A DNA stretch of 64,000 nucleotides from Sarea resinae (taxonomy: Eukaryota), in assembly GCA_026026165.1 (NCBI GenBank), contig JAPEUD010000005.1, positions 124,001 through 188,000 on the forward strand. The letters are read 5' to 3'. The translations under genes were made by a program, and so were the position numbers. Each line of letters starts with the position of its first letter. Within the stretch, counting starts at the first letter, position 1. Positions 1 through 64,000 of the stretch are shown here, piece by piece. The notes beneath the pieces were generated by a model. That model was not told the origin of the DNA. It ran no database searches and saw nothing but the letters and a program-made list of their open reading frames with translations.

Positions 1-1518
1 GAAGGGTATCGCATTGCCGATTCTCTGGGGCTGACGGCTGACTTACCACGCTTCTTGCCCTTCTGCCCCCTACCGTGAGTCTGGTATCCCCACTTGGCCT
101 TCTTCCAGGTACGACTCTTCTCCTTGTCTGCCTTGCTGGACGAGCCATCGCCGCCTGGGTAAGAGAGATCCGGGTGGGTGTCCTCGGAAGCATCCGCAGC
201 CTCAGCGCGCTTGTTTTGCCGGACCATAAGATCGTCCAGGGCACGCCCAATGCCGGAAGATTCTGGGTCGGCAGCCAGGCCTCGCTTTATCAAGAGCTTC
301 TGCCATGCCAGCGAATGCTTCCCGATCGGATCCACCTTTGGTGCCGGGTACTTCTCAATCTTCAATCCGGACTGTCTGGCGCGATCCTGCAAGCGGCTGA
401 CGTCCTCGTCACTGATCAGGTTGTATCCCATTGTCTTTGCCAAAGCGCGCAACTCTCGGAGCTTCAGAGGCTCGTCCATGTCAACGAACTCTCCATCTTC
501 CTGCTCCACGAGCTCCTCGCCAGGCTCTTTCAACCTCGCTCTCTCCGCCTCACGGACATCGTCTTCAGCCTCATGCAAAGTACTGAAAACCCCATCAATC
601 AGCTGTTGGGCGCGGTCTTCCTCGTACTGATCTAGATGGCGTCGGTAGAGATCGTTTTCGAGCTCGAGACGACGCACATATCCCTCGGAGACCACCATGA
701 GGTTATCTTTCTGCTCAAATTCCAAGAGAGCAGCCGAGAAATGTGCTTTCACTTCTTTGAGATCCTGAGCCATCTTTTGGGGTGATGTCTTTCTCAGCGT
801 TTCGCGCTCCTCGGGTGTCATGTGAGGAAGTGTTTTTGCCATGAGCGCAACATGGTCCTCGTCATTCACATCAATCCTGTCGCCGTACGCTCTCTCATCT
901 CCTGTTGAACATTTAGCAGATGCGCCATTGTCCTAGCAAAGCCAACTGCAGGTGGTATTTGCTCGAGGATCACGAACGACGTCCACCTAACGCCCTGTCC
1001 ACGGTCCCAGCAACAGCCACAGACGAAACAGAAAGAAACAAGGACTCACCGAGTCTGGTCGCCCCAATGCGTACGTCCATAGTACCGCTAGGTTCACCCC
1101 CAACAAGTCCCACGAGTCCTTCCCACTCCTTCAATTTAAAAACGCAAGTCAACAAGACGCCGAACCTCGTCAACTCGGCTCTCTCTTGTCTCGTCTTGAT
1201 TGTCTCTTTCTTTCTCGGCGGGCCATCACTATCCTCATCCTCATCTCCATCGTCCTCATCTTCGTCTCCGTCGTCATCTGGCAGCCACATGATGTCGGCC
1301 CCCTTCCATTTATGATTGGCCTTCAATAGCGGTTTGTATTGGTTGGCAAAAACTTCCAAATAACGGAATGCTTCGACAAAGGCAGCGCCCTCACGAGTGC
1401 GGATCGAAGCTCCGGCTAGGAATGGTCCAGGCGATTTCATACCCACACGTTGGGGATAGGGTATGGAGGAGGAGAGTGCGGCGGGTGCCGAGTGAGAGGG
1501 ACGACGGATTGGCGGCAT
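1..1518 (-). CDS. Hypothetical protein, at least 2 exons, runs off the window start
   Basis: Exon 1 is ORF 970-1518 up to a GTGAGT donor at ~1049. Branch site GCTAAAT and acceptor CAG at ~902. Exon 2 (DERAYGDRIDVNDEDHVALMAKTLPH...) stays open to position 1 and is acidic/coiled-coil-like. No family recognised. Confidence 0.7.
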
Positions 1519-2379
1519 TTTGCTGCTGGTGGTTTGGTTATTATACAGGCTGTATGATATGACAAGGCAGAGAGGTGATTGATACTGAATCTACTTACTG
1601 TTTAGGATGTCTCGATATGCTTTTGTTCTTTTTTCTCTTTTACTCGCTCTGACTTACCTTTTCGGTGTGAAGTTGAGATGACTTGGAAAGAATCAGCGTG
1701 AGCTCAGCACGACAAAGATGATATCTTCGATCAAAGTTAGCCAACAAACTTCATCTCTCATCATTTTTTTTCTTACCTCTGCTCTTCAATGACACTCCTA
1801 CCGTTCTCTTGCGAACTCAGAAAGCCCGATATCAAGGACCCAGACGGGGATGAGAGCAGTTCGAGATCCGACCTCTCTGTGCTACTGCCCTTACGAACTT
1901 ACTATCAGATGTCCAAGTTCGAGAAGCTGGATCGAGATAGAGGGTATGATCTAGTATGAGCTAAGATGAGAGTGTGAAAGCGTGTGTGGTTTCTGAACAA
2001 ACAAGAAGATGATGATGAAGAAAGAGAGAGAGAAAGGGATGAAGAAGTCGGGCCTCTGGTCTACTTATAATGAATCTTCTCGCCTATCTCCTCTGTGCGT
2101 TGGGCGTGCGGGAGGGAGGAAAACATTCACGGTCTCCTCCCTTTCCTAGGCGGGGAAAAGGAGGGGGAGGATTAGATATTCACGGTTTCTCTCGCTTCGT
2201 CCTCACTCCCTCTGTCTGTCTCTGTCCCTCTCCTTCTCTCTGTGTGGGTGCCTTAGGGGAATGTGGTTGAACCGAGTTTTCCTCAGTCAAACAGATGAAT
2301 GCGCGCACGTCCTTGTCTTGTCTGGCCTTGTCTTGCCGTGGTTTTTCGTGTCCTCTGTCGTCGAACGGGCTGGCTTCCT

Positions 2380-3000
2380 AACCTCTCTCCCTAACCTCTC
2401 TCCCTCCCTCCCTCCCTCCCTCTCTCCCTCACTCTCTCCCTACCTTCTTACATGCTTAAACTGCACGCTCAGTGTCTACCTCTTAATCTAGTCAAAAGAC
2501 TTAAAGACTCTACAAGCCAGCCACCCAGCCACCCAGCCACTCAGCCACCCAGCCAGCTCGACAGAGAGACAAACAGACAGAGAGACAGAGAGACAGACCT
2601 ACGTCATAGCCAGCCTGTCCACTAGCTGTTTGAGCCAGCGCCTTCACCACCGTTGTACCTACTGTTCAAACAATAGACACTATCTCTTCACTTTCTCTCA
2701 CCTGCTCTCACCTCCTTTTACATTATCTTACCTATTCTCTACTTCTCACCTCTTCTTACCTCACCTCCTCTAAGTTCCTCTGAATTCTTCTTCCCTTTAC
2801 TCACGTCTCTTTACCTTACCTCACCTCTCCTCTCTATACCCTACCCTACCCTACCCTACCTTCTCACCTCTCTTACGTCCTCTCAAGTCCTCTTACCTTA
2901 TCTCTCCTCTCTAAACCTTACCTTACCTCTCCTCTCTACACACTGCCTCACTTCATCTTGCCTCACCTCACTATATCTTATACTATATCACAAAGGTAAA
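2380..3000. repeat. Low-complexity pyrimidine-rich intergenic tract with microsatellites
   Basis: (TCCC)n, (AGCCACCC)n, (AGAGAC)n, (ACCCT)n and CTCAC/CTTAC runs are directly visible. Confidence 0.75.
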
Positions 3001-3402
3001 GGTAGGTAGTTTACTATTCCCTTCTGATTTTCTAATGCTTTCTCTATCTCCATCTCTAGCCTCTTGTCCCTGACTTCCCCTCTCCCTTTTTTATTGTTCT
3101 TTTTCGATTTTCCAATCATCTCAAACGGCTAGAGATATGCTAGAGGATACACCGAAGACAGCGTAAAAGAAGAGACACCGAAGATGGTGTAAAAGAAGAT
3201 AGCCAGAGGGCAGGTAGAAAGAACAAGCAGGAGGTAAAAACATACGGTACCATACCACAGTATAGCACCGAAACCATACCATACCACATCACACGCCCAT
3301 CCTCACCTCACCTCACCTCACCTCAACCGATCCATAGCAAATAATCTAAAACTAGTCAGAGAGAGAGAACAAAAAGTCCTTGTCTCTTCTTCTGTTCTCA
3401 CT

Positions 3403-5866
3403 TTATTCCGCACCCGCACCACTGCCCCTCGCAGCTCTCACGGCCGCAATAGCAGCGGCGTCATCTGCAAGTCTCCTGCCAGCAGCACCACCACCACTCA
3501 TACCACTCGTACCACTCGTAGCATTCGTACTCCCTCCCACCTGTCCCTGTCCCTGTCCCTGTAGCAGTCCCAGTCCCAGTCCCAGTCCAAGATCACCCAC
3601 CATGGCGTCCGACTCTCTATCGGCCTCCCTGTCTCTGTCCCTCTTCGTCATCAAAGTCACGTTCGCATTCATACTCGCGCTCGCGCCAGTGGCAGGGACC
3701 GGAACAGAGAAACCCACACCGGCGCCGACGACGCTCCGGCCGGAATTTTGCCTGATAGCAGTGCTGGCGCTACGACTGGAGCCAGACGCGTCGCGGCGCA
3801 GGACACCGAGTGGGGAGGCCGAGACGGAAGCGTAGGCCGAGGGCGAGGAGGAATAAGAAGGCGAAGCGGACGGTGAAGGATAAGAAGATGAAGAAGAGAG
3901 GCCGAACCCGAGACTGGTGCCGGGGTTCGCCGCGGATGACGACGCCGCGGCTGCAGCAGTAGTAGCAGCAGCAGTCGTGATCGTAGTTGTGGGCGAGCCC
4001 GAGGTTGAGACAGTAGTAGCTGGATCGGCGGATGAGGTGCGAGTTGTGGGAAGCAGGAGGGCGGTAATGCCTTTGTGCTTCTTCCCTTGCTCGCCCCTTT
4101 CCCTCGTCTCCGCCTCCCCCTTTCTCTTCTCCTTCTCCTTTTCGTATGCCGTGGTCTTTGTCCTCGGGCGAGAGCCGGCATGTCTAGCCGTCAGCGCACT
4201 CACAGATGGCGACCTAGCTTCAGCGTCTGCAGCCACGAAGAGCGAGGGCGCGGCATCATCTCCGGGCAGGAAAGAAAACCGCTGCTTCCTCGACGTCACA
4301 GGCTGAGCCAGTAGCGGAGACGGTGCCACCGGAACGTTCGTCGTTGCATTTGCATTCGCATTCGTGTTCCGTGGCGTCATATCGATATCGTCCGCTGAAA
4401 AGGCAGTATGAGAATAATCGGCAGCGGAAAGAGCAGCAGCAGCCTCTCCGGCCTCAGAAGAAGAAGTTGACGAGTTGGAAAATATAGGCGACGTGACATC
4501 TCTGCCATCTGCCGAGGAAGAAAACGAGCGTTTAAGTGGTGACGAAGACGCGCTCTGGACTGCCTTTCCGTAGCCCCTATTAGACGGCGCCATCTCGAAC
4601 GTAGCACGTCTATCCTCCTTTCCAAAAAATAACTTCGAAATCTCGCGATAGACATCCGATGTGTCTAGGCTACGTCGTCGGGCCAGCCATCCGGCCACTT
4701 TTTGCGCAATGTCAAAGTCGTCCGAGGAGGGCCATACGACCGAAGCGTTCTGTCCAGTTCTGGATCTTACCGCCGCCGCGGCCGCGGCCGCTACGATCTC
4801 TTCTTCTTCGTCGGGCAAGGGGTCGCCGCCGGAGCTGAATGTGTCTTCAGAGAGCGAGGTGGTGGGACGATCTGGCTGGTCCGGGAATCGTGATGAGCTG
4901 GAGGGAGGCGAGAACGGGTCGGAGAGAGTGGCGAAGCCGGCTTTGGTTGTCGGAGGGGGCGGGGCGCCGATAGAGTAATTGAGGGGGGTCTCCACGTCGT
5001 CGGCAGAGTTGAGGGTGCTGAGGCGATGGCTGAGGAGGGTCATTTGGTACGACGGGGACGGCGGAGGACGGTAGGAGGGAGCTTTGTCTGTCTGTCAGCA
5101 GGAGCTTCTCTCCGAAGACATCTAGAATCGTCTCACCCTTTGTCTCGCTGATTTTCAACAACCGCTCTTCCTTTTCAGTCTCACCAATCTTCTCCTCGCC
5201 CTCAACCTCCACCGCCATTTCTTTCCAGCCTTTACCTTCTCGTCGAAACACATTCCCCTTTCTCACAACCAGCCCCTCCAATCTCCTGATCTCCCTCCCC
5301 AACTCTCCTCTCTCCTCTCTCCAAGCTGCGGCCGCACGCTCAAAGTCTCCCATATCAACCTCTTGCCTGCCCCTCGAAGCATCTAGTCTCTCTTGCACTT
5401 CGACCAACTCACCTCTCAGCATGCGATAAGCCTCCATGACATGAAGCACGAAGCTGTTGTACTCAGGCGGCAGACACTCATTTGGCTGGGAGAGGATACG
5501 GGTGCAGACGGTCTGCATCATGAGCTCGGGATCGGGTCTGTAGACATCATCCTTGCGTTTGACAAACCAGTCGACAGAGGCCGAGTGATCCGAGGTAGCA
5601 AGTGAGGTGCTCGAATGACGAGAGGTGAGATAGTGCGAGAGGCGGGTCCTGCTTGCCGGTCGTTGAAAGCGTGGAGAGGACGGGATGGCGGTAGATTGAC
5701 CGGGGATTTGGTGGTGAGGTGTTGAGTGCAGGAGATTGCTGATGCTGCCCATGTGTTCTCCGGGGGGGCTGTTGATTTCGTTCCTAGGAGACATTGGCGG
5801 GATGCCTGATGAGGCGCGCGAGATGGGCGGCCGGGTCCTACGGCGCCACTGTTGGATGTCTGCCAT
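3403..5866 (-). CDS. Hypothetical fungal protein, 2 exons; N-terminal globular/coiled-coil part and long Ser/Ala/Thr-rich tail
   Basis: ORFs 4847-5866 and 3403-5043 join in frame across phase-1 intron 5088-5136 (G|GTGAGA...GCTGAC..CAG|AC). Confidence 0.75.
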
Positions 5867-6334
5867 TCTTCAGTATTGCTTTGAAGCTCCGACCCTACAG
5901 AGTCTGTGCTCCTTGCTTGGTACGGGTGCAGAACGTGCAGATGAGGCAGAAGATGAGGTGATCGATGGTTGAGCTGGTGGGTGCACGAAAGTGATTTTGT
6001 TATGGCATCTTCCCGTTGATTCCTCCTTCTCTCTCAGCTATCAGAGTCTGCATGAAGGTGCATTCTGTACCATCCTTGGACAGTGAGATGCGAGAATGGA
6101 TCAGGAAACGAGCAGGCGCAAACATGGGACGAAATGATGCACATTCACTGCAATGGAAGAAAGCATCGAACCTTCGCAGCCATTGCACGTTTGCTCATGT
6201 CAATAGCACTCCAACAACTTTACTCCTACATGGCATCTCTCCCAGCAATCCAAGACTGCCCTCATGAAGGTAAGAGAAACGACAGCCATCCTTCTGCCTA
6301 TCTAATGCCCGCGAAGCAAAAGGAAAGCCCATGT

Positions 6335-7311
6335 TCACTTATATTCCGGATCAACTTCAATCAGCCCAGAGGGAGGGCTGTCCGGACTACGTGGCAGCGT
6401 AAGGTCAGGAATATGCCACTGCTCGGCATTGAGCTTGCGGGCCTTTTTTCCATCGATATTTTCGCAGCCGTAAAATGACAGCGTCTGGTTATATAGAATA
6501 AGCCGGATGTACGTGTCTGGGATTGCCATCTCAAGAGAGAAGAGTCAATTCATACCGTTAGATTTGGCATCATGCCGATATACTCCAGGACTCGATCGTC
6601 TATCTCTCTACCATCACTCTTCGTGAAGCAGAAGACCTTCAAGCTTTCCGCAACCGGAGTTCTCGTCAGCTCCTCGAAAAACTCGACACCAAGCCCGAAG
6701 CACTTGTGCAGCTTCAATTCGCGCATTCGCGGATTGTGCCGTATGATCTGTCCGAGTTGATAATCCGTAATGCCGGAGCGTTCGAGCACCAGGCTCTCGA
6801 GCCTGCCAAAGCAGTCTTTGAAGTGGTTCCACAGCGTTGATGGTGTAGCCACGTCCCAGTCTCGTCTAGTGACGTCTCGGTGCCGGATATGTGGATGGTC
6901 TAGTCGGAGACTCAGACGTCGCAGGTTCTGCATCCCGGCGAGAGCTTCGGCGGTGCTCTCTTCCAGCTCCCAGATTGCGAGGTCAAGTTCTCGTAGTGGT
7001 GTACGATAGCGGGATATGACGGTACGCACGAGCTGGTTCTGGGCATGGATGACATCGGGTTTGAAAGTTGTATCTTTACGGGGAAGAATGATGCAGACAG
7101 GGGGCGGGACTGACAGGCGTGGAGATGTCATGGAGGAGACCAGGCTTGATATTTTCGTATGGAAGACGCCCAGATGGAGAGAACGGAGAGCGATGAATTG
7201 GAGGGCATGGTTGGATTTGGAGGTCTGGCCATACGAGAGGAGAGAGGGAATTGGGAGGTATGAGAGGACCTCCTGAAGAATCTCTGGAGGGAGGCAGTCG
7301 AGGCTAGCCAT
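6335..7311 (-). CDS. F-box protein with LRR-like repeats
   Basis: Starts with F-box MASLDCLPPEILQEVLSYLPIPSLLSYGQTSK, followed by LRR-like LRELDL/LRRLSL/LESLVL/MRELKL. Intron 6485-6555 (GTATGA...CAG) joins the last exon TLSFYGCENID...PEYK*. Confidence 0.85.
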
Positions 7312-9320
7312 AGCGGATGGTGCCGCCTTTATCTGTGTTTTCGTCTTCAAGCAGATCCTGGATTCCTGTGCTTCCCGTGAGACAATGAAGAAGAGTGCGT
7401 TCCTATGGCGGGAGCACGATTGCTTCCTTTTGCAGCTGTAGGTGAAAGTGAGGAGGTCGGTAGATGGCAACGACTGAAGAGGTCAATAAGGAAGGAGTCC
7501 CACGGATGATTGGAGCAGTTAGATAGTAAGCAATATCACGGACCAAGGGGGAAGGCGTCGTCGACTTAAGATGGCGGAACAGGTTCTGTTGATAGAGATA
7601 TTGGAGGCATCAGAGTAGGGCCACCGGCAGAATGCACACTGCATCGGCCTCCCACCATCGAGCAAGGAAATTGAACGTGGACAAGAAAGAACGCAGTGCG
7701 TGCCTCACCGAAGAAGCGAATCGATTCAGATCAGGGCTACAAAATCTCCGACGATCCAAAGCAGGGCAGTCATGCGCCGCCACCGCCACCACCATCACCA
7801 CCAAAGATTGGGACACGGCAAGGTGCATGAACCACGACCATGGTCTCAAATAGATCCAACGTGACGAACGAGGAGTGGCCATGCTGGACGGTCCCGTACC
7901 TTACGTGTCGCCAGCCAGCGACGCGTGAAACAGCAAGTCGAGCCTTCAATGACGCCAGCAGAGGACGACCTCCCTCTCGATCCGGACCAGCGAAGAAGTG
8001 ATGAGGGCGGGCCAGACGATCATATGTGATGTCGGGACGCAGCTCCCGCTGTCATCAGCCCTGCATACATGACCTGGACACGGGCCATCGGAGACAAGAA
8101 GAACCAGAGACCCAGGCCCCAGGCGCCCGGTGACTGGTGCGAGCTACCGGGACGTGGAAGCGGCGAAGGAATGGGGTCCATGGGGCTAGGTGTTGGGGGG
8201 GGGGAGGGGGGGGTTTCTGACGAAGTGATCGCCACGGATATCTGCATCACCATCTCACAGACCATCGGCAACGACTGACCTCCTTCGGCACCACGGCTGG
8301 CCATGAATTCGAGTCCGCGCTCATAATAACGACGCGGCTTCAACCCACTTTCGTCGTTCCTCCTTGCTTCCAAGAAATCGCAGGACTATCACGGCGTCGT
8401 ATCAGCTAGGGTGTTGAGAAGAGGCGTCAAATGACATGCATCATAATGTGGAACCGCATCGAGTCAGACCTTGCCGCAAACTCTACGTGCGACCCTTGTC
8501 GGCCCTTGTCGCGCATCTCGTCACCCCAGTCCATGCAGAAAGCCACGCGCGACCATCACACCGCCACCACCCCGATGGCCCCCATCAACATGACGCGGAA
8601 GAAGAACATCATATTGACGAGGGTGGGAGACGTGTCAAAAGCAGGCCTTCCCCAAGGCTCCCCTTGTTTTTCTGTTTCTCCACCCTGTACTACAATGGAA
8701 GAAGGTGGAGAATCATCTGAGGGCTTTCATTGTTCGCACTTTGCGCAGCGCTCGCTTCTCCTTGTTTCGACAGTGCGTTTTGGGGCTCTAGATGATGTAC
8801 ACTGCAGAATGCGTTTCTATTGCTGCCCAAATTGACTGCATCGCCCTTCAGGGCTCCTTTAGCACCGAGCCAACTAACGAGGTCCCCGTGGTCCGTCTTC
8901 TTTGAAAACCACGGTAATCTAATACAAGCTTCCTAGCAGTTAGAACGGCACATGAATGGCATGTGGACGGCAAATGGACAGCAAATTTAGAAGCGAGAGA
9001 GCTATCTCATAATCCATTCTCTGTTCTCTTACTTCCGTACAGAAAGACCTATGATGTCCCATGTGTTAAACGGGTGGTGTGCTCGATAATAAACATCGAG
9101 GGAAATGAAAAGTAAAGAAACTTCCCAGCGCCTGGTATCCCTCGTATCCCATGAAAACCCAACCCACGCGTCCGATTAAAAAAAGCCCTTACCAAACGAC
9201 GTTTGTGCAAGAAAAATGAAAGTAAGACTGGGCAACGGAGACCAAACGAAAGGCCCAAGCTCTGAGACCCAATGGCCTTTTCCCTATCCTAATCCTCATT
9301 CCATCGATGCCACGACCGCC

Positions 9321-12300
9321 TTAGTAGGAATACATCCTCTCGAGCCACGCCCTCCAAGCTCTCTGAATTACCTTGGCCGCCCCGATGACTCTTTCGCGCG
9401 TCAAGACCACAGTCTGGCAATCGTGCGCCAACAGCATCAGCATGCATCGCCTGTGTATCTCCTTCCTCACTCCAAACTGCCGATACGCTCGCTGAATAGT
9501 GACTGCTGCTCGGCCCTTGACGGACACCAGCAGCAGGCGAGAACAGAGAAATGCAAGAGAGGCGATGGTAAAGTCGCGGTCATAGATACGGCCGATATGC
9601 GTCCTCCGACCAAAGAGAGATGCTAGCACGTTTCAATAGTCAGCCATTTGAATCCAGTAAGTTCAAGGTGCGCAAAGCATGAAGGGGGAATGTGTACCAA
9701 AGGTCCGACTACATCCTAGTCGCCTCAGTTTCCCCTGCAGATCCCGACTCTGATCTCCTGCGGCGTCTCTGCCAGAGCAGGAAGAGACGGGCAAGTAAGA
9801 CTCATACTCGTCGACAATAGCCTCAAAGACCTTCCCATCCGCGAACGAAGTCGTCAGATTCGACACCCTCAAACCATGCAGTCGCCCAATGATTCTCGCC
9901 CAAGCCCTTAACAACGCCCTGTATCTCTCCAATCCTTCCAAATATTCCAACTCATCATCCTCTTCACTCTCGTAATCTTCTCCGAACGCCACTGCTGCCT
10001 TCTTTTGCAATCTTCCAATTTCCTTCTCGAGCTGTTGCCCATCGATGAGTGTGGAAAGGCCCCATTTTCCGACCAATCCCCACAAGAGTCCTATCGTCTT
10101 CTCCCGGTAGCCGTCCACAATATCGTCAGCCGTAATATCCTCGATCATGGCACCTATGCCTCGCACACCTTGGACTGCGCTCAGTGCAACTTGTACGTTG
10201 TACGTCTTCTGAGCACGGCCAAGACAAGGAAACTTCAAATGCTGTGATAGCACCCATGAATCTTTCTCCTGGAGTGAGCTGAGGATCTCGCCTGTCGGCA
10301 TGGTCACGGTCACAGTCTCTTGCCCCTGAACAAGCGAAGATGGTGGATAGAGAAGTAACTCGACGAGATGAGTGAGGCGTACGCCATCGCGGAGGTCCGT
10401 GGCTAAATTTTTGATACGATAGCTGTATTCCTGAAGTGGATATTGCGTGTGCTGTACCTGGTAGTTGAGGTGGCTCAGAGGTCGAGTGATATCTCCAAGC
10501 GATGGTAGAAGCGTACTGCTAAGAGCAAGCAAGATCGCGGTTGAAGACTTGTAAGGCGAGCTGGTCTGGAACAAGCATCCAGGGATACAACCGGAGCTCT
10601 TTGCTTGATCGAGAAGAAGGATCACCATTAGACTGCGCAGAAGAGTTCGTCGCCAAGACCATCCCTGTGAGCCTACATCTGCGCTGAAGCCGTCACCTCC
10701 ACGTGCAATACTTCCGATAGTGCCAACACCCTTTGCACGGATACCATCATCGTTACGGACGAGGAACGTATCCAGAAAAGCTTCCACTGCTCTTTTTTCG
10801 GCTTTAGCACGTCGATCATCACCCGCAGCCGAACCGTTAGAGAGCCTAGGAGAAGTCCCACTCTCTCGTCCAATGACGACCTCCGCCGCAGCTTTCAAAG
10901 CCGGTAGTTGATATGTCTCTAGCCATAGGTCCAAGTACTTGCGTCTCATACCCAAGTCGTCCTTCAGCCGCAGAGCTCGAGACTGCAATTCTTTCGGAAT
11001 GCTGAGTGCGCCGTAGAGGAACGATGCTTGCAAGCGCTTATGAAGCAAAGGAATCGAAGGCTGATGATAGATTTGAAGCATCTCTTTCCTAAGACCGTGG
11101 CCATCTTCATGAGAGACACAAGCGTCCGGCCCATCCGCAGATTCGAACAGACTGTTAATCAGTTGTGTAATGGCAGCTTCCTGGTGGTTCAACCAACTGT
11201 CCTCGTAAAGCTCCGGCCTAGAGATGTCGTCGAGTAAGATAGGAAACCGTTCCTCTTGTTGTTCTGCTAGCTGAGCAACGAGGGGAAGTGTAAGCTTTGA
11301 TGGCACCTTCTCTGGTCTCCGGTTACGCTCGACACGGTGAGTTGGGCTTCTCCTAGGCGAAAGAGGTGAAAGCTTTAGCGAAGATGGTCTGCTCGTCTTC
11401 AGCACACTCTTCGCGCGTCGTTCTGCTGAGCTGGATGATGCGTGCCTGGCTTTCAAGAGCTTTACCCGATCAGAATCTTGTGCTGAATCGCTGCTCGTCC
11501 TCTTGTGCGATTCGATCGCCTTCACTCTTGAGGTTGCGGTGCTACCTTCCAGCATATGTCGTGAGGAAGTGTCGTGATGTGTCTTTGAGCCTTTACTTTT
11601 TGAATTTTTGATCGTTATGACAATATCGGCGGCTTCTTTCTTCCCTTTATTCTCGTATAATAGGCCTCCTGGAGGAATGTTCTCTTTACCTCCACCTCTC
11701 CCTGCCACATCCCTCGTCGTCGAGATGCTCTGAATAGGGCGTGAAGACTGTTGCAAGGGAGCTCGCTTCGGTGCAGCAGCTAAAGACTTGCGCGGCGCCC
11801 GTTTTGTTCGTGATTCCTGAGGTTGGTGTTCAGAATCTTCTTCGGACAAAGTGACCAGATCCAAGCCAAAGTCCGGCTCCTGTGCCGGGCGCCTTCTCGT
11901 AGTATCATGTGTCTTCAAGCTTGCGCCCGGATGTATCGTCATGATAGTAGTATCTTCGGAGGGCACGTAGATGGTTCGTCGCCGAGGCTCTTTCTTCAGC
12001 TTGGAGCTGTCAAAGCAATCCTCCTCTCGAGGTTCAGGGTTGTGATTGATAGCTTTGGCTTCTCTATCGGCGAGTATAGTCGAAACCCGTCGTCTTGATG
12101 ACTTTGCTGCACCCATGTCGGATGTTATCGGTATTCGATGAGCTGGTTGGGCGAGAATTGAGCCTCTTCTACCCTGACCACCGCCTTCGGAGAGCGCTGT
12201 AGCGGTAGACATTTTCAAAGGAGCGCCGTTGCGTCCCATGTTTATGCAGTGTGACGGTTGAACGTCTTCGTGGATGTCTGATTGAGGGTTCCAGGATTCG

Positions 12301-12539
12301 TTCCTGCGGGTAGTAGTCTTTCGTCTTCGCGGCGCCGCGTTCCTTAGGCTTGCGCGTAGTTGCGTGGTGAATTCAATATTCTCCGTGTTATCTTCATAGA
12401 TTGAAGCCCCAGGATATGATGGATTGGCGATTCCTGCGCCTCCAGCTCTCGATTCATGCGCGTTCCATAGCTCGGGATCGAGGCGTCCCGCGCCCCCAGA
12501 GGGCCGGGGACAAGGCGTTGTCTCTTCGAACCGCGACAT
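9321..12539 (-). CDS. ASPM/abnormal spindle-like calmodulin-binding protein (Sha1-type) with calponin-homology domains and IQ motifs
   Basis: CH motifs NLATDLRDGVRLTHLVELL, IVDGYREKTIGLLWGL and VSNLTTSFADGKVF. IQ motifs AAVTIQRAYRQF and AAKVIQRAWRAW in the last exon after an intron at ~9623-9697. Likely start MSRFEETTPCP. Confidence 0.88.
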
Positions 12540-14074
12540 CAACGTATATACTGAAAAATCCGCAATAATCAAAAATGGCACAGGGAAAACCGAATGGTGT
12601 ATAGCGTGTAGTATATTTGCAGGTAGGATTAAGCTTGTTGATCAATTCCAAAGGAATAAGGTAGGGCAAGCTACGTGGATTCGCGAGCTAAGGTACTAAC
12701 CTTACGTTGACGTATAGCGTTGGCAAGGCAACCCTGACAACTCCGTACCTACAAACACCTACGAGGTAGATTTAACGTCATGTCATCTTTCTAAGCATCA
12801 TCTTCTTCTCCTTCTTCTTCGCTTTCTTTCATCCGTAATCGTTACTACTGTCTGCTATTCTGGTGGTTTGTGACAATATCTCTCTTTTCTGCATGTGGTT
12901 CTCGAGCGAGTGCCGTTCCTCGACAGAGACTTCTCCGCCCATGTCCCAATGTTCACGCAAGAGTCTGTCGTTCAGAAGTCTTTGAAAATGGCCCTGGTCT
13001 AGTGAAGAAAGAATTCATCCGTTTTTTGTTCACTTCAGCAGTATTTCTTGGGTTGGGAGGTCATGTTTGTTGTTATCGGGGCTTTAGCAAGTTCATCGTT
13101 TCGTCGGCTTTGCTGATCGTATTAAGCCGTGTGCGGCCTGAAGGCTTACATTCTGATGCTCTCTGCTCCGATATGACCTTTCAGTCTATATCATGTAATC
13201 TGTTTTTGGGATTGAGGTTCAAGCATGGCTTGGTCCAATTCAGGAGAAGAGAGTCGTTGCATGACATTCGTGATCAGGCCTATTAGGCTAAGAATCCGTT
13301 GCTATCACAGTGGCAAAAACCATACTCAGGCCCGCAAAGTGATGGTGCCCAACACATGAGAACTCTGTTTCTGGTCGTGAGCCAGAGATTCAAGATTGAA
13401 CAATTCACATCGAAATCAGAAGAGGCATGGTGTGCCTCGATACCTATGTGTAAATCAATCATTTGGCCCCAGCGCAGAAGAACAAGAAGCTGATGATATG
13501 CGGATACGGCCGGCAATGCCTTTACGTGGTCTGCTCTTGCTGAACCTCGAGAAAACATGAATTGTTACTGGGTGAACAAGCGGATCGTTGATCAAAGGTT
13601 GGCTCGGCCGGTATCAGTATTCACCTATCCGTCTACGAGCACACATGGCATGCCTGATGTCCTCGATTACCCCTTTCGGTAATCGAAGCGCTGTTCGAAT
13701 CTTCTTCCTTTTCATTTGTGAATTCAAGTGCTCGCACATCGCTAACGTGTCTCCTACTCACGGTCGTCCGCCCAATATCGCGACAAGTGCGCGGTGCGAC
13801 GCGCTCGAATGCGCTCAGGGCGTCGCATTCATCCGACTTCAATGAGAGCTTCAATCTGAACTTACCAGCCCCCTCTTTTTGATAGATTCTATTCCACCGC
13901 CCACCGCCCATCTCAGATGGACCTTTCTAAATCTCACTCACATCGCTCTTTCCTTCTTCTTTGACACCCTCACCATCCGAAAAGGCCGTCATATTCCACA
14001 CTTTCTTGACATTGCTCTATCAGAAAGACCCCTTTTCTATTCCTTCATAGCTTTCGAGCTATACTACTATCAAG

Positions 14075-16459
14075 ATGTTCGGACTTGGCCAGAGGTCTCA
14101 GGCCGAGATTCTAGAACAAATGAGTCCGTCCATACTGGCTGCCAAGGCCGAGTCCATGGTCGCTCAAGCCGGCTTCAACAGTTCGAAGGTCGCCGAGCAA
14201 ATTCAGGTGATAGCCAGAGAGCTTCTGATTCAGGAGCGTCAAACCCAGATCTGGCGCAAGGATGTAAGTTTTGTCCTCCTTGCCTCTCATCTGACAATGC
14301 TTGAAGCAGCAGATGCCAGCTTAATTCTCGCTGACATCTTCGAATAGTTTAAAAAGGGCGTGAGCGACCTTTTGTTCTTTATACAAAAGGCTGAAGAAGA
14401 GAGGCCTCTTCACCTCTCTGAGCAAAAGCAGCTCGGAGAGCTGGAAGACCTCTACCACGCCGCCTGCGTGACTATCCTCCGTCTCATTAATGACCTGGAT
14501 ACCCGCTCGGGCAATTACTTCATGGACGAAGGATTCGTCCTTCACTCTCATGGCCTCGATGGCAAGGGCGCTGCCTCGCCCGTGACAGTGAAAGAATTGC
14601 GCACCGCCCTCGAGATCAAACTCGCCATCCTACACGACACCGAATTCAAACTCGAGATGGACGAAGCAGTCAAAGTCAAGACCCACCAAAAACGGCTTTT
14701 GAAGCATTACAATTTGGTCCCCAACTACGACGCGGAAAACCACACCGCCGAAACAGAGCGTGTCCTCCGCGAATCTCTTGAAAGACGTCGCTATCCTCCG
14801 CCGACTAGAGAGTCATCCTCGGGACTCGTCGATTGTCTCAATAAGCCCTCCTGGATGATCGCCACCGAGCTCCGCGAGAAATATTACCCACAGCTTGAAG
14901 ATGCCGCCTTGACCGAAGCAGCTATGATGCGCAAAAAGCAAGAAGAACGAGCCCGCGCCTTTCGGGTGAAAGCGCTGCATAAGCTCCTCGGGAAAGCGAC
15001 ATCCGAAGATGTGAAACTGATTGATGAACTTGGAGACGATATTCCTGAGTTCTGTCCTCCCGAACATGAATGTGAATGTGAAGAGGACTGCATCTGTTTC
15101 CCACTCTGCGAACATTCACCGCATCAGGATTGTCTTTGCAAGACGGACCCTTTTTTCAGCAGAGTGGCTTTGCAGGAGTATTGGGAGAAGAATCAGCAGG
15201 GCAGCGAAGGGTTCAAGCACCTGTTCGACGCCAGCAGCGAGTCGCTTGCACAGTTCCAGGTTGCCGCCTTGGCGATGAGAGATAAAGTGCCCGAGATTCC
15301 GTTTGGTGCCGCACTCGAGTCTGTCGAGGAGATTATGCGCGAGATGGAGAGGGACATGTCGAGGCGCAAAGAACGCGGCGATTCCGACATGGTCGACATT
15401 CCCGCCAGCCTCCTTACCAGAAGCAAGGCTCAGACCCGTCTCGCCATAGAGACTGCACAGAAAGAGGAAGTGCCCGATTATGAGTCCGATTACGAGGATG
15501 AGCAGGAAGAAGATGACGGCGGCGAATGGACAACATCCGAATCAGATGAAGAGGATGACGAGCCTGAAACTCCGACTGTCTCCCAATTTCAACCTAGCCA
15601 GCAATCCCAGCCCCTACCTAAGCTGCTCTCAAGCAAAGTGTATCAGACACCGACTAAGCCCGCCCCTGTGCCTGCTACTGGCAATCGCGACAATGGCAGA
15701 TTCTCAATCTACGGCAAGGACGGAGCGGTGGCCCGGTATTCCTGGTACCGAGACCCGCCCACTCCTCCCCCGAGCTATCACACCAACCTCAAGGCCAATC
15801 CCAATGGAGGAGCAAATGCTGCCCACGATATCACTTCGCACGCCGACTACCGCACCGGCAGTCCGACCCGCCAAAGCCAACAACGTCCCGATTCCCAGCG
15901 CCGTCCGAGCTTTCCAGCCCGCTTCATCACGGCCGGCTCAATGGAAGTGACTTCTTGGGGCCACGCCCTGCCGCCACTCGAAGGCACCAGCACCGTGAAA
16001 AAGGAGTACCTACTCTGCCCCACCGTCTATAAGCCTCCCACGCCACACTTCACCCTCGTGTCAGACGCGCCGACGGATACCGCATCAGTGGCTACGCAGA
16101 CAATAGCTGCAGTGCAGACCCAGAACCACCACAGCATCGAGTCGCAAATGCGGGTTCAGCGTGGCAGCGGGAGCTCTAGCTCTAGCTCAACATCTCGCTC
16201 CAACACCAGCTGCAGCGCCAACGCCAACATCAAAGCCAAACCCAATGCAAACCCGACCAAGTCAAAGTCCGTGTCCCGCTACAACTCGTGGTACGATGGC
16301 GCGCACCTGATCGGCGACGGCGAGGACTACGACGACAGCCAGGACAGCGCCGAGTCGAATCCGCGCGAGCGCAAGAGCATGCGAACGCTTCGCTTCAAGA
16401 AGTCGGTCGTGGGGCTCGGCAAGAAGATGTTCGGTCGGCGCAGTTCGTCGGATGAGTGA
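14075..16459 (+). CDS. Hypothetical protein with Cys/His-rich cluster and acidic/disordered C-terminus
   Basis: Exon 1 from ATG 14075 to a GTAAGT donor at ~14263; acceptor (CTGAC...TAG) at ~14347; then a ~700-codon open frame to TGA 16459. Confidence 0.75.
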
Positions 16460-16735
16460 TCGGGGGACATGGAAGGCGGATGGGGTGGGAGGGGAGACCA
16501 AGGTGCCTTGAGTACTTGCCTGCTTCTTTACTCGCTCTCGTTCGCATCTCGATCGCTTCACGCGGGTCTTTCTTGACTGGCTTTGGTGGAGGATATCTGA
16601 GATATATTTATGCGGAGAGAAGAAAGGAGGAAGTGGATGATGAAAGCATATGGGGCGGCGAACATATCCTCTGCTCTCACGTTACGTCAAGCTACGATAT
16701 GATAACGCATAATGCATTACATGACAGACGCGCGG

Positions 16736-16779
16736 CACGGGACGGGACGGGACGGGACGGGACGGGACGGGACGGGACG
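16736..16779. repeat. (GACGG)n pentanucleotide microsatellite
   Basis: About 8 tandem copies visible. Confidence 0.9.
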
Positions 16780-17449
16780 AATATGGCTTCATTTGCTAGC
16801 GAAGAACCAAAAACAGGAGGAAAGAAAAGCACACGTGGGCGACTGACTCGGGATCATCCAAACATCTCGCTCGCTCGAGGTCCGATCTTTTCGATTTTTC
16901 TCTTTCATTCCCTTTTTCTGTTTTTCTTTTTTCCTTTTCATCTAGCTTACTTACCTAGCTTTGAGAACAAGAAATGATGGCGTCAGTCTAGCTTACTTGT
17001 TGACGAAATGAACCACGCCCTCGAGTCAAACAGGTATGAAGATAGGAAGCAGAATGATAGATAGATAATCACGGTAAATAGAGATCCCATCACATTTCCT
17101 CGATATGACATGGCCAAGGGCTTATGATGAGGCCCAACGACGACTTCGATCCCCGTGACGCTTTTCCAGATCGGACATGTTATCGTGGAAAGTCCCCGCC
17201 GCGCTGGCTTAGCCGGTATCGTGAATCCGGGAAAGATTGTTGTCGTTGCGTGTGTTTGCATTGCATAGCATAGCTTAGTCGTAGTGGTAGTAGTAGTGCT
17301 TTCGTACTGCATCGATGCCACCAAAGGCTTTAGAAATCTATGAGGAAACCACACACTACACACGGATTGGGCGCGGCAAGAAAAAAGGTATAGATGACAT
17401 TGCATGGCGATTAATAGATCATACAGTCAGTGAATTGAACAATACTGTA

Positions 17450-20400
17450 CTAGATGACAAGCCAGCGATCCGTGATCCGCTTCGCCTGGTCCGTCTGCCC
17501 GCTCAGATAGAAGATACCCTGTAAGGCCAACGCAGCCTCGGGTGCGAAATCCTCCGGGTCGCTGCGCCGTCCGGCTTCGTCGGCATCACCGGCGTGAGTC
17601 CGCTGGATCTTCTCGCTAAGTTCGAGACAGCGTTCATAGTATGGGATAGCGAGGTGATTCAGGCCCAGCATGTGGAAGGCCCGAGCGACGTTGAACTCGG
17701 CCTCCTGCTGCAGCTGCAGCAGAGGAGAGGCTTTGTGACAGTCGTAGTAAGTAAACAGGAAGGAAAAGCCCTGCATGATGAGATAGTGGCGGTTATCGGC
17801 TTGGCGCTTGAGACCGTAATGGATGTAGCTGAGGGCGAGGAGGAGGTTGATGGTTGGGTTTGCAGGATCGAGCGCGTAGGCGCGATAGAAGTAATCTATT
17901 ATCGACGTGATATGTTAGCGCGCTTCTTGAAGAAGAAAGGGAGCGTCTCACTCAGAGCAAAGGCGTAGCTCGCTCCCGCGTACAACATGCTTCCGTACAG
18001 CATCAACAGAGACGTGTCCATCTCGTCCGATATGATGGGCTCGCCCTGTTCATCCTTGGCGGCATTCGACGTTCTTTCCTGATACTCGGCTTCCTTCTTC
18101 TTGTCGCCAACAAGGGCAAAATCCATGGCTTTCACCTGTCTCAGGACGAACTTCTGCGACGGTCCTGCATTGTACCACGATCCTTGCCCTCTGTAGAGTC
18201 TGTTCAGAGCGCCAAAGAGACGGTACGTGTCGGTCGCGGAATTGTATTCTTTCATAAACCAGCGGGCAATCGTGCACATCGTTTCTTCATCATTTGCATA
18301 GAGTGCACAAGCTAGACGCTCGTTAGTGCTGCCTTTCTTTGCGAGGCGGGGCAGGGGCAGCGGTGGGAGCTGGGTACTTACTGAACCAACAAGTATGTAT
18401 CATGAACATTGACTCGGGAGAATGGTAAAAGACGTTGGCATCGGTAGCCGCCGAAAGAATCTCGTACGCGTCTTGAACCTTGTTGATTTTCGCCGTACAT
18501 ATAGCATACTCCAGGAATATATCAAGCCAAACATCAAAGGGAATGCCGCGATAGTCCTGAGGGATTGGTTGATTTTCCGCTGCCTGTCCATTATCTTCTT
18601 CTCTATCTAGAGAATCATTAGTCAGCGATCATATTGAAAGGGGAAGATCTTACTAAGAGTCTCTTGTAGTCTCCCGGCCATAGCCTCTACTTCATCCATT
18701 GCCTCGCTATTCTTGGGCTTCAAAGCCCTCTTTCGCGCCTCCGCTGAATATCCCAGAAATTTGATGTATTTGTCCCAAGGAAACAAAGTTTTACACGTCC
18801 GAAATTCATCGGTCAGTTCTCGGGCAGTAGCCATCCATTCCTTCATGGCCGTTTCATCCCCCGCACGCATAGAGTCCTGCACGGCCTGTAGTCGGACATA
18901 AAGGACCTCGACATTCTCGTCTCGAATGCGTTCCCGCTCTTGCTTTGCAGCTGCGGTTTGGCTAGGGCCTTGTCTCTTCTTCGACTTTTCGCGATTAGGC
19001 AGGATTGTGGGAATTAGTGCGGCCAATTCTTCCGTTGTGGTAACTTTGCTGACTCCCTCCCTGATGCTTTGATTTGCGATATCTTTTCTCCCAAGGAGGA
19101 TCACTTCGTTGACGTAATGGAATGCTTCTTCAGATCTCCCGAGATCTTCGTACATCTTGGCAAGCTGAACACGAGCATTGATATTGTCGGCATCGTTTTC
19201 AATGATGGTCTGATAGCACTCTTCAGCTTCAGAGGTAAGGCCAGCAGCTCGGTAGCACTGGGCCATAGCTGTATAGAATGCGGCATCTGTGTAGTCGCCG
19301 ACTTGTTGTAATGGTTCATAGAATCGGAGAGCTTCATCATAGAGGCCTTGCTCGCTCAGAGCATCGGCAACGTCCCTGAAGAGATCAGGGTAATCGAATA
19401 CTTTCGCGCCTGGCTCACTCTGCTCTGGCTCAAGCCAGCCGAAATGGTCCTGACCTTGTCTTAGCAATCACCACGATCAAAATGTTGAGGGCTCTTACCA
19501 ATGCTTCCGCCCATTGTCCTTCCCCGAGCTTTAGACGGTACATGCCCATCTTTACTCGCAATTCAAGGGGAAGGCCTTCCCCATATTCAGTCTTGTCGTA
19601 TTCCCCGGGCTGGAACTCTGATATCTCTACTCTCCGTGGCTCATCCTCATAGTCCCATTCCCGATCATCTTGCTCGACCGTGTCCCAGTAATTCTCGTCC
19701 TGTCTGCCAAGCAGCCACCGAGAGAGTGACTTCAATTCGAAGATCCCTTCGGCGTACCGCTCGAGAAACCCGAATAGTTCGACATATATGTTGATATCGG
19801 ACCAATCAAAGTCCGCGTCCTCGACATTTTCCGCGGACCGAAAGTACGGGATGGCTTTTTGGTAGTGTGCAAGCGCCCTCCCGGCTTGCTCCATGTCGAT
19901 ATAGACCTCCGCAATATGGCGCAGAATGTTCGTGTCGTGTGGCTCTAACTTGATCATCTGCTCATATTCTTGCGCTGCCCTACCGCTGTATCCAAGCTCC
20001 CGGTTGATAGCGGCTCTCCCATAGCGGGCTTCCATGTCCTTTGGGTTTGCCCTTATGATCTGACTGTAACATTGCAGAAGCTGTTCATAGAAAGGTGATC
20101 GGTCACCTCCAGCACGCTCAAGAGTCAAGCGCACAATCTTCCACCACAATGAAGTGTCTTTCGGCTTTGTAACGGCCCCAGCCATGAGCACAGTGAGACT
20201 TGCTTGCTTTTCTCCTTTGGCCAGATGGATTTCGGAGAGTAAGGAATACGGTGCGAAGATCTCGCTGTTGACATGGATCGCCTTTAGTGCAAATTCGGTG
20301 GCCTTGTCAAAGTCATATCCAATGAATGCATTCGTGGCTTTCGATTGCAACAATTTGAACTCGTTGCTTGGCTCTACCGGCTTACGAGGACCTCTTCTGC

Positions 20401-20984
20401 CCCCTCTTCTGCCACCTCGACCGCCTCGAATCCCTTGGACGTCGCCTCGAGGTCTTCCACGAGCACCGCCACTCTTTCTGCCCGGCTCCGACGCGAAGTC
20501 ATCGGAGTCTTCAGACCCCAGACCAGACTCCATTTCTGACGCATTAGAAGACTCCCTATAGAATTGGTCAGCGACGATCACTTTCCAGTAGAGAAATCAC
20601 CGCTTACGCGTTGCCCTCTTCGAGCGGATCGAAGTCAGGATCTTCAGACGAGTCATCGACCGGTGCAGAGGGGAGGTCGTCCATTGTGACATCTTCATCT
20701 TCTTCCGGCTTGAATCGTCCCAAAGGGTGGCCCTGCAGATCTACTGGCACATCAATCTGCGCGTCTAGCTCCTCATCCAGATCTTCGTCTTCGTCGTCGT
20801 TTTGAGGAACGAAGCCTTCGTGCACGACGGGGCCAGAACCGGGAAAGTACCCATAGCTTTGATCGTGCTCGTATTGGTCATTGTTGGATGATTCCCACCA
20901 AGAATAAGGGCGTGCAAAGCCCAAGTCCGGGTCGTTTGGGGAGCCATCGTATTCATCATCGACGTCGTCGTATATGTTGTCCAT
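17450..20984 (-). CDS. TFC4: RNA polymerase III transcription factor TFIIIC TPR subunit (Tfc4/Sfc4/tau131), multi-exon
   Basis: Acidic N-terminus and many TPRs; GLPLELRVKMG; C-terminal LMLYG...YAFAL..YFYRAYALDPANPTINL..ALSYIHYGLKRQADNRHYLIMQGFSFL...QEAEFNVARAFHMLGLNHLAIPYYERCL. Exons come from ORFs 20604-21056, 19430-20581, 18622-19467, ~18320-18607, 17899-18279 and 17450-17890. Confidence 0.88.
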
Positions 20985-22492
20985 TCTCTCGATCAAAGAG
21001 TGGCTTGTCATCCACCCGCGAATCCCAGTCCGACTGTTGCATCTGACGATATACAAGCCATGAACTTTAGATCCGATCTGTCGAACGAATTACGCCTGCT
21101 GTTCACTTATGCTGCAATGGAGGACTAAGCTGGATGAAGTTGAAAACGGACTCGAAGAAAGCATCTCCATCCTCTCTACACGTCCGCGAATGTTCACTTC
21201 AGGTTGGGTACAAGTATCTAGTAGCTTCGTCCATCATCTGGCTATCTTATCTATCTTATCTCAATCCACTCATCGTTATCAGATGGTCTATCGATAATCA
21301 TACTACGGTACGTAGTAGGTACCTTGAGCCTTGAGCCTTCGCATGCTGAGAGCAGAAAGACTCCAGCGGTTCTATTTTTAAACCGAACAGTCTGACATCT
21401 TGCTGTCAATACTGCGCAGGAGGTGTCTTCCTATTGTCATTCGCTTCGTGTATCAATAGAGTAAGTGATGAAGAAGATGGAGACTCTCTCTCCAGCTCGA
21501 TCGTCACGCTTCTTGCCTTCCTACCCACATACATACCTACCTTGGGTAGTACTACGTAGTACTACCTCCACCGTCTCCAGCCTCGGTCCGTCACCAGCTG
21601 GAATCCGTCGCAGGCAGCCACAACGTGAAAGCAGCGACGATCGAGGGCTCCGCACCCGGCGGGTGAAACAAGAGAGCCGGCACGAGCGAATGGCGGCTAA
21701 GGTACTCCGGAGTACTCGTCTTTATCCATGATGGATCCAATGTGGTCTCAGACCATCAGGGCCGAGAGCCCCGAGGGCATCCCTGATGGGCATGTACGAG
21801 CCCGAGGTATTCGTACCTCAGACCCATGGATCTCTTTCAGGCCACGGTTTACGTACGACGCACGAATCGATAGGTGTCCACGGGTGTCTCCGTACATGCC
21901 TGAGTAGGACGCATCAGCACGGTATGAAGTACTGCGCAGTAAGGCCGTCATCATGGTACTCGAGATGATGCGCCGAGTCGTCGTGAACTCGTGGCTTCCA
22001 TTCTTTGTCTGGCCTCCACTCTCCCTCGAATGTTCGTAGTTCGTACGCAATACTAGTAGGCACTGTTTGCGGATACATGCAGCAGCATCCAGGATCCGTC
22101 CCGAGCTCTTCTTTGTACTCGTACCCCACTGGGCCAAGGCTTCGAGATCAAGACTCGAGCATTCGGCGACTCTTCTGTGCACCACGCACCACCCACTGTA
22201 GAACTACTCTTTTGGAGGTGAATGGATACCAAAGTGTAACTTCGATCCCGCACCCTAGGTAGTTGATCGTATCCTATCGTATCTGCCTATCCTATTGATC
22301 CGTGCTCTCTTCCTCTTCCCTTTCTTCTTCAATCTTCCTCTTCGACCTTCTTCCCATCTACAGTTGCTTTCCATTGATCTACCCTGCCTGACCTTACCTC
22401 ATCGGACCTCACCTTACACTTTCCATCACTCCTCTCATCTCACATCATCTCACCATCCTCAGCCCCCACCTCTCGTATCGTTTCCATTCAAC

Positions 22493-22546
22493 TTCCAGTT
22501 CAACTTCAACTTCAACTTCATCTTCATCTTCATCTTCATCTTCATC
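22493..22546. repeat. (TTCAAC)n(TTCATC)n compound hexanucleotide repeat upstream of VTS1
   Basis: Visible tandem hexamers. Confidence 0.85.
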
Positions 22547-23172
22547 TCGTCTTATTCCCAAGAGCTCTTCGATTCTGGACCTGGATCGTAACTGGTCCCT
22601 CGATCCTACCTCTGGTGGCGTTGCCTGCCACTCGTTGTGTGCATATCTCTCGGCCTTTTCCGCCATCGCCATAGAGCGCCATACCCGCATTCACTTTCAC
22701 TTCAAAAGGGCCGATTCCACGATTGTGGCTGGTATTCCGACTTTCTTCGCTCTGGACACTTCCCGGACCTAATAGCAGTGAATAGACGAACCCCAGTCGA
22801 CTGCCCTGCCCAGCTTGGAAGTTTACCGACGAAACACTTAGTTCTTCGCTAGTACTCCGACTGTGTTCTGCCTTCCGTGCCGACCACAGCCCTTCAACCA
22901 TCATCTTCTCTCTCCCCTGGACACAGTCAACCGACGGCGAAGCTCCTTTGAGGTCAGCAGGTACTGCAGGAGTCCTTCACGATATCGAGTCATCTCGAGT
23001 CAGCCGCCTCCTCCAAGAATATTCTCTTCGAAGCCCTACTCCCGATTTATCTTACGATCTACGATTCCCTACCTACCCACGATCTATTTTTGGAAACGTC
23101 AACTCCGTTTCCCCCAGAATCTTCAACCAGCCAGCCTAATACGTTCGACGGTCGTCTTTACCACCTATCAAC

Positions 23173-25152
23173 ATGTCTGCTAGTCATCTAGTCGGCAACC
23201 GGAACAGCACTCCGGAAGCCTCTAATTCATCGCTGCGTCCGCCGTCCTCTCGTGCAATTGGCTCGGGGCATCACCTTCGCGCTTCGGCCGATATGTCTGC
23301 TTTCTCCTCGTCTCCACTATCGAGTAGAGGCATTCGACCCTCTTCAGAGGTTTATTTCAACCATGGGCAATCTCAAGCTCAGAATAGTGCCGATGATGCC
23401 ATGGACCGAGCGGCCCAGCAGTGGATTGCAGATATCGACCAATATGAGACGACTCTGGAGGAGATGGCAGCAGCTACTCTTGATCAAGACTTCAAGGACG
23501 AGCTGAGCGCCATTGAACAATGGTTCCGAGTCCTCAGTGAAGCGGAGAGGACCGCCGCTCTGTACGCTTTACTGCAGCAGACCACTCAAGTTCAAATTCG
23601 TTTCTTCATTCAGGTCTTGCAGCAGATGGCGAAGAGCCATCCGATGTCCGGTGTCCTCTCCCCGGCTAACTTTGGCGAGAAAGGTATGACTTCGGGACTC
23701 GAGCTACTGTGACCCCGACTGACTTGTATTAGATCCGATGTCTAATCGATTGAGTGATGCTATGAGCAAGCTCAATGTCGAGCCGTCTCGCAACTCTCTG
23801 GGTCGACCTCCTCCATCCCCGGGAAACAAACGCAACTCTGGTCTTGATCCATCGACGATCAACGCAATGTTTCCAGATGCGGCGGCTGCTATAGCAAAGA
23901 AGAAGGCCGAGTTCACGCAGCAGACCGGAAATACACCTGGGTCGAACCGCAATAGTGCCGCCTTTGGTGATCGGTCTTCTCTCGTTGCTCCCACTATATC
24001 CGCACCAGGTGATGGCAAAGACAACCTCCCACAGCCTCCGTCCTCTCCTTGGGGCCCCCGGAACAATGAAAACCAGCAGCCCATTGCCCGTCCCAAGTCC
24101 TCTTCCGAGCAACAACCGCCCATGGGTCAATTTACGCAGCCTCCTCCTTCCGCCGGTCTTCGATCTCCTCGGCCATCCGCAGTATCCGGAAATACCAACA
24201 TGCAGACTACAACCCTGAATGCGCCAGACCATCACAATGATCTGCCCATCCTGTCTCCCTACAATCCTGGAAATGCTAGCTGGGCATCCCTGACTAATAC
24301 GCCGATGGTCGCCAATTTTGGTCAGTCGGGTGTCAACCAAGCAGACATGGTTGCCAACGCCACCGCAATGAAGCTTGCTGCCATGTCCACCGTCAATAAT
24401 CGGATCGCTCTCGACGATGTTAGAAAGTACCGCCGAAACCGATCTGCTGAAGGTCAAGGTTCAATGGGAGCTCAACAACCGCTATCTCCTGGTCTACCGG
24501 TCTCGAATCTGCAAGCCGCCAATCTTCCAGGTGCCAACATTGTCATGGTGAACGAGCATGGGCAAGTGCTCTCTCGTGAGCAGGTGGCAGCGCTTCAGGC
24601 CCAGCAGCAGGCTGCGATGGCTGGTCGACGTTCGCGTCCTAGCAGTCCCGGCCTTGCGATGCAGGGAGCTGGCCTTGGTGGTCTGAACTTTACCTCTCCC
24701 CAGAACAATGGCTTCCTGTCCGCATATGATGGGTCTGGCCCTCTACTCAATAATGGGATGACGGGTCTCAACCTCAGTCAATACGGGATGGGACACAACG
24801 AAGGCTATCTCTCCGATCATTCTGAGATTGCCCGAGGCAGATCTCCGCGGGGCAGAAGAGGCAGCTCAAAGCCCCCAGAGGACCCTACAGACCCTACATT
24901 GCTTCAAGACATACCAAACTGGCTACGTAGCCTACGTTTGCACAAATACACGGACAATCTCAAAGACTTGAAATGGACCGACTTGGTCGAGCTGGATGAT
25001 GAAGGACTTGAGAAGAGGGGCGTTAATGCACTTGGAGCGAGGCGCAAGATGCTCAAGGTATGACCTGATACTGAATCCATGCGTGCAGAAATTAATAAGC
25101 CCGACAGGTTTTCGAGCAAGTCAAGGAAGCCAAATCCGAAGGAAAATTGTAG
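23173..25152 (+). CDS. VTS1: Vts1/Smaug-family SAM-domain RNA-binding protein
   Basis: [35 protein letters not shown] and SAM domain [56 protein letters not shown]. Introns 23684-23732 and 25058-25107. Confidence 0.93.
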
Positions 25153-25764
25153 TGCATCATGCAGCATCAAGCAGATCGCTTCTCTTTCACTGTATCCAGC
25201 ATATCAACGATCTCTTCCATCAGCCCTTTACTATGTCTGTCGGATAATGAAGTGTTTGAGCGGAGTCTTGTTACCGTCCACCGTTCTCGAACTGATTGGT
25301 TTGGGTTCTGAAGCGCAAAAGCGTATTGATGGGTTTACGTGGACGAGCGGCATGTGTGTTGAAATCGGAAGCGGGCCATTGCTTCATACTCATCTGGTCA
25401 CACCATTCCTATCTTAATGTCTGATCTTTGACGCTCTCTCCGTTCAAGGCCCTTGGCTTCTACACAGTTCAGATAGCTTGCAATGATGAATGGGTTGGGA
25501 AATGAATAAAAACACAAAAAAAACACTCATCAGTAAAAGACTGCCTTTTCCGTGGTGAACTGAATTTTCTTTGTTTGCCGACGGCCTGAGGATTTAGCCT
25601 CTTAAAATGGCCACAAAGCTACGAGGTAATCCGAGGACCACACATTGATATGTCTACCTTGCCAGAATATTGAACGCTTTCAAATGGCAATGACCGCCAC
25701 AAACGCCCCAACAGCATTGAAACGATAAGTACTCATCCGACCAGCCTGATTCGGGGGTTGTGTC

Positions 25765-26775
25765 TCAGAGCTTCGCCTTTGGTGAACCGTCATCTCCAGC
25801 AGCCAATCGTCTCGGGACCACCACGGCCAAACCCTCTCCTACACCCTCAGTCCGAATCTCGACCTCTTGGCAATCCTCGTCGCCCACGCCATTGGCGAAT
25901 TGCACCACGACAAAGTCGATCTTCTCTCGCCCCAGCACTACCATCGGCGCGTGCCAGGTCCCCGGCCCATACGTCACAGCCTGTGAACCGCGCGCAAGAA
26001 ACGCTCGGGCATTGGCCAGGTCGGGCAAGCCGGGGCCTTTGGCTGCCGCTGCTGCTGCTGAGGTGCTGTGCTCGTGCGGAGTGGGCGGCTCGGCGGAATT
26101 GGTGAAAGGCGATGGGCGGGCAGACGAGAAGATGTCTTTGAGACTGCGTCTCCGTTTCCGGGGTTGTGGGACCGGGTAGGGTGGGGGTCTGTTGCTGCTG
26201 CTACTACTACTACTCCACGAGGCAGAGGCAGAGGCTTGCTTTGAGATCGGGAGCGTGGGCGCCACGATGACCAGATAGCTCGTCTCGTTGTCTCGAGCGG
26301 CCAGACCGACCGGGATGAATGTTTGCGAGGTGAAGGGATGTCGCTCGAGGATTCTGACGTCAAACAGTCCCTCGATGTCGTCGTCTCTTCCAGTAGACCC
26401 TCTGGCTTTTCCACTTTCGTCTTGTAAGGACAATGACGGTGGACTGGTATCCGGTCTCAGCTCCCGCGGCGCGCACACGAACATGTTCATGACCGCCTTC
26501 CCGCGCTGCCCACTTGATGCCGCCCCATACAGATCTGCCATCTGCGTCACGTCGACATACTTCAGGGCCGTGCCTTGATTCGCTGATACTGCCACGGGAG
26601 ATGTCGAGGAGGAGGGTGCGTTTCTGCTGGCTGCGACGCTCTGGTGTGGGGATTGGGGGTGCGTGGATGACGAGCGGCCAGGATTCTCGATGACGGTGCC
26701 AAAGGGCGCAAAGGAGGATTGTGTGAGAGGCTCGATGGGGATTCGGAGCGAAGGACTGGGAATCGAGGGAGCCAT
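25765..26775 (-). CDS. DAL3: Ureidoglycolate lyase/hydrolase with C-terminal PTS1-like AKL
   Basis: IEPLTQSSFAPFGTVI, SANQGTALKY, ILERHPFTSQTFIP, YLVIVAP and QAVTYGPGTWHAPMVV are typical DAL3/AllA motifs. Confidence 0.92.
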   Translation of the reverse strand: MAPSIPSPSLRIPIEPLTQSSFAPFGTVIENPGRSSSTHPQSPHQSVAASRNAPSSSTSPVAVSANQGTALKYVDVTQMADLYGAASSGQRGKAVMNMFVCAPRELRPDTSPPSLSLQDESGKARGSTGRDDDIEGLFDVRILERHPFTSQTFIPVGLAARDNETSYLVIVAPTLPISKQASASASWSSSSSSSNRPPPYPVPQPRKRRRSLKDIFSSARPSPFTNSAEPPTPHEHSTSAAAAAAKGPGLPDLANARAFLARGSQAVTYGPGTWHAPMVVLGREKIDFVVVQFANGVGDEDCQEVEIRTEGVGEGLAVVVPRRLAAGDDGSPKAKL

Positions 26776-27040
26776 CGTTTACGCGTAGTTGTAAGTGTGC
26801 CCACGCTCTATTTGGAAGCCTTTTTGTTGATTGCTGGTGTCATAGTTTGGCTAACACCAAGCCGACTTGAGGGGTACTACCTGTACCCGGGATACAATTA
26901 GATGTCTGAATTATCAAAGATAAGATAAAACACACGTAAGGACAAATAAAAAGTTCTCTTCAGAGTAATTAATTCCTGCTAATGTCATTAAAAGCATCGT
27001 GAGCAAAAGAATCTCCTAGCAAAAAGAACAGAAAAGAAAT

Positions 27041-27131
27041 TGACCAAGGGGAGGTTCGAACTCCCGACCTTCTGCGTGTACAGGTTGTTACGCTGTTAAG
27101 CAGACGTTATGACCAACTAAACCACCCGGCC
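27041..27131 (-). tRNA. tRNA-Val(AAC) with 17-nt intron (copy 1)
   Basis: GGCCGGG-TG-GTTTAGTTGGTCATAAC-G-TCTGC-TT-AAC-A-[GCGTAACAACCTGTACA]-C-GCAGA-AGGTC-GGGAG-TTCGAAC-CTCCC-CTTGGTC-A, followed by T-rich terminator. Confidence 0.93.
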
Positions 27132-28334
27132 GTTCTTGTTAAGAATTTAGTCTTAAAAATCATATATATCAATTTTCATATAATTTGTTACCAGTGAAAT
27201 AGGCGTGGCACCTACCTTATGGTGCAGGAGTCTGCGTACGATTATTAGGTTAAACTGTACTTTCGCGCCTGATTCGGCACGTCGGCTCCGGATCTATTAG
27301 ATCCATGGCTTTCGTCGATTATTATATGTGACCACGGAGCCGTTCTCAGCCTTTGGTCGGTAAGGTACTTGTCATTCTTTACGCCCGGAGAAAGACTGGC
27401 GGTATGGATAGGTAAGATGTGGCGGTTGCGCCTAAGTTTGGCTGCGCATACAGAACAGAAGCAGCAATGTCCCCGCAGCATTCTACATTCTACATTCTAC
27501 ATTGATTACATGCGCCGCACCCATACATTTTGAAACAAGTGATTCCTTTCCTGGTCTTCCGGTCGAATTGATAGTCTCCCCCCAGCCTACAACGATCACG
27601 TTGCGCCGATAAGCAGCATCATGTGATGAGTTGGACCGACTCCGATTTGTTGATGGGACGACACCTTGTCAAGCAAAGCATGTCGCTGGACGACAGGACA
27701 ACCTCGGAATCGCTTGTCTTGAAAGAAGATCTAGAACATACTATTCTATCACGGTATACATACTCAATCATGGCCAGCTACTGACGCGACTACCTAGGTT
27801 TTTAAAGACATGTCTATAAGACCAAGCGATCGGCTGACTTCAAAAGTGATGAAGATAAAAGTATACTAGATAGATATAATATTCAAATATTGAATTCAAT
27901 TCTTAAGATGTTAGAAAAAGAGAAAGTAATGTATAAATATTGGGCCTAGCCGTTAATGTCTTTAAAAGGAAGGAGAAGAGAAAGAAGAAAAAGTAATATT
28001 CAAGATTTCAAATGTCTAGACTAGCTGTTAAGATGTTAGAAGAAAGAGAAGATAGCAAGGCAGAGATCCTAACACTATCGAATACCTTACGTAAGATCAA
28101 GGGCATACATTCCCTAGGATGTTCTAAGCAAATACGCAGTGACTCACTAATCCTGCAGCCAAGCAGGACAGATAGATGTGGCGCAAAACCGTCATTCGTG
28201 AACCAATGGATCTGTGAATAATTCGCGCGATGGAGACGAGAAGTATCGCGCCTATTCCACTGGCAATAGATCAGAGACAAATCTTTATCTATCCTTCATC
28301 TATCTTACTTGTAATCAGATCTTCAACGAACAAA

Positions 28335-28425
28335 GGCCGGGTGGTTTAGTTGGTCATAACGTCTGCTTAACAGCGTAACAACCTGAACACGCAGAAGGTC
28401 GGGAGTTCGAACCTCCCCTTGGTCA
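28335..28425 (+). tRNA. tRNA-Val(AAC) with 17-nt intron (copy 2, inverted relative to copy 1)
   Basis: Identical to copy 1 except one intron base (TGAACA vs TGTACA); oligo-T terminator follows. Confidence 0.93.
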
Positions 28426-28531
28426 ATTTCTTTTTTGTTCTTTTTGCGAGGAGATTCTTTTGCTCACGATGCTTTTAATGACATTAGCAGGAATTAAGTA
28501 CTCTGAAGAGAACTTTTTATTTGTCCTTACG

Positions 28532-28675
28532 TGTTATGGTGCCTCCACGGTTATACCAGCACCACTGGTGGTACTAGGCCCCTGTAGCTTAGCGAGCTAG
28601 CATATCAGCGCGCTCGCTCACTTGGTTTAGGAATCAACCTTCTTACTATTCACTATTCGGACCGGGTTGCTTGCA
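28532..28675. mobile_element. ~144 bp insertion, probable solo LTR (TG...CA) with 5-bp TSD TTACG/TTACA
   Basis: Absent from the paralogous copy (CCTTACG|TGTGTTTT). Reads TTACG-TGTTATGG...GCTTGCA-TTACA-TGTGTTTT. Confidence 0.65.
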
Positions 28676-29503
28676 TTACATGTGTTTTATCTTATCTTTA
28701 ATAATTTAGACATCATTGTATCCTAGGTTTAGTACCCCTTGAGTTAGTCAGTTGTTAGCTAAACTATAACACCAGTAATCAATAAAAAGGCTTTAAAACA
28801 TAGCTTAGACACACTTATAGCTACACTTAATAATTCCCTTAATTCCTAGTCCTTCGCTCTAAATTCCTATCAACTAGCCTTTTGTCAGGAGCGCAGGTAC
28901 AGAGGTACTTGCGCAACGTACCTGTGGGGGCCACCAGAGTACGTAGCTACGTACTGGTAGTAAGTGCCGCGGAACGTGCCGACAGTGCAGTTCCCTACGT
29001 TAGGTGACAACTGCTGCTATATAGTAGGTAAACAGGTATAACTAGCCTAGGGGCTAGTTATAGTAGTCTTTTTGGCTCAGCTAGGTACTGATTTGCCTGT
29101 TTACAGTCCTCACACCTTTGTTAAATGTATTACAGATATGTAGTATTATACACCGCTAGAAGTGTCTAGCTAGTCGACATTGTTACACTATATGTACTAC
29201 TAAGAACTATATCTACAGAATTTAATCCTATTCTTTCTATATTAAATATAAAAATAAGCCCTTTAAGCTATTAGCTATTTAAGATATTAAGATTATTCCT
29301 AGCTTTAATTTATTAAACAATGATGGCTGTAGGTTGCTATAGTAAGGCTCCTCTATTCAAAATAGCCGAAAAGGTACTTCTAGGCATATTTCGATCTGGC
29401 TAGAGACTTCTGTCAGGGCATCATATATACTGTATAATTCACAGAGTGGTCGGCAAGACAGGCGCTTAGTCACAGCGTTGTATAAGGGAACTGTCTTGAT
29501 TGG

Positions 29504-29574
29504 CTGTTTGCAACGACATCTGTTTGCAACGACATCTGTTTGCAACGACATCTGTTTGCAACGACATCTGTTTG
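29504..29574. repeat. 16-bp tandem repeat (CTGTTTGCAACGACAT) x ~4.4
   Basis: Perfect copies at 29504, 29520, 29536 and 29552 plus a partial copy. Confidence 0.95.
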
Positions 29575-29599
29575 TCAGGGGCTGCTCTTGTTCTAGAGC

Positions 29600-30610
29600 A
29601 GCGCAGGGGCAGCTCCCAGATGGCAACGTCAAGGCATCTCCTGTATTGGGAATCCTCCCCATCTCATCAGAGGCGTACTTACATGATGACGATGCTCTAG
29701 ATTGACTTCCAGCGTGGGCGGACTTCAGGCGCTTTAGTGCTTGATTGTATGCGGGGTTTCCATGGATGTGTGCCGGCGTATCAAGAGAATTAAATTTGCC
29801 AAGCCTAAACTTCGTCAGAAAGGGCGCTGTGTGAGGGCCACTATCGTTGGAATACATTGGAACCTGGTGAACAGAGCACCCTCTTTGATTTTCGATTGCT
29901 GCCCTTTGCTGGGGGGTCCCGGTGTTATCAATACTAAATGCATTGAGGATTGTCTAGAGTATCGAGGAAGAGCAATACACCTGCATTGGATGGGGTCAAG
30001 CTTACTATTCCCATGAGCAAGGATGGATTAGAAGCTGATTCAACTCGATGGGAAAATGATCATCGACCTGGTAGCTCTCAAATAGTCCACGAACGAGCAA
30101 ACCCCCAATGTCTCGGTCATGAGAGGGTTGGCTCTCCAAGGAACTTGGCCGCTGTGTGATCTGCTGTCGTGTCTCGGCATTCGTATTGTTTTGAGGCCTA
30201 GTCTGAGCTTGAGCTCATTCAAAAGCAAGCATTACACGGAGAATGCTTCGATTTGGTCGGGATGCCCTTTGATTTGCTTCGTGATACCGGAAACGGGAGA
30301 ACGAATGAGCACAGACCTTGTTCGCTGCAGAACGGCTTGCTTATTCCAAGGACTGATTCGATGATATAGGGCAGTCCAGAAAAGGAACGACGATCACTCT
30401 GAAGATACTGCGACACACCCCATAATGTCTTACGCTAGAATCCAGCCACGAGTCTTATCCGAGGGCGCATTCGCGGCGTGGGTGAAGTCTAGATGAGTGG
30501 TCGGCAACCTGTGTAGACGTTCGTCATCGCCTATCTACCGCTGGGGTGAAGTCTAGATGAATGGCCGGCAAGCAGTGCAAAGGTCCGTCTCGGTGCCCAT
30601 TCACTCACCG
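29600..30610 (-). pseudogene. Degenerate multi-exon gene of unknown function, divergent from the helicase
   Basis: Protein-like segments (SHDRDIGGLLVRGLFESYQVDDHFPIELNQLLIHPCSWE; TILNAFSIDNTGTPQQRAAIENQ...KFRLGKFNSLDTPAHIHGNPAYNQALKRLKS), minus-strand GTGAGT/GTAAGC/GTAAGT donors and in-frame stops. Confidence 0.4.
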
Positions 30611-30701
30611 CCAGGGTTTGCTTATTCTGAAGGGTTGAAGTATTTAAACACCCTTCCTCCACCACATTCTCTCCTCTTTTCTTCTTTTGCTCTGTCGTCC
30701 A

Positions 30702-30847
30702 AGGCCGCACTCGCGGTAAAAGTCTCCTCTCTTTGGCCGCACTCGCGGCAAGAACATCACCCTCTTTGGCTGCACTCGCGGCAAAAACATCACCCTCTTT
30801 GGCTGCACTCGCGGCAAGAACATCACCCTCTTTGGCTGCACTCGCAT
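30702..30847. repeat. 33-bp tandem repeat (GGCTGCACTCGCGGCAAGAACATCACCCTCTTT) x ~4.4 in divergent promoter/5' region
   Basis: Directly visible; shows as an 11-aa periodicity in the ORF track. A related motif recurs at 37329 and 37392. Confidence 0.93.
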
Positions 30848-31417
30848 TAACAAACAATCTCATCGGCTACTCGCAAGAAGGCAATTCTGGTCCGTCTTCT
30901 ACCGAACAGGTACGTTGGTATTCATCATATTGGACCCATTTCATCTCACTCTCACTTCACTCTCACTTCACTCACAACGCTCTTTGTCCAACTCCATTGA
31001 TTGGAAGTGAGTCGTAGCCATTCACTCCGTCCCGGCACACTTCGCTTGTCAAATACAAAACTGTCACCTCTCCCTCTTCCTCTTCCACTTATAAGTTCTC
31101 TTCCACTTCCTCTTCAGCACACACACCCGATCTCTATCCATTCCATCATCTCATTTCATCATCGTCTATCAGACAACCAGATCACATACCTCTTCACATC
31201 TCATAAGGCTCATATCAGACCCTTCCGTCAGAGTAAGTTCAGCATGATTTATTCCTGCTCGATCACTGTCAATGATGCTTCTACTCTTCATGATCAAACA
31301 CGTCATCTCGTTCTCGATCGGATCATGTTCAAGTGACATCTCAATTGTTATCATCATTAGTCTCGAGTTTGTTAGGCTCATCCATCAAAACCTCGCTAAT
31401 ACTATTGAAGCTTCAGT

Positions 31418-34400
31418 ATGGCAGACGACTGGGCACAAGCGGCTCTTGATCCAGCCTGGGGGACAGCTGGCGAGCCTTCCGATACAACCAGTAAGTGATC
31501 TCAACTTTTTTTTCGTTATGCCGCGATGACTAATTTCATCTAGATGCTCCGGCCGCGGAGCCAGACTCCTGGGGTGCAGAAGCCCAGCAAGATGCCGCTC
31601 CCGATGAACTTCAAGGTAATGTCCGCTCATCTTTTGCAGGGCCTCTGATACTAATTCAAGTTTGATTGATTTAGACATCCTTCCCGAATTGAAGTTAAAT
31701 GAGCGCGAGCGCAAACCCCCTTAGGGGCATGGACCGCAAAATGGTTCTGAAGGGCCGCAATCTCGCTATCACTCTTCAAGCTGCGAAAGAAGATGGTACC
31801 TTTGCAGAGCTTGGTGAAGACATTCGCTTGCACCTTCGTTTCAAAGACGGATTGCCGAGAGTTGTCGTTGAGAGCACTCTGAAGGCTGATCCTTCGCCAC
31901 GCAAATTCGCTCTACAGTTCGATCGTTTAGAGAATGTCACCGTCACCAGACAAGCTGTCCTACAGTTTAACGCTCACTTTGGCACGCATTATACCTTCTC
32001 TGAGCCTACACCTGAAGAGAAAGGTAGGCCCGCGTCGCCGCTTGAGTCTACGTTTAGGAGTCGCGATTTCACTTTCTAGACCATCACCACCAACCGGAAA
32101 ATGGTCGATGGCTTTGTCAAGCCCAAATCTGGTCCTAAGCTATCTCACTAGGAGAAGTGGAATCCTCCTTATTGGTTTAACGAAATTCAAATGTGTCACA
32201 ACAATTTCGAGTCCCGTTGTCGAGATTGGGCCCACAACTTCCTCTCTCAGCTTACAGAACAACAAGCAGCAGAGCTTAATAAGAAGACTTCTGAAACGGC
32301 TGTTGTCACTGCCACATTCCACGTTCAGCGCGCCGATCCAACAATCCCTGATGAGGAAGGAGTCACTCAACTCTACGTTTGGTTCCTGACTTTCGTGCGA
32401 CCAAAGGACCTGAAGCTGGTGGTTGGGAATCTGGTCGAAATCGAAGGTAGTGGTCTATTCGATGAAAAAGCTGATTTTTCTGCCCACAGCGAAGCCAGCA
32501 AAGGATAGAAAGGGATCATCGTGAGTCACTAAGTCGAAGAGGATATTCTCAATATGAGGATCCTCAACAAAGTTACCTACGACGCCAAGAAGGCCGGTCA
32601 TGGAACCTTGGACCTTACGCTGAAAGCTGATCTCAATGACTCTGAACACAAGCGAGCTGCAGCGGCTAGGCACCAAGCTTACATGAAGATAGTGCCACTT
32701 GATGTAGCAAAGCGAGAGTCGCGCGGACAGGCATACAGCGACCTCTCTGTCTCACGTCACAACATCAATGTCACGTCTCTCCTCTTCGAAGATAAGGAAC
32801 TCCCAACGTTCGACGAGCCTGTGGTCATCGAAGGGACGGATCTCGCCGACATTCCTCAGAAGGCTCGACCGCTCAATGAGCAGCAAAAAGCTGCACTCCA
32901 GGTGAGAAGGCTTGTATAGCTCTATATTGGCGATTGTTTCACTTACGCGATCAATGCAGGCCGCTTGTTCATCGGCTAGAGGCATGCTGGTCGTCAATAG
33001 GCCTCTGGGAACTAGCAAGTCACAATTTCTGTCCCAGCTAGCTCTCCTGCTCGCGAAGTCAGGCAAACGAGTCCTTATCAGTTCGGTCACGAATGAAGCT
33101 ACAAACGCCATTGCCGCCAAGATTGTCCAGACCGCTGAGGAAGAGGGTGTGAGCTTGCCAGACTTAGTTCGCCTCTAGTCCGACAGTCACATGAAATTGT
33201 CCCTACTACTAGATCGCCAACTTGTCAATGTCAACTCTAGCCTAGAAGATGAAGACGATCCGGCCACTGAATTAATTCTTACAAAGCACAAGCTTATGAA
33301 CAAGAGACTGGCACTCGCCCGCTCGCGACAAACCAAAGATGACATTGAATACCTTCGCCTATTCGATATTATCCGGACCCAGTCTTTCTTTGCCAACGAC
33401 AGAGAAGCAAGAGAGTTCAACCGGTTGACCAAAAATCTGACAAAAGAACTTTACGAAGTTGCTATGATCGTTTGCTCGACAACGGCCGGGGCAAACAATC
33501 TATACCTGGTAGACACATTTGATCCATTTGCAGCATTTTTGGATGAGTCTGCTCACGCCCGGGACGACCAAGCTTTAAATGCCTTTGTATGGTTCCCAAG
33601 GATCCGATTACTCGTATTCGCAGGTGACCCTCGACAGCTCCCACCCTTCCTCTTCAATGAGGGTGCCTGTCAAGGTAATTCTGAGGGCGGGAAATCCATT
33701 CACGAACGCCTCGAAACACAAGGGTTCGTCGGACTTGTCCAACTCTGTGTGCAGCATCGAATGGAGGGGGAGCTAGTCGAGTTTATCAGCGATGAGTTCT
33801 ACCAAGGCTCACTTATCACAGCAGACCACATTCTTGCCGGCCGGCCCTACTTGGCTCTATTGAAAGAACAAGTCCTTAGGAACAAGCCGCCGACCATGCG
33901 CTCAGTGACAATAGATAGTCTCGATCTTTTTTTCAATGTGAAGAACGGCGTTGCGCACCAAGAAGCAGGCGGCTCAACAGTCAACCCAACAGAGACGTCT
34001 GTAACGATTACTATCATCCTTATTCTTATTGACCGCGGCGTCGCGGCTTCGGACATCCTGGTACTGTCAGCTTACGATGCACAACGCTGGGCGATAATTG
34101 AGAAAATACGACGACTAGCCTCAAAAGGATTCTGTTCTCTACTGGACGTGCATATCAGAAACATCGACAGGGCTCAGGGAATAGAAAATAAGGTCGTTCT
34201 GTTCTGCACATCCAAAGCTGACGGCAAAATTGGCTTCTTAGGGCAACCCAACCAGATGAATGTGGCCCTTTCACAGGCCCAATACGCTCGTTTCGTTATA
34301 GGCAGTTGGGACTTCTGGACAAACAATGCCGCCGACACTTCTATCGGTCGCTTCTGTGAGCATATAGAGTACAGTAGAAAGGTCTGCGCTCTGTCTTAGA

Positions 34401-34875
34401 CAGAAGAAGACAAGGCATGGCTCCGAACTCTTAGTAAGGACACCAAGCACCTTACTGTCGGGCCTACCTCTGAGTCTCCCCCCGAACCTACCTCTGACTC
34501 TGAGGCTTCTTTTGGGACCACTTCCGAACACTTTTCTGATCTTGTCTCTGAGTCTACCGAACGTATCAACGAGCCTACCGAGCCTGTTTCTGAGTCTGCT
34601 GTACAGCTTATAGAAAAGCTCACAATCCAACGAAAAGAGAACGAATTAAAGCAAGAGAAGCTCAAACTGGAGCACAATGACCTCGAGAAGCGCATCAAAG
34701 ATGCCGAAGATAATCTTGCCGAGAACCGCAAAGGTAACTAGACAGCCAATGCTAGATATCTTGAGCTAACAGGTGTCCAGCTCCTGCTAGTGCTCCTACT
34801 CCCGCTCATACTCTAACTCCTACTCCTGCTTCAGCCAACGGCCCAGAAAACACCGCATATGAGAAGCTCAATTAG
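31418..34875 (+). pseudogene. Upf1/DNA2/NAM7-like superfamily 1 helicase, RIP-inactivated
   Basis: LNEQQKAA; Walker A VNRPLGTSKS (from GPPGTGKS); VLISSVTNEATNAI; IVCSTT; FLDESAH; FAGDPRQLPP; SIHERL; LCVQHRM...ISDEFYQGSL; STVNPTE; ILVLSAYDAQR; IDRAQGIENKVVLF; IGFL..PNQMNVALSQA (from NRMNVALSRA). In-frame TAG at 32077, 32506, 33176 and 34397; several introns. Confidence 0.88.
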
Positions 34876-34949
34876 TGATGATGGGAAAGAAATTGCCAGC
34901 TTCCTTTGCAAGATGTCTATCTTCAGTGCTGGTTCTATTCCTTTGGCGC

Positions 34950-37073
34950 GTGTTCTTTCATCAGGATTGTTGCATCCCTACATGACGTTGCGTCCGTTTA
35001 CTTTGTATCTAGATCTAGTTGAATGAAATCTCTAATTCGAAAGATTGCTCCTGCAAGCTGTGACAATTCGTTAGAAGAAAGGCTGTGATGTCTGACTAAA
35101 GAGCCCGAGTACCAGTAACATAGAGCGTTTGCAAGCATCTAGACGACCACGGAACAGAAAAAAAGAGCGCCCACTTCTAGCATCTAAAAAGCAATCCCAT
35201 GATCGGTTTGGCTATGGGCGAGCGAGCCGTTGCATCGAGGTAAGCATGTGAGGCACACCACGGTCAATCATCTTTCGCGTGACATGGAGCAGATGCTAGA
35301 AAGACTAGGTTTCCGAGCTTGAAGGTCGTGGTGTGCTTCGATGATATGATCACTATATACGCCGATTGAAGGCACTCATTCCAATCTAAGAAGTTATCGT
35401 ATCACAGGTGGATGCTAGAACCTTTGGGCTAGCTAGAGAACACATAGCCTGAAATTCTCATGAAGGCAGTCATGGGCCTTGGCTCAGAATGCCTCCCCAA
35501 GTACGATTCCAAGGACACTCAACGCTGACCAGCATAGGAGAATGACTAGCAGGGAGCGATACTTTGCGAGCGGCAGGAGAAATTGCAGTGTGTTCATTGC
35601 CTAGAGCTAATAGAACAGGCCGCTCGACTGTCGGAAAGGATAAAGACATTGTATAGAGCGATAGAGATGCAAATAACGTTTGACTACAGAGTACTATAAG
35701 TTGTTTCCAAGGTATGCGCAACTACAATCATGGCCCTTCTTCTTATATTGGATGGAAGTGGCCAGGCCGTGGGTTGTTCTGCGAGGATTAGGAGGTAAAT
35801 GTGGCTGCTGCTAACTCGGAGTGGAAAATTCGATCACTGTAACAGCAAGCAGGGGACATATGGTAACAGCCACACAAACCGATAATTCGTGGCCATGTTC
35901 ATTATGTTCGTTTAGAGCAACAGAGTCTCGTGTAGTGGTGGGTGGAACAGCAGCGTAAAGTGTTGATGCTGTGATGAAGGAAATGTTGAACATCTCGTTC
36001 ATTCTATACGAAGATGATTTTACAGACCCGTCGCACCTGATAGAAACCCTATGGGTCCAGCGTTGGCTAAGCACAGTATGTTGTAGAGAGTAGCCTCATC
36101 TGCGAGGGAGAATAAAATCGACAAATGTCAGACTCTCAGACTCTCGGACGAAAGACTGAGTGGGCATAGTGTTCACTAGGGATGAACTCCGTGGTCTGGA
36201 ACGAAAGGTCTTCATAAAGAAGGGCGCTGGCGCAACCAAGCATTTCACAAATATCAACTTTCAAAGATTCGTTGAGATTCATATTAGCAGACGTACACCT
36301 GTCCACACCGAAGAGCTTCTTCATAGCGTCGCACAAGAAATCGCTGCAACCAAATATCTAGGACAGAATGGAAATCTTGTAATGTGGGATTTGTTGCCGA
36401 GGAGTTTGACGAGTACTTGCGCAAGAAGCTGAATAAGAAGTTGAGCAGCAAGTAATAAGCTTAGAAAAGTTGGAGAATAGTGACAAGAACTAGGGTATGT
36501 TATTACTAGGAAAGCATATACCAGCGGGGGAAGGGCAGTCTGATTTGCACAACGCCAGCAATTGTATCCCTAACACGACTGCACCTGGGAGATCATTAAA
36601 GCCTTGACCGCCCTGCGAAAGTGAAAAGCGAGAATTCTATGTGTCATGGTCGGCATCTGCAAAGCAAGCGTGCACGCTCATGCCGAGAAGGCGGCCCCGG
36701 CCAGTGGACGACATGGGCGAGATCCTGCGATACTGTGATGTCAGAAGAAAGGTGCACTTGGCTGATCGTCCTTTATCTGAACCAGGGGCAGAGTATCGAC
36801 TGAATATGTTAAACAAGATTCTCATTAGCCGCAGTAACGAATTCAATGCTAGGGAATAGAATACACCTTAGATTTGAGCAGAAGTCAGAAACGATCATCG
36901 ATTTCAATACAGTGATCTGCAGATCGTGGTTTCACGACAGTCTTCTTCTTCCCTTTCATGATTAGGAAATATGGCCGATCTAAAGCCTCATTCCCAAAAC
37001 AACATATTCGAGACTCAACATAAAAGTCTCTTTCAGATCCTAAATCTCTTACTGTGTTGTACAGATACAGCAT
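34950..37073 (-). pseudogene. Degenerate coding-like region of unknown function (strand uncertain), probably divergent from the GIY-YIG gene
   Basis: Minus-strand start MLYLYNTVRDLGSERDFYVESRICCFGNEALDRPYFLIMKG..., intron-like GTGTAT...GCTAAT...CAG and fragmented protein-like frames. No family recognised. Confidence 0.3.
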
Positions 37074-37683
37074 CTTGATTTTGACAGAGATAAGTCCTGT
37101 CTAGAAGAGATTATAACGATTTGAGGTGGTCGGTAGTACTTCGTACCTGAGCACCTCACCTGGGCAGATTAACTACCTGTAAGTACCTACGTGAGGAAAG
37201 GGCGTAATAGAAACGTCCGATTCACAGGACCTCCTTCGAGGCCTGTATCGTTTATCGTCGACACAGATCTATTACAACTACTTCTTTAGAACTATAGGCA
37301 ACACTCGTTGCAAGACTCCCTCACTAATGGCCGCACTCGCGGCAAGAAATATCATCTTTGGCAACTCTCGTTGCAAGACTTCCTCACCAACCGCCGCACT
37401 AGCGGTAAGAAGCATGGTATTTTGCATCGTGCTGCTCCATGAGGTAAGCTATAGCCTTTACTTTAATCATCTCGTCTATTGCTTCGAATTTCGCCGGGAA
37501 AGTACGTTCTGCTTCAGGACAGGCCATGACAATATGACTAGCAAGAGCACTGATTCCTCTTTCCGCTCTGCCTAGTTCGTCCTATAAGCGTTTGGTAATT
37601 TCGAACACCAATGTTTTCGTTCAACAATATCTCTCTTCTTATATCCTGCTCCTCGCCAATGTCTTCTATCTATCTTCAGCATC

Positions 37684-39688
37684 ATGTCGAACAAGCAGCT
37701 TACTCTGACAGGGTGGTTGAAAGTGGGGAAACAAATAGAAGAGTAAGTCTCTCTTTGCCTTATGACCTGTGTTCTTAGAACATTATGTCAGTGATGTGGG
37801 ACCGCCTAAACGCTGTTCAAAGTTCTTGAGAGATGTCAAAACCAGTCCAGAATACTAATACTATGCAGACCTTCGGGTGAGCCAGGGATCTCAAAGACAC
37901 TGTCATCCGATGCATCTGCCTCTGCCTCGACAACTAGGCTTCCCCTCCAGAGGTAAGATAATCGCTCTCTAGGCTTTTGCAATTGCTCCTAGACTCGGGC
38001 TAATTGTACATCAGTGTTTCAGATCGTGCCAACCGTCTCGCAGAGACCTCGACAAAACCTAATGGTATTGACAAATACAGCAAGCCTGCTAAAAGGTCCC
38101 GTTCTCAATCTTCAGCCCCTAGTGACACCCGGTCCCCTCGAGCCAAGTTCAGTCGAGCCAAAATCAGCGAGGAATAGAGTCGTCGAAAACGAGAGATTGA
38201 AAGTCGCCTCGTCAATAAAGGGTGGGCAAAAGACGACCTTGGCAACATGTTCTTGTAAGTAATGCAATAAGGCTCAAGCGTTCACATGTCTGACAAGTTG
38301 TAGGACTAGCCGTGATAGTATTGGAGCTATAAAGCTCCCTGCAACAGCATCTCTGCCGCACAACAATGCTCTGCTCGAGAGTGTCGAAATTGTCCATCCG
38401 TTGACGATTGCCCCTGCGTCACAAAGCTGCAATACTTTCTTCGATCAGAGTTTAGTCGAACGCGTACAGAACTGCTTTGATATGTTCCTTTCTCGCGATC
38501 CAACTCACCTTCATGAAGAGACTCTTGACTTAATCAAACATTTCGACCGAGCAGAGCTGGCCTAAAGGGTCATTGCGGGATGGGCTAGTGGTAAGCCAGC
38601 TCATGTGCAGATCTGTTTGGCTTGGTGTTAAACTGCTTGTAGGAGCCGCCTCGCTAGTCGAGATAGGAGCCGGATGGCATTTGCATGCCGCAAATATGCT
38701 CCCTCTTGTTGACTCCTATGAAAAGTACGCCAAGGGTCTGTATCTGCATGTTATTACTGTACAACATGACGAAGGCTCTTCGACTAGAGTCTATAGTGGC
38801 ATGGCTAGTGGCTTTGAAGGATTCCGCCGTCGAATCCTCCAGGTATACACTCTTTCCTTTACCTTTAATTTCATCACTAAAGCTAAGAGTACAGCATGAG
38901 AATCCCGTTTATCGCGCACGTTATAACAACAACTATCACTACAACGTCATGAAAAGTCCAGGCGCGACTTAGAAATGGCTTGTCTTTAGGACCTACACAG
39001 GCCAGCCTCGAGCCCTTATTTTGCTTGCTGAAGCAGTCATGATTGCTCTGTTAGCTTTGTACACCACCGACAGAAATCTTGCTATGCTTCAAAAGTTCAA
39101 AGTGGTCAAGGATCTTCGCATAGGAACAGAGAATCCGTCAATCAGACTGAATATGGACGCCGGTCTACAGTCAGTATATTTGCCAGTCTGATTTTAATAA
39201 ACTCACTTTAGCTTACTTTAAAAAGATACACAGGATTCTCTACAGCATCAGCCCGAGAAACTCGAAATCAGTTCAACAGACAGAGAGCGCTAAACGCTGT
39301 AACCACAGGCATTGTTGTTCCTGTCACGATCAAGGTCAATGGGTCATATCTTCCGACCCTTTTTCGAGAAATCCACTTGAGATTTTACAAGCATCATCTT
39401 AACAGATACCTGCAAGTTGCTGCGTCAAAGTACCTGATTTGTGTCCTAGATCTTACGCTCACTGGAAAGCATGAGCGTCCCTACTATATTATCGGCAACC
39501 AGCATCCGAATCTCCAAAGATTTGGCATCTGGATACAACCTGAACTTAATGATGGTTTCTGGCTCCAGCAATCTCGGCGTCCAAGGCAGAAAGTAGAGGA
39601 ACTTAGAAAGTCTTGTCAGGACATTCTCTAGCAATATGGGCTGGAAGACTTCGATGAAGACTTAGTGAGGGTTGTCAGGATTCGCTAA
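37684..39688 (+). pseudogene. GIY-YIG endonuclease-like protein with N-terminal PIP-box-like motif, multi-exon, RIP-inactivated
   Basis: Spliced translation: MSNKQLTLTGWLK...KGLYLHVITVQHDEGSSTRVYSGMASGFEGFRRRILQ|HENPVYRARYNNNYHYNVM...LILLAEAVMIALL...IRLNMD...LDLTLTGKHERPYY...RFGIWIQ...FWLQ. The GLY...YSG, R..H, E, N order fits GIY-YIG. Introns include 38255-38303, 38590-38642 and 38843-38894. Stops at ~38175, ~38563, ~38969 and 39629. Confidence 0.72.
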
Positions 39689-40014
39689 TACTGACAGAGT
39701 ACTACCGTTAAAGCTATATCAAGAATCGTCTATAGTAGGAAGTATAGAGGAAAGAGATGTTACAGAAGGTTGTTTGAGATTGCTTCAAGTCGCTTCTCTA
39801 TTGTTTACAGCTTAAAAAGACATGTATTACTCTGTCATGACGCTTGCCTCGGTGTGGCTATTTGCAAAATGTGATTGTATAAAAAAAACTTCAAGATACA
39901 AGATTGTTCATGCAGATATAGCATACCGTGAGACTAATTGATATACTAGAGATACCTTAAGGTGAGACAGTCAAATGATTATCTACATTGTGATAGACGT
40001 GCTTAAGATAGTTA

Positions 40015-40270
40015 AAGCCAAGTTAGATCATTAGGGCTGATCAGGTCATAGATGCGCGCCATCAGGCGAGTTAATAGATAGGCTCTATTAAGCCGATAAT
40101 AAGGATGAGGAGGATGAAGGCTGGTGGGCCCTTGAGGGAGACGTAGGCCGGAGCCATGTCGGGTTGGCTTCCTCAAGCCAGGTTAGATCATTAGGGCTGA
40201 TCAGGCCTGGATACGCTCTATCAAGCGGATGAGGGTGAAGGCTGGTGGGCCCTTGTGGGATACGTACGCC
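40015..40270. repeat. Imperfect direct repeat, ~160 bp period, near the island's right end
   Basis: AAGCCARGTTAGATCATTAGGGCTGATCAGG at 40015 and 40175; TGAAGGCTGGTGGGCCCTTG at ~40115 and ~40236. Confidence 0.85.
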
Positions 40271-40732
40271 ATATCTCGCGACGTAGTGATATGAAGAGGA
40301 GAAGTGAGGTTAGGTCGCGGACGCGGATGTTATGCCCGCGGCGTAGCAGTGGCGACATGTCGCATACACTACTAAGTATCAATACGATGTAAAGATAGTG
40401 GTAGAGAAATTGTAACTAATTTAGTAAATAAGAAACTGGTCTATAGAAAGGATAGCTAGTATGCAGGGAAGCACTGAGACAAAGGCATGCGGCTACATTA
40501 GAGACGAGACTGGCACGCGCAAGCAGATGAACAAACAAAAGAGAAGCACTGCACCTAGACCAACAATGCCGGCTAACGCGCCCAAGCGATTTTCCCAGTT
40601 CTACTACGAAGTAAAGGCCAGCCTTTTCGAACTATCACGGCGACCTGCTCCGCCAGTCGACCTTTCTGTCGCGGTTGGCGCCGTGCTTGGCGCCGTGGTT
40701 CCGACCTTCTTTATCGCCTGGCGTGGCGCCAA

Positions 40733-40817
40733 GTCTAGATGGCTATGGCGTCTGCTTAACAGCGTAACAACAACCTGAAAACGCAGAAGGTCGGGAGTTC
40801 GATCCTCCCTTTGGTCA
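40733..40817 (+). pseudogene. 5'-truncated tRNA-Val(AAC) (lacks nt 1-9; a different isodecoder from copies 1 and 2)
   Basis: GTCTAGATGGCTATGGCG-TCTGC-TTAACA-[GCGTAACAACAACCTGAAAA]-CGCAGA-AGGTC-GGGAGTTCGATCCTCCC-TTTGGTCA followed by a T-run. The upstream ...GTGGCGCCAA cannot form the acceptor stem. Confidence 0.85.
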
Positions 40818-41634
40818 AGTTTTTTTTTTGGTTCTTTTTTCGGCTGCGACGATTTCGGCTGGGTTTGTTTTTGCTGCGATACTATCGCGAAGTAGAATAT
40901 GGTATTTTTACCTTCATTATTTCCAGCCCATGACTCGACGAATAAATTGATGACTCTGCTAGATCTTATTGAAGCTCCTGAAAAGCCCTGTCAACGTCGA
41001 AGACCCAAGATGCATCGAGGGCAAGGGCTCATACGGTAGCTTCTTTAGATCTGAAGCAATAGTGTCGATCATACATACGGCTTTGGCACGAAATCTGTCT
41101 GGAACACACTACTAGATCTTGTTGAGGCATGATATCGATCTTTTCATCTATCAAGCGCCGCGAGAGTTGAAAACTAGTACAATATCATTACAATACTCGA
41201 GAATTACCTCTTTCGAACGTAACAGACAGGTGCTGCCGAGATCAGGCCAACATCGGCTCCGCCAGCACTACTGAAGTAGGTTGCAAAATGTCCTCTCCGC
41301 CCGACAGATACAAGGGACCTGCGCCGCTCGGATGCGAACATGGTGCCGCGATTCATGGGCCCCGCTACCGAGAGGAACGCCTAAGATGCATCCAGATGCG
41401 GCTGCGGAAAGCTTGCCGGCGCATTATTACGGGCGGAGGAGCATGGCAATGCTGCCCCCCCCGCAACCTTCGCATCGCTCCCGATCGGCCTTCATTTTGA
41501 ATGCGATAATACTCGATATCTTGCTTGTATCATGGTTTTTGGGATCTAGACAGACATGTGTGGATGATTTCATCGTTGGCAATTTGGCAACTGGGCAATG
41601 AGAGCATCTTCGTACAGAACTGGAACGTACTTCT

Positions 41635-42562
41635 ATGACGTATATGATGGGCTCGACGGCATCCATTGGGAATGAGGAATCCCGCCTCCTCAGTGCCGGC
41701 AGCAGACGCGAAATCAACGTCTTGGTCACCGGCTTTGGGGTGAGCTCTACCCCTCTATTGCGACATCATTTCCCAGCCGCGACACTGACACGGCAGATTT
41801 TGTTGGTAGGAATTCCGCAGTATCAAAGTCAACCCGTCCTTCCTGATCGTCTCGTCTCTTCCGCCCACCATCCCGCTCTCGCCCCCCACCTCGGACACGA
41901 TCATCAGACTGCACGTGCACCCGACGCCCGTCCAGGTCGCCTACTCGAGCGTCAGCAAGCTCGTGCCGGAGCTGAGCGCCGAATACCCCGATGTCGACAT
42001 CGTCCTGCACCTCGGCGTCGCGGAGCTGCGCAAGTACTTCGCCATCGAGCGCGGGGCGCGCCGGGACGGCTACGTGAAGCTGGACGTCGATGGCAAGACG
42101 CCGAGTGCTGCCGACACGTCGTCGTGGGTTCGCGAGCGGTACCCCGAGTTCCTGAGACCCGACGTCGATATCGACGATGTCTGGAGGCGCTGGCTCTCGG
42201 TCACGCCGGTTTGTCCTTTCCTCTCTCTTCTATACTGTCCGAGGTAGGCCATGAGGGGGTTTGTGCCGTCGATGCTGATTCAATGCCGTCGTTACATACA
42301 GGACGCGGATCTCCGGCCCTCGCCCGACGCAGGCGATTATCTCTGCGGCTTTCTGCTCTACTCGTCGCTAGCGCACGCGTGGGCGCAGGGGGCTCGCGAG
42401 GACAACACGGGCGGAAAGCGGTTCTTTCTGCACGTACCCGGCGGCACGGAAAAGGAGGACATTGAGAAGGGAAGGACGGTCACGATGAATCTGATCCGGG
42501 CGCTGGCGGCATCTTTGGCATTGGAGGGGAAGAAATCCAACGGCGATGCGGGTGAACCGTGA
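41635..42562 (+). CDS. Pyroglutamyl-peptidase I (peptidase C15), 3 exons
   Basis: INVLVTGFG|EFRSIKVNPS, IVLHLGVA, FAIERGA (catalytic E), SPDAGDYLCGFLLYSSL (catalytic C), FFLHVP (catalytic H). Introns ~41740-41809 and ~42209-42301. Confidence 0.92.
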
Positions 42563-43453
42563 TGGACGATATTTGTGGATATGGATGTAGTACACGAGAG
42601 CTTGGGGAGGGTTACTGCTGGCAATTCAAAGGGGGGGGAGGGGGATAGAGTGATTTGCCGTGGTGGTTAATCAGTATGAGATGGGGACTCTATGGGCTCC
42701 TTTTTTCTTTTTAGGATAATGGCTATCCAGCGCCGGCTATAGAGGGTTCTTGCCCAAGAGGATCTAGGCGTTCTAGTAGAGTAGAAGCCTTGGATATCCA
42801 TTCAAGGAGAATGATCTGGGGTGAACCTTATCAATCCAATTTGGTGCGTGCACGGCCAGATTGCCGTCAATGCGACTTTTGCGCCGCTCTCGCTTTTACT
42901 GGAAGCTTCTGGCGAGACAGAGGACAAACAAAGCCTGTCATCCTTGGACTAAAAGTGAGTTCCCAGAGAAGATCGTGAACGACCAGTTGATGTGGCTCGG
43001 GACAGTTGTCTCGTTATCGCTGGGCACGGGGCGAGCAAGTGGCATTGATAAAAAGCGGGGTCGATGTCTGAAAAGGCAAGGTTTGGAACAGAGCAGAGCA
43101 GAGGCCAAATGGTCACAGAAAAAGAAGCTGTTTTGAGGAGATCTTTAGAAGTCCATCTCTTCATGACAGAGAAGAGAGGTTGTAGGGAGAGCTCTTTTTC
43201 GCCACTCGGCTTCTACCTCGCCTCTTTCTCTGCTACCAGATTGGCTGCTTCAGCTCAAGCAAGCCTTAGCTAGGACATAAGAGACGATCAGAGAACATGA
43301 GCCGCGTCCAGTCATCAACCAGGTCGAAGGAGGGTATCAAGCACCAAGGAACAGAGAATGTTGCACGCCGCAAGGTCGGTAAGAATGCACTCCTCTCGCC
43401 TCGATCTTTCTGACTTCTTATTTTATCAAGTTCGTTTGATGGAAGTTGATCCA

Positions 43454-43782
43454 AGGCGTGAGGATGTGCATAAATCCTGCGCAGACGACTAGGTCAGGTT
43501 TGTCTGCGAGAACAAGTGATGCGAGATCTGCGTCGTAGGCTGAGCGGGCGCGGTCAACATCGTTTGGGTAGAGCTTTTTGTAGGACACGAGATTGTGGTG
43601 AGCAGTTGGGATCGAGGCATTCTCAGCGCGTTAGAGGCTGTAGGCGGACTTGTAGTCAGAGATGACGCGGATGATCTGGGCCGGATAGAAGGTCTGTCTC
43701 TGCAGGCGTCGATAAGCGCCTAGAGGTTAGTGCCGTTGCTAGAGATAAGCACTGTCAAGCGCGTCGGATTAGAAGTGGCCAT
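43454..43782 (-). pseudogene. ADE8: Truncated phosphoribosylglycinamide formyltransferase (ADE8/PurN) fragment with RIP stops
   Basis: MATSNPTRLTVLISSNGTNL*ALIDAC...QIIRVISDYKSAYSL*RAENASIPTAHHNLVSYKKLYP...AYDADLASLVLADKPDLVVCAGFMHILTP. Homology ends before the NxHP catalytic motif. Confidence 0.88.
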
Positions 43783-43817
43783 GATAGAGGATAGAGGATA
43801 GAGGATAGAGGATAGAG
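43783..43817. repeat. (GATAGAG)5 heptamer repeat directly upstream of the ADE8 fragment start codon
   Basis: Visible tandem copies. Confidence 0.9.
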
Positions 43818-45985
43818 GTTGAAAGGTGGTCATCGGTGCGGACTTGCAATCATCAAGACCAAAGGTCGTAAAAGCCAAGACTTCAAGACTTCGAGTTGCA
43901 AATTTTGGATGGCGGGGGAGTTTGTTGGTGAACAGTGAGTGTGGAGAAGGCGGTGAGAAGCGATACGGCAGTTTCCATAAGCCCATCAGATTAGCCGGCT
44001 TACGTAACGACGGCAGACTCATCGGGCCCCTCGGCCCACGAACGGCGAAGTCGCAAGTGGATGTTTGATTCTTGTAGAAATGGACTCGTCAGCAGCCATC
44101 GAGTGTAGTAAATTGAACGCATGCGAAATACAGCAGCATTCTTCGCCCTCTGTATAATGTGCCAGATGTGTATACCTTTTTGATATCTACGGCCTTGGAA
44201 AGAGTGGTGGCACTCTCTCAAGGTCTTGACTGTCGCTTTCATTTGTTGTGGTATTTCGATTCTCGCATTCATAGTTGATGTTCAGCTGATATATAGGCCA
44301 GCCTTGAATGTCAGAAGTTGATCTGCCTCGACATATATGATCGTTTTTCTCTCAAGACCGTCTGATGTTTTAGCTCTTGATACTATATATGATCATAATA
44401 CTTTACAGTTGAGCCTCGAAGAGATCCAATCCACTTGCTTAGAAATGCCTCGACCTCTATATCCTCCCTGCCCGTGTTGGGTGGTATCGATGACCCATCT
44501 GTCACTATGAGAGATGACCTGCTGCGCGAATCTCTCAGGCCTAGTTACAACGAAGACGCTGCCAGGGAACCTGCTAGGAGTTGGTATTTGTTCCTGATTC
44601 CGCGTTTGTTTCGTGGCAGTAGCGGACGAGTCCTTGAGAATCGAGATTGATCGTAACCGATGTTTTCGGCGTGTGTCAAACTATCTGAATCAAAAGGAAG
44701 CACTCCCTCAATGAGCTTTTGTCTTTTCGGGTATATATTGGACTCTGACATGCATCTAACAAACTTCGCCAGGCTGTTTGTTCTTTGCTTGAGTAGCAGT
44801 CGCTACAGTAGTCAAGTTGGCTGATATTTGTCCTACCACTATAGGGTTTGCCTGTTCATTATTCTCATGCTTTCCGGAAGCATGTGCTTAAGAGCGGCTG
44901 TGTTTATAGCCTCTAGTACATTTCTGGCAATAATCCCTGATATCTGATGTAGACACTCGCAGCTAAGAGCTATTTGGTGAAGGTTTTACTGATATTAAAT
45001 GAAACAAGATGTTTATCCGACTGGTCCAGGTACGGGAGCATCATCTTGTTAATGTGCTGCATATATCGGATGACCCACAGCCGCATGGCAATTCGAGCAA
45101 ATTGATCGAACAGATCTGGTACAAGTTGAAAGGGCGTATTATAATATATGTAATACACAAAAAGTCTTAATAATTGAGATATCAGAAGAGAGAAGCAATA
45201 TCTCAAAGAAGCTAGGAGTGCGGGACAGTTTTGATAGTGCAGCCCACAGGCCGGGATCGGTGCAGTGAATTGACATGTTTGATTGAAGAATGCAGTGAAG
45301 GGTGAGAGAATGAGATTCAAGTGACGGAGTGAATGAAAATCCTGCAAACAAGGAAAACGCTCGAACTCCCGGCCTTGTCTGATTTTAAGCTAGCCTTGTT
45401 GTTGTAGTAGTTGTTGTTGTTGTTGAATGAGGATGCCGGAAATATCTTATATTCGTTTCGCTAGAAGAAAGCAGTAGAGTAGAAATTCGATATAACTCAC
45501 CGTGCAACTGACCGTACAACCATAGTCCAAGGACACCCCCCGTGTCTGCTTCTTATCTATATATTTCATATTATATTTCAACAGCCTTCAAGTGACGTAG
45601 CAGAAATTTACTATCATTCATCCATTAGGGCGCGTCACTGGATGGTTTTCATTGGCTCTCATTCATTTCGTCTTGATTCCTGGATCGATATAGTAGATAG
45701 TCATGGATGTCAATTGATCCTTCCATCTACAACAAGACGATGGATTTTCCCTCGTGGATTGTTGGTATCGCTGTGCCTGGTTCAATAATGTTCGACTTCA
45801 CTCATTACGCTAATGTCCATCGTCATGGTTGTAATTGATCTAATCTGCTTCTCGCAGCTCGACACTACATAAATGCCGTTCATCTGGACGGCGCTATTCG
45901 TATGCCGTATTCCTGTCCCGAGGGAACAAGCCACTGTCATGGCCAACCTTTCGTCCGTTTTCGCCCATACCTCACTCATTTCTCA

Positions 45986-46322
45986 TTACTTAACGCTCAC
46001 AAAGCCCACGCCGGCACGCGCCTCCCTCACCGCGGCCTTGAGCGCCTGCTCCTCCGTATCCGTCCACTTCACACTAAGTTCATCCCACTTCTTCGTCGCA
46101 TACTCGCGCTTGAACTGCTGTTGTAGTGCCTGATAGTACGCCACGCCACGCGGATCGCCTGTTCCAGTGTAGATGATCAGAGCTGTGCGGGCAGGAAGAG
46201 CGGAGTAGATTTGGTTGATGTGAGATATTGTGCGGGTGACGGTGGTCGTGAGAGTCGCTTTATCGGGGCCGTTGCTCAGAGTGGCGATGGTTTCGCCAGT
46301 ACCGTCACTGGCAGTGGAAGCC

Positions 46323-46358
<36 letters not shown>

Positions 46359-48303
46359 GCGGCATTTCTCTCACGATTATCATTCCACCACCCTCTGAGA
46401 CGCTCAAGCTCGCGCAGTCTAGCCCAGACAAAATCGACACCTGTGGCAGGGACGTCAATATCTACATCCTTGATACTTGTATCACTCTCAACGCAGCCGT
46501 TGATAGCGAGAGAAACGCCCGTGACAACCTCCTCATCACTCTGGCACTTGATGCAGACTCTGGCGGCCGCACCAAATGTCCGTGCTGGATCGCCCCAATC
46601 GACAACAGCGCCAACCTTGCCTTCATCGTTTGGCCGCGCAGAGTTCGGCGGGGCACGCGCGAGCCGTTTAAAGATACTTTCGCTGGAAGCATCAGAGGTG
46701 CCCCATCGCGGTCCCTTTTCGCATTTTTGCTTTACCAGGTCCAGGCAAGCGCGGGCGTCTTCAACGGAGTCGTGACCGGCCGACCCATGGCCTTTCTGGA
46801 TTTCGCGACGGAGGTACTTTTGGGAGAGCCATTTGAGGGAGGATTTCAGAGGGGGTCCGCGAGGATGCTGGTAGAGAATTGATGTGTCGACAATAAAAGG
46901 GTGAGTGAGTTTGAGTGCCGTAAGATCCGAGTTGAGTGAGTGGCCTACAAGGATAGTCTTAGGAGTGAGGATGTCGAGTAATCTTTGTTGGATATCTACG
47001 AGGGAGGTATTAATCGGATCGAGCATTTCCTTTGTGATGCCAGAGTAGCTTTTGGTTTGAAAGTCAGTGGATGCAAGGCCAACCAGATGAATCAGACTTA
47101 CGGAGTGAGATAGTCAATGATCGGGTTCTCAGGTTTGACTAATTTATCGAGAAGAACCTCTCCATCCCATCCAATGATGCTTATTCTGGTGAGCTCCAGC
47201 TCTCCGCCTACAGTCTTGCACATTTCGCAGTCCATAGCCATGACATTTCTACCCGCCGTGACACTGCCTTGTTGAATGTCATCACTTGGGACGTGCGCAT
47301 CCCCCAAATCATCAATTTTCGTATTGACCCACCCGTCTTCTATTGTTTGCTTTGCCATTCGTCGTCTCTCGAGCTCATCAGCCTTTTCTGCTGCGGTGAG
47401 TAAGGCCGGATGCAGAATGTACTCGTTCTCATGGAGCTCCTCCACAGACGCCAGATAGCTGGTGATCGGTGTACGTTTGCTCTCCCAGTCCTTGCTTTCG
47501 AGCGGAGCCTTTGGGCCCTTCATCTTCTCGTCCTCCTTCGACTTCGGCAGCGGCGAATTGAGCATGGCATGCAGGGGCGAGTGCACACGAGAGTATTTGT
47601 CGTCTCCTGGAGCCTTGATAGGCCAAAGAAGAGGGAACATTTCGGCGAGGGGTTTTAGAGCTAGTGGCAAGATATTATGATCAAGCGGGACAGGATGAAA
47701 ATCTGGACTTGGTAACGATGCTTTGCTGTCATTTGTCTGTCCTACATCATCATTTCCCTTTGCTTCAGCCACTTTATCAGTAGTTTCGCTCCGTTGGCAG
47801 TCCAACGCATCTTCGTCCGATGCCCCCACTTTGCCATCCTTTTGTTGAGGGTCGTCTAGGGCGATGCTGCCGTCGAACATGCCTCTTTCCAGCCCGGGAA
47901 CCATGAGGACCACCACTTTCTCAACAGACTTGTGATTACTGACGGAAACGAATCGAGGGGCAGTGGAGTCCGCTAACAAGTAGAGGACCAACCCTTGTAG
48001 GTCACTGATTTTCACCTTCGACTGAAGCTTCGAGAGAGAAGAATGAGTGATGGTGGGATAGTCGCGAGGTGTTTTCTTGCCCAATTTCTGCTTCTTTGAC
48101 GGGCGCTTCTTGACAGTCTGCCATTCGCCTTCCTCTCTCGTACAGTCGTCATCCTGGACTCTGTCATCGGAAGATGTGAGCGTGAAAGTGGGCAGATCGG
48201 GGGTGCGAAGAAGGGACAGGGTCTCTCCGACTCCAAATTGACCATTAGCATTCTGCGATGAGTCTTCAAAGTGCCCGCGCTTGCGCTTCTTGTCTTTGTC
48301 CAT
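45986..48303 (-). CDS. RNA exonuclease, REXO1/Rex1 (Rnh70)-like DEDDh family
   Basis: AMDCEMC, LTRISII, VKPENPIIDYLT|..YSGIT, ILVGHSLNSDLTALKL, PSLKWLS-like SSLKWLSQKYLRREIQ, GHDSVEDARACLDLV. Intron ~47049-47101. A (GCT)n poly-Ala tract lies near the C-terminus. Confidence 0.92.
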
Positions 48304-48874
48304 GCTGGACTTCCAAGTCTTGGACCAGCAGTCCTCGAGCTTTCTTGATATGTGATGAAAAGCTTGAGGTGATGATTAGCGCTCCTCAATAGAAGTCGTC
48401 GTGGCCTCAAATTGATGCATGGCATACAGTCATGAGTGACGGCCTGAAAAAGAAGAAAGACGCGAACTCTCGCAGACGAGATATGCAGTACGAAGCTCCA
48501 AGTAGCCTGGTGGCAGGTTTGCAAGCTAATATACTTAACATGAGGGTACTTACTAGGTAGGTACCATGGTCGGTACGCGTACGAAGTACTTGAAATAGAG
48601 GGAAGGGACGACACCAAGCACAGTCTATTTTGAATCACCCATAGTGGTAACTGTCTTAGTATTTTCAATGGGTAGATGGGATGGCCATCTCTCTATGCTA
48701 CTCATCCCATTTCTGCTTGATAACATCACGAGTGAAGAATGACCGTTGAACCTCCTGTACGCCAGATGCCGTACTTCCACAAAACGAGAGAAACCCGCCC
48801 GAGAACACCCCCACAATGCAAGAAGCCACCACGGACTCAAAATGGCCTGTAGACATCGCACCAACATATGAAGC

Positions 48875-50554
48875 CTAGGATCGCCCGCCACCAGCAGTTC
48901 GAAGGGAGCCCTTGCCCATGTTGCCGTGACCATGATTGCCATGAGAATGGAAGACGTCTCCCATCCTCGATAAATCGGCAGCTTCGCGGCTTTGATAGTT
49001 CTTAGGAGCCTTGACTTCTAAACCTGCATTCAGGAGATTCATCCGTGTTAGGTGCAGGTAGGCAGCCTGTTTGTAGCTCAGGACGAGAGTAGTTGCCTCT
49101 CTGTGGGCTGTGGAACGGAGGTCCGTTTGTATTGCCGTTAGGACCTGCTTGAGCGGTCAGACCAGGAGCCAGACTCATGACAGGGTAAAGAGTTGATACT
49201 CAATGGAAAAGAGGGTACCGACCTTGTTCTGAGTGTCGATCCTAGCATTGAGAGCTCCAGACTGGATCATAGCGACAAGTTCATCCTCGATAGAACCTTC
49301 ATCAGTCCCGAACGCTTGCGCCATACTATCAAGTGTAACGGTACTGAAGGGAATGAAATATTGAACAATGCTCTTAGTCCGCACTGAACGGTAGAGATCC
49401 GCAACATGAGGTTGAAGATAAATGTCCAGGAGATAGTCGGTCTTGTAGGCCTCGAGGATATCGAGACATTGCGAATATTTGGAGTTGCAGAAAAGAGTAA
49501 TGGCACGGCGGATGTGCGGCTCCAAGGCTAGGAAATTGCGAAAAGAAGAATTCTTCAAGACTTGGTCTTGGAGCTCCGCGCGGTCCATGCTTGCAAGTGC
49601 ACATATGCCGCCGTATACGGCAACGTCATTACTCGTGAGGACATGTTTGAATTGGCTGCCCAGGCTGGGATCGGTCCGTAGGAAGCTCACAGCCGCCTCC
49701 TTATAGTTTCCAGCCCCCAGCTGTGCTAATCCCCTGCTTGCACAGACATATGGCTGAAATTTTGCTTCGTCATCAGGGTTATGGAGCAGATTCTGAATCT
49801 TCTGAACGTTGGAGAGAACCGACATCCAATTACCTTGCTCGATGCAAGTCACCACTAATCTCATATTCATGTCGAAAACGTTTTTCGGAGTCGTGCAGTA
49901 GTCTCGCATGCGAGAGTAGCATTTGTATGCTTGCGAAAGATCGCCGATGCGGTGATAGAGGAGCCCGAGGTCTTCATTGCCCATCTATGGCATTTTAGTA
50001 ATTGCCTTGACATCTCGGACCAAGAATGAGCATACCCGTATGCTCTCTTTGATGAGATTGTTCTTGTAACCTTTCAGCTCAAATTCAAGCTTCTCCGTCT
50101 CGGCCTTCACTCGTTTTTTCGTGAAATCAACCCAATCCATATCAATCGTTGCATCGGGATCTTCTGGTGCTGTTTGGCGTAAGGAATCTACTGCGAGCTG
50201 GTACCGTGAGACATCTTCGCCATGCTTAGCTTCTGCGACAGCTGCCTTCAGAGCGTCATGAGAGAGAAAAGCAGAAGTGCGCCCGATCAAATAGAGGCGG
50301 TCGAAGCGTGTCCGGCCTGTGGCGAGCAGTCAGATGATAGCTCTTCAAAGTGAAACGGCCATATCAGATCAGCCGGGTATTCCTACCTTCATAATTGGCA
50401 ATGTATGCCTCGAGATCGAACTTCGGAGGATCTGCGAATACATCAACAACGAACGACAGGAACGCCACGATAGGATATCCTCACCTTTAACGGTAGGATT
50501 CAGAGGGGACGTGGCAATGTGATGATCTGGGGGGAGTGTATCTTGAGCGGCCAT
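48875..50554 (-). CDS. CSN1: COP9 signalosome subunit 1 (PCI domain)
   Basis: PPKFDLEAYIANYE, RTRFDRLYLIG, ELKGYKNNLIKESIR|MGNEDLG, YSRMRDYCTT, NDVAVYGGICALASMDRAEL, DYLLDIYLQPHV, ARIDTQNK|VLTA. Four introns. Confidence 0.93.
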
Positions 50555-50999
50555 GATGTGTGGCTTGAGGCGCCCAAGGTTGAGTGAGGATTCAATGAGA
50601 TCAGAGCGCGGCTATCTGTATTATCTTACCTAGTAGTGATGCCGTAGAAGACTACGGAGTACGCGAATGGGTCGTATCGCTTCCTGTATCATAAATACAG
50701 TATCATAAATACAGGGGGTGTGCAATCTGAGAAGCTGACTGGATACGAGTTCATGAATTAAATTCAAGTTATAACGAGAAGAGCCAGATAATCTTAAATG
50801 TCCAGTGTCCAGCACTTGCACACAAAGTCCAACACGCCTGACCCCTGCCCGGTTCTGACAACCTTTCTTTTGCCCACGCTGAATTAACCCAGAAAAGACG
50901 CTAAGACGTGCAGAATTTTGGACTTGTCCCTCAAGTCAAGATGAGCACGGAAAGGAGGAGAGATAGAAGAAAAAGGCCATGTATGTGCACATAGGTCAA

Positions 51000-53727
51000 T
51001 CATGTCATGAGCGATTGCGGATCAATTGGGACCAATTGGTCAAAATCCCAGGGTCCTTTTTCTTCGGCCGTTGCGTCATGAAAGGCATCCGCTCTCCTCA
51101 ATGTCTGAACGTCCAAATCACTCACAGACATATCGCCACCGAGCGGATGCATCCGTATCTCATCATCAAGCATCATCTCATCTTTGCAGAGACGCCGCGG
51201 CCCATCGTAAACGCAAAGAACTCTCTTCTTCTTTTTCATACTGCTGGCGGGACTTCCCCATGAAGGAGGATAATTCTTCCTCTTTTTACCTCCTCTGCCA
51301 ACCAAAGGCACACCACCCTTCGAAAATGTAAGACCGTGACGCGTCGAGTCCTGAACGCGGCGAGAATGACTGGAAACGACGTCCCCAATGTGCGAGGAAG
51401 CATCTTGGGGACGTTCTAATTGTCAACAATTATTGGTCTTCTTTGAACGGCTACTGCCTCTCCTAGACGAATCTTGAGTAGGCATATTGTGGACTTGGGC
51501 AGAAGCACTCCCAGAGGATTCGACATCAGAACCCTGGCCCCCGCCAAGGCGATAATCTAGACTCGGTGAGGGTGTCACCTGTACAGACTCAACCTCCGGG
51601 ACAGATAAAAGGTTCCTTTCATTTGTGGCCTCAGAAGGATCTTCCTGCTGCACAAATCGAGAGACACAGTCGTCTAGATGTTCGTATAGATCTTGAGCAT
51701 TGTTGAATATTCCCTGACAAGTGGAGCATTTGCCTGTCGCATCCTGAGGATATCCAGAGAATGTTTGTTTCATTCCGGAAACCGGGCTTCTCCTCCGACT
51801 ATTTGGAGCTGTCTGCTCAACCCCATGAACCGAAGTGAGGTGGCGTTTGAAAACATCAGCACGATTGAAGCTCTTTCCATCGGAAGAGCCTGTCCCAGGG
51901 CAGAAACCGCAAATCATCGTTCCTTTGTAGTGGGTAAGTGTGTGCCTGTTCTTGTCATATTTCCGAGCGAATCCTTTGTGGTGGAACGGGCATGTTGGAA
52001 TAGGACATTTCTCAGGTCGCTCAGGCTGGTGAGTGATCATGTGTGCCTTCAGGTCCTTGAAGGTCTTACCACAATCTAGGCATCTGCCCTTCTCTGTCCC
52101 TTCCTCTTCGATATCGGTACTAACCGATTGTGGGCTGTCCTTAGAGAGACGAGACTGTTGTGACGATACCGAAGACCTTCGAGGCCTCGACCGGGGGTAT
52201 GGCTGAAATGAAGTTCTGTGAAGATAAGGCGATTGACTTCCGGACTTGAGACTCATCGAACCTGGCCTTTTCTGACTTCGGGTTGAGGAAGTAGATGGAG
52301 GTGGCGGTGACGACTGGAAATTGGGTAATTGAGGAGGCTGGAAAGTGGCCATATCCTGGGAGTATGGTATAGGCGTAGGGGTATTATGGGAGGTAGGGGA
52401 TTCGAAAGGTTGTATCAGAGCAGGATCTATAAGAGTTGTAGTTAGTATCAGAGCAAGTGAGCCATTTGTATGTAGTAGAAGAGTCCAGCCATAAAGAACA
52501 TGGAAATGTCATGAAATGTGCTAAGAAAACCAATACTGGAAACCAACAAGATGAATAAAGCGGAGCAATGAAATGGCCACTGCTCTGCGTGAAAAAAGGA
52601 GAATGATGGAGTTCCATCGGTGGTTGGGAAGGTTCCCGCTGAGGAGGTGCTGGTTTCCTGAATGGGCTGCTTCTATGACTTTGAAAGGGATGGCTTTCTG
52701 GTCTGACTGCGTCGGTGATGATATGGGGCTTATTTCTGCTATTTGCTCTAGGTGAAACGGAGGCGAAAGGATTAGATGGTGTTGGTATTTCGACACTCGT
52801 CCTGGAAGTGCTTTGGGTCCTGGGTCGGGACGTATCCTTGTGCCCGATCAAATATGGAGTGCTGGAAGAAAGTGCTGAAGTAGGAGAAGAGGACAGTCTC
52901 GGGGTGCTGACGTCGCTGTTGGCCTTGTCAAGGATCGTGTCGATAGAGACCTCAGGCTGTTCCACAGAGCTACTAGGAGTGAATCCAGGAGTCGGATAAA
53001 GATATTGAGAAGCCAATGCAGACGAAGGAACAAAATTGTTGCGAGACTGTTCAGACGGAAAAAACGTTCCGGACTCACCCACGAAGCCACCCTGACCTTT
53101 GCCCCAGGAGGCAGCACGCACTTGGCCATAATTGGCCAAGGAAAGGCTCTCTGAAGCAAGGCTTTCGGATGTGACAATGCCAGTACCAATACCCAGACCC
53201 TGTCCAAGCTCAGGCCACCGTTCAATCGGGGCAGAGCTCTGTGGAGCGTTCGAGTACGGTGATCCCATGGTAGTGACGTTTGAGTACGGCGACCCCATAG
53301 CTGAAGAGGAAGCGCTCGGCGCCGAGGCACCGGAAGCTGACGAAAGGAGAGATGGCGGGTTGTCGTAGGAGTGCGAAACGGAGATGGAGGGTGACGTAGA
53401 ATGAAACTCGCGATAGTGCGTGTAATTCAGGTTGTCTTGCGGGCCATTGACGATAAACTGTGGAGCTCCGTAGGAGTCCTGAGGGCCAGATGAAAATGGG
53501 AGTGCAGATGGCCGAGGCTCATAAGATCCGGATACAGCAGTACAGTAACCACTGTCCATAGAAGAGCTCATGCTGAATGGATAGTCCTCAACCGCATTCG
53601 GGAAGCCGTCAGACCCTAGATTATGATGCGCCATCACTTCGGCGTAGTAAGGCTCAGTATATAAGATAAAGTCGTGCTGGTTGTCAAGAGTGAGCATGTT
53701 TCTCGATTGCTCTGCTACCGACGGCAT
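51000..53727 (-). CDS. C2H2 zinc-finger transcription factor; alternative 5' splice sites; internal in-frame TGA at 51423-51425
   Basis: Fingers CLDC...HMITH, CPIPTC...FARKYDKNRHTLTH, CGFC...FNRADVFKRHLTSVH, CSTC...HLDDC. Acceptor ACTAAC...TAG at 52427. The C-terminal block GLTFSKGG...RKNYPPSWG...KKRVLCVYDGPRRLCKDEMML...DLDVQTLRRA lies in the same frame beyond the TGA. Confidence 0.88.
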
Positions 53728-56700
53728 GCCCGTGCAACCTCGAGAAAAGTAAGACGACTTGGGATATCTTGGTAGGACCTTGGTAGAACATGCGCCTGAT
53801 AATTTGTTGTCGTTAGCGACAGAATCGTGAGTTTAATCAGTCGAGCCTGCAAGTAGGAAAGGAGCCGTTGTTGATCTAGCCAACAAGGCACCGGTATAAG
53901 AGAGGTGTGATATTACCTAAGAGCAGATCGGAAGCCGCCAATTCGTTGGCCTGGACGCGAAACGTCCCGATTTGAAAGACGATTTTTGCCAAATAATTGC
54001 GCTCGCGCAAGCAGACTTCCTCGAGGGTTGGTTGTATAATTATGTTGTTCCTGGAATAGATAAGCCGGGGGTCCCTCGGTAAAGTGGTTGGTTGGCTGCC
54101 GATCAGGGCTGAGACAAAATTGGAACAAGAAGTAGGCTAGTAGCGATACAGTCGTAGTCAACACTCTAGAGAGATGCGTAAAGCCAGAGCCACGCAAAAG
54201 GTTGGCAAGCAATATCGAATTCTTGAAGTGTGTTGGAATCTCTCGTTTCGCACTGAGATATTGATGGGCTGGATGGAGGGTTAAATGCATATATATGGAA
54301 TAGAAATTTTGAAAGAAGAACCCCCAACACCAAATCCGCAGCAGCACGAGCGACCCCCGGCCAGGTTGCATGTTGCCCTACGCAACTTCATGTCATGGTG
54401 AGATTCGATGACGGACCTCAAGGGCCGGTAGCGCAAGCGACACGGCAACTCCATGTCCTTGCGCGTCCGCCATTCCTCGCGACCTCCGAGTATGAAGATT
54501 GATGCTGATCCGGTGGGAGACTGGCGACAAAGGTCGGTGTGTACGGTGTGTTCGACATGCCTTACTGCACGCCCCATGGCCTCCGCATCGCGCGGGCGGG
54601 AACTGCGATCACTGGACTTTCCCAAAGGGAACTCCTAAAGGAGCCTTAGTGTGCTTGGCGCATGCTCCATGCCAGGAGTGGTCCCGCTCCTCTGTGCCCG
54701 TTCTGGCAGAATGCTATGGTCAGGGTCCAACCAGAGCGCGGCGTTCGCGTGGGATCATTTACGGTGGAGATTGCCCTCTCTCGCAACCCGCATGAGATGC
54801 GCAAGGCTGAGTCTGGGCGAATCATCTGAGTGAGCGACCCTCAAATAGGAGACGGTGAAAGCGTGTCCAATCGAGGTGCCGCACGCTATTTCGAGCCGGA
54901 TGCAAGCCGATCCGGTAAGGTGCCATGCACTCCGGACGGGGGGGGCTTTCGGGGCTTCCCTAGATATGGCACCCGAGAACCTTCGGGGCCCCCGAGGTAT
55001 GCATGGGAGGGAGGGGTGGGTGGTATGGGCGGTATGGGTGGAGCGATTGAAATGCGGTAAGGACTGAGGCGGAGTACTTCGTCTGCCCCTCCCACCCCAT
55101 AGAAGGTTCCTTAATCCTTGCATCGAAGCGTCCGTCGACACTTTTTGGTCACCGACCTGGCCTTTCATCGCCACGACACCGCTACAGTGGAGCAGTGCTC
55201 CTATTTTTGCCTGTTTGCGCACTCAGGGTGGCTTGGCTGTCCCCCCGTACATATGTGCTGGAAGACTCACTTGGACAGAGCTACCACGGCCGGCACCGAC
55301 ACTGACATTGGTCTGCATGATGTAGTGATCGCGTCTGTGTCTGCTCCACACTGACATTTGATTCCATCGGTACCAATGCAAGGCTTCACTTTAGGCCCGC
55401 CATTCTTACCGCCCACGCCGGCCAACTCCAGCATCCTCTATCAATCGGCACCACCTTACCCGAGGATATCTGAGTGAGGAGGGTTTTCATGACGGAACGT
55501 GGTAAGATGAGTCTGCAATCGAGATTATTCCCGACCAATAGACACCGAATGAACACCTGTGACCACGACCGCAACGATAATACGTGAGAATCGCCATAGT
55601 CCACTCCACTCATTGCACTCGGACGAATCGGTGCTAGGTTCGGTAGAAGTTGCTGAAAACCGGGGGAGGGAGGATTAATTGGCTGTCGCAGTTGCTCCAC
55701 CCCCAGTAGTTCAACGAGATAAGATGGTGAGTTTTCCCGACAGCGTGTCATCGGGAGCCAAGCACACATCGTGGTTGGACCGCTCTTGAATGAGGAGGGA
55801 CCCATCGAGTCGGCGATGGATTGATGCACGCGCCATTTTGTCTAAATCCTTCCCGTCTTCCCTTCCCATCCCCACGGGCTCGTCAGCCATCCACGACTAG
55901 GAGATAGAGCAGGTCTTAGGACAGGACTGAGGACATAGGGCTGTTTGGTCGGGGTCGGTCGGCACGCCAGCGTTGGGATGGTCAATAGATCGTTTGGGTG
56001 GTCATCCTTGTCATCTGTTCTTGCGACTCTGATTGGACTTGCTTCGATCAATCAATTACTTTCCATGCGTTGCGATGCAACCAAATCATGTAGATGCAAC
56101 GAGGTGGGCCGTTAGGTGGATACACTGCAATCTCTTCGAGTGAGGAGATGCCTGGTGAACCGAAAGAGAGAGTCCTTGATAAAGGAGTGCTCGCTGTTGT
56201 CTACGAGTATCCTCCATCCCCTTTGACGAGATCACAGAACCCAAGGAAACCTCGTACTTCGTACATGTGGTGTATCGACGGGTGGCATGCGCAAGCGCGC
56301 TTCGGTCCCAAGCCAATCTTCTTATTGAGCCTTTCCAATTCGTGGATCGAACAGAGGCACTCGGTTCCCATTCGTGGGTGACGGCGTTACCGGATCGCTG
56401 ATCGAGAGGCACTTCACCAGCCCATCTACGGACGAAAGCAGTAGTACAGTGGAGGTAAGATCGGAAGTACGAAGTATACTCCCGCTCAAGATCCATGGAT
56501 GATGCTCCAGAGACTTCGAACTTCGGCTTTCACCAACTTCACTAAGACCAATACAGGCACTTCAAGCCTTTCAGTTGATATTGCTATCATCGTAACACAA
56601 GGCAGCTCCTACGTATCGCTACGACGTATTAGTACTTGGCATCCCTAATCCTGGTGAGGTACCTAGTTGTGGTGATCAGTATCCGTACATTCGACGCGTT

Positions 56701-59445
56701 CGTCTGACCTATCAGAGAGTATGGATCAAATCCTTGAGATGTTCATGATGAATAACAGCTGAACATCCGACCATGACTTCCGAGTTGCTCAACAATCCTT
56801 ATTGGAGCAGGATACGGCCATAAAGAGGCCCCCAATATGAAGCTGATAATCTTCGAGGCACGCAAGGTCTTCCAGGTGTGGGTGAGTCCATAGTGCATGC
56901 GATAGGGGAGGGGATCCGCACCATTTCCGTGTCCACGGACATGGTCTTCCGTGCCACCTGCGCGTACCTGCTTTTCGATGCATGCGAAGAGATTGAAGCT
57001 ATCGTTAGTATTGATATTATTGATTTCACACACACCCGTCATCTGTCTGATGGGATAGATTTGAACGGTCACTTCTACCAAAATCAAAGTGCAACAGCGA
57101 CCTGTTAAACGCGGTGCTTCTAATGGAGCTCCCAGCGTTAAATTTTGATTCATACTGTAGATTGGCATTGATGCTATTCCCGATCAAGTACTTGGAATGC
57201 GTTGAGAGTCTCGGAACGCAGCGAAACTTGAGCTGAACAGGCGTGATAACTGAAGGAGGGTGTGCACGGAACAGAGCACTCGAGCCGTTGATTGCGGCGT
57301 GAACTTGGCCAATGCCCACCAAAGTGACCACCCAACTTTGGCGAGGCTACTCAATGATGAGCCTGATCGAACTGGTGGCAGTGTTTTGAAAACGACCGGC
57401 CCGGCCCTGTACGAGGCCCCCCGTGGGCTCTCGGTCCCTGACCGTTGTCGGGTAAGACAAACGGGTCGAGACCTCTCAACACTAAGATGACCGAGTAGCT
57501 TATCCACCACATTCGTTGGATGCAAATCCGTCCTCTCCCGTGCTTGTAAGATATCCCAAATACTATCTTGACAGGTGTTCTTGAGGTAGATGATAGGCAT
57601 CTGATGCATGCAATCAGCAGCTGCATGCACAGAGTTGTGGCGATGGCGTTGGCTAGAACATCTGCGCAGATGCATTGAATGATCGCAAAAGGTAGGAGAA
57701 GACTATGCCCGAGGGTGAGATAGCTACCCGCCCAGATCATTGCTCTTGCGCGTGAAAGCATGAGGGTGTGAAGTACGAAATTACTAAAGCAGTATCCCAG
57801 TGACAGGAAAAGGTGACCACCTCTTGTGATGACGTGGAACTTGAAGCGGGGAGACGATCCATCGATGTATTCGTAAGGAGCATACTTTCCCAGAGTACTG
57901 ATACCCTCATCCCGTTCGGCGAACGCAATCGATGTATTTGGTGATATGGCCCTGGTCGATATGTGGCCCCTTGGAGCCACATGGAGCAGCATGCATCACC
58001 ACCCATCTCAAACGAGCCATGCTCTGGTTCTCCATCAATCTGATTCGGTGGTGTCTCGAACCAGAAGGAGCAAGATCTTTGTCAGAGAGTGGGAGCACGA
58101 GAAACGTCCCCACGAAATACTGTCCCCGTAGCATGGATACCAAGATACCTCAGCTAATGGGATCTGGTGCCGCGGCCGAATGAGTTGATCGGCAAAGGCG
58201 AAATGGCGACCGCTCCCTGAGTCACTGGAAGTACGCGGTGTCAGGAATGACTCCGTACCTCCTTGCACTGGAATGCCGGTTTTCATGGATCTCTTCAATC
58301 CACAACCCTATCTTACGTGCCTTACCTGCCTGAGGTACCCACACGACTTTCCTTACCTCCGTGCCCTACCTCCAGGCTTACCTTGACTCTACGGACAACC
58401 TTGAAAGGGATCTAGTGGAAGCGGTGAGGATGGTGTGAACGACCCTGCCAGTAGAGTAAGTCTCCATCTCTTGCAGGACAAGTCTCGCTTCACCGTAAGG
58501 CTTAGCCCGACATGGGGTTTAGGCTACCATCCATCCGGTGCAGCCTGCTCCCGTAGTGCCGGCTCTTCCGAGAAAAGGGCACGCAACTCTGAAGATGGAG
58601 ATAATGCACTGCCTCTCTTTCGATTCTCTTCCCTGACTAAGATGGTAAATGACATAGATGGATAAATAACACATCTACGAAGTAGTACAGTAGGCTCGGC
58701 ACTGATCCATCGTCATCTTGAACACCATCTGGGCACCGTTACCTTCTAGCCTGTCATTGTGGCTGTTGTGCTACATGGTGTCAAGGAGACATCGTGACCT
58801 TCCTTTCCTTCCAAACCCTGTTGTATATGCCACCATTCGGCCTACTAAGTACCTTTGGCATATGAGGTTTTGGTCGCAGATTTGGGAGATTGATAAGCCT
58901 TGGTTCATGCTGTTCGAATCTTGGTCCATGGAAAAAGGTGTTGCGTACGTTCCCTCCCCAAGAGCATTACATCCGTTTCGAATCAAAATTTTAAATAAGA
59001 ATGATAACCGAAGGCGCATGCTCTCATGCAGATGGCCGCTGTAATCAATATTCTCAAACCCACGGCACATTCGGGGTACCACATTTTCGCAATTCAGGGT
59101 TGGGATTTCGTACGAAGATACATGATTGATGGTAGCATAGATGAGGTGTGCTTATTTCTCGAGATTAGAATTTCACGGACCAACGAGTCTGGCTCATGCT
59201 CTGTATCTCTCTGACCGAGGTTTTGCGACAATGGATCGATCCAGACTCATCATAGGTACGAGAGGCTATGGTCTTCGTGAACGGGAAATGATCAGCTAGC
59301 ATGACTGAAAGCTAAATGACTTCATCCTACCTTTACGTGGCCTTTGACAGATTGTAAAGTTACTTGCTGTCTAAGGTAATCAGTCATGGCAGGTCTCTAG
59401 CTCAAGCGGCGCCCTGACAGAAACACGTTCATTTCTAAGGTCCCC

Positions 59446-60711
59446 TTAGATTTTGTTCTCTAAATTGCTCGTTCTACCTTCTGCGAAAGGAATTCCAATG
59501 GCAATAAGCAGATCTTCTAATTGCAATTCATCGCTACGCAATGTATTCCATTCTTCTTCTGTTTTGACCATGAGGGTGCCCGCAAGGATCGTACCGTTTA
59601 GAGCAATAGGACCAATCTCTCCATCTGGGTTACTTGAGTTCAGTCGCAGCATTGCCCCCTCCTGTCTTCGAGGACAGATGACCATGGAGGATGTAGTCAT
59701 TGCCATATTATAGCTAATCGAGGCAGAGGCAGGTGTGGGCCCCTCACTGTAGCCATCGAGACCCTCATCCGGATGGCTACGGCTGTATTTCCGGACGGAA
59801 GCCACAGCTTTTTCGTACAGCTCCATATACAAGCAGTAAAGATCTTGAGCTGTTGCATCTTGCGGTATTCGAGAAGCATAGTGAAGGAAAGGAAGATGAG
59901 GATGAGACAGAGGACCTGAATGATGTGAAAGATATAAGCAGTTGGCTAGAGTCTCTTCCCGTACTTGGAAATCCGCAACTTTGCCTTCCCTGGGCATTAT
60001 TGTTGCTTGGGGCAGCTCAGTCTGGACAGACTCACTAGGATCAGATTGTTTCGACCACGACAGTATTTCATCGGCTAGCAACTTCCAGCCTTGACCGGCT
60101 TGCCCACCCCTCATTTCCTCGACTGGCAGAAATTGTATATGCCTGTGAGGTTGGCTCGCGCCGCTATGTTCTCCGGAATTGAAAAAAGCAAATAGCCTCC
60201 TCGGCTTGTCAGTGGGTCTTCTGTCTGCCTCCCATTCCTTCAAACACGCAAATGCAATCGCAAGGTCATCTTCCTCAAGGAGGTCAGTCTGCTGTTTGAA
60301 AGCCTTGGTAGCGAGTATAAAATGCTGAGAGATAACGGGGTATTTATTGAGTACTAGTACGTGAGTTGGATCATGTTGAGGTATGGAGGCTATCAGAAGG
60401 CTCGGAGGCGGATTATCAAACGGATCCGGTTTTTTGGCAGCTGAGTTCGAAGGCTGTGTCTGCTGCTTTTTGGGTTTCTTCGAGAGTGCCGGGCAATATC
60501 TCAGTTGAAACTACGAAGACAGCGACTGTGTTAGAAGTGGTCTATCACAAACTCATAGCAGACAGGTGATAAGAGCGTGACGCACCGGCACACCACAAGC
60601 CCGAATGACAGTCAGCTCCGTGGCAGAAAAGATTAGACTCTCAGACGCATTAGCAGCCTCGAATCTCTTCCGTACCAGCGAAGACAGGCTCTCAGGTATA
60701 CCAAGCTTCAT
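59446..60711 (-). CDS. APA2: Diadenosine tetraphosphate (Ap4A) phosphorylase / ATP adenylyltransferase, Apa1/Apa2 family
   Basis: MKLGIPESLSSLVRKRFEAA, FQLRYCPAL, DPFDNP, LVLNKYPVISQHFILATKAFKQQ, FAFFNSGEHSGASQPHRHIQF (HxHxQ), SYNMAMT..MVICPRR, IALNGTILAGTLMVK. Confidence 0.9.
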
Positions 60712-61037
60712 ACTGTTTCAAGTTCGAGGAGCAATGATCCAATTCAGGTTGTTAAGACCCACCCATGGATGACGTTCGGCTACGAAGTACCAACCCAAGA
60801 TACGGTAGGTACCGTAGGTCCCGGCGAGGCCACCCACCATACGAAGTACTTTTTCCCATACTTGAGTATTCAATTTCTATCAGCCCTTGAGAAGTCCTTG
60901 GCACCTCAACTTCAAACCCCCGTTTGCGACATCGTCAGCCTGATCATATGACAATGCCGCACATTACTTTTAGAAACAGCTGCTAACAGAATCATATTCA
61001 TCCAGACGTCCTCATTTCATATTGCCATTGCGATGAA

Positions 61038-62499
61038 TCATCGATCTAAATCCGTTACGACATCCTCACTTCGAAGCTCATCCCACTTCTTCTTGCAGGT
61101 ACCGTTTCCAAAGTGATATGAGCCTCCGTGGTTTGCAATGTATGCGGCCACTTGCTTCCACGAAATGGTGGGAGTGTCCCTCTTGTCCTTCGCTAATTTG
61201 AACCCCCTTGGCTCGCGTGCTAAGAGCATCACCGCTTCCTCCAGGAGTCGGACCTATTTTGGTTCTCGTTAAAGTGAGCTTATTCCAGAAAGATGGTAGG
61301 CTTACATCCTCAATTGCCCATTCTGGCTTCTTAACTCTTTGGCTTGGCTGCTTGGTCAGGGTCCTGTAGCGGCCCCGCAAGGTGCTCTCGGCTTCGAGGA
61401 AGTTCCCTTGTTCGCGGATTTCTCTGTAAGGCATCCCAGCTAGTTTTGACTGGACAAGAAAAAGGTCTCTCATGCTTCGGTGCTTTTCTCTATCAGCCTT
61501 GTCTTCATCTCTCGTCGGCATGTAACGTGGCGCGGACCGCACTTGGGGTTGCGGTTCTAACATATTGGCTTTGTGAGATCTCTCGCCAGCCACAAGGTCA
61601 AATGGCTCTTTCAATCTCTCAATCGAATTCACCTCGACCACGGATAGATCGGGGAGCCTCTTGTTGAGGGGGGAGTCATTTCCTCGAGTATTCAAACAGG
61701 CCTTAGCCCCTGGTGCCTGTGTTGCAATCGACCGAGCATCTCGCTCCTGCTTGACCTTCACATGATGCAAGGATGCCGTCTCCTGGTCGAAATGGTTCGT
61801 CCTTTTTCTAGGAGATGAAGAATGGGGTGTGTTATGCTGCCTTTGCTGCTCTATGGAGCCGTCTTCTTCATGATCATTCTTGAGAATTAATGTACCCGGG
61901 CTAGGGCTTTGAAGGAATTCCGAGAAACTACCCGGAGACTTGCAAGATGGGGAAACATGAAAGCTGATCGCGCTACTATCATCTGCTCCAACCTCTGACA
62001 CTCCTGCCGAGGGCGTGCTGGACAAGGTTGGCCCGTCCGGAAAGCCGAAATCATTCAGTCTTGAATTTATACTACTTGGACGAAAATCGGTGGAGTAATA
62101 GACGTCTAGCCCAGTGTTGTTCTTCATGAATACGTCGGAACCAGCGGCTTGTACCGAGCCCTGATGCGCAAGGTTTGATGTGCCGTTATTGAAGCACGAT
62201 GGAGGACTCGGCTCGGGCATCCATCGATCATATTCGTCTAGTGGCACACTTTGGAAATAGGCGATTTCTGGTGGATAGGGTCCGATAGACTGGAGGAAGC
62301 CTTTCGAAGGCAATTCCTCGGCCTTCGAAAGTATCATGCTGAGGTCAATCTCGAAGGCTGCACTTGGCATGTGTTGCCCGTCGGTATAAGATGCTTGTGT
62401 ACTTGGAAAATCCGATCGGCTTAATGACTGCTGAATCTGTTCGCATGTTGCTGTATTGCTGTAATAGGGATCCCAACCCGGGATGTGAGTTGAATTCAT
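61038..62499 (-). CDS. Fungal protein with C-terminal Myb/SANT-like domains (putative transcription factor)
   Basis: RDLFLVQSKLAGMPYREIREQGNFLEAESTLRGRYRTLTK...KPEWAIED|VRLLEEAV...ISWKQVAAYIANHGGSYHFGNGTCKKKWDEL. Intron ~61254-61306 (GTAAGC...TAG). Confidence 0.82.
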
Positions 62500-64000
62500 G
62501 CTACTGCCTTTTGATAGGTCCTCCTTGGATTCAATAAAAGATTCCTCTCAAATCAGCATCGGGTCTCTTATCACTACTCAGATCATCAAGCTTACTTCAA
62601 TTGGCTGACATGGAACTCTCAAGTCTTCTTGGAAGACATCTTCCGGAATCGTGGTTCTCGCTCGCTGCATTGGTGATGGAATAGCGACGGTTCTGAAAAG
62701 TTCCTGTCTAGTGTTATCGGTCAAAAGCTTTGCGCGGATGATTGTTCAATTCGGTCTTGGATTTTTAATACTGTCAACTTATAGATACTACCAGAAACGC
62801 CAATTTACCTCCAAGCCAAATCGTCGATCTATGCTTAACTTCGACTCGGGCTATACAACCTGAAATGCCGAAGGACAGCTGCAGGGACTTGCGCCGCTTC
62901 AGAGGTTTTGCATGCAGCAGTGCTGTCTACCTTGCTCCTAGATAGCGGTGAAGACTCTGGTCGTTGCTGATACCAGAGCAAGTCTAAAGATTGAGAGCAG
63001 CTAAGAACAGAGGACGTCGAAGTCAAGTTCACAGGTTCGGTGACGATAACAAACGCCAAATGCATGGATTTTCAGAAGGCATCCGACTCGCTGGCGAAGG
63101 CTGTCTCTTCCCGCCACCGCAACGGGTGACGGAGAGAAGTATGCCAAATTGAAAGTCCTTGAGCAAGCGTCTTCATAACAGGGTCCACTCGTCTGAGCAT
63201 GCGGGCTAAAAATTCTGGAACAACTTGCAATGCTACGCTCAAATCATAGCGCTACTCAGGTGTCTTCTTCTCTTCGCATTTAAGGATATCAGACAGGAGA
63301 CCAATCCCAAGAGGATAACACGGAATCAATCTGCTGTTGGAAGAGGCTTTGGATACCACATCAGCCAGCAAGACAACATCCAAACGTACGCCGAGAATGT
63401 TGATAGAGGCAATTCAGAGCAGTACCAGACCAATCTTGTCTACGGTACTCTGATAAAGCATTCCACAGACCGAAGGAGAATGTGCTGGTAGCATGATCTG
63501 GTACGGCAGATAAGGAGCCACATCCCCAGGCAATGCGTTGACCCATTGCATTCGGGGACGATCCGATTACTTCCCAATCCACATTAGAACTGCAGGTCCA
63601 TTAGAACATGGTCGACGCCGTTGAGACTCAATCGAAATGATTGATATCATGCCGAGAGCCCGTATTTGGTACGGAAGCGAGCGGAAAAGGCTTCGGCGTC
63701 GAGGGAGCCATGACAGGTGCATCCCTAGTGCCTGTCTGTTGCCGGGTGGCTATTGCACAACCCATTATGAGATGCAACGGAGTAGATTCTCCACATCTAT
63801 AGCGCCTTTGGTCCCGGTGTCTAATGGAGCCTGACGCAGTAGTGCGAGCGCAGCCCGGGCTGATGCATTAGCGATGCAGATCATGCTATGTTTGCCTGCT
63901 CTTTCAGCGACCCCATCTTTGTGGCTGATCGACTTGACACTTTGGTTCCCTCCTCCGTGCATGACAGCAGCCGACTCAAGTCGCGCCCGGGCCGATCTTA

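Follow-up and report, generated by a model that had tools for sequence, protein, structure and literature searches.

Proteins of the GIY-YIG superfamily are defined by two sequence boxes, a central Arg and a C-terminal Glu, usually with an Asn as well, and the I-TevI catalytic domain (PDB 1ln0), T4 EndoII and the UvrC N-terminal domain share with the nuclease described here two Tyr boxes, the central Arg, and the C-terminal Glu and Asn (PMC1564403, accessible part); they are also among the top fold matches of a homolog of it. GIY-YIG endonucleases are found in nuclear mobile DNA as well, in Penelope-like and Tlr elements (accessible parts of PMC1564403 and PMC6431247). Helitrons place a nuclease and an SF1 helicase on one DNA element and leave fragments scattered in mosaics; in the accessible part of PMC6431247, their helicase and a Rep (HUH) domain are joined within a single ORF. 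Among ascomycete accessory DNA are the Starships, one type of which targets a conserved RNA gene, the 5S rDNA, according to the accessible part of bioRxiv 10.1101/2021.12.13.472469. Slx1 and ANKLE1/COG3680 are nuclear eukaryotic GIY-YIG enzymes linked to fork processing. LINE-1 is a retrotransposon with an APE endonuclease, and its ORF2p, a protein unrelated to the nuclease described here, is reportedly a mobile-element endonuclease with a PIP box.

Here we analyzed a 64,000-nucleotide stretch of the Sarea resinae genome (the window; contig JAPEUD010000005.1, positions 124,001 to 188,000). Positions 37684-39688 of the window are a real gene in a dead copy. With high confidence, it is a pseudogene that once encoded a GIY-YIG endonuclease of an unnamed ascomycete family and that follows a decayed SF1B helicase gene, both within a 13.6-kb island flanked by tRNA-Val genes (Table 1). 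The intron-bearing genes of the window are those of a filamentous ascomycete. The island sits between a ureidoglycolate lyase gene and ordinary genes, and its GC content is 41-50% per kb compared with about 50% in the flanks. The only sequencing run found to cover the stretch is its probable source run.

The nuclease gene consists of seven exons that join into 535 codons in one frame, from an ATG at 37684 to a TAA at 39686-39688, with six GT..AG introns of 49-126 nt each. An earlier note on this DNA had described an intron-rich gene that is seen only after splicing, and its start, stop, quoted motifs and spacings were all confirmed, including KQLTLTGWL at the N-terminus, with Q5 at 37696. In the spliced core, GLY (38735) is followed after 16 residues by YSG (38792) and then by M-A-x5-F-RRRILQ; across the exon junction come H (38895), E (39030) and N (39150), and the last exon reads LDL..H..PY....RFGI...FWL. 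Both splice junctions within the core are spanned by homologs and borne out by their colinearity, and the fifth intron keeps its donor and acceptor in a second genomic copy on C91 (C numbers denote contigs of the host genome, G000, in which the window lies on C89, and L numbers individual loci). A last intron at 39174-39211 was rejected in favor of 39170-39225, since only the latter joins without an insertion relative to the homologs. Exons 1-3 are less well supported than the core exons, and their model draws on splice signals, a frame interrupted once in 187 codons, a relic that spans residues 48-83 and a motif match in the homolog P0006. Alignment of the spliced product to five database proteins takes the model beyond chance, and because the frame holds four nonsense codons, which the earlier note does not mention, this copy is a pseudogene.

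Table 1. Coordinates of the nuclease gene, its helicase neighbor and other island features, in window numbering.
Feature	Position	Strand	Evidence or remark
Intact tRNA-Val(AAC), adjoins ureidoglycolate lyase gene, left island edge	27041..27131	-	
Intact intron-containing tRNA-Val(AAC), within inverted duplication 28329-28871	28335..28425	+	
Solo-LTR-like repeat (TG...CA), 5-bp target duplication CCTTT, unrelated insertion	28883..29114	.	
Five 32-33-bp repeats with 16-bp motif, upstream of helicase	30703..30853	+	Repeat and motif search
Decayed SF1B (Upf1/Sen1/Dna2-like) helicase gene	31418..34741	+	AAA_11 E 2e-18, AAA_12 E 1e-29; 5' exons uncertain
Two 63-bp repeats with 16-bp motif common to helicase upstream region	37297..37422	+	Repeat and motif search
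Nuclease exon 1, with PIP-like motif Q5-x-x-L8-x-x-W11-L12 at 37696-37719	37684..37742	+	Canonical motif at equal position in P0006
Nuclease exon 2, low-complexity linker	37869..37952	+	Splice signals and frame only
Nuclease exon 3, basic linker, internal TAG 38175	38015..38254	+	Relic G000:C57:32578-32695
Nuclease exon 4, helical pre-nuclease region, internal TAA 38563	38304..38590	+	Start of homology
Nuclease exon 5, GLY (Y257), YSG (Y274), R287	38643..38842	+	Homologs; second copy G000:C91:96854-97176
Nuclease exon 6, H291, HY305-306, E336, N376, internal TAG 38970	38895..39169	+	Homologs
Nuclease exon 7, conserved C-terminal domain, internal TAG 39629	39226..39688	+	Relic G000:C67:404650-405059
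Nuclease introns	37743-37868, 37953-38014, 38255-38303, 38591-38642, 38843-38894, 39170-39225		GT..AG
Short direct repeats downstream of nuclease, also after C57 relic	40015..40270	+	
Decayed tRNA-Val(AAC) variant, without three bases at positions 8-10	40728..40817	+	Alignment, 86% to intact gene; anticodon read from sequence

When 1.84 billion cluster representatives were searched with the region of the last three exons in one frame, five proteins matched (E 3e-12 to 3e-4), among them the named Lithohypha guttulata LTR64_007518, whose record is without the GLY box; the close family is sparse. One further homolog came from an alignment search, and a word-index search with one nuclease exon gave no match. 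In pairwise blastp the spliced nuclease aligns with the five homologs from residue 188-271 onward, at 23-32% identity and E values of 4e-46 to 3e-13. Invariant in all five are Y274, G276, M277, G283, R287, H291, H305, Y306, E336, N376, D378 and G380. The conservation expected of the catalytic Tyr, Arg, Glu and Asn therefore holds throughout for Y274, R287, E336 and N376 and in part for Y257 of the GLY box, which is present in three of the five, P0005 and P0006 as annotated being without that segment. Both N-terminal boxes are present in the window nuclease, as GLY and YSG, and with the central Arg and the C-terminal Glu and Asn the residue pattern of the family matches the superfamily definition.

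An AlphaFold model was built on the homolog P0002 from five sequences (pLDDT 62). In a wide structural search (VIA), this model ranked the I-TevI catalytic domain first (Z 5.5, rmsd 2.8, 87 of 92 aligned), and seven of the top 12 matches were GIY-YIG proteins (ranks 1, 2, 4, 7, 8, 9 and 12): I-TevI, EndoII, UvrC, a plant glutaredoxin N-domain, PD-T4-3, Eco29kI and HIGLE, where we take ranks 7, 8 and 12 to be members of the family. The structural check suggested earlier thus favors the fold in the wide search, with a modest Z of 5.5, lower than the best score that the tool typically gives to models without a match, and came back blank in Foldseek. Since Z alone is weak, the claim of a GIY-YIG fold depends on the agreement between the match list and the residue pattern. 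Sequence searches of Pfam, NCBIfam, PHROGs and PDB returned nothing significant for the close family. A distant paralog in the same genome aligns with the family over the core and C-terminal domain (236 columns, E 6e-5, probability 66%) and reaches Pfam GIY-YIG at E 0.003, bridging the family to Pfam. An atlas search gave leads only (GIY-YIG-bearing bacterial clusters at 0.86-0.89, Ascomycota clusters at 0.89-0.92), and no relatives were found in the viral and prokaryotic collections. Conserved residues, the fold search on the predicted model and the paralog together support the assignment to the GIY-YIG superfamily that had been proposed from the spliced reading.

Unlike I-TevI, EndoII and UvrC, the window nuclease is nuclear, with six spliceosomal introns, a YxGM second box, a helical N-terminal region and an unmatched C-terminal domain, and has neither NUMOD nor a Pfam match. 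Between Glu and Asn it has about 25 residues more than I-TevI. In contrast to Slx1, it has a C-terminal Asn, no RING and no SLX1_C match, and the true Slx1 is a separate gene on C64; the predicted protein thus supports the earlier view that this is not Slx1. Nor does it match the ankyrin or LEM domains of ANKLE1/COG3680. Compared with Penelope-like and Tlr elements, the island lacks a reverse transcriptase or integrase match in the six-frame scan and among its genes, and the accessible part of PMC13159263 deals with Penelope elements, not with the nuclease family here. As read from its sequence, the nuclease is a member of the GIY-YIG superfamily, but it falls outside each named family tested, whether Slx1, Penelope or the organellar homing enzymes.

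The consensus of the PIP box is Q-x-x-[I/L]-x-x-F-F (PMC9690074, accessible part). The window motif, QLTLTGWL at residue 5, lies in a first exon of 20 residues and is non-canonical (W-L), and P0006, the sole close homolog with a plausible full N-terminus (six other homolog records start downstream), carries QPNLFQFF, also at residue 5, which fits the consensus. A pattern covering both motifs has 2 matches in 29,716 residues of long open frames, a background that overstates the odds since the pattern was chosen after both motifs had been seen. The start can be read in two distant paralogs: the one at C52:213.5 kb has a shorter QSKLGF, and the intact one on C1 has no such motif. The earlier claim of a PIP box is therefore backed by one independent homolog, but does not extend to the intact distant paralog. 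From these motifs, it appears reasonably likely that the intact nuclease would dock on PCNA through its N-terminus. The host PCNA gene is itself split by an intron. At the other end of the protein, the C-terminal domain that had been called unrecognised is conserved among homologs and without a fold match: structural searches with its model (pLDDT 70) gave a best Z of 2.8 and a blank in Foldseek. For a predicted model, such blanks do not show a new fold.

The helicase gene, about 3 kb upstream of the nuclease, has six in-frame TAG/TAA stops in two long exons and a degraded Walker A, RPLGTSKS. Its N-terminal part has no Pfam match, and a word-index homolog search gave none either. Over both genes, all ten internal stops are TAG or TAA, the stops that RIP-type mutation would yield. 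A 16-bp motif is found in repeats upstream of each gene (Table 1), and six of its seven matches genome-wide lie upstream of the helicase or nuclease here, compared with four matches for a reversed-pattern control. This common upstream motif ties the helicase and nuclease genes together.

The decayed tRNA-Val lies 1.04 kb past the nuclease stop and received no ARAGORN or Rfam call. At the left, 28329-28871 is an inverted duplication of 26734-27137, taking in a tRNA-Val gene and the beginning of the gene for ureidoglycolate lyase, with 97% identity near the tRNA and 76%, strongly C-to-T biased, farther out; 29 of 33 transitions in the duplicate run toward A/T. Against RIP, the regional RIP indices are weak, and transitions relative to paralogs go both ways without clear CpA bias. 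The solo-LTR-like repeat has many genomic copies, five at 93-98% and others weaker. At 29504-29583 a 16-bp unit is repeated in tandem, four to five times, and the 11-mer AAGTCTAGATG occurs at 30485 and 30549, within two repeats that precede the helicase, and at 40731, in the damaged 5' end of the decayed tRNA-Val, which may be chance. A six-frame Pfam scan of the island detected no transposase, recombinase, Rep domain or reverse transcriptase, although heavy decay could hide the last of these, and repeat searches at the locus found no terminal repeats, element ends or target duplication for a cassette. An empty site, the allele that a homing endonuclease gene cuts where it inserts, was likewise not found. 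An island scan of 27132-31402, 34700-37701 and 39690-40801 found no DUF3435 captain, which Starships carry at their 5' end. Whereas Helitrons use a single ORF, here there are two genes, a GIY-YIG nuclease and an Upf1-like helicase (AAA_11/AAA_12), and compared with Starships the island is far smaller and no typical cargo was detected in it. By the defining features given in the accessible parts of PMC6431247 and bioRxiv 10.1101/2021.12.13.472469, the cassette, as scanned within the island, fits neither Helitrons nor Starships.

Dispersed relics at 76-90% identity are present on C57, C67, C91 and C97. The C57 locus preserves, over 6 kb and among unrelated relics, one piece each of helicase and nuclease along with the downstream repeat, all in unchanged order and strand. 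The surrounding region (C57:14001-37200) also contains several relics and open frames of SF1B helicases, a fragment that is presumably a copia-like integrase, and a tRNA-Tyr accompanied by its decayed duplicate; a relaxed tRNA-Val call at the C57 relic proved spurious once the sequence was read. Four near-complete genes of the wider nuclease family are found in the genome, most near tRNA genes, and three distant GIY-YIG genes lie at C52:194.5 kb, at C52:213.5 kb and on C1. The first (C52:191600-195527, + strand; L080/L082) pairs a GIY-YIG gene, interrupted by a single TGA, with a different decayed SF1B helicase directly in front of it, and a tRNA-Ser lies 1.3 kb downstream. The second (C52:213548-215658, - strand; L037/L047) is a 430-codon open frame with an early stop near its start, a decayed second copy behind it and an inverted tRNA-Ala pair upstream. 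Its C-terminal region differs from that of the window nuclease and has no Pfam or PDB match; we take it to resemble uracil-DNA-glycosylase-like domains. The C1 gene (C1:160106-162178, - strand; L087) is intact, with 691 codons and a long repeat-bearing insertion within the nuclease domain, and lies among ordinary genes, without a helicase and with tandem tRNA-Gly and tRNA-Ser pairs upstream. A weak match to the C52 nuclease with one stop at C80:125352-125483 (E 0.13) could not be confirmed from its sequence, and a weak nuclease hint at C139 was rejected. The genome also has several accessory SF1B helicases; those on C84:138001-157704 and C123:52001-71704 were set aside as a probable assembly duplicate, identical over 19.7 kb.

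A helicase or a piece of one precedes the family nuclease at three of seven genome loci. At the other four a helicase match is absent, one of them (C52:213.5 kb) having only a short DNA piece in common. A tRNA gene lies within 9.3 kb at six of the seven (Ser 1.3, Ala 1.8, Tyr 4.4, Gly 5.4, Pro 8.8 and Val 9.3 kb; none at C91), a count in which two loci share one region and tRNA neighborhoods attract many elements. The control had one tRNA gene in 250 kb, from 12 stretches chosen for other reasons rather than at random, and that tRNA itself adjoins a broken helicase piece. Seven metagenome loci, about four of them independent, hold nuclease relatives that are mostly frameshifted or carry catalytic substitutions (R in 5/7, E in 3/5 covered), and no helicase match was found on these short contigs. 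On one of them (L034:208-3563) a tRNA-His is succeeded by a broken HET-domain gene and, directly after it, a nuclease relic. Because the relics sit in jumbles of unrelated fragments, a common insertion hotspot might account for both the adjacency and the tRNA proximity.

The nuclease and helicase probably formed a selfish cassette. That reading is favored by the 16-bp motif, the order and strand on C57, the helicase-nuclease pair on C52, the dispersed relics and the tRNA proximity, and weakened by the missing ends and target duplication, the lack of a transposase, recombinase or Rep domain, and the helicase match missing at four of seven genome loci and on the metagenome loci. The intact C1 paralog, without PIP-like motif or helicase, weakens both the cassette and the PCNA reading. 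As for how such a cassette might have worked, the two genes would once have been a single selfish unit whose intact nuclease docks on PCNA through its N-terminal motif and moves with the replisome. A one-metal GIY-YIG site would nick or cut DNA, and the C-terminal domain may bind DNA or the partner protein. In yeast, forks pause at RNA polymerase III genes, and such pausing would place cuts near tRNA genes irrespective of anticodon. With the helicase unwinding the DNA end at the break, the cassette would then be copied through homology-directed repair by the host, an event whose scars would be duplicated tRNA genes and flanks; copies would later be inactivated by C-to-T mutation of the RIP type. 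We regard this scheme of a PCNA-docked nuclease cutting at tRNA-paused forks as a serious but tentative proposal, with slightly less than an even chance. The tRNA gene duplicates in the window and on C52, C57 and C1 fit break-and-copy events without proving them. A broader form, in which the locus preserves as a fossil a class of fungal DNA elements, so far undescribed, that lack a transposase (a PCNA-riding GIY-YIG endonuclease with an Upf1/Dna2-like helicase, breaking forks at tRNA genes and copied by host repair) and the wider nuclear ascomycete GIY-YIG family its descendants, seems unlikely to us.

The nuclease may instead have been a conflict effector, a genotoxic enzyme (spore killer, non-self or antiviral effector) brought to replicating DNA by PCNA, with the helicase as sensor or partner and both carried passively in repeat-rich islands. 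Its patchy and often broken copies, the metagenome relic directly after a HET-domain gene, the accessory SF1B helicases of this genome and the failure to find a mobilizing enzyme in the island would all suit such a role. However, no antidote gene or drive signature was seen, the HET-domain neighbor is a single case, and an effector role alone does not explain tRNA proximity, so that we consider it rather unlikely. The earlier note had offered a mobilization enzyme or a toxin/drive factor; the context favors a selfish or accessory cassette, the role itself still being inferred. An accessory host repair nuclease, PCNA-bound and structure-specific with Slx1-like working, could also have been duplicated and decayed by chance, its helicase and tRNA neighbors being coincidental in repeat graveyards. 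This would agree with the PIP-like motif, the intact 691-aa paralog among ordinary genes on C1 and the mosaic context of the relics, but true Slx1 exists separately, close-family copies are mostly broken, the shared upstream motif links the helicase and nuclease genes, and the close family has just 5 representatives in 1.84 billion; we find it distinctly unlikely.

A tRNA-Val-specific homing endonuclease, cutting the tRNA-Val gene and leaving the direct repeat 28335-28425 / 40728-40817 as the mark of insertion, would account for cargo between two same-strand tRNA-Val copies with about 25 nt of 3' flank in common, for the right copy lacking three bases near its 5' end, and for the 11-mer at the right junction that recurs twice upstream of the helicase. 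Yet the 28335 copy resembles a later duplication, because it repeats the 27041 gene and the flank of that gene in inverted orientation at 97% identity, and the tRNA-Val call at the C57 relic was spurious. Since related loci adjoin six other tRNA types (Ser, Ala, Gly, Tyr, Pro and His), tRNA-Val as a specific target, an idea raised earlier, is unsupported, and we judge this explanation highly improbable.

In the open literature, subscription papers being outside our scope, we found no paper on an intron-bearing nuclear ascomycete GIY-YIG family. The window example is a fossil of this unnamed nuclease family, and we offer the selfish-element idea as a hypothesis. Our results point to an intron-bearing nuclear GIY-YIG nuclease family in ascomycetes that is largely missed by Pfam, and the intact C1 gene is the best local assay candidate for its wider membership. 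If the family cuts at replication forks, duplications and accessory DNA in fungi would have a source that has so far gone unrecognised, and the family would also provide a new nuclease scaffold.

Follow-up and report, generated by a model that had tools for sequence, protein, structure and literature searches.

A conserved TGA-CAA-YYA stop context and a downstream RNA hairpin suggest programmed readthrough in a Pezizomycotina C2H2 zinc-finger gene

Readthrough at UGA-CUA in fungi reportedly exposes peroxisomal targeting signals, an observation said to go back to Freitag in 2012. As far as we could find, such peroxisomal cases and a few yeast genes are the only cellular genes of fungi for which readthrough has experimental support. 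The hexanucleotide CARYYA, defined as a motif in PMC3542737 and PMC5397192, promotes readthrough of UGA and UAG alike, and a stem-loop placed about 8 nt 3' of a stop is also known to stimulate it (PMC3542737). In the window, as we call the whole 64-kb stretch of DNA analysed here, a TGA followed directly by CAA-TTA interrupts the frame of a C2H2 zinc-finger gene, and orthologs of this gene have CAA-YYA at the same place. This is the hexanucleotide of the TMV replicase signal (type I, UAG-CAA-UUA, stop-CARYYA; PMC3542737, PMC5397192). TMV replicase is a C-terminally extended product of one mRNA, as the fungal product would likewise be, but its stop is a UAG in a viral gene whereas that of the window is a UGA in a cellular fungal gene. 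In addition, a conserved hairpin follows the fungal motif, while the type I motif is described in PMC3542737 without one. The type II and III viral signals resemble the fungal site in having UGA, a spacer of 8–9 nt and an extended stem-loop (PMC3542737); however, they typically carry CGG or CUA after the stop, whereas the fungal site combines CARYYA with a stem-loop.

Among cellular genes, plant eRF1-1 (TGACAATCA) has the 9-mer TGA-CAA-TCA, identical to that of many fungal loci; its stop context is reported to be highly conserved and its readthrough moderate (PMC5397192). As described in that paper, readthrough of eRF1-1 is part of an NMD-based autoregulation of a termination factor, whereas the fungal extension is a conserved protein domain. 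The fungal UGA-CUA peroxisomal cases are likewise programmed UGA readthrough of cellular genes (Stiebler 2014, PMC4207609), but they have the context CUA(G) and short PTS1 extensions on metabolic enzymes, and in these respects differ from the window gene; a text search of PMC4207609 returned zero occurrences of ‘zinc finger’ and ‘transcription factor’. Drosophila Drifter/POU and human VDR provide examples in which readthrough likewise alters the C-terminus of a DNA-binding regulator (PMC8417969, PMC5868278), although these belong to another kingdom and use other signals, and what the fungal extension adds is a conserved domain of 140 aa, constitutively fused in sister clades. Stop-loss A-to-I editing in Sordariomycetes also lengthens proteins of filamentous fungi at the C-terminus beyond a conserved stop; as described in PMC13123824, it acts at the RNA level, with a preference for UAG located in the loop of a hairpin, and is confined to the sexual stage, whereas the window has TGA and CARYYA upstream of a hairpin. 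Searches of open-access papers and bioRxiv preprints turned up no account of readthrough for this family, nor for any fungal C2H2 factor.

The gene and all of its features lie on the minus strand of the window. Exon 1 (52548..53727) begins with an ATG at 53727 and, from the ORF and its translation, comprises the first 393 codons and one further nucleotide; the N-terminus, MPSVAEQSRNMLTLDNQHDFILY, lines up with the start positions of orthologs in the alignment. Removal of the 121-nt intron that follows (52427..52547; donor GTTGGT, branch TACTAAC, acceptor TATAG) creates the junction ...PLYSS-Y-PALIQ..., in agreement with SS-YPSLIQ in orthologs. From homology, a GTGAGT at 53073..53078, at the end of FVG, is a candidate alternative 5' splice site that would use the same acceptor to give ...FVD-PALIQ...; the equivalent long intron is used in ortholog contigs L016 and L024, and the short one in L019 and L037. 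Exon 2 up to the putatively leaky stop (51426..52426, from the ORF and its translation) comprises the zinc-finger region and a linker. Within it, the zinc-finger cluster extends from CLDC...H to ...HLDDC (51666..52082; Pfam zf-C2H2, E 3.9e-06) and forms a nearly invariant column block in the family alignment. Predicted product lengths are 727 aa for a short isoform ending at the in-frame TGA and 868 aa for a long one, and the translation contains no other frame disruption in the gene.

Family members combine a C2H2 finger cluster, a variable linker and a conserved C-terminal domain, and the top matches align singly over residues 2–475 of the query. On the sequence evidence we assign the gene to the Pezizomycotina C2H2 zinc-finger transcription factors that carry PF28332 at the C-terminus. 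It adjoins CSN1 in the window. The two genes also carry adjacent locus tags in two Capronia species and in a Chaetothyriales genome, and in Pyrenula, Thelocarpon, Piccolia and Trizodia their tags lie close together; by this conserved neighbourhood the relation among the homologs is one of orthology rather than paralogy. We also considered NsdC, an Aspergillus C2H2 factor of sexual development described as having two C-X2-C-X12-H-X3-H fingers and a C2HC finger (PMC13599534). This identity was rejected, since by hand count CLDCGKTFKDLKAHMITH and CPIPTCPFHHKGFARKYDKNRHTLTH misfit the spacing given in that description, on which the comparison with NsdC was based.

At the site itself the minus strand reads ...AAT AAT TGT TGA CAA TTA GAA CGT.... 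The first-pass annotation, made from the sequence alone, had placed TGA-CAA-TTA inside the C2H2 frame with about 140 open codons beyond it. Both are present: the TGA, our proposed readthrough stop, occupies 51423..51425, the TMV-type CAR-YYA hexanucleotide CAATTA lies directly 3' of it (51417..51422), and 140 codons remain open in the frame of the upstream ORF (51003..51422) before a second TGA (51000..51002). Each of the peptides that it had quoted (GLTFSKGG, RKNYPPSWG, KKRVLCVYDGPRRL, DLDVQTL and EEKGPW) is found in this extension. An open run of 140 codons has a chance of about (61/64)^140 = 0.001 by hand arithmetic, but it is homology, beyond this estimate, that decides that the frame is coding. 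The 9-mer TGACAAYYA occurs twice in the 64-kb window against 2.09 expected, which is no enrichment; its weight comes from in-frame placement and conservation among orthologs rather than from the window-wide count. That this organism does use TGA for termination is clear from the same gene, which terminates at TGA (...LMT and stop) at the usual C-terminal end of the family; orthologs end in ...LMS or ...LMA, with TGA, TAA or TAG as the terminal stop.

In order to follow the site in relatives we used 80 metagenome ortholog loci, of which 76, with 47–59% protein identity to the window, cover it. The first-pass annotation had named a sense codon in orthologs as the outcome that would count against its reading. 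The opposite was seen: 57 of the 76 loci have exactly one in-frame stop at the site, always TGA and in the form TGA-CAA-YYA, and 19 have none. The pattern was found in 42/42 distinct 93-nt contexts, the loci being related and partly redundant; the tree, which was built quickly and is unfinished, resolves about eight clades. The YYA codon is TTA or CTA (Leu) in some loci and TCA (Ser) in others, so that an RNA pattern rather than a residue is conserved, and the residue before the stop varies (C, S, A, N, H, R, D, Q). Finger and C-terminal frames agree in 73/74 loci despite varying linker length, and peptide conservation reaches the stop from both sides. In the same unfinished tree the stop-bearing loci cluster with Dothideomycetes and Lecanoromycetes, and the window's lineage also carries the stop. 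The 19 stop-less loci, in which the finger part and the C-terminal domain form one continuous ORF, indicate that the short isoform is dispensable in some clades.

In the quick tree the branch of the window copy is very long (0.94, the median being 0.047), which could reflect relaxed constraint or an undersampled lineage. Searches of protein libraries and metagenome contigs returned no close relative of the window gene (identity ≤59%); partial matches within the 140-aa domain reached up to 69% in the protein search. The long branch, together with several substitutions at positions that are otherwise invariant (for example C in place of W in RRLWKD), would suit a TGA peculiar to the window, whether through nonsense mutation, as a lesion of a pseudogene or through erroneous base calling. 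Such an explanation is extremely improbable, given that the homologous stop and its context recur in the distant orthologs and that the gene is otherwise without frame disruption. Moreover, all five extension differences (5/5) between the window and a contig of about 98% identity from an RNA library of its lineage are synonymous third-position changes, and compensatory changes have kept the window hairpin, described below, relative to other clades. On this comparison, then, the stop is not a private nonsense allele.

The sequence beyond the stop has the properties of a protein domain. The 140-aa extension matches 339 proteins at E≤0.001, with PF28332 on all of the best 120 of the 339, the label being taken from the protein database's precomputed column. 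The domain itself (GLTFSKGG...GPW; 51048..51335) is C-terminal in C2H2 proteins, in agreement with the first-pass annotation, which took this block to be the conserved C-terminus of the family. A local Pfam search gave no match to it, the Pfam copy used being without a PF28332 model; the protein atlas offered no usable match and a profile search matched no solved structure. dN/dS after the stop was 0.05–0.39 in 14/14 pairs, with a pooled pN/pS of 0.185, and judged from these ratios the post-stop sequence is under purifying selection. Inside the domain are the basic stretches KKRK and KKKKR, and we speculate that such stretches might serve nuclear import or partner binding. Conserved Met residues inside the extension (orthologs have KMKMKKR, the window SSMKKKK) raise the question of whether the TGA is an obligate stop and the C-terminal domain a separate product of reinitiation, an internal start or a second transcript. 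We regard this as remote. About 60 codons between the stop and these Met residues, including GLTFSKGG and KKRKxYPxSWG, are conserved in frame, and the continuous ORF of the 19 stop-less loci joins both parts; furthermore, separate production would leave CAA-YYA and the hairpin unexplained.

The predicted RNA hairpin (51379..51414), which was identified by MFE folding, covariation and a covariance model, consists in the MFE fold of a 5' arm, ACGUCCCCAA (51414-51405), beginning 8 nt past the stop, a loop of 16 nt (51404-51389) and a 3' arm, UUGGGGACGU (51388-51379). Across orthologs it begins 8–9 nt past the stop and has an outer stem of 9–10 bp. The window fold has z scores of -3.09 over 110 nt and -4.25 over 69 nt, and z was ≤ -2 with a hairpin in the same register in 9/12 representatives. 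Its arms lie within Pro/Gly-rich coding sequence (CCC, GGG). Pairing cells amounted to 78.2% against 40–54% in slid controls and compensatory cells to 30 against 4–17, the tested structure having been derived from the window's own fold; double changes occur in 8/10 hairpin pairs, and compensatory changes maintain the pairing also between sequences whose encoded peptides differ. A covariance model of motif plus hairpin (R1) matches the window at 51360-51428 and, with 14 of the tested sequences having served to train it, 56/57 stop-bearing loci but 0/19 stop-less loci. The hairpin is weak or absent at L065 (z -0.09) and L079 (z +0.62), the latter being missed by R1. Both the hairpin and the phylogenetic depth of the site are additions to the first-pass annotation.

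Two further explanations of the UGA were considered. In the window and some other loci a Cys codon precedes the stop, as one might note in favour of selenocysteine. We give this almost no credence, given the variability of the preceding residue and the position of the site within a disordered linker; moreover, an Rfam search at E≤1 over 50300-51500 found neither a SECIS nor any other family corresponding to the element. A second explanation, already raised in the first-pass annotation, is A-to-I editing of the mRNA, by which UGA would become UGG during one developmental stage. Such editing with loss of the stop is described as widespread in Fusarium and Neurospora, with sites associated with local hairpins, but fungal editing favours UAG and adenosines within the loop of a hairpin (PMC13123824). 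At our site TGA is the stop in 57/57 loci, a G precedes the A, and the stop lies 8–9 nt upstream of the hairpin, outside its loop. In the quick tree the stop-bearing clades, which include the window's lineage, group with Dothideomycetes and Lecanoromycetes and not with Sordariomycetes, and the intron-less contigs considered next have TGA, not TGG. Editing is therefore very unlikely in our estimation.

Contigs lacking upstream GT...AG introns yet still holding the TGA were found in three ortholog groups: L016, L019, L024 and L037 are colinear through the TGA with genomic L015, L076 is colinear with L078 and L070 (99.8–100% identity), and L025 with L069. From the missing introns, rather than from library records, we infer that these metagenome contigs represent spliced mRNA; as assembled contigs they reflect the dominant isoform only. 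For the window's own species, RNA run X1 yielded a single 600-nt contig over 50900-51338 (~98% identity), which ends at 51338, 85 nt short of the TGA, and 51339-51800 is without coverage, a gap to which we attach no weight.

The first-pass annotation had noted that GT sites upstream of the stop lack a G at +5, and this holds for GTAGCC, GTTCAA, GTCTAG, GTCCAC, GTGCTT, GTCGAA, GTTCTG and GTTGAC alike; the gene's real intron, by contrast, reads GTTGGT...TACTAAC...TATAG (hand check). Candidate in-frame introns were examined and rejected: none of their donors (51454, 51448, 51508, 51532, 51468, 51494, 51524, 51427) has GTNNGT by hand check, and with the paired acceptors (51416, 51404, 51370, 51351) several introns would be only 12–51 nt while others would delete conserved residues. 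When 30 ortholog gene models were aligned, most were gapped at the stop, and seven further predicted proteins terminate exactly there. Three Pyrenophora models (P0287, P0280, P0278) skip mutually different segments, as expected of gene-caller artefacts in such close relatives.

Public gene models of orthologs arrive at the C-terminal domain by leaving out the region of the stop, and this is one reason to consider splicing as the source of the long isoform, with an alternative or non-canonical intron taking the TGA out of all or part of the transcripts. The codon before the stop ends in GT (GTTGAC) in the window and in Lecanoromycete-like loci, strings resembling CTAAC or TTAAC occur 3' of the stop in some loci, and a minor spliced isoform would be compatible with the assembled contigs. 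Nevertheless, we consider splicing of this kind quite unlikely. The skipped segments are inconsistent among the Pyrenophora models, the window has no upstream GTNNGT donor, and the TGA is kept in the intron-less contigs of all three ortholog groups. A single frame with coding conservation on either side of the stop is present in 73/74 loci, and the variants TCAAC and TCAGC suit YYA but not a CTRAY branch site.

Overall, we favour programmed readthrough directed by a TMV-type hexanucleotide and a 3' hairpin, to which we assign a probability of roughly 0.8. The proposal of the first-pass annotation, programmed readthrough producing short and long isoforms, thus gains support from the conserved stop, the hairpin, the relatives' intron-less contigs and purifying selection, the protein product itself being predicted. 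In the proposed mechanism, most ribosomes would stop at the UGA (51425-51423) and release the 727-aa protein with the N-terminal region, fingers and linker. A minority would decode the UGA by a near-cognate tRNA and add 140 codons, so that the 868-aa isoform would gain the conserved basic/globular C-terminal domain. By analogy, the residue inserted at the UGA would be Trp, Cys or Arg. The recoding signal would have two parts, CAA-YYA directly 3' of the UGA and the hairpin with its outer stem of 9–10 bp. The occurrence and efficiency of readthrough, as well as the role of the long isoform, are inferred here.

With less assurance, but still somewhat in its favour, we suggest that UGA-CAA-YYA and the hairpin 8–9 nt downstream form an ancient element, retained from a time before the Dothideomycete-like clades, the Lecanoromycete-like clades and the window's lineage diverged. 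This element would set the ratio of short to long transcription factor and would have been lost as a unit in clades grouping with Eurotiomycetes and Leotiomycetes. It is apparently unreported, and most public gene models examined appear to truncate the protein at it or splice around it; R1 could be used to flag gene models mis-annotated at the stop. If this reading is true, a regulator of fungi has a readthrough site of deep conservation, and the site's combination of the TMV hexanucleotide with a hairpin would offer a natural system for studying how these elements cooperate in a eukaryotic cell. The stop codon would then be a long-lived isoform switch, later hard-wired to the long form by whole classes.

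The in-frame TGA that the first-pass annotation had reported ahead of the C-terminal domain of a C2H2 zinc-finger factor is real. It lies on the minus strand of the window at 51425-51423, in the sequence AAT AAT TGT TGA CAA TTA GAA CGT. In the gene model that we derived, also on the minus strand, the start ATG is at 53727, and exon 1 (53727-52548) is followed by a 121-nt intron (52547-52427; donor GTTGGT, branch TACTAAC, acceptor TATAG) and by exon 2, which starts at 52426. The zinc-finger ORF occupies 51426-52426 up to the TGA, and the same frame then stays open for 140 codons (51422-51003), agreeing with the roughly 140 originally estimated, until a second TGA at 51002-51000 closes the extension. 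Every peptide quoted in the annotation was found in the translation. The predicted products are 727 aa if translation ends at the first TGA and 868 aa if it is read through.

A scan of metagenome contigs provided 80 orthologous loci, in each of which finger and C-terminal matches were placed by tblastn. Both domains were found in 74 loci and share one frame in 73 of them, with linkers of 108-318 nt. Exactly one in-frame stop separates the domains in 54 of the same-frame loci and none in 19; a stop is also present in L031, which is frameshifted further downstream, and in the truncated contigs L023 and L042. Leaving out L051, L054, L061 and L075, whose contigs end before the site, the stop is present in 57 of the 76 loci that cover it, and in all 57 it is TGA. 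Among 42 distinct 93-nt contexts, the window counted in, TGA is invariably followed by CAA, then by Y (T 33, C 9), Y (T 26, C 16) and A (42), and beyond this by R (42), C (40) and A (35). The ortholog alignment therefore bears out the expectation of a conserved stop plus CARYYA, the TMV-type readthrough hexanucleotide. Since the YYA codon (TTA, CTA or TCA) alternates between Leu and Ser, it is the RNA pattern that is conserved and not the residue. The peptides flanking the stop are conserved (SGKGxIKSxKSH before it, Q[LS][TA]HP[RQ]GV after it); with stop aligned to stop, the window reads NNC-stop-QLERPQDASSHIGD and the orthologs NSC-stop-QSAHPQGVASHVGGG. L075 (about 1060-1626) has an in-frame stop within a conserved EAINQ-stop-RL stretch, and L031 (after about 1400) shifts frame about 25 codons past the leaky stop; errors of assembly or decay of the copies may explain both.

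The annotation had taken the extension for the conserved C-terminus of the family, and database searches confirmed this. Used alone in a protein search, the 140 residues gave 339 matches (246-2000 aa, E<=0.001), many of them labelled at source as Pezizomycotina proteins of the C2H2 or zinc-finger type, and PF28332 stands in the precomputed Pfam column of all the best 120 of the 339. A HMMER scan with fingers, X and extension as query returned 745 matches (E<=0.001), the best of which form one alignment stretch over query positions 2-475. In a protein alignment the extension is colinear with the C-terminus of 13 orthologs and shares their common end, LM[SA] followed by the stop; because it ends where the orthologs end, TGA is a genuine stop codon in the organism of the window. 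Protein and metagenome-contig searches found no close relative of the gene, the best identity in the search tables being 47-59% and up to 69% over part of the 140-aa domain; Sarea belongs to the Sareomycetes, a sparsely sampled lineage. In the region 51003-52426 (minus strand) the window copy carries odd substitutions at positions otherwise invariant in the family, including C for W in RRLWKD, the loss of two residues ahead of EVRM, and CLDC where the family has CPxPEC.

Orthology is supported by the recurring neighbourhood of the factor and CSN1 (COP9 signalosome subunit 1; 49175-50540, minus strand). The CSN1 exon at 49226-49984 is 100% identical to P0334, a protein labelled by NCBI as from a Sarea resinae metagenome-assembled genome, and the runner-up is 72% identical. 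Locus tags place the factor and CSN1 next to each other in two Capronia species and one Chaetothyriales genome, and near one another in Pyrenula, Thelocarpon, Piccolia and Trizodia; the adjacency is thus seen repeatedly, in several classes. An identity of the family with NsdC was ruled out on finger spacing, the NsdC spacing being that given in PMC13599534.

Pairwise comparison of stop-bearing loci (14 pairs) gave dN/dS values of 0.050-0.394 for the sequence past the stop, compared with 0.012-0.095 upstream in the 12 computable pairs; pooled pN/pS was 0.185 downstream and 0.098 upstream. A contig from an RNA library of the window's own species matches 50900-51338, ending short of the TGA, with eight differences; all five within the extension (51018, 51054, 51111, 51168 and 51285) are synonymous third-position changes. 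As judged from these comparisons, the extension is under selection.

An intron across the TGA would remove the stop from the mRNA. In the window, G at +5 is missing from every GT site upstream of the stop, as the annotation had remarked of the phase-compatible ones, and a hand check found that frame-compatible donor/acceptor pairs are all too short or delete conserved residues. Moreover, the single frame across loci and the coding conservation reaching the stop from either side leave no space in which an intron could lie. Segments present in genomic L015 are absent from four contigs (L016, L019, L024 and L037), two segments of L078/L070 from L076 (99.8-100% identity) and one segment of L069 from L025. 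The absent segments start with GTAAGT, GTGAGT or GTCGGT, contain CTAAC-type branch sites and end in YAG. Since these six contigs lack introns that matching genomic contigs hold, we infer that they represent spliced mRNA, in its dominant form only; all six are colinear with genomic sequence through the TGA.

The same contigs reveal an alternative 5′ splice site in the N-terminal region: with a common acceptor, 537 nt are removed in L016/L024 (L015:3463-3999) and only 110 nt in L019/L037 (L015:3895-4004). A candidate alternative donor in the window, GTGAGT at 53073-53078 (minus strand), matches the long intron of L016/L024; splicing from it, at 53078, would yield the junction FVD-PALIQ, found in many shorter gene models. 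The genomic loci L045, L053, L068, L069, L072, L079 and L080, which cluster with Pleosporales, have an ORF that begins at the start Met and continues unbroken across the fingers. The intron of about 315 nt in L069, absent from L025, is therefore in frame and open, and its retention could encode a longer N-terminal isoform.

Eight nucleotides after the stop, a hairpin is predicted at 51414-51379 (minus strand), with a 10-bp stem (ACGUCCCCAA / UUGGGGACGU) and a 16-nt loop. In the window the fold reaches a z score of -3.09 with 110 nt of sequence and of -4.25 with 69 nt. Folded singly, 12 of 12 representatives start a hairpin at position 15-18 of a common 69-nt frame, with z <= -2 in nine; the exceptions are L015 (-1.97), L065 (-0.09) and L079 (+0.62). 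When 29 sequences are aligned, 78.2% of the cells of the 10-pair helix are paired; sliding the partner by 1-3 columns lowers this to 40.4-54.3%. Both sides have changed in 30 cells, against 4-17 in the slid controls, such changes affecting 8 of 10 pairs. The observed value was reached by 0/500 shuffles for three measures and by 10/500 and 17/500 for the other two. These figures are qualified by the position of the arms in Pro/Gly-rich coding sequence, by the derivation of the structure from the fold of the window itself and by the relatedness of the sequences. The predicted pairing persists despite differing encoded peptides: it is kept in CAUCCCCG/CGGGGGUG (HPRG...VGGG), in AACUCCCG/CGGGAGUU (NSR...TGSF) and in the window's ACGUCCCC/GGGGACGU (RPQ...GDV).

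A covariance model of motif and hairpin (69 positions, 13 pairs, built from 14 sequences) was run against the window plus the 80 loci, 488,589 nt in total. Its matches include the stop site of the window and that of 56 of the 57 stop-bearing loci, of which 13 had served for training; it missed L079 and scored weakly in L041, L053, L062, L064 and L071 (E 0.014-0.1). None of the 19 stop-less loci was matched, and the only remaining matches were three weak ones on the reverse strand of the palindromic stem. The stop and its putative signal travel together across loci. A search of 50300-51500 at E<=1 found no Rfam family for the element and no SECIS.

In a quick tree of 99 rows, stop-bearing loci cluster with the Lecanoromycetes Pleopsidium, Alectoria and Psora and with the Dothideomycetes Alternaria, Pyrenophora, Paraphaeosphaeria and Lepidopterella (classes were checked for four anchor species). 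One stop-bearing clade is sister to Elasticomyces. Stop-less loci cluster with Eurotiomycetes and Leotiomycetes, apart from L011/L012 and L018/L020, which form two small exceptions. In stop-less loci, along with the stop, the segment Q[LS][TA]HP[RQ]GV that follows it is absent or unrecognisable. In the Dothideomycete-like, stop-less L018 (about 1300-1420), CTC CAG TCT is possibly homologous to TGA CAA TCA; if this uncertain homology holds, the hexanucleotide would decay after stop loss. The terminal branch of the window measures 0.94 (median 0.047). Despite the odd substitutions and this longest branch, stop and motif are both retained in the window copy, and its hairpin is improved.

Public gene models are disturbed at the site. 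Seven predicted proteins from a clustered representative library (P0129, P0138, P0157, P0159, P0167, P0169 and P0171) end 8-12 residues past the SGKG.IK motif, exactly at the stop. Others, including P0107, P0287, P0280, P0278, P0006, P0039 and P0040, skip it with inconsistent gaps; compared with locus translations, the gaps that named NCBI proteins show at the stop vary, even between the three models from Pyrenophora, and a frame-shifted patch occurs in one model. From such models it follows that gene callers truncate at the stop or invent an intron around it, in what looks like systematic mis-annotation of orthologs caused by a recoding site.

According to PMC3542737, the UAG-CAR-YYA consensus, defined for TMV, also boosts UGA and UAA readthrough, and stem-loops starting about 8 nt 3′ of the stop stimulate another class of signal. 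TMV has TAGCAATTA and plant eRF1-1 TGACAATCA, according to PMC5397192; in the fungal factor a 3′ hairpin accompanies the TMV-type hexanucleotide. The readthrough that PMC4207609 reports for fungi involves UGA-CUA and exposes peroxisomal signals, and neither 'zinc finger' nor 'transcription factor' was found in that paper. A-to-I editing could also convert a stop, but the fungal stop-loss events documented in Sordariomycetes favour UAG in hairpin loops (PMC13123824), whereas the stop in this factor is TGA without exception, with the hairpin located downstream of it. Open-access papers and bioRxiv yielded no published readthrough for this family, nor for any fungal C2H2 factor.

Overall, the comparative evidence strongly supports the original reading of programmed readthrough, and with it an old, conserved recoding site in the gene of a fungal transcription factor, made up of a TMV-type hexanucleotide and a 3′ hairpin. 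Translation through the stop, how efficiently it occurs, which residue is inserted and what the long isoform does are all inferred. More speculatively, KKRK-type basic stretches in the extension may point to nuclear import or partner binding.
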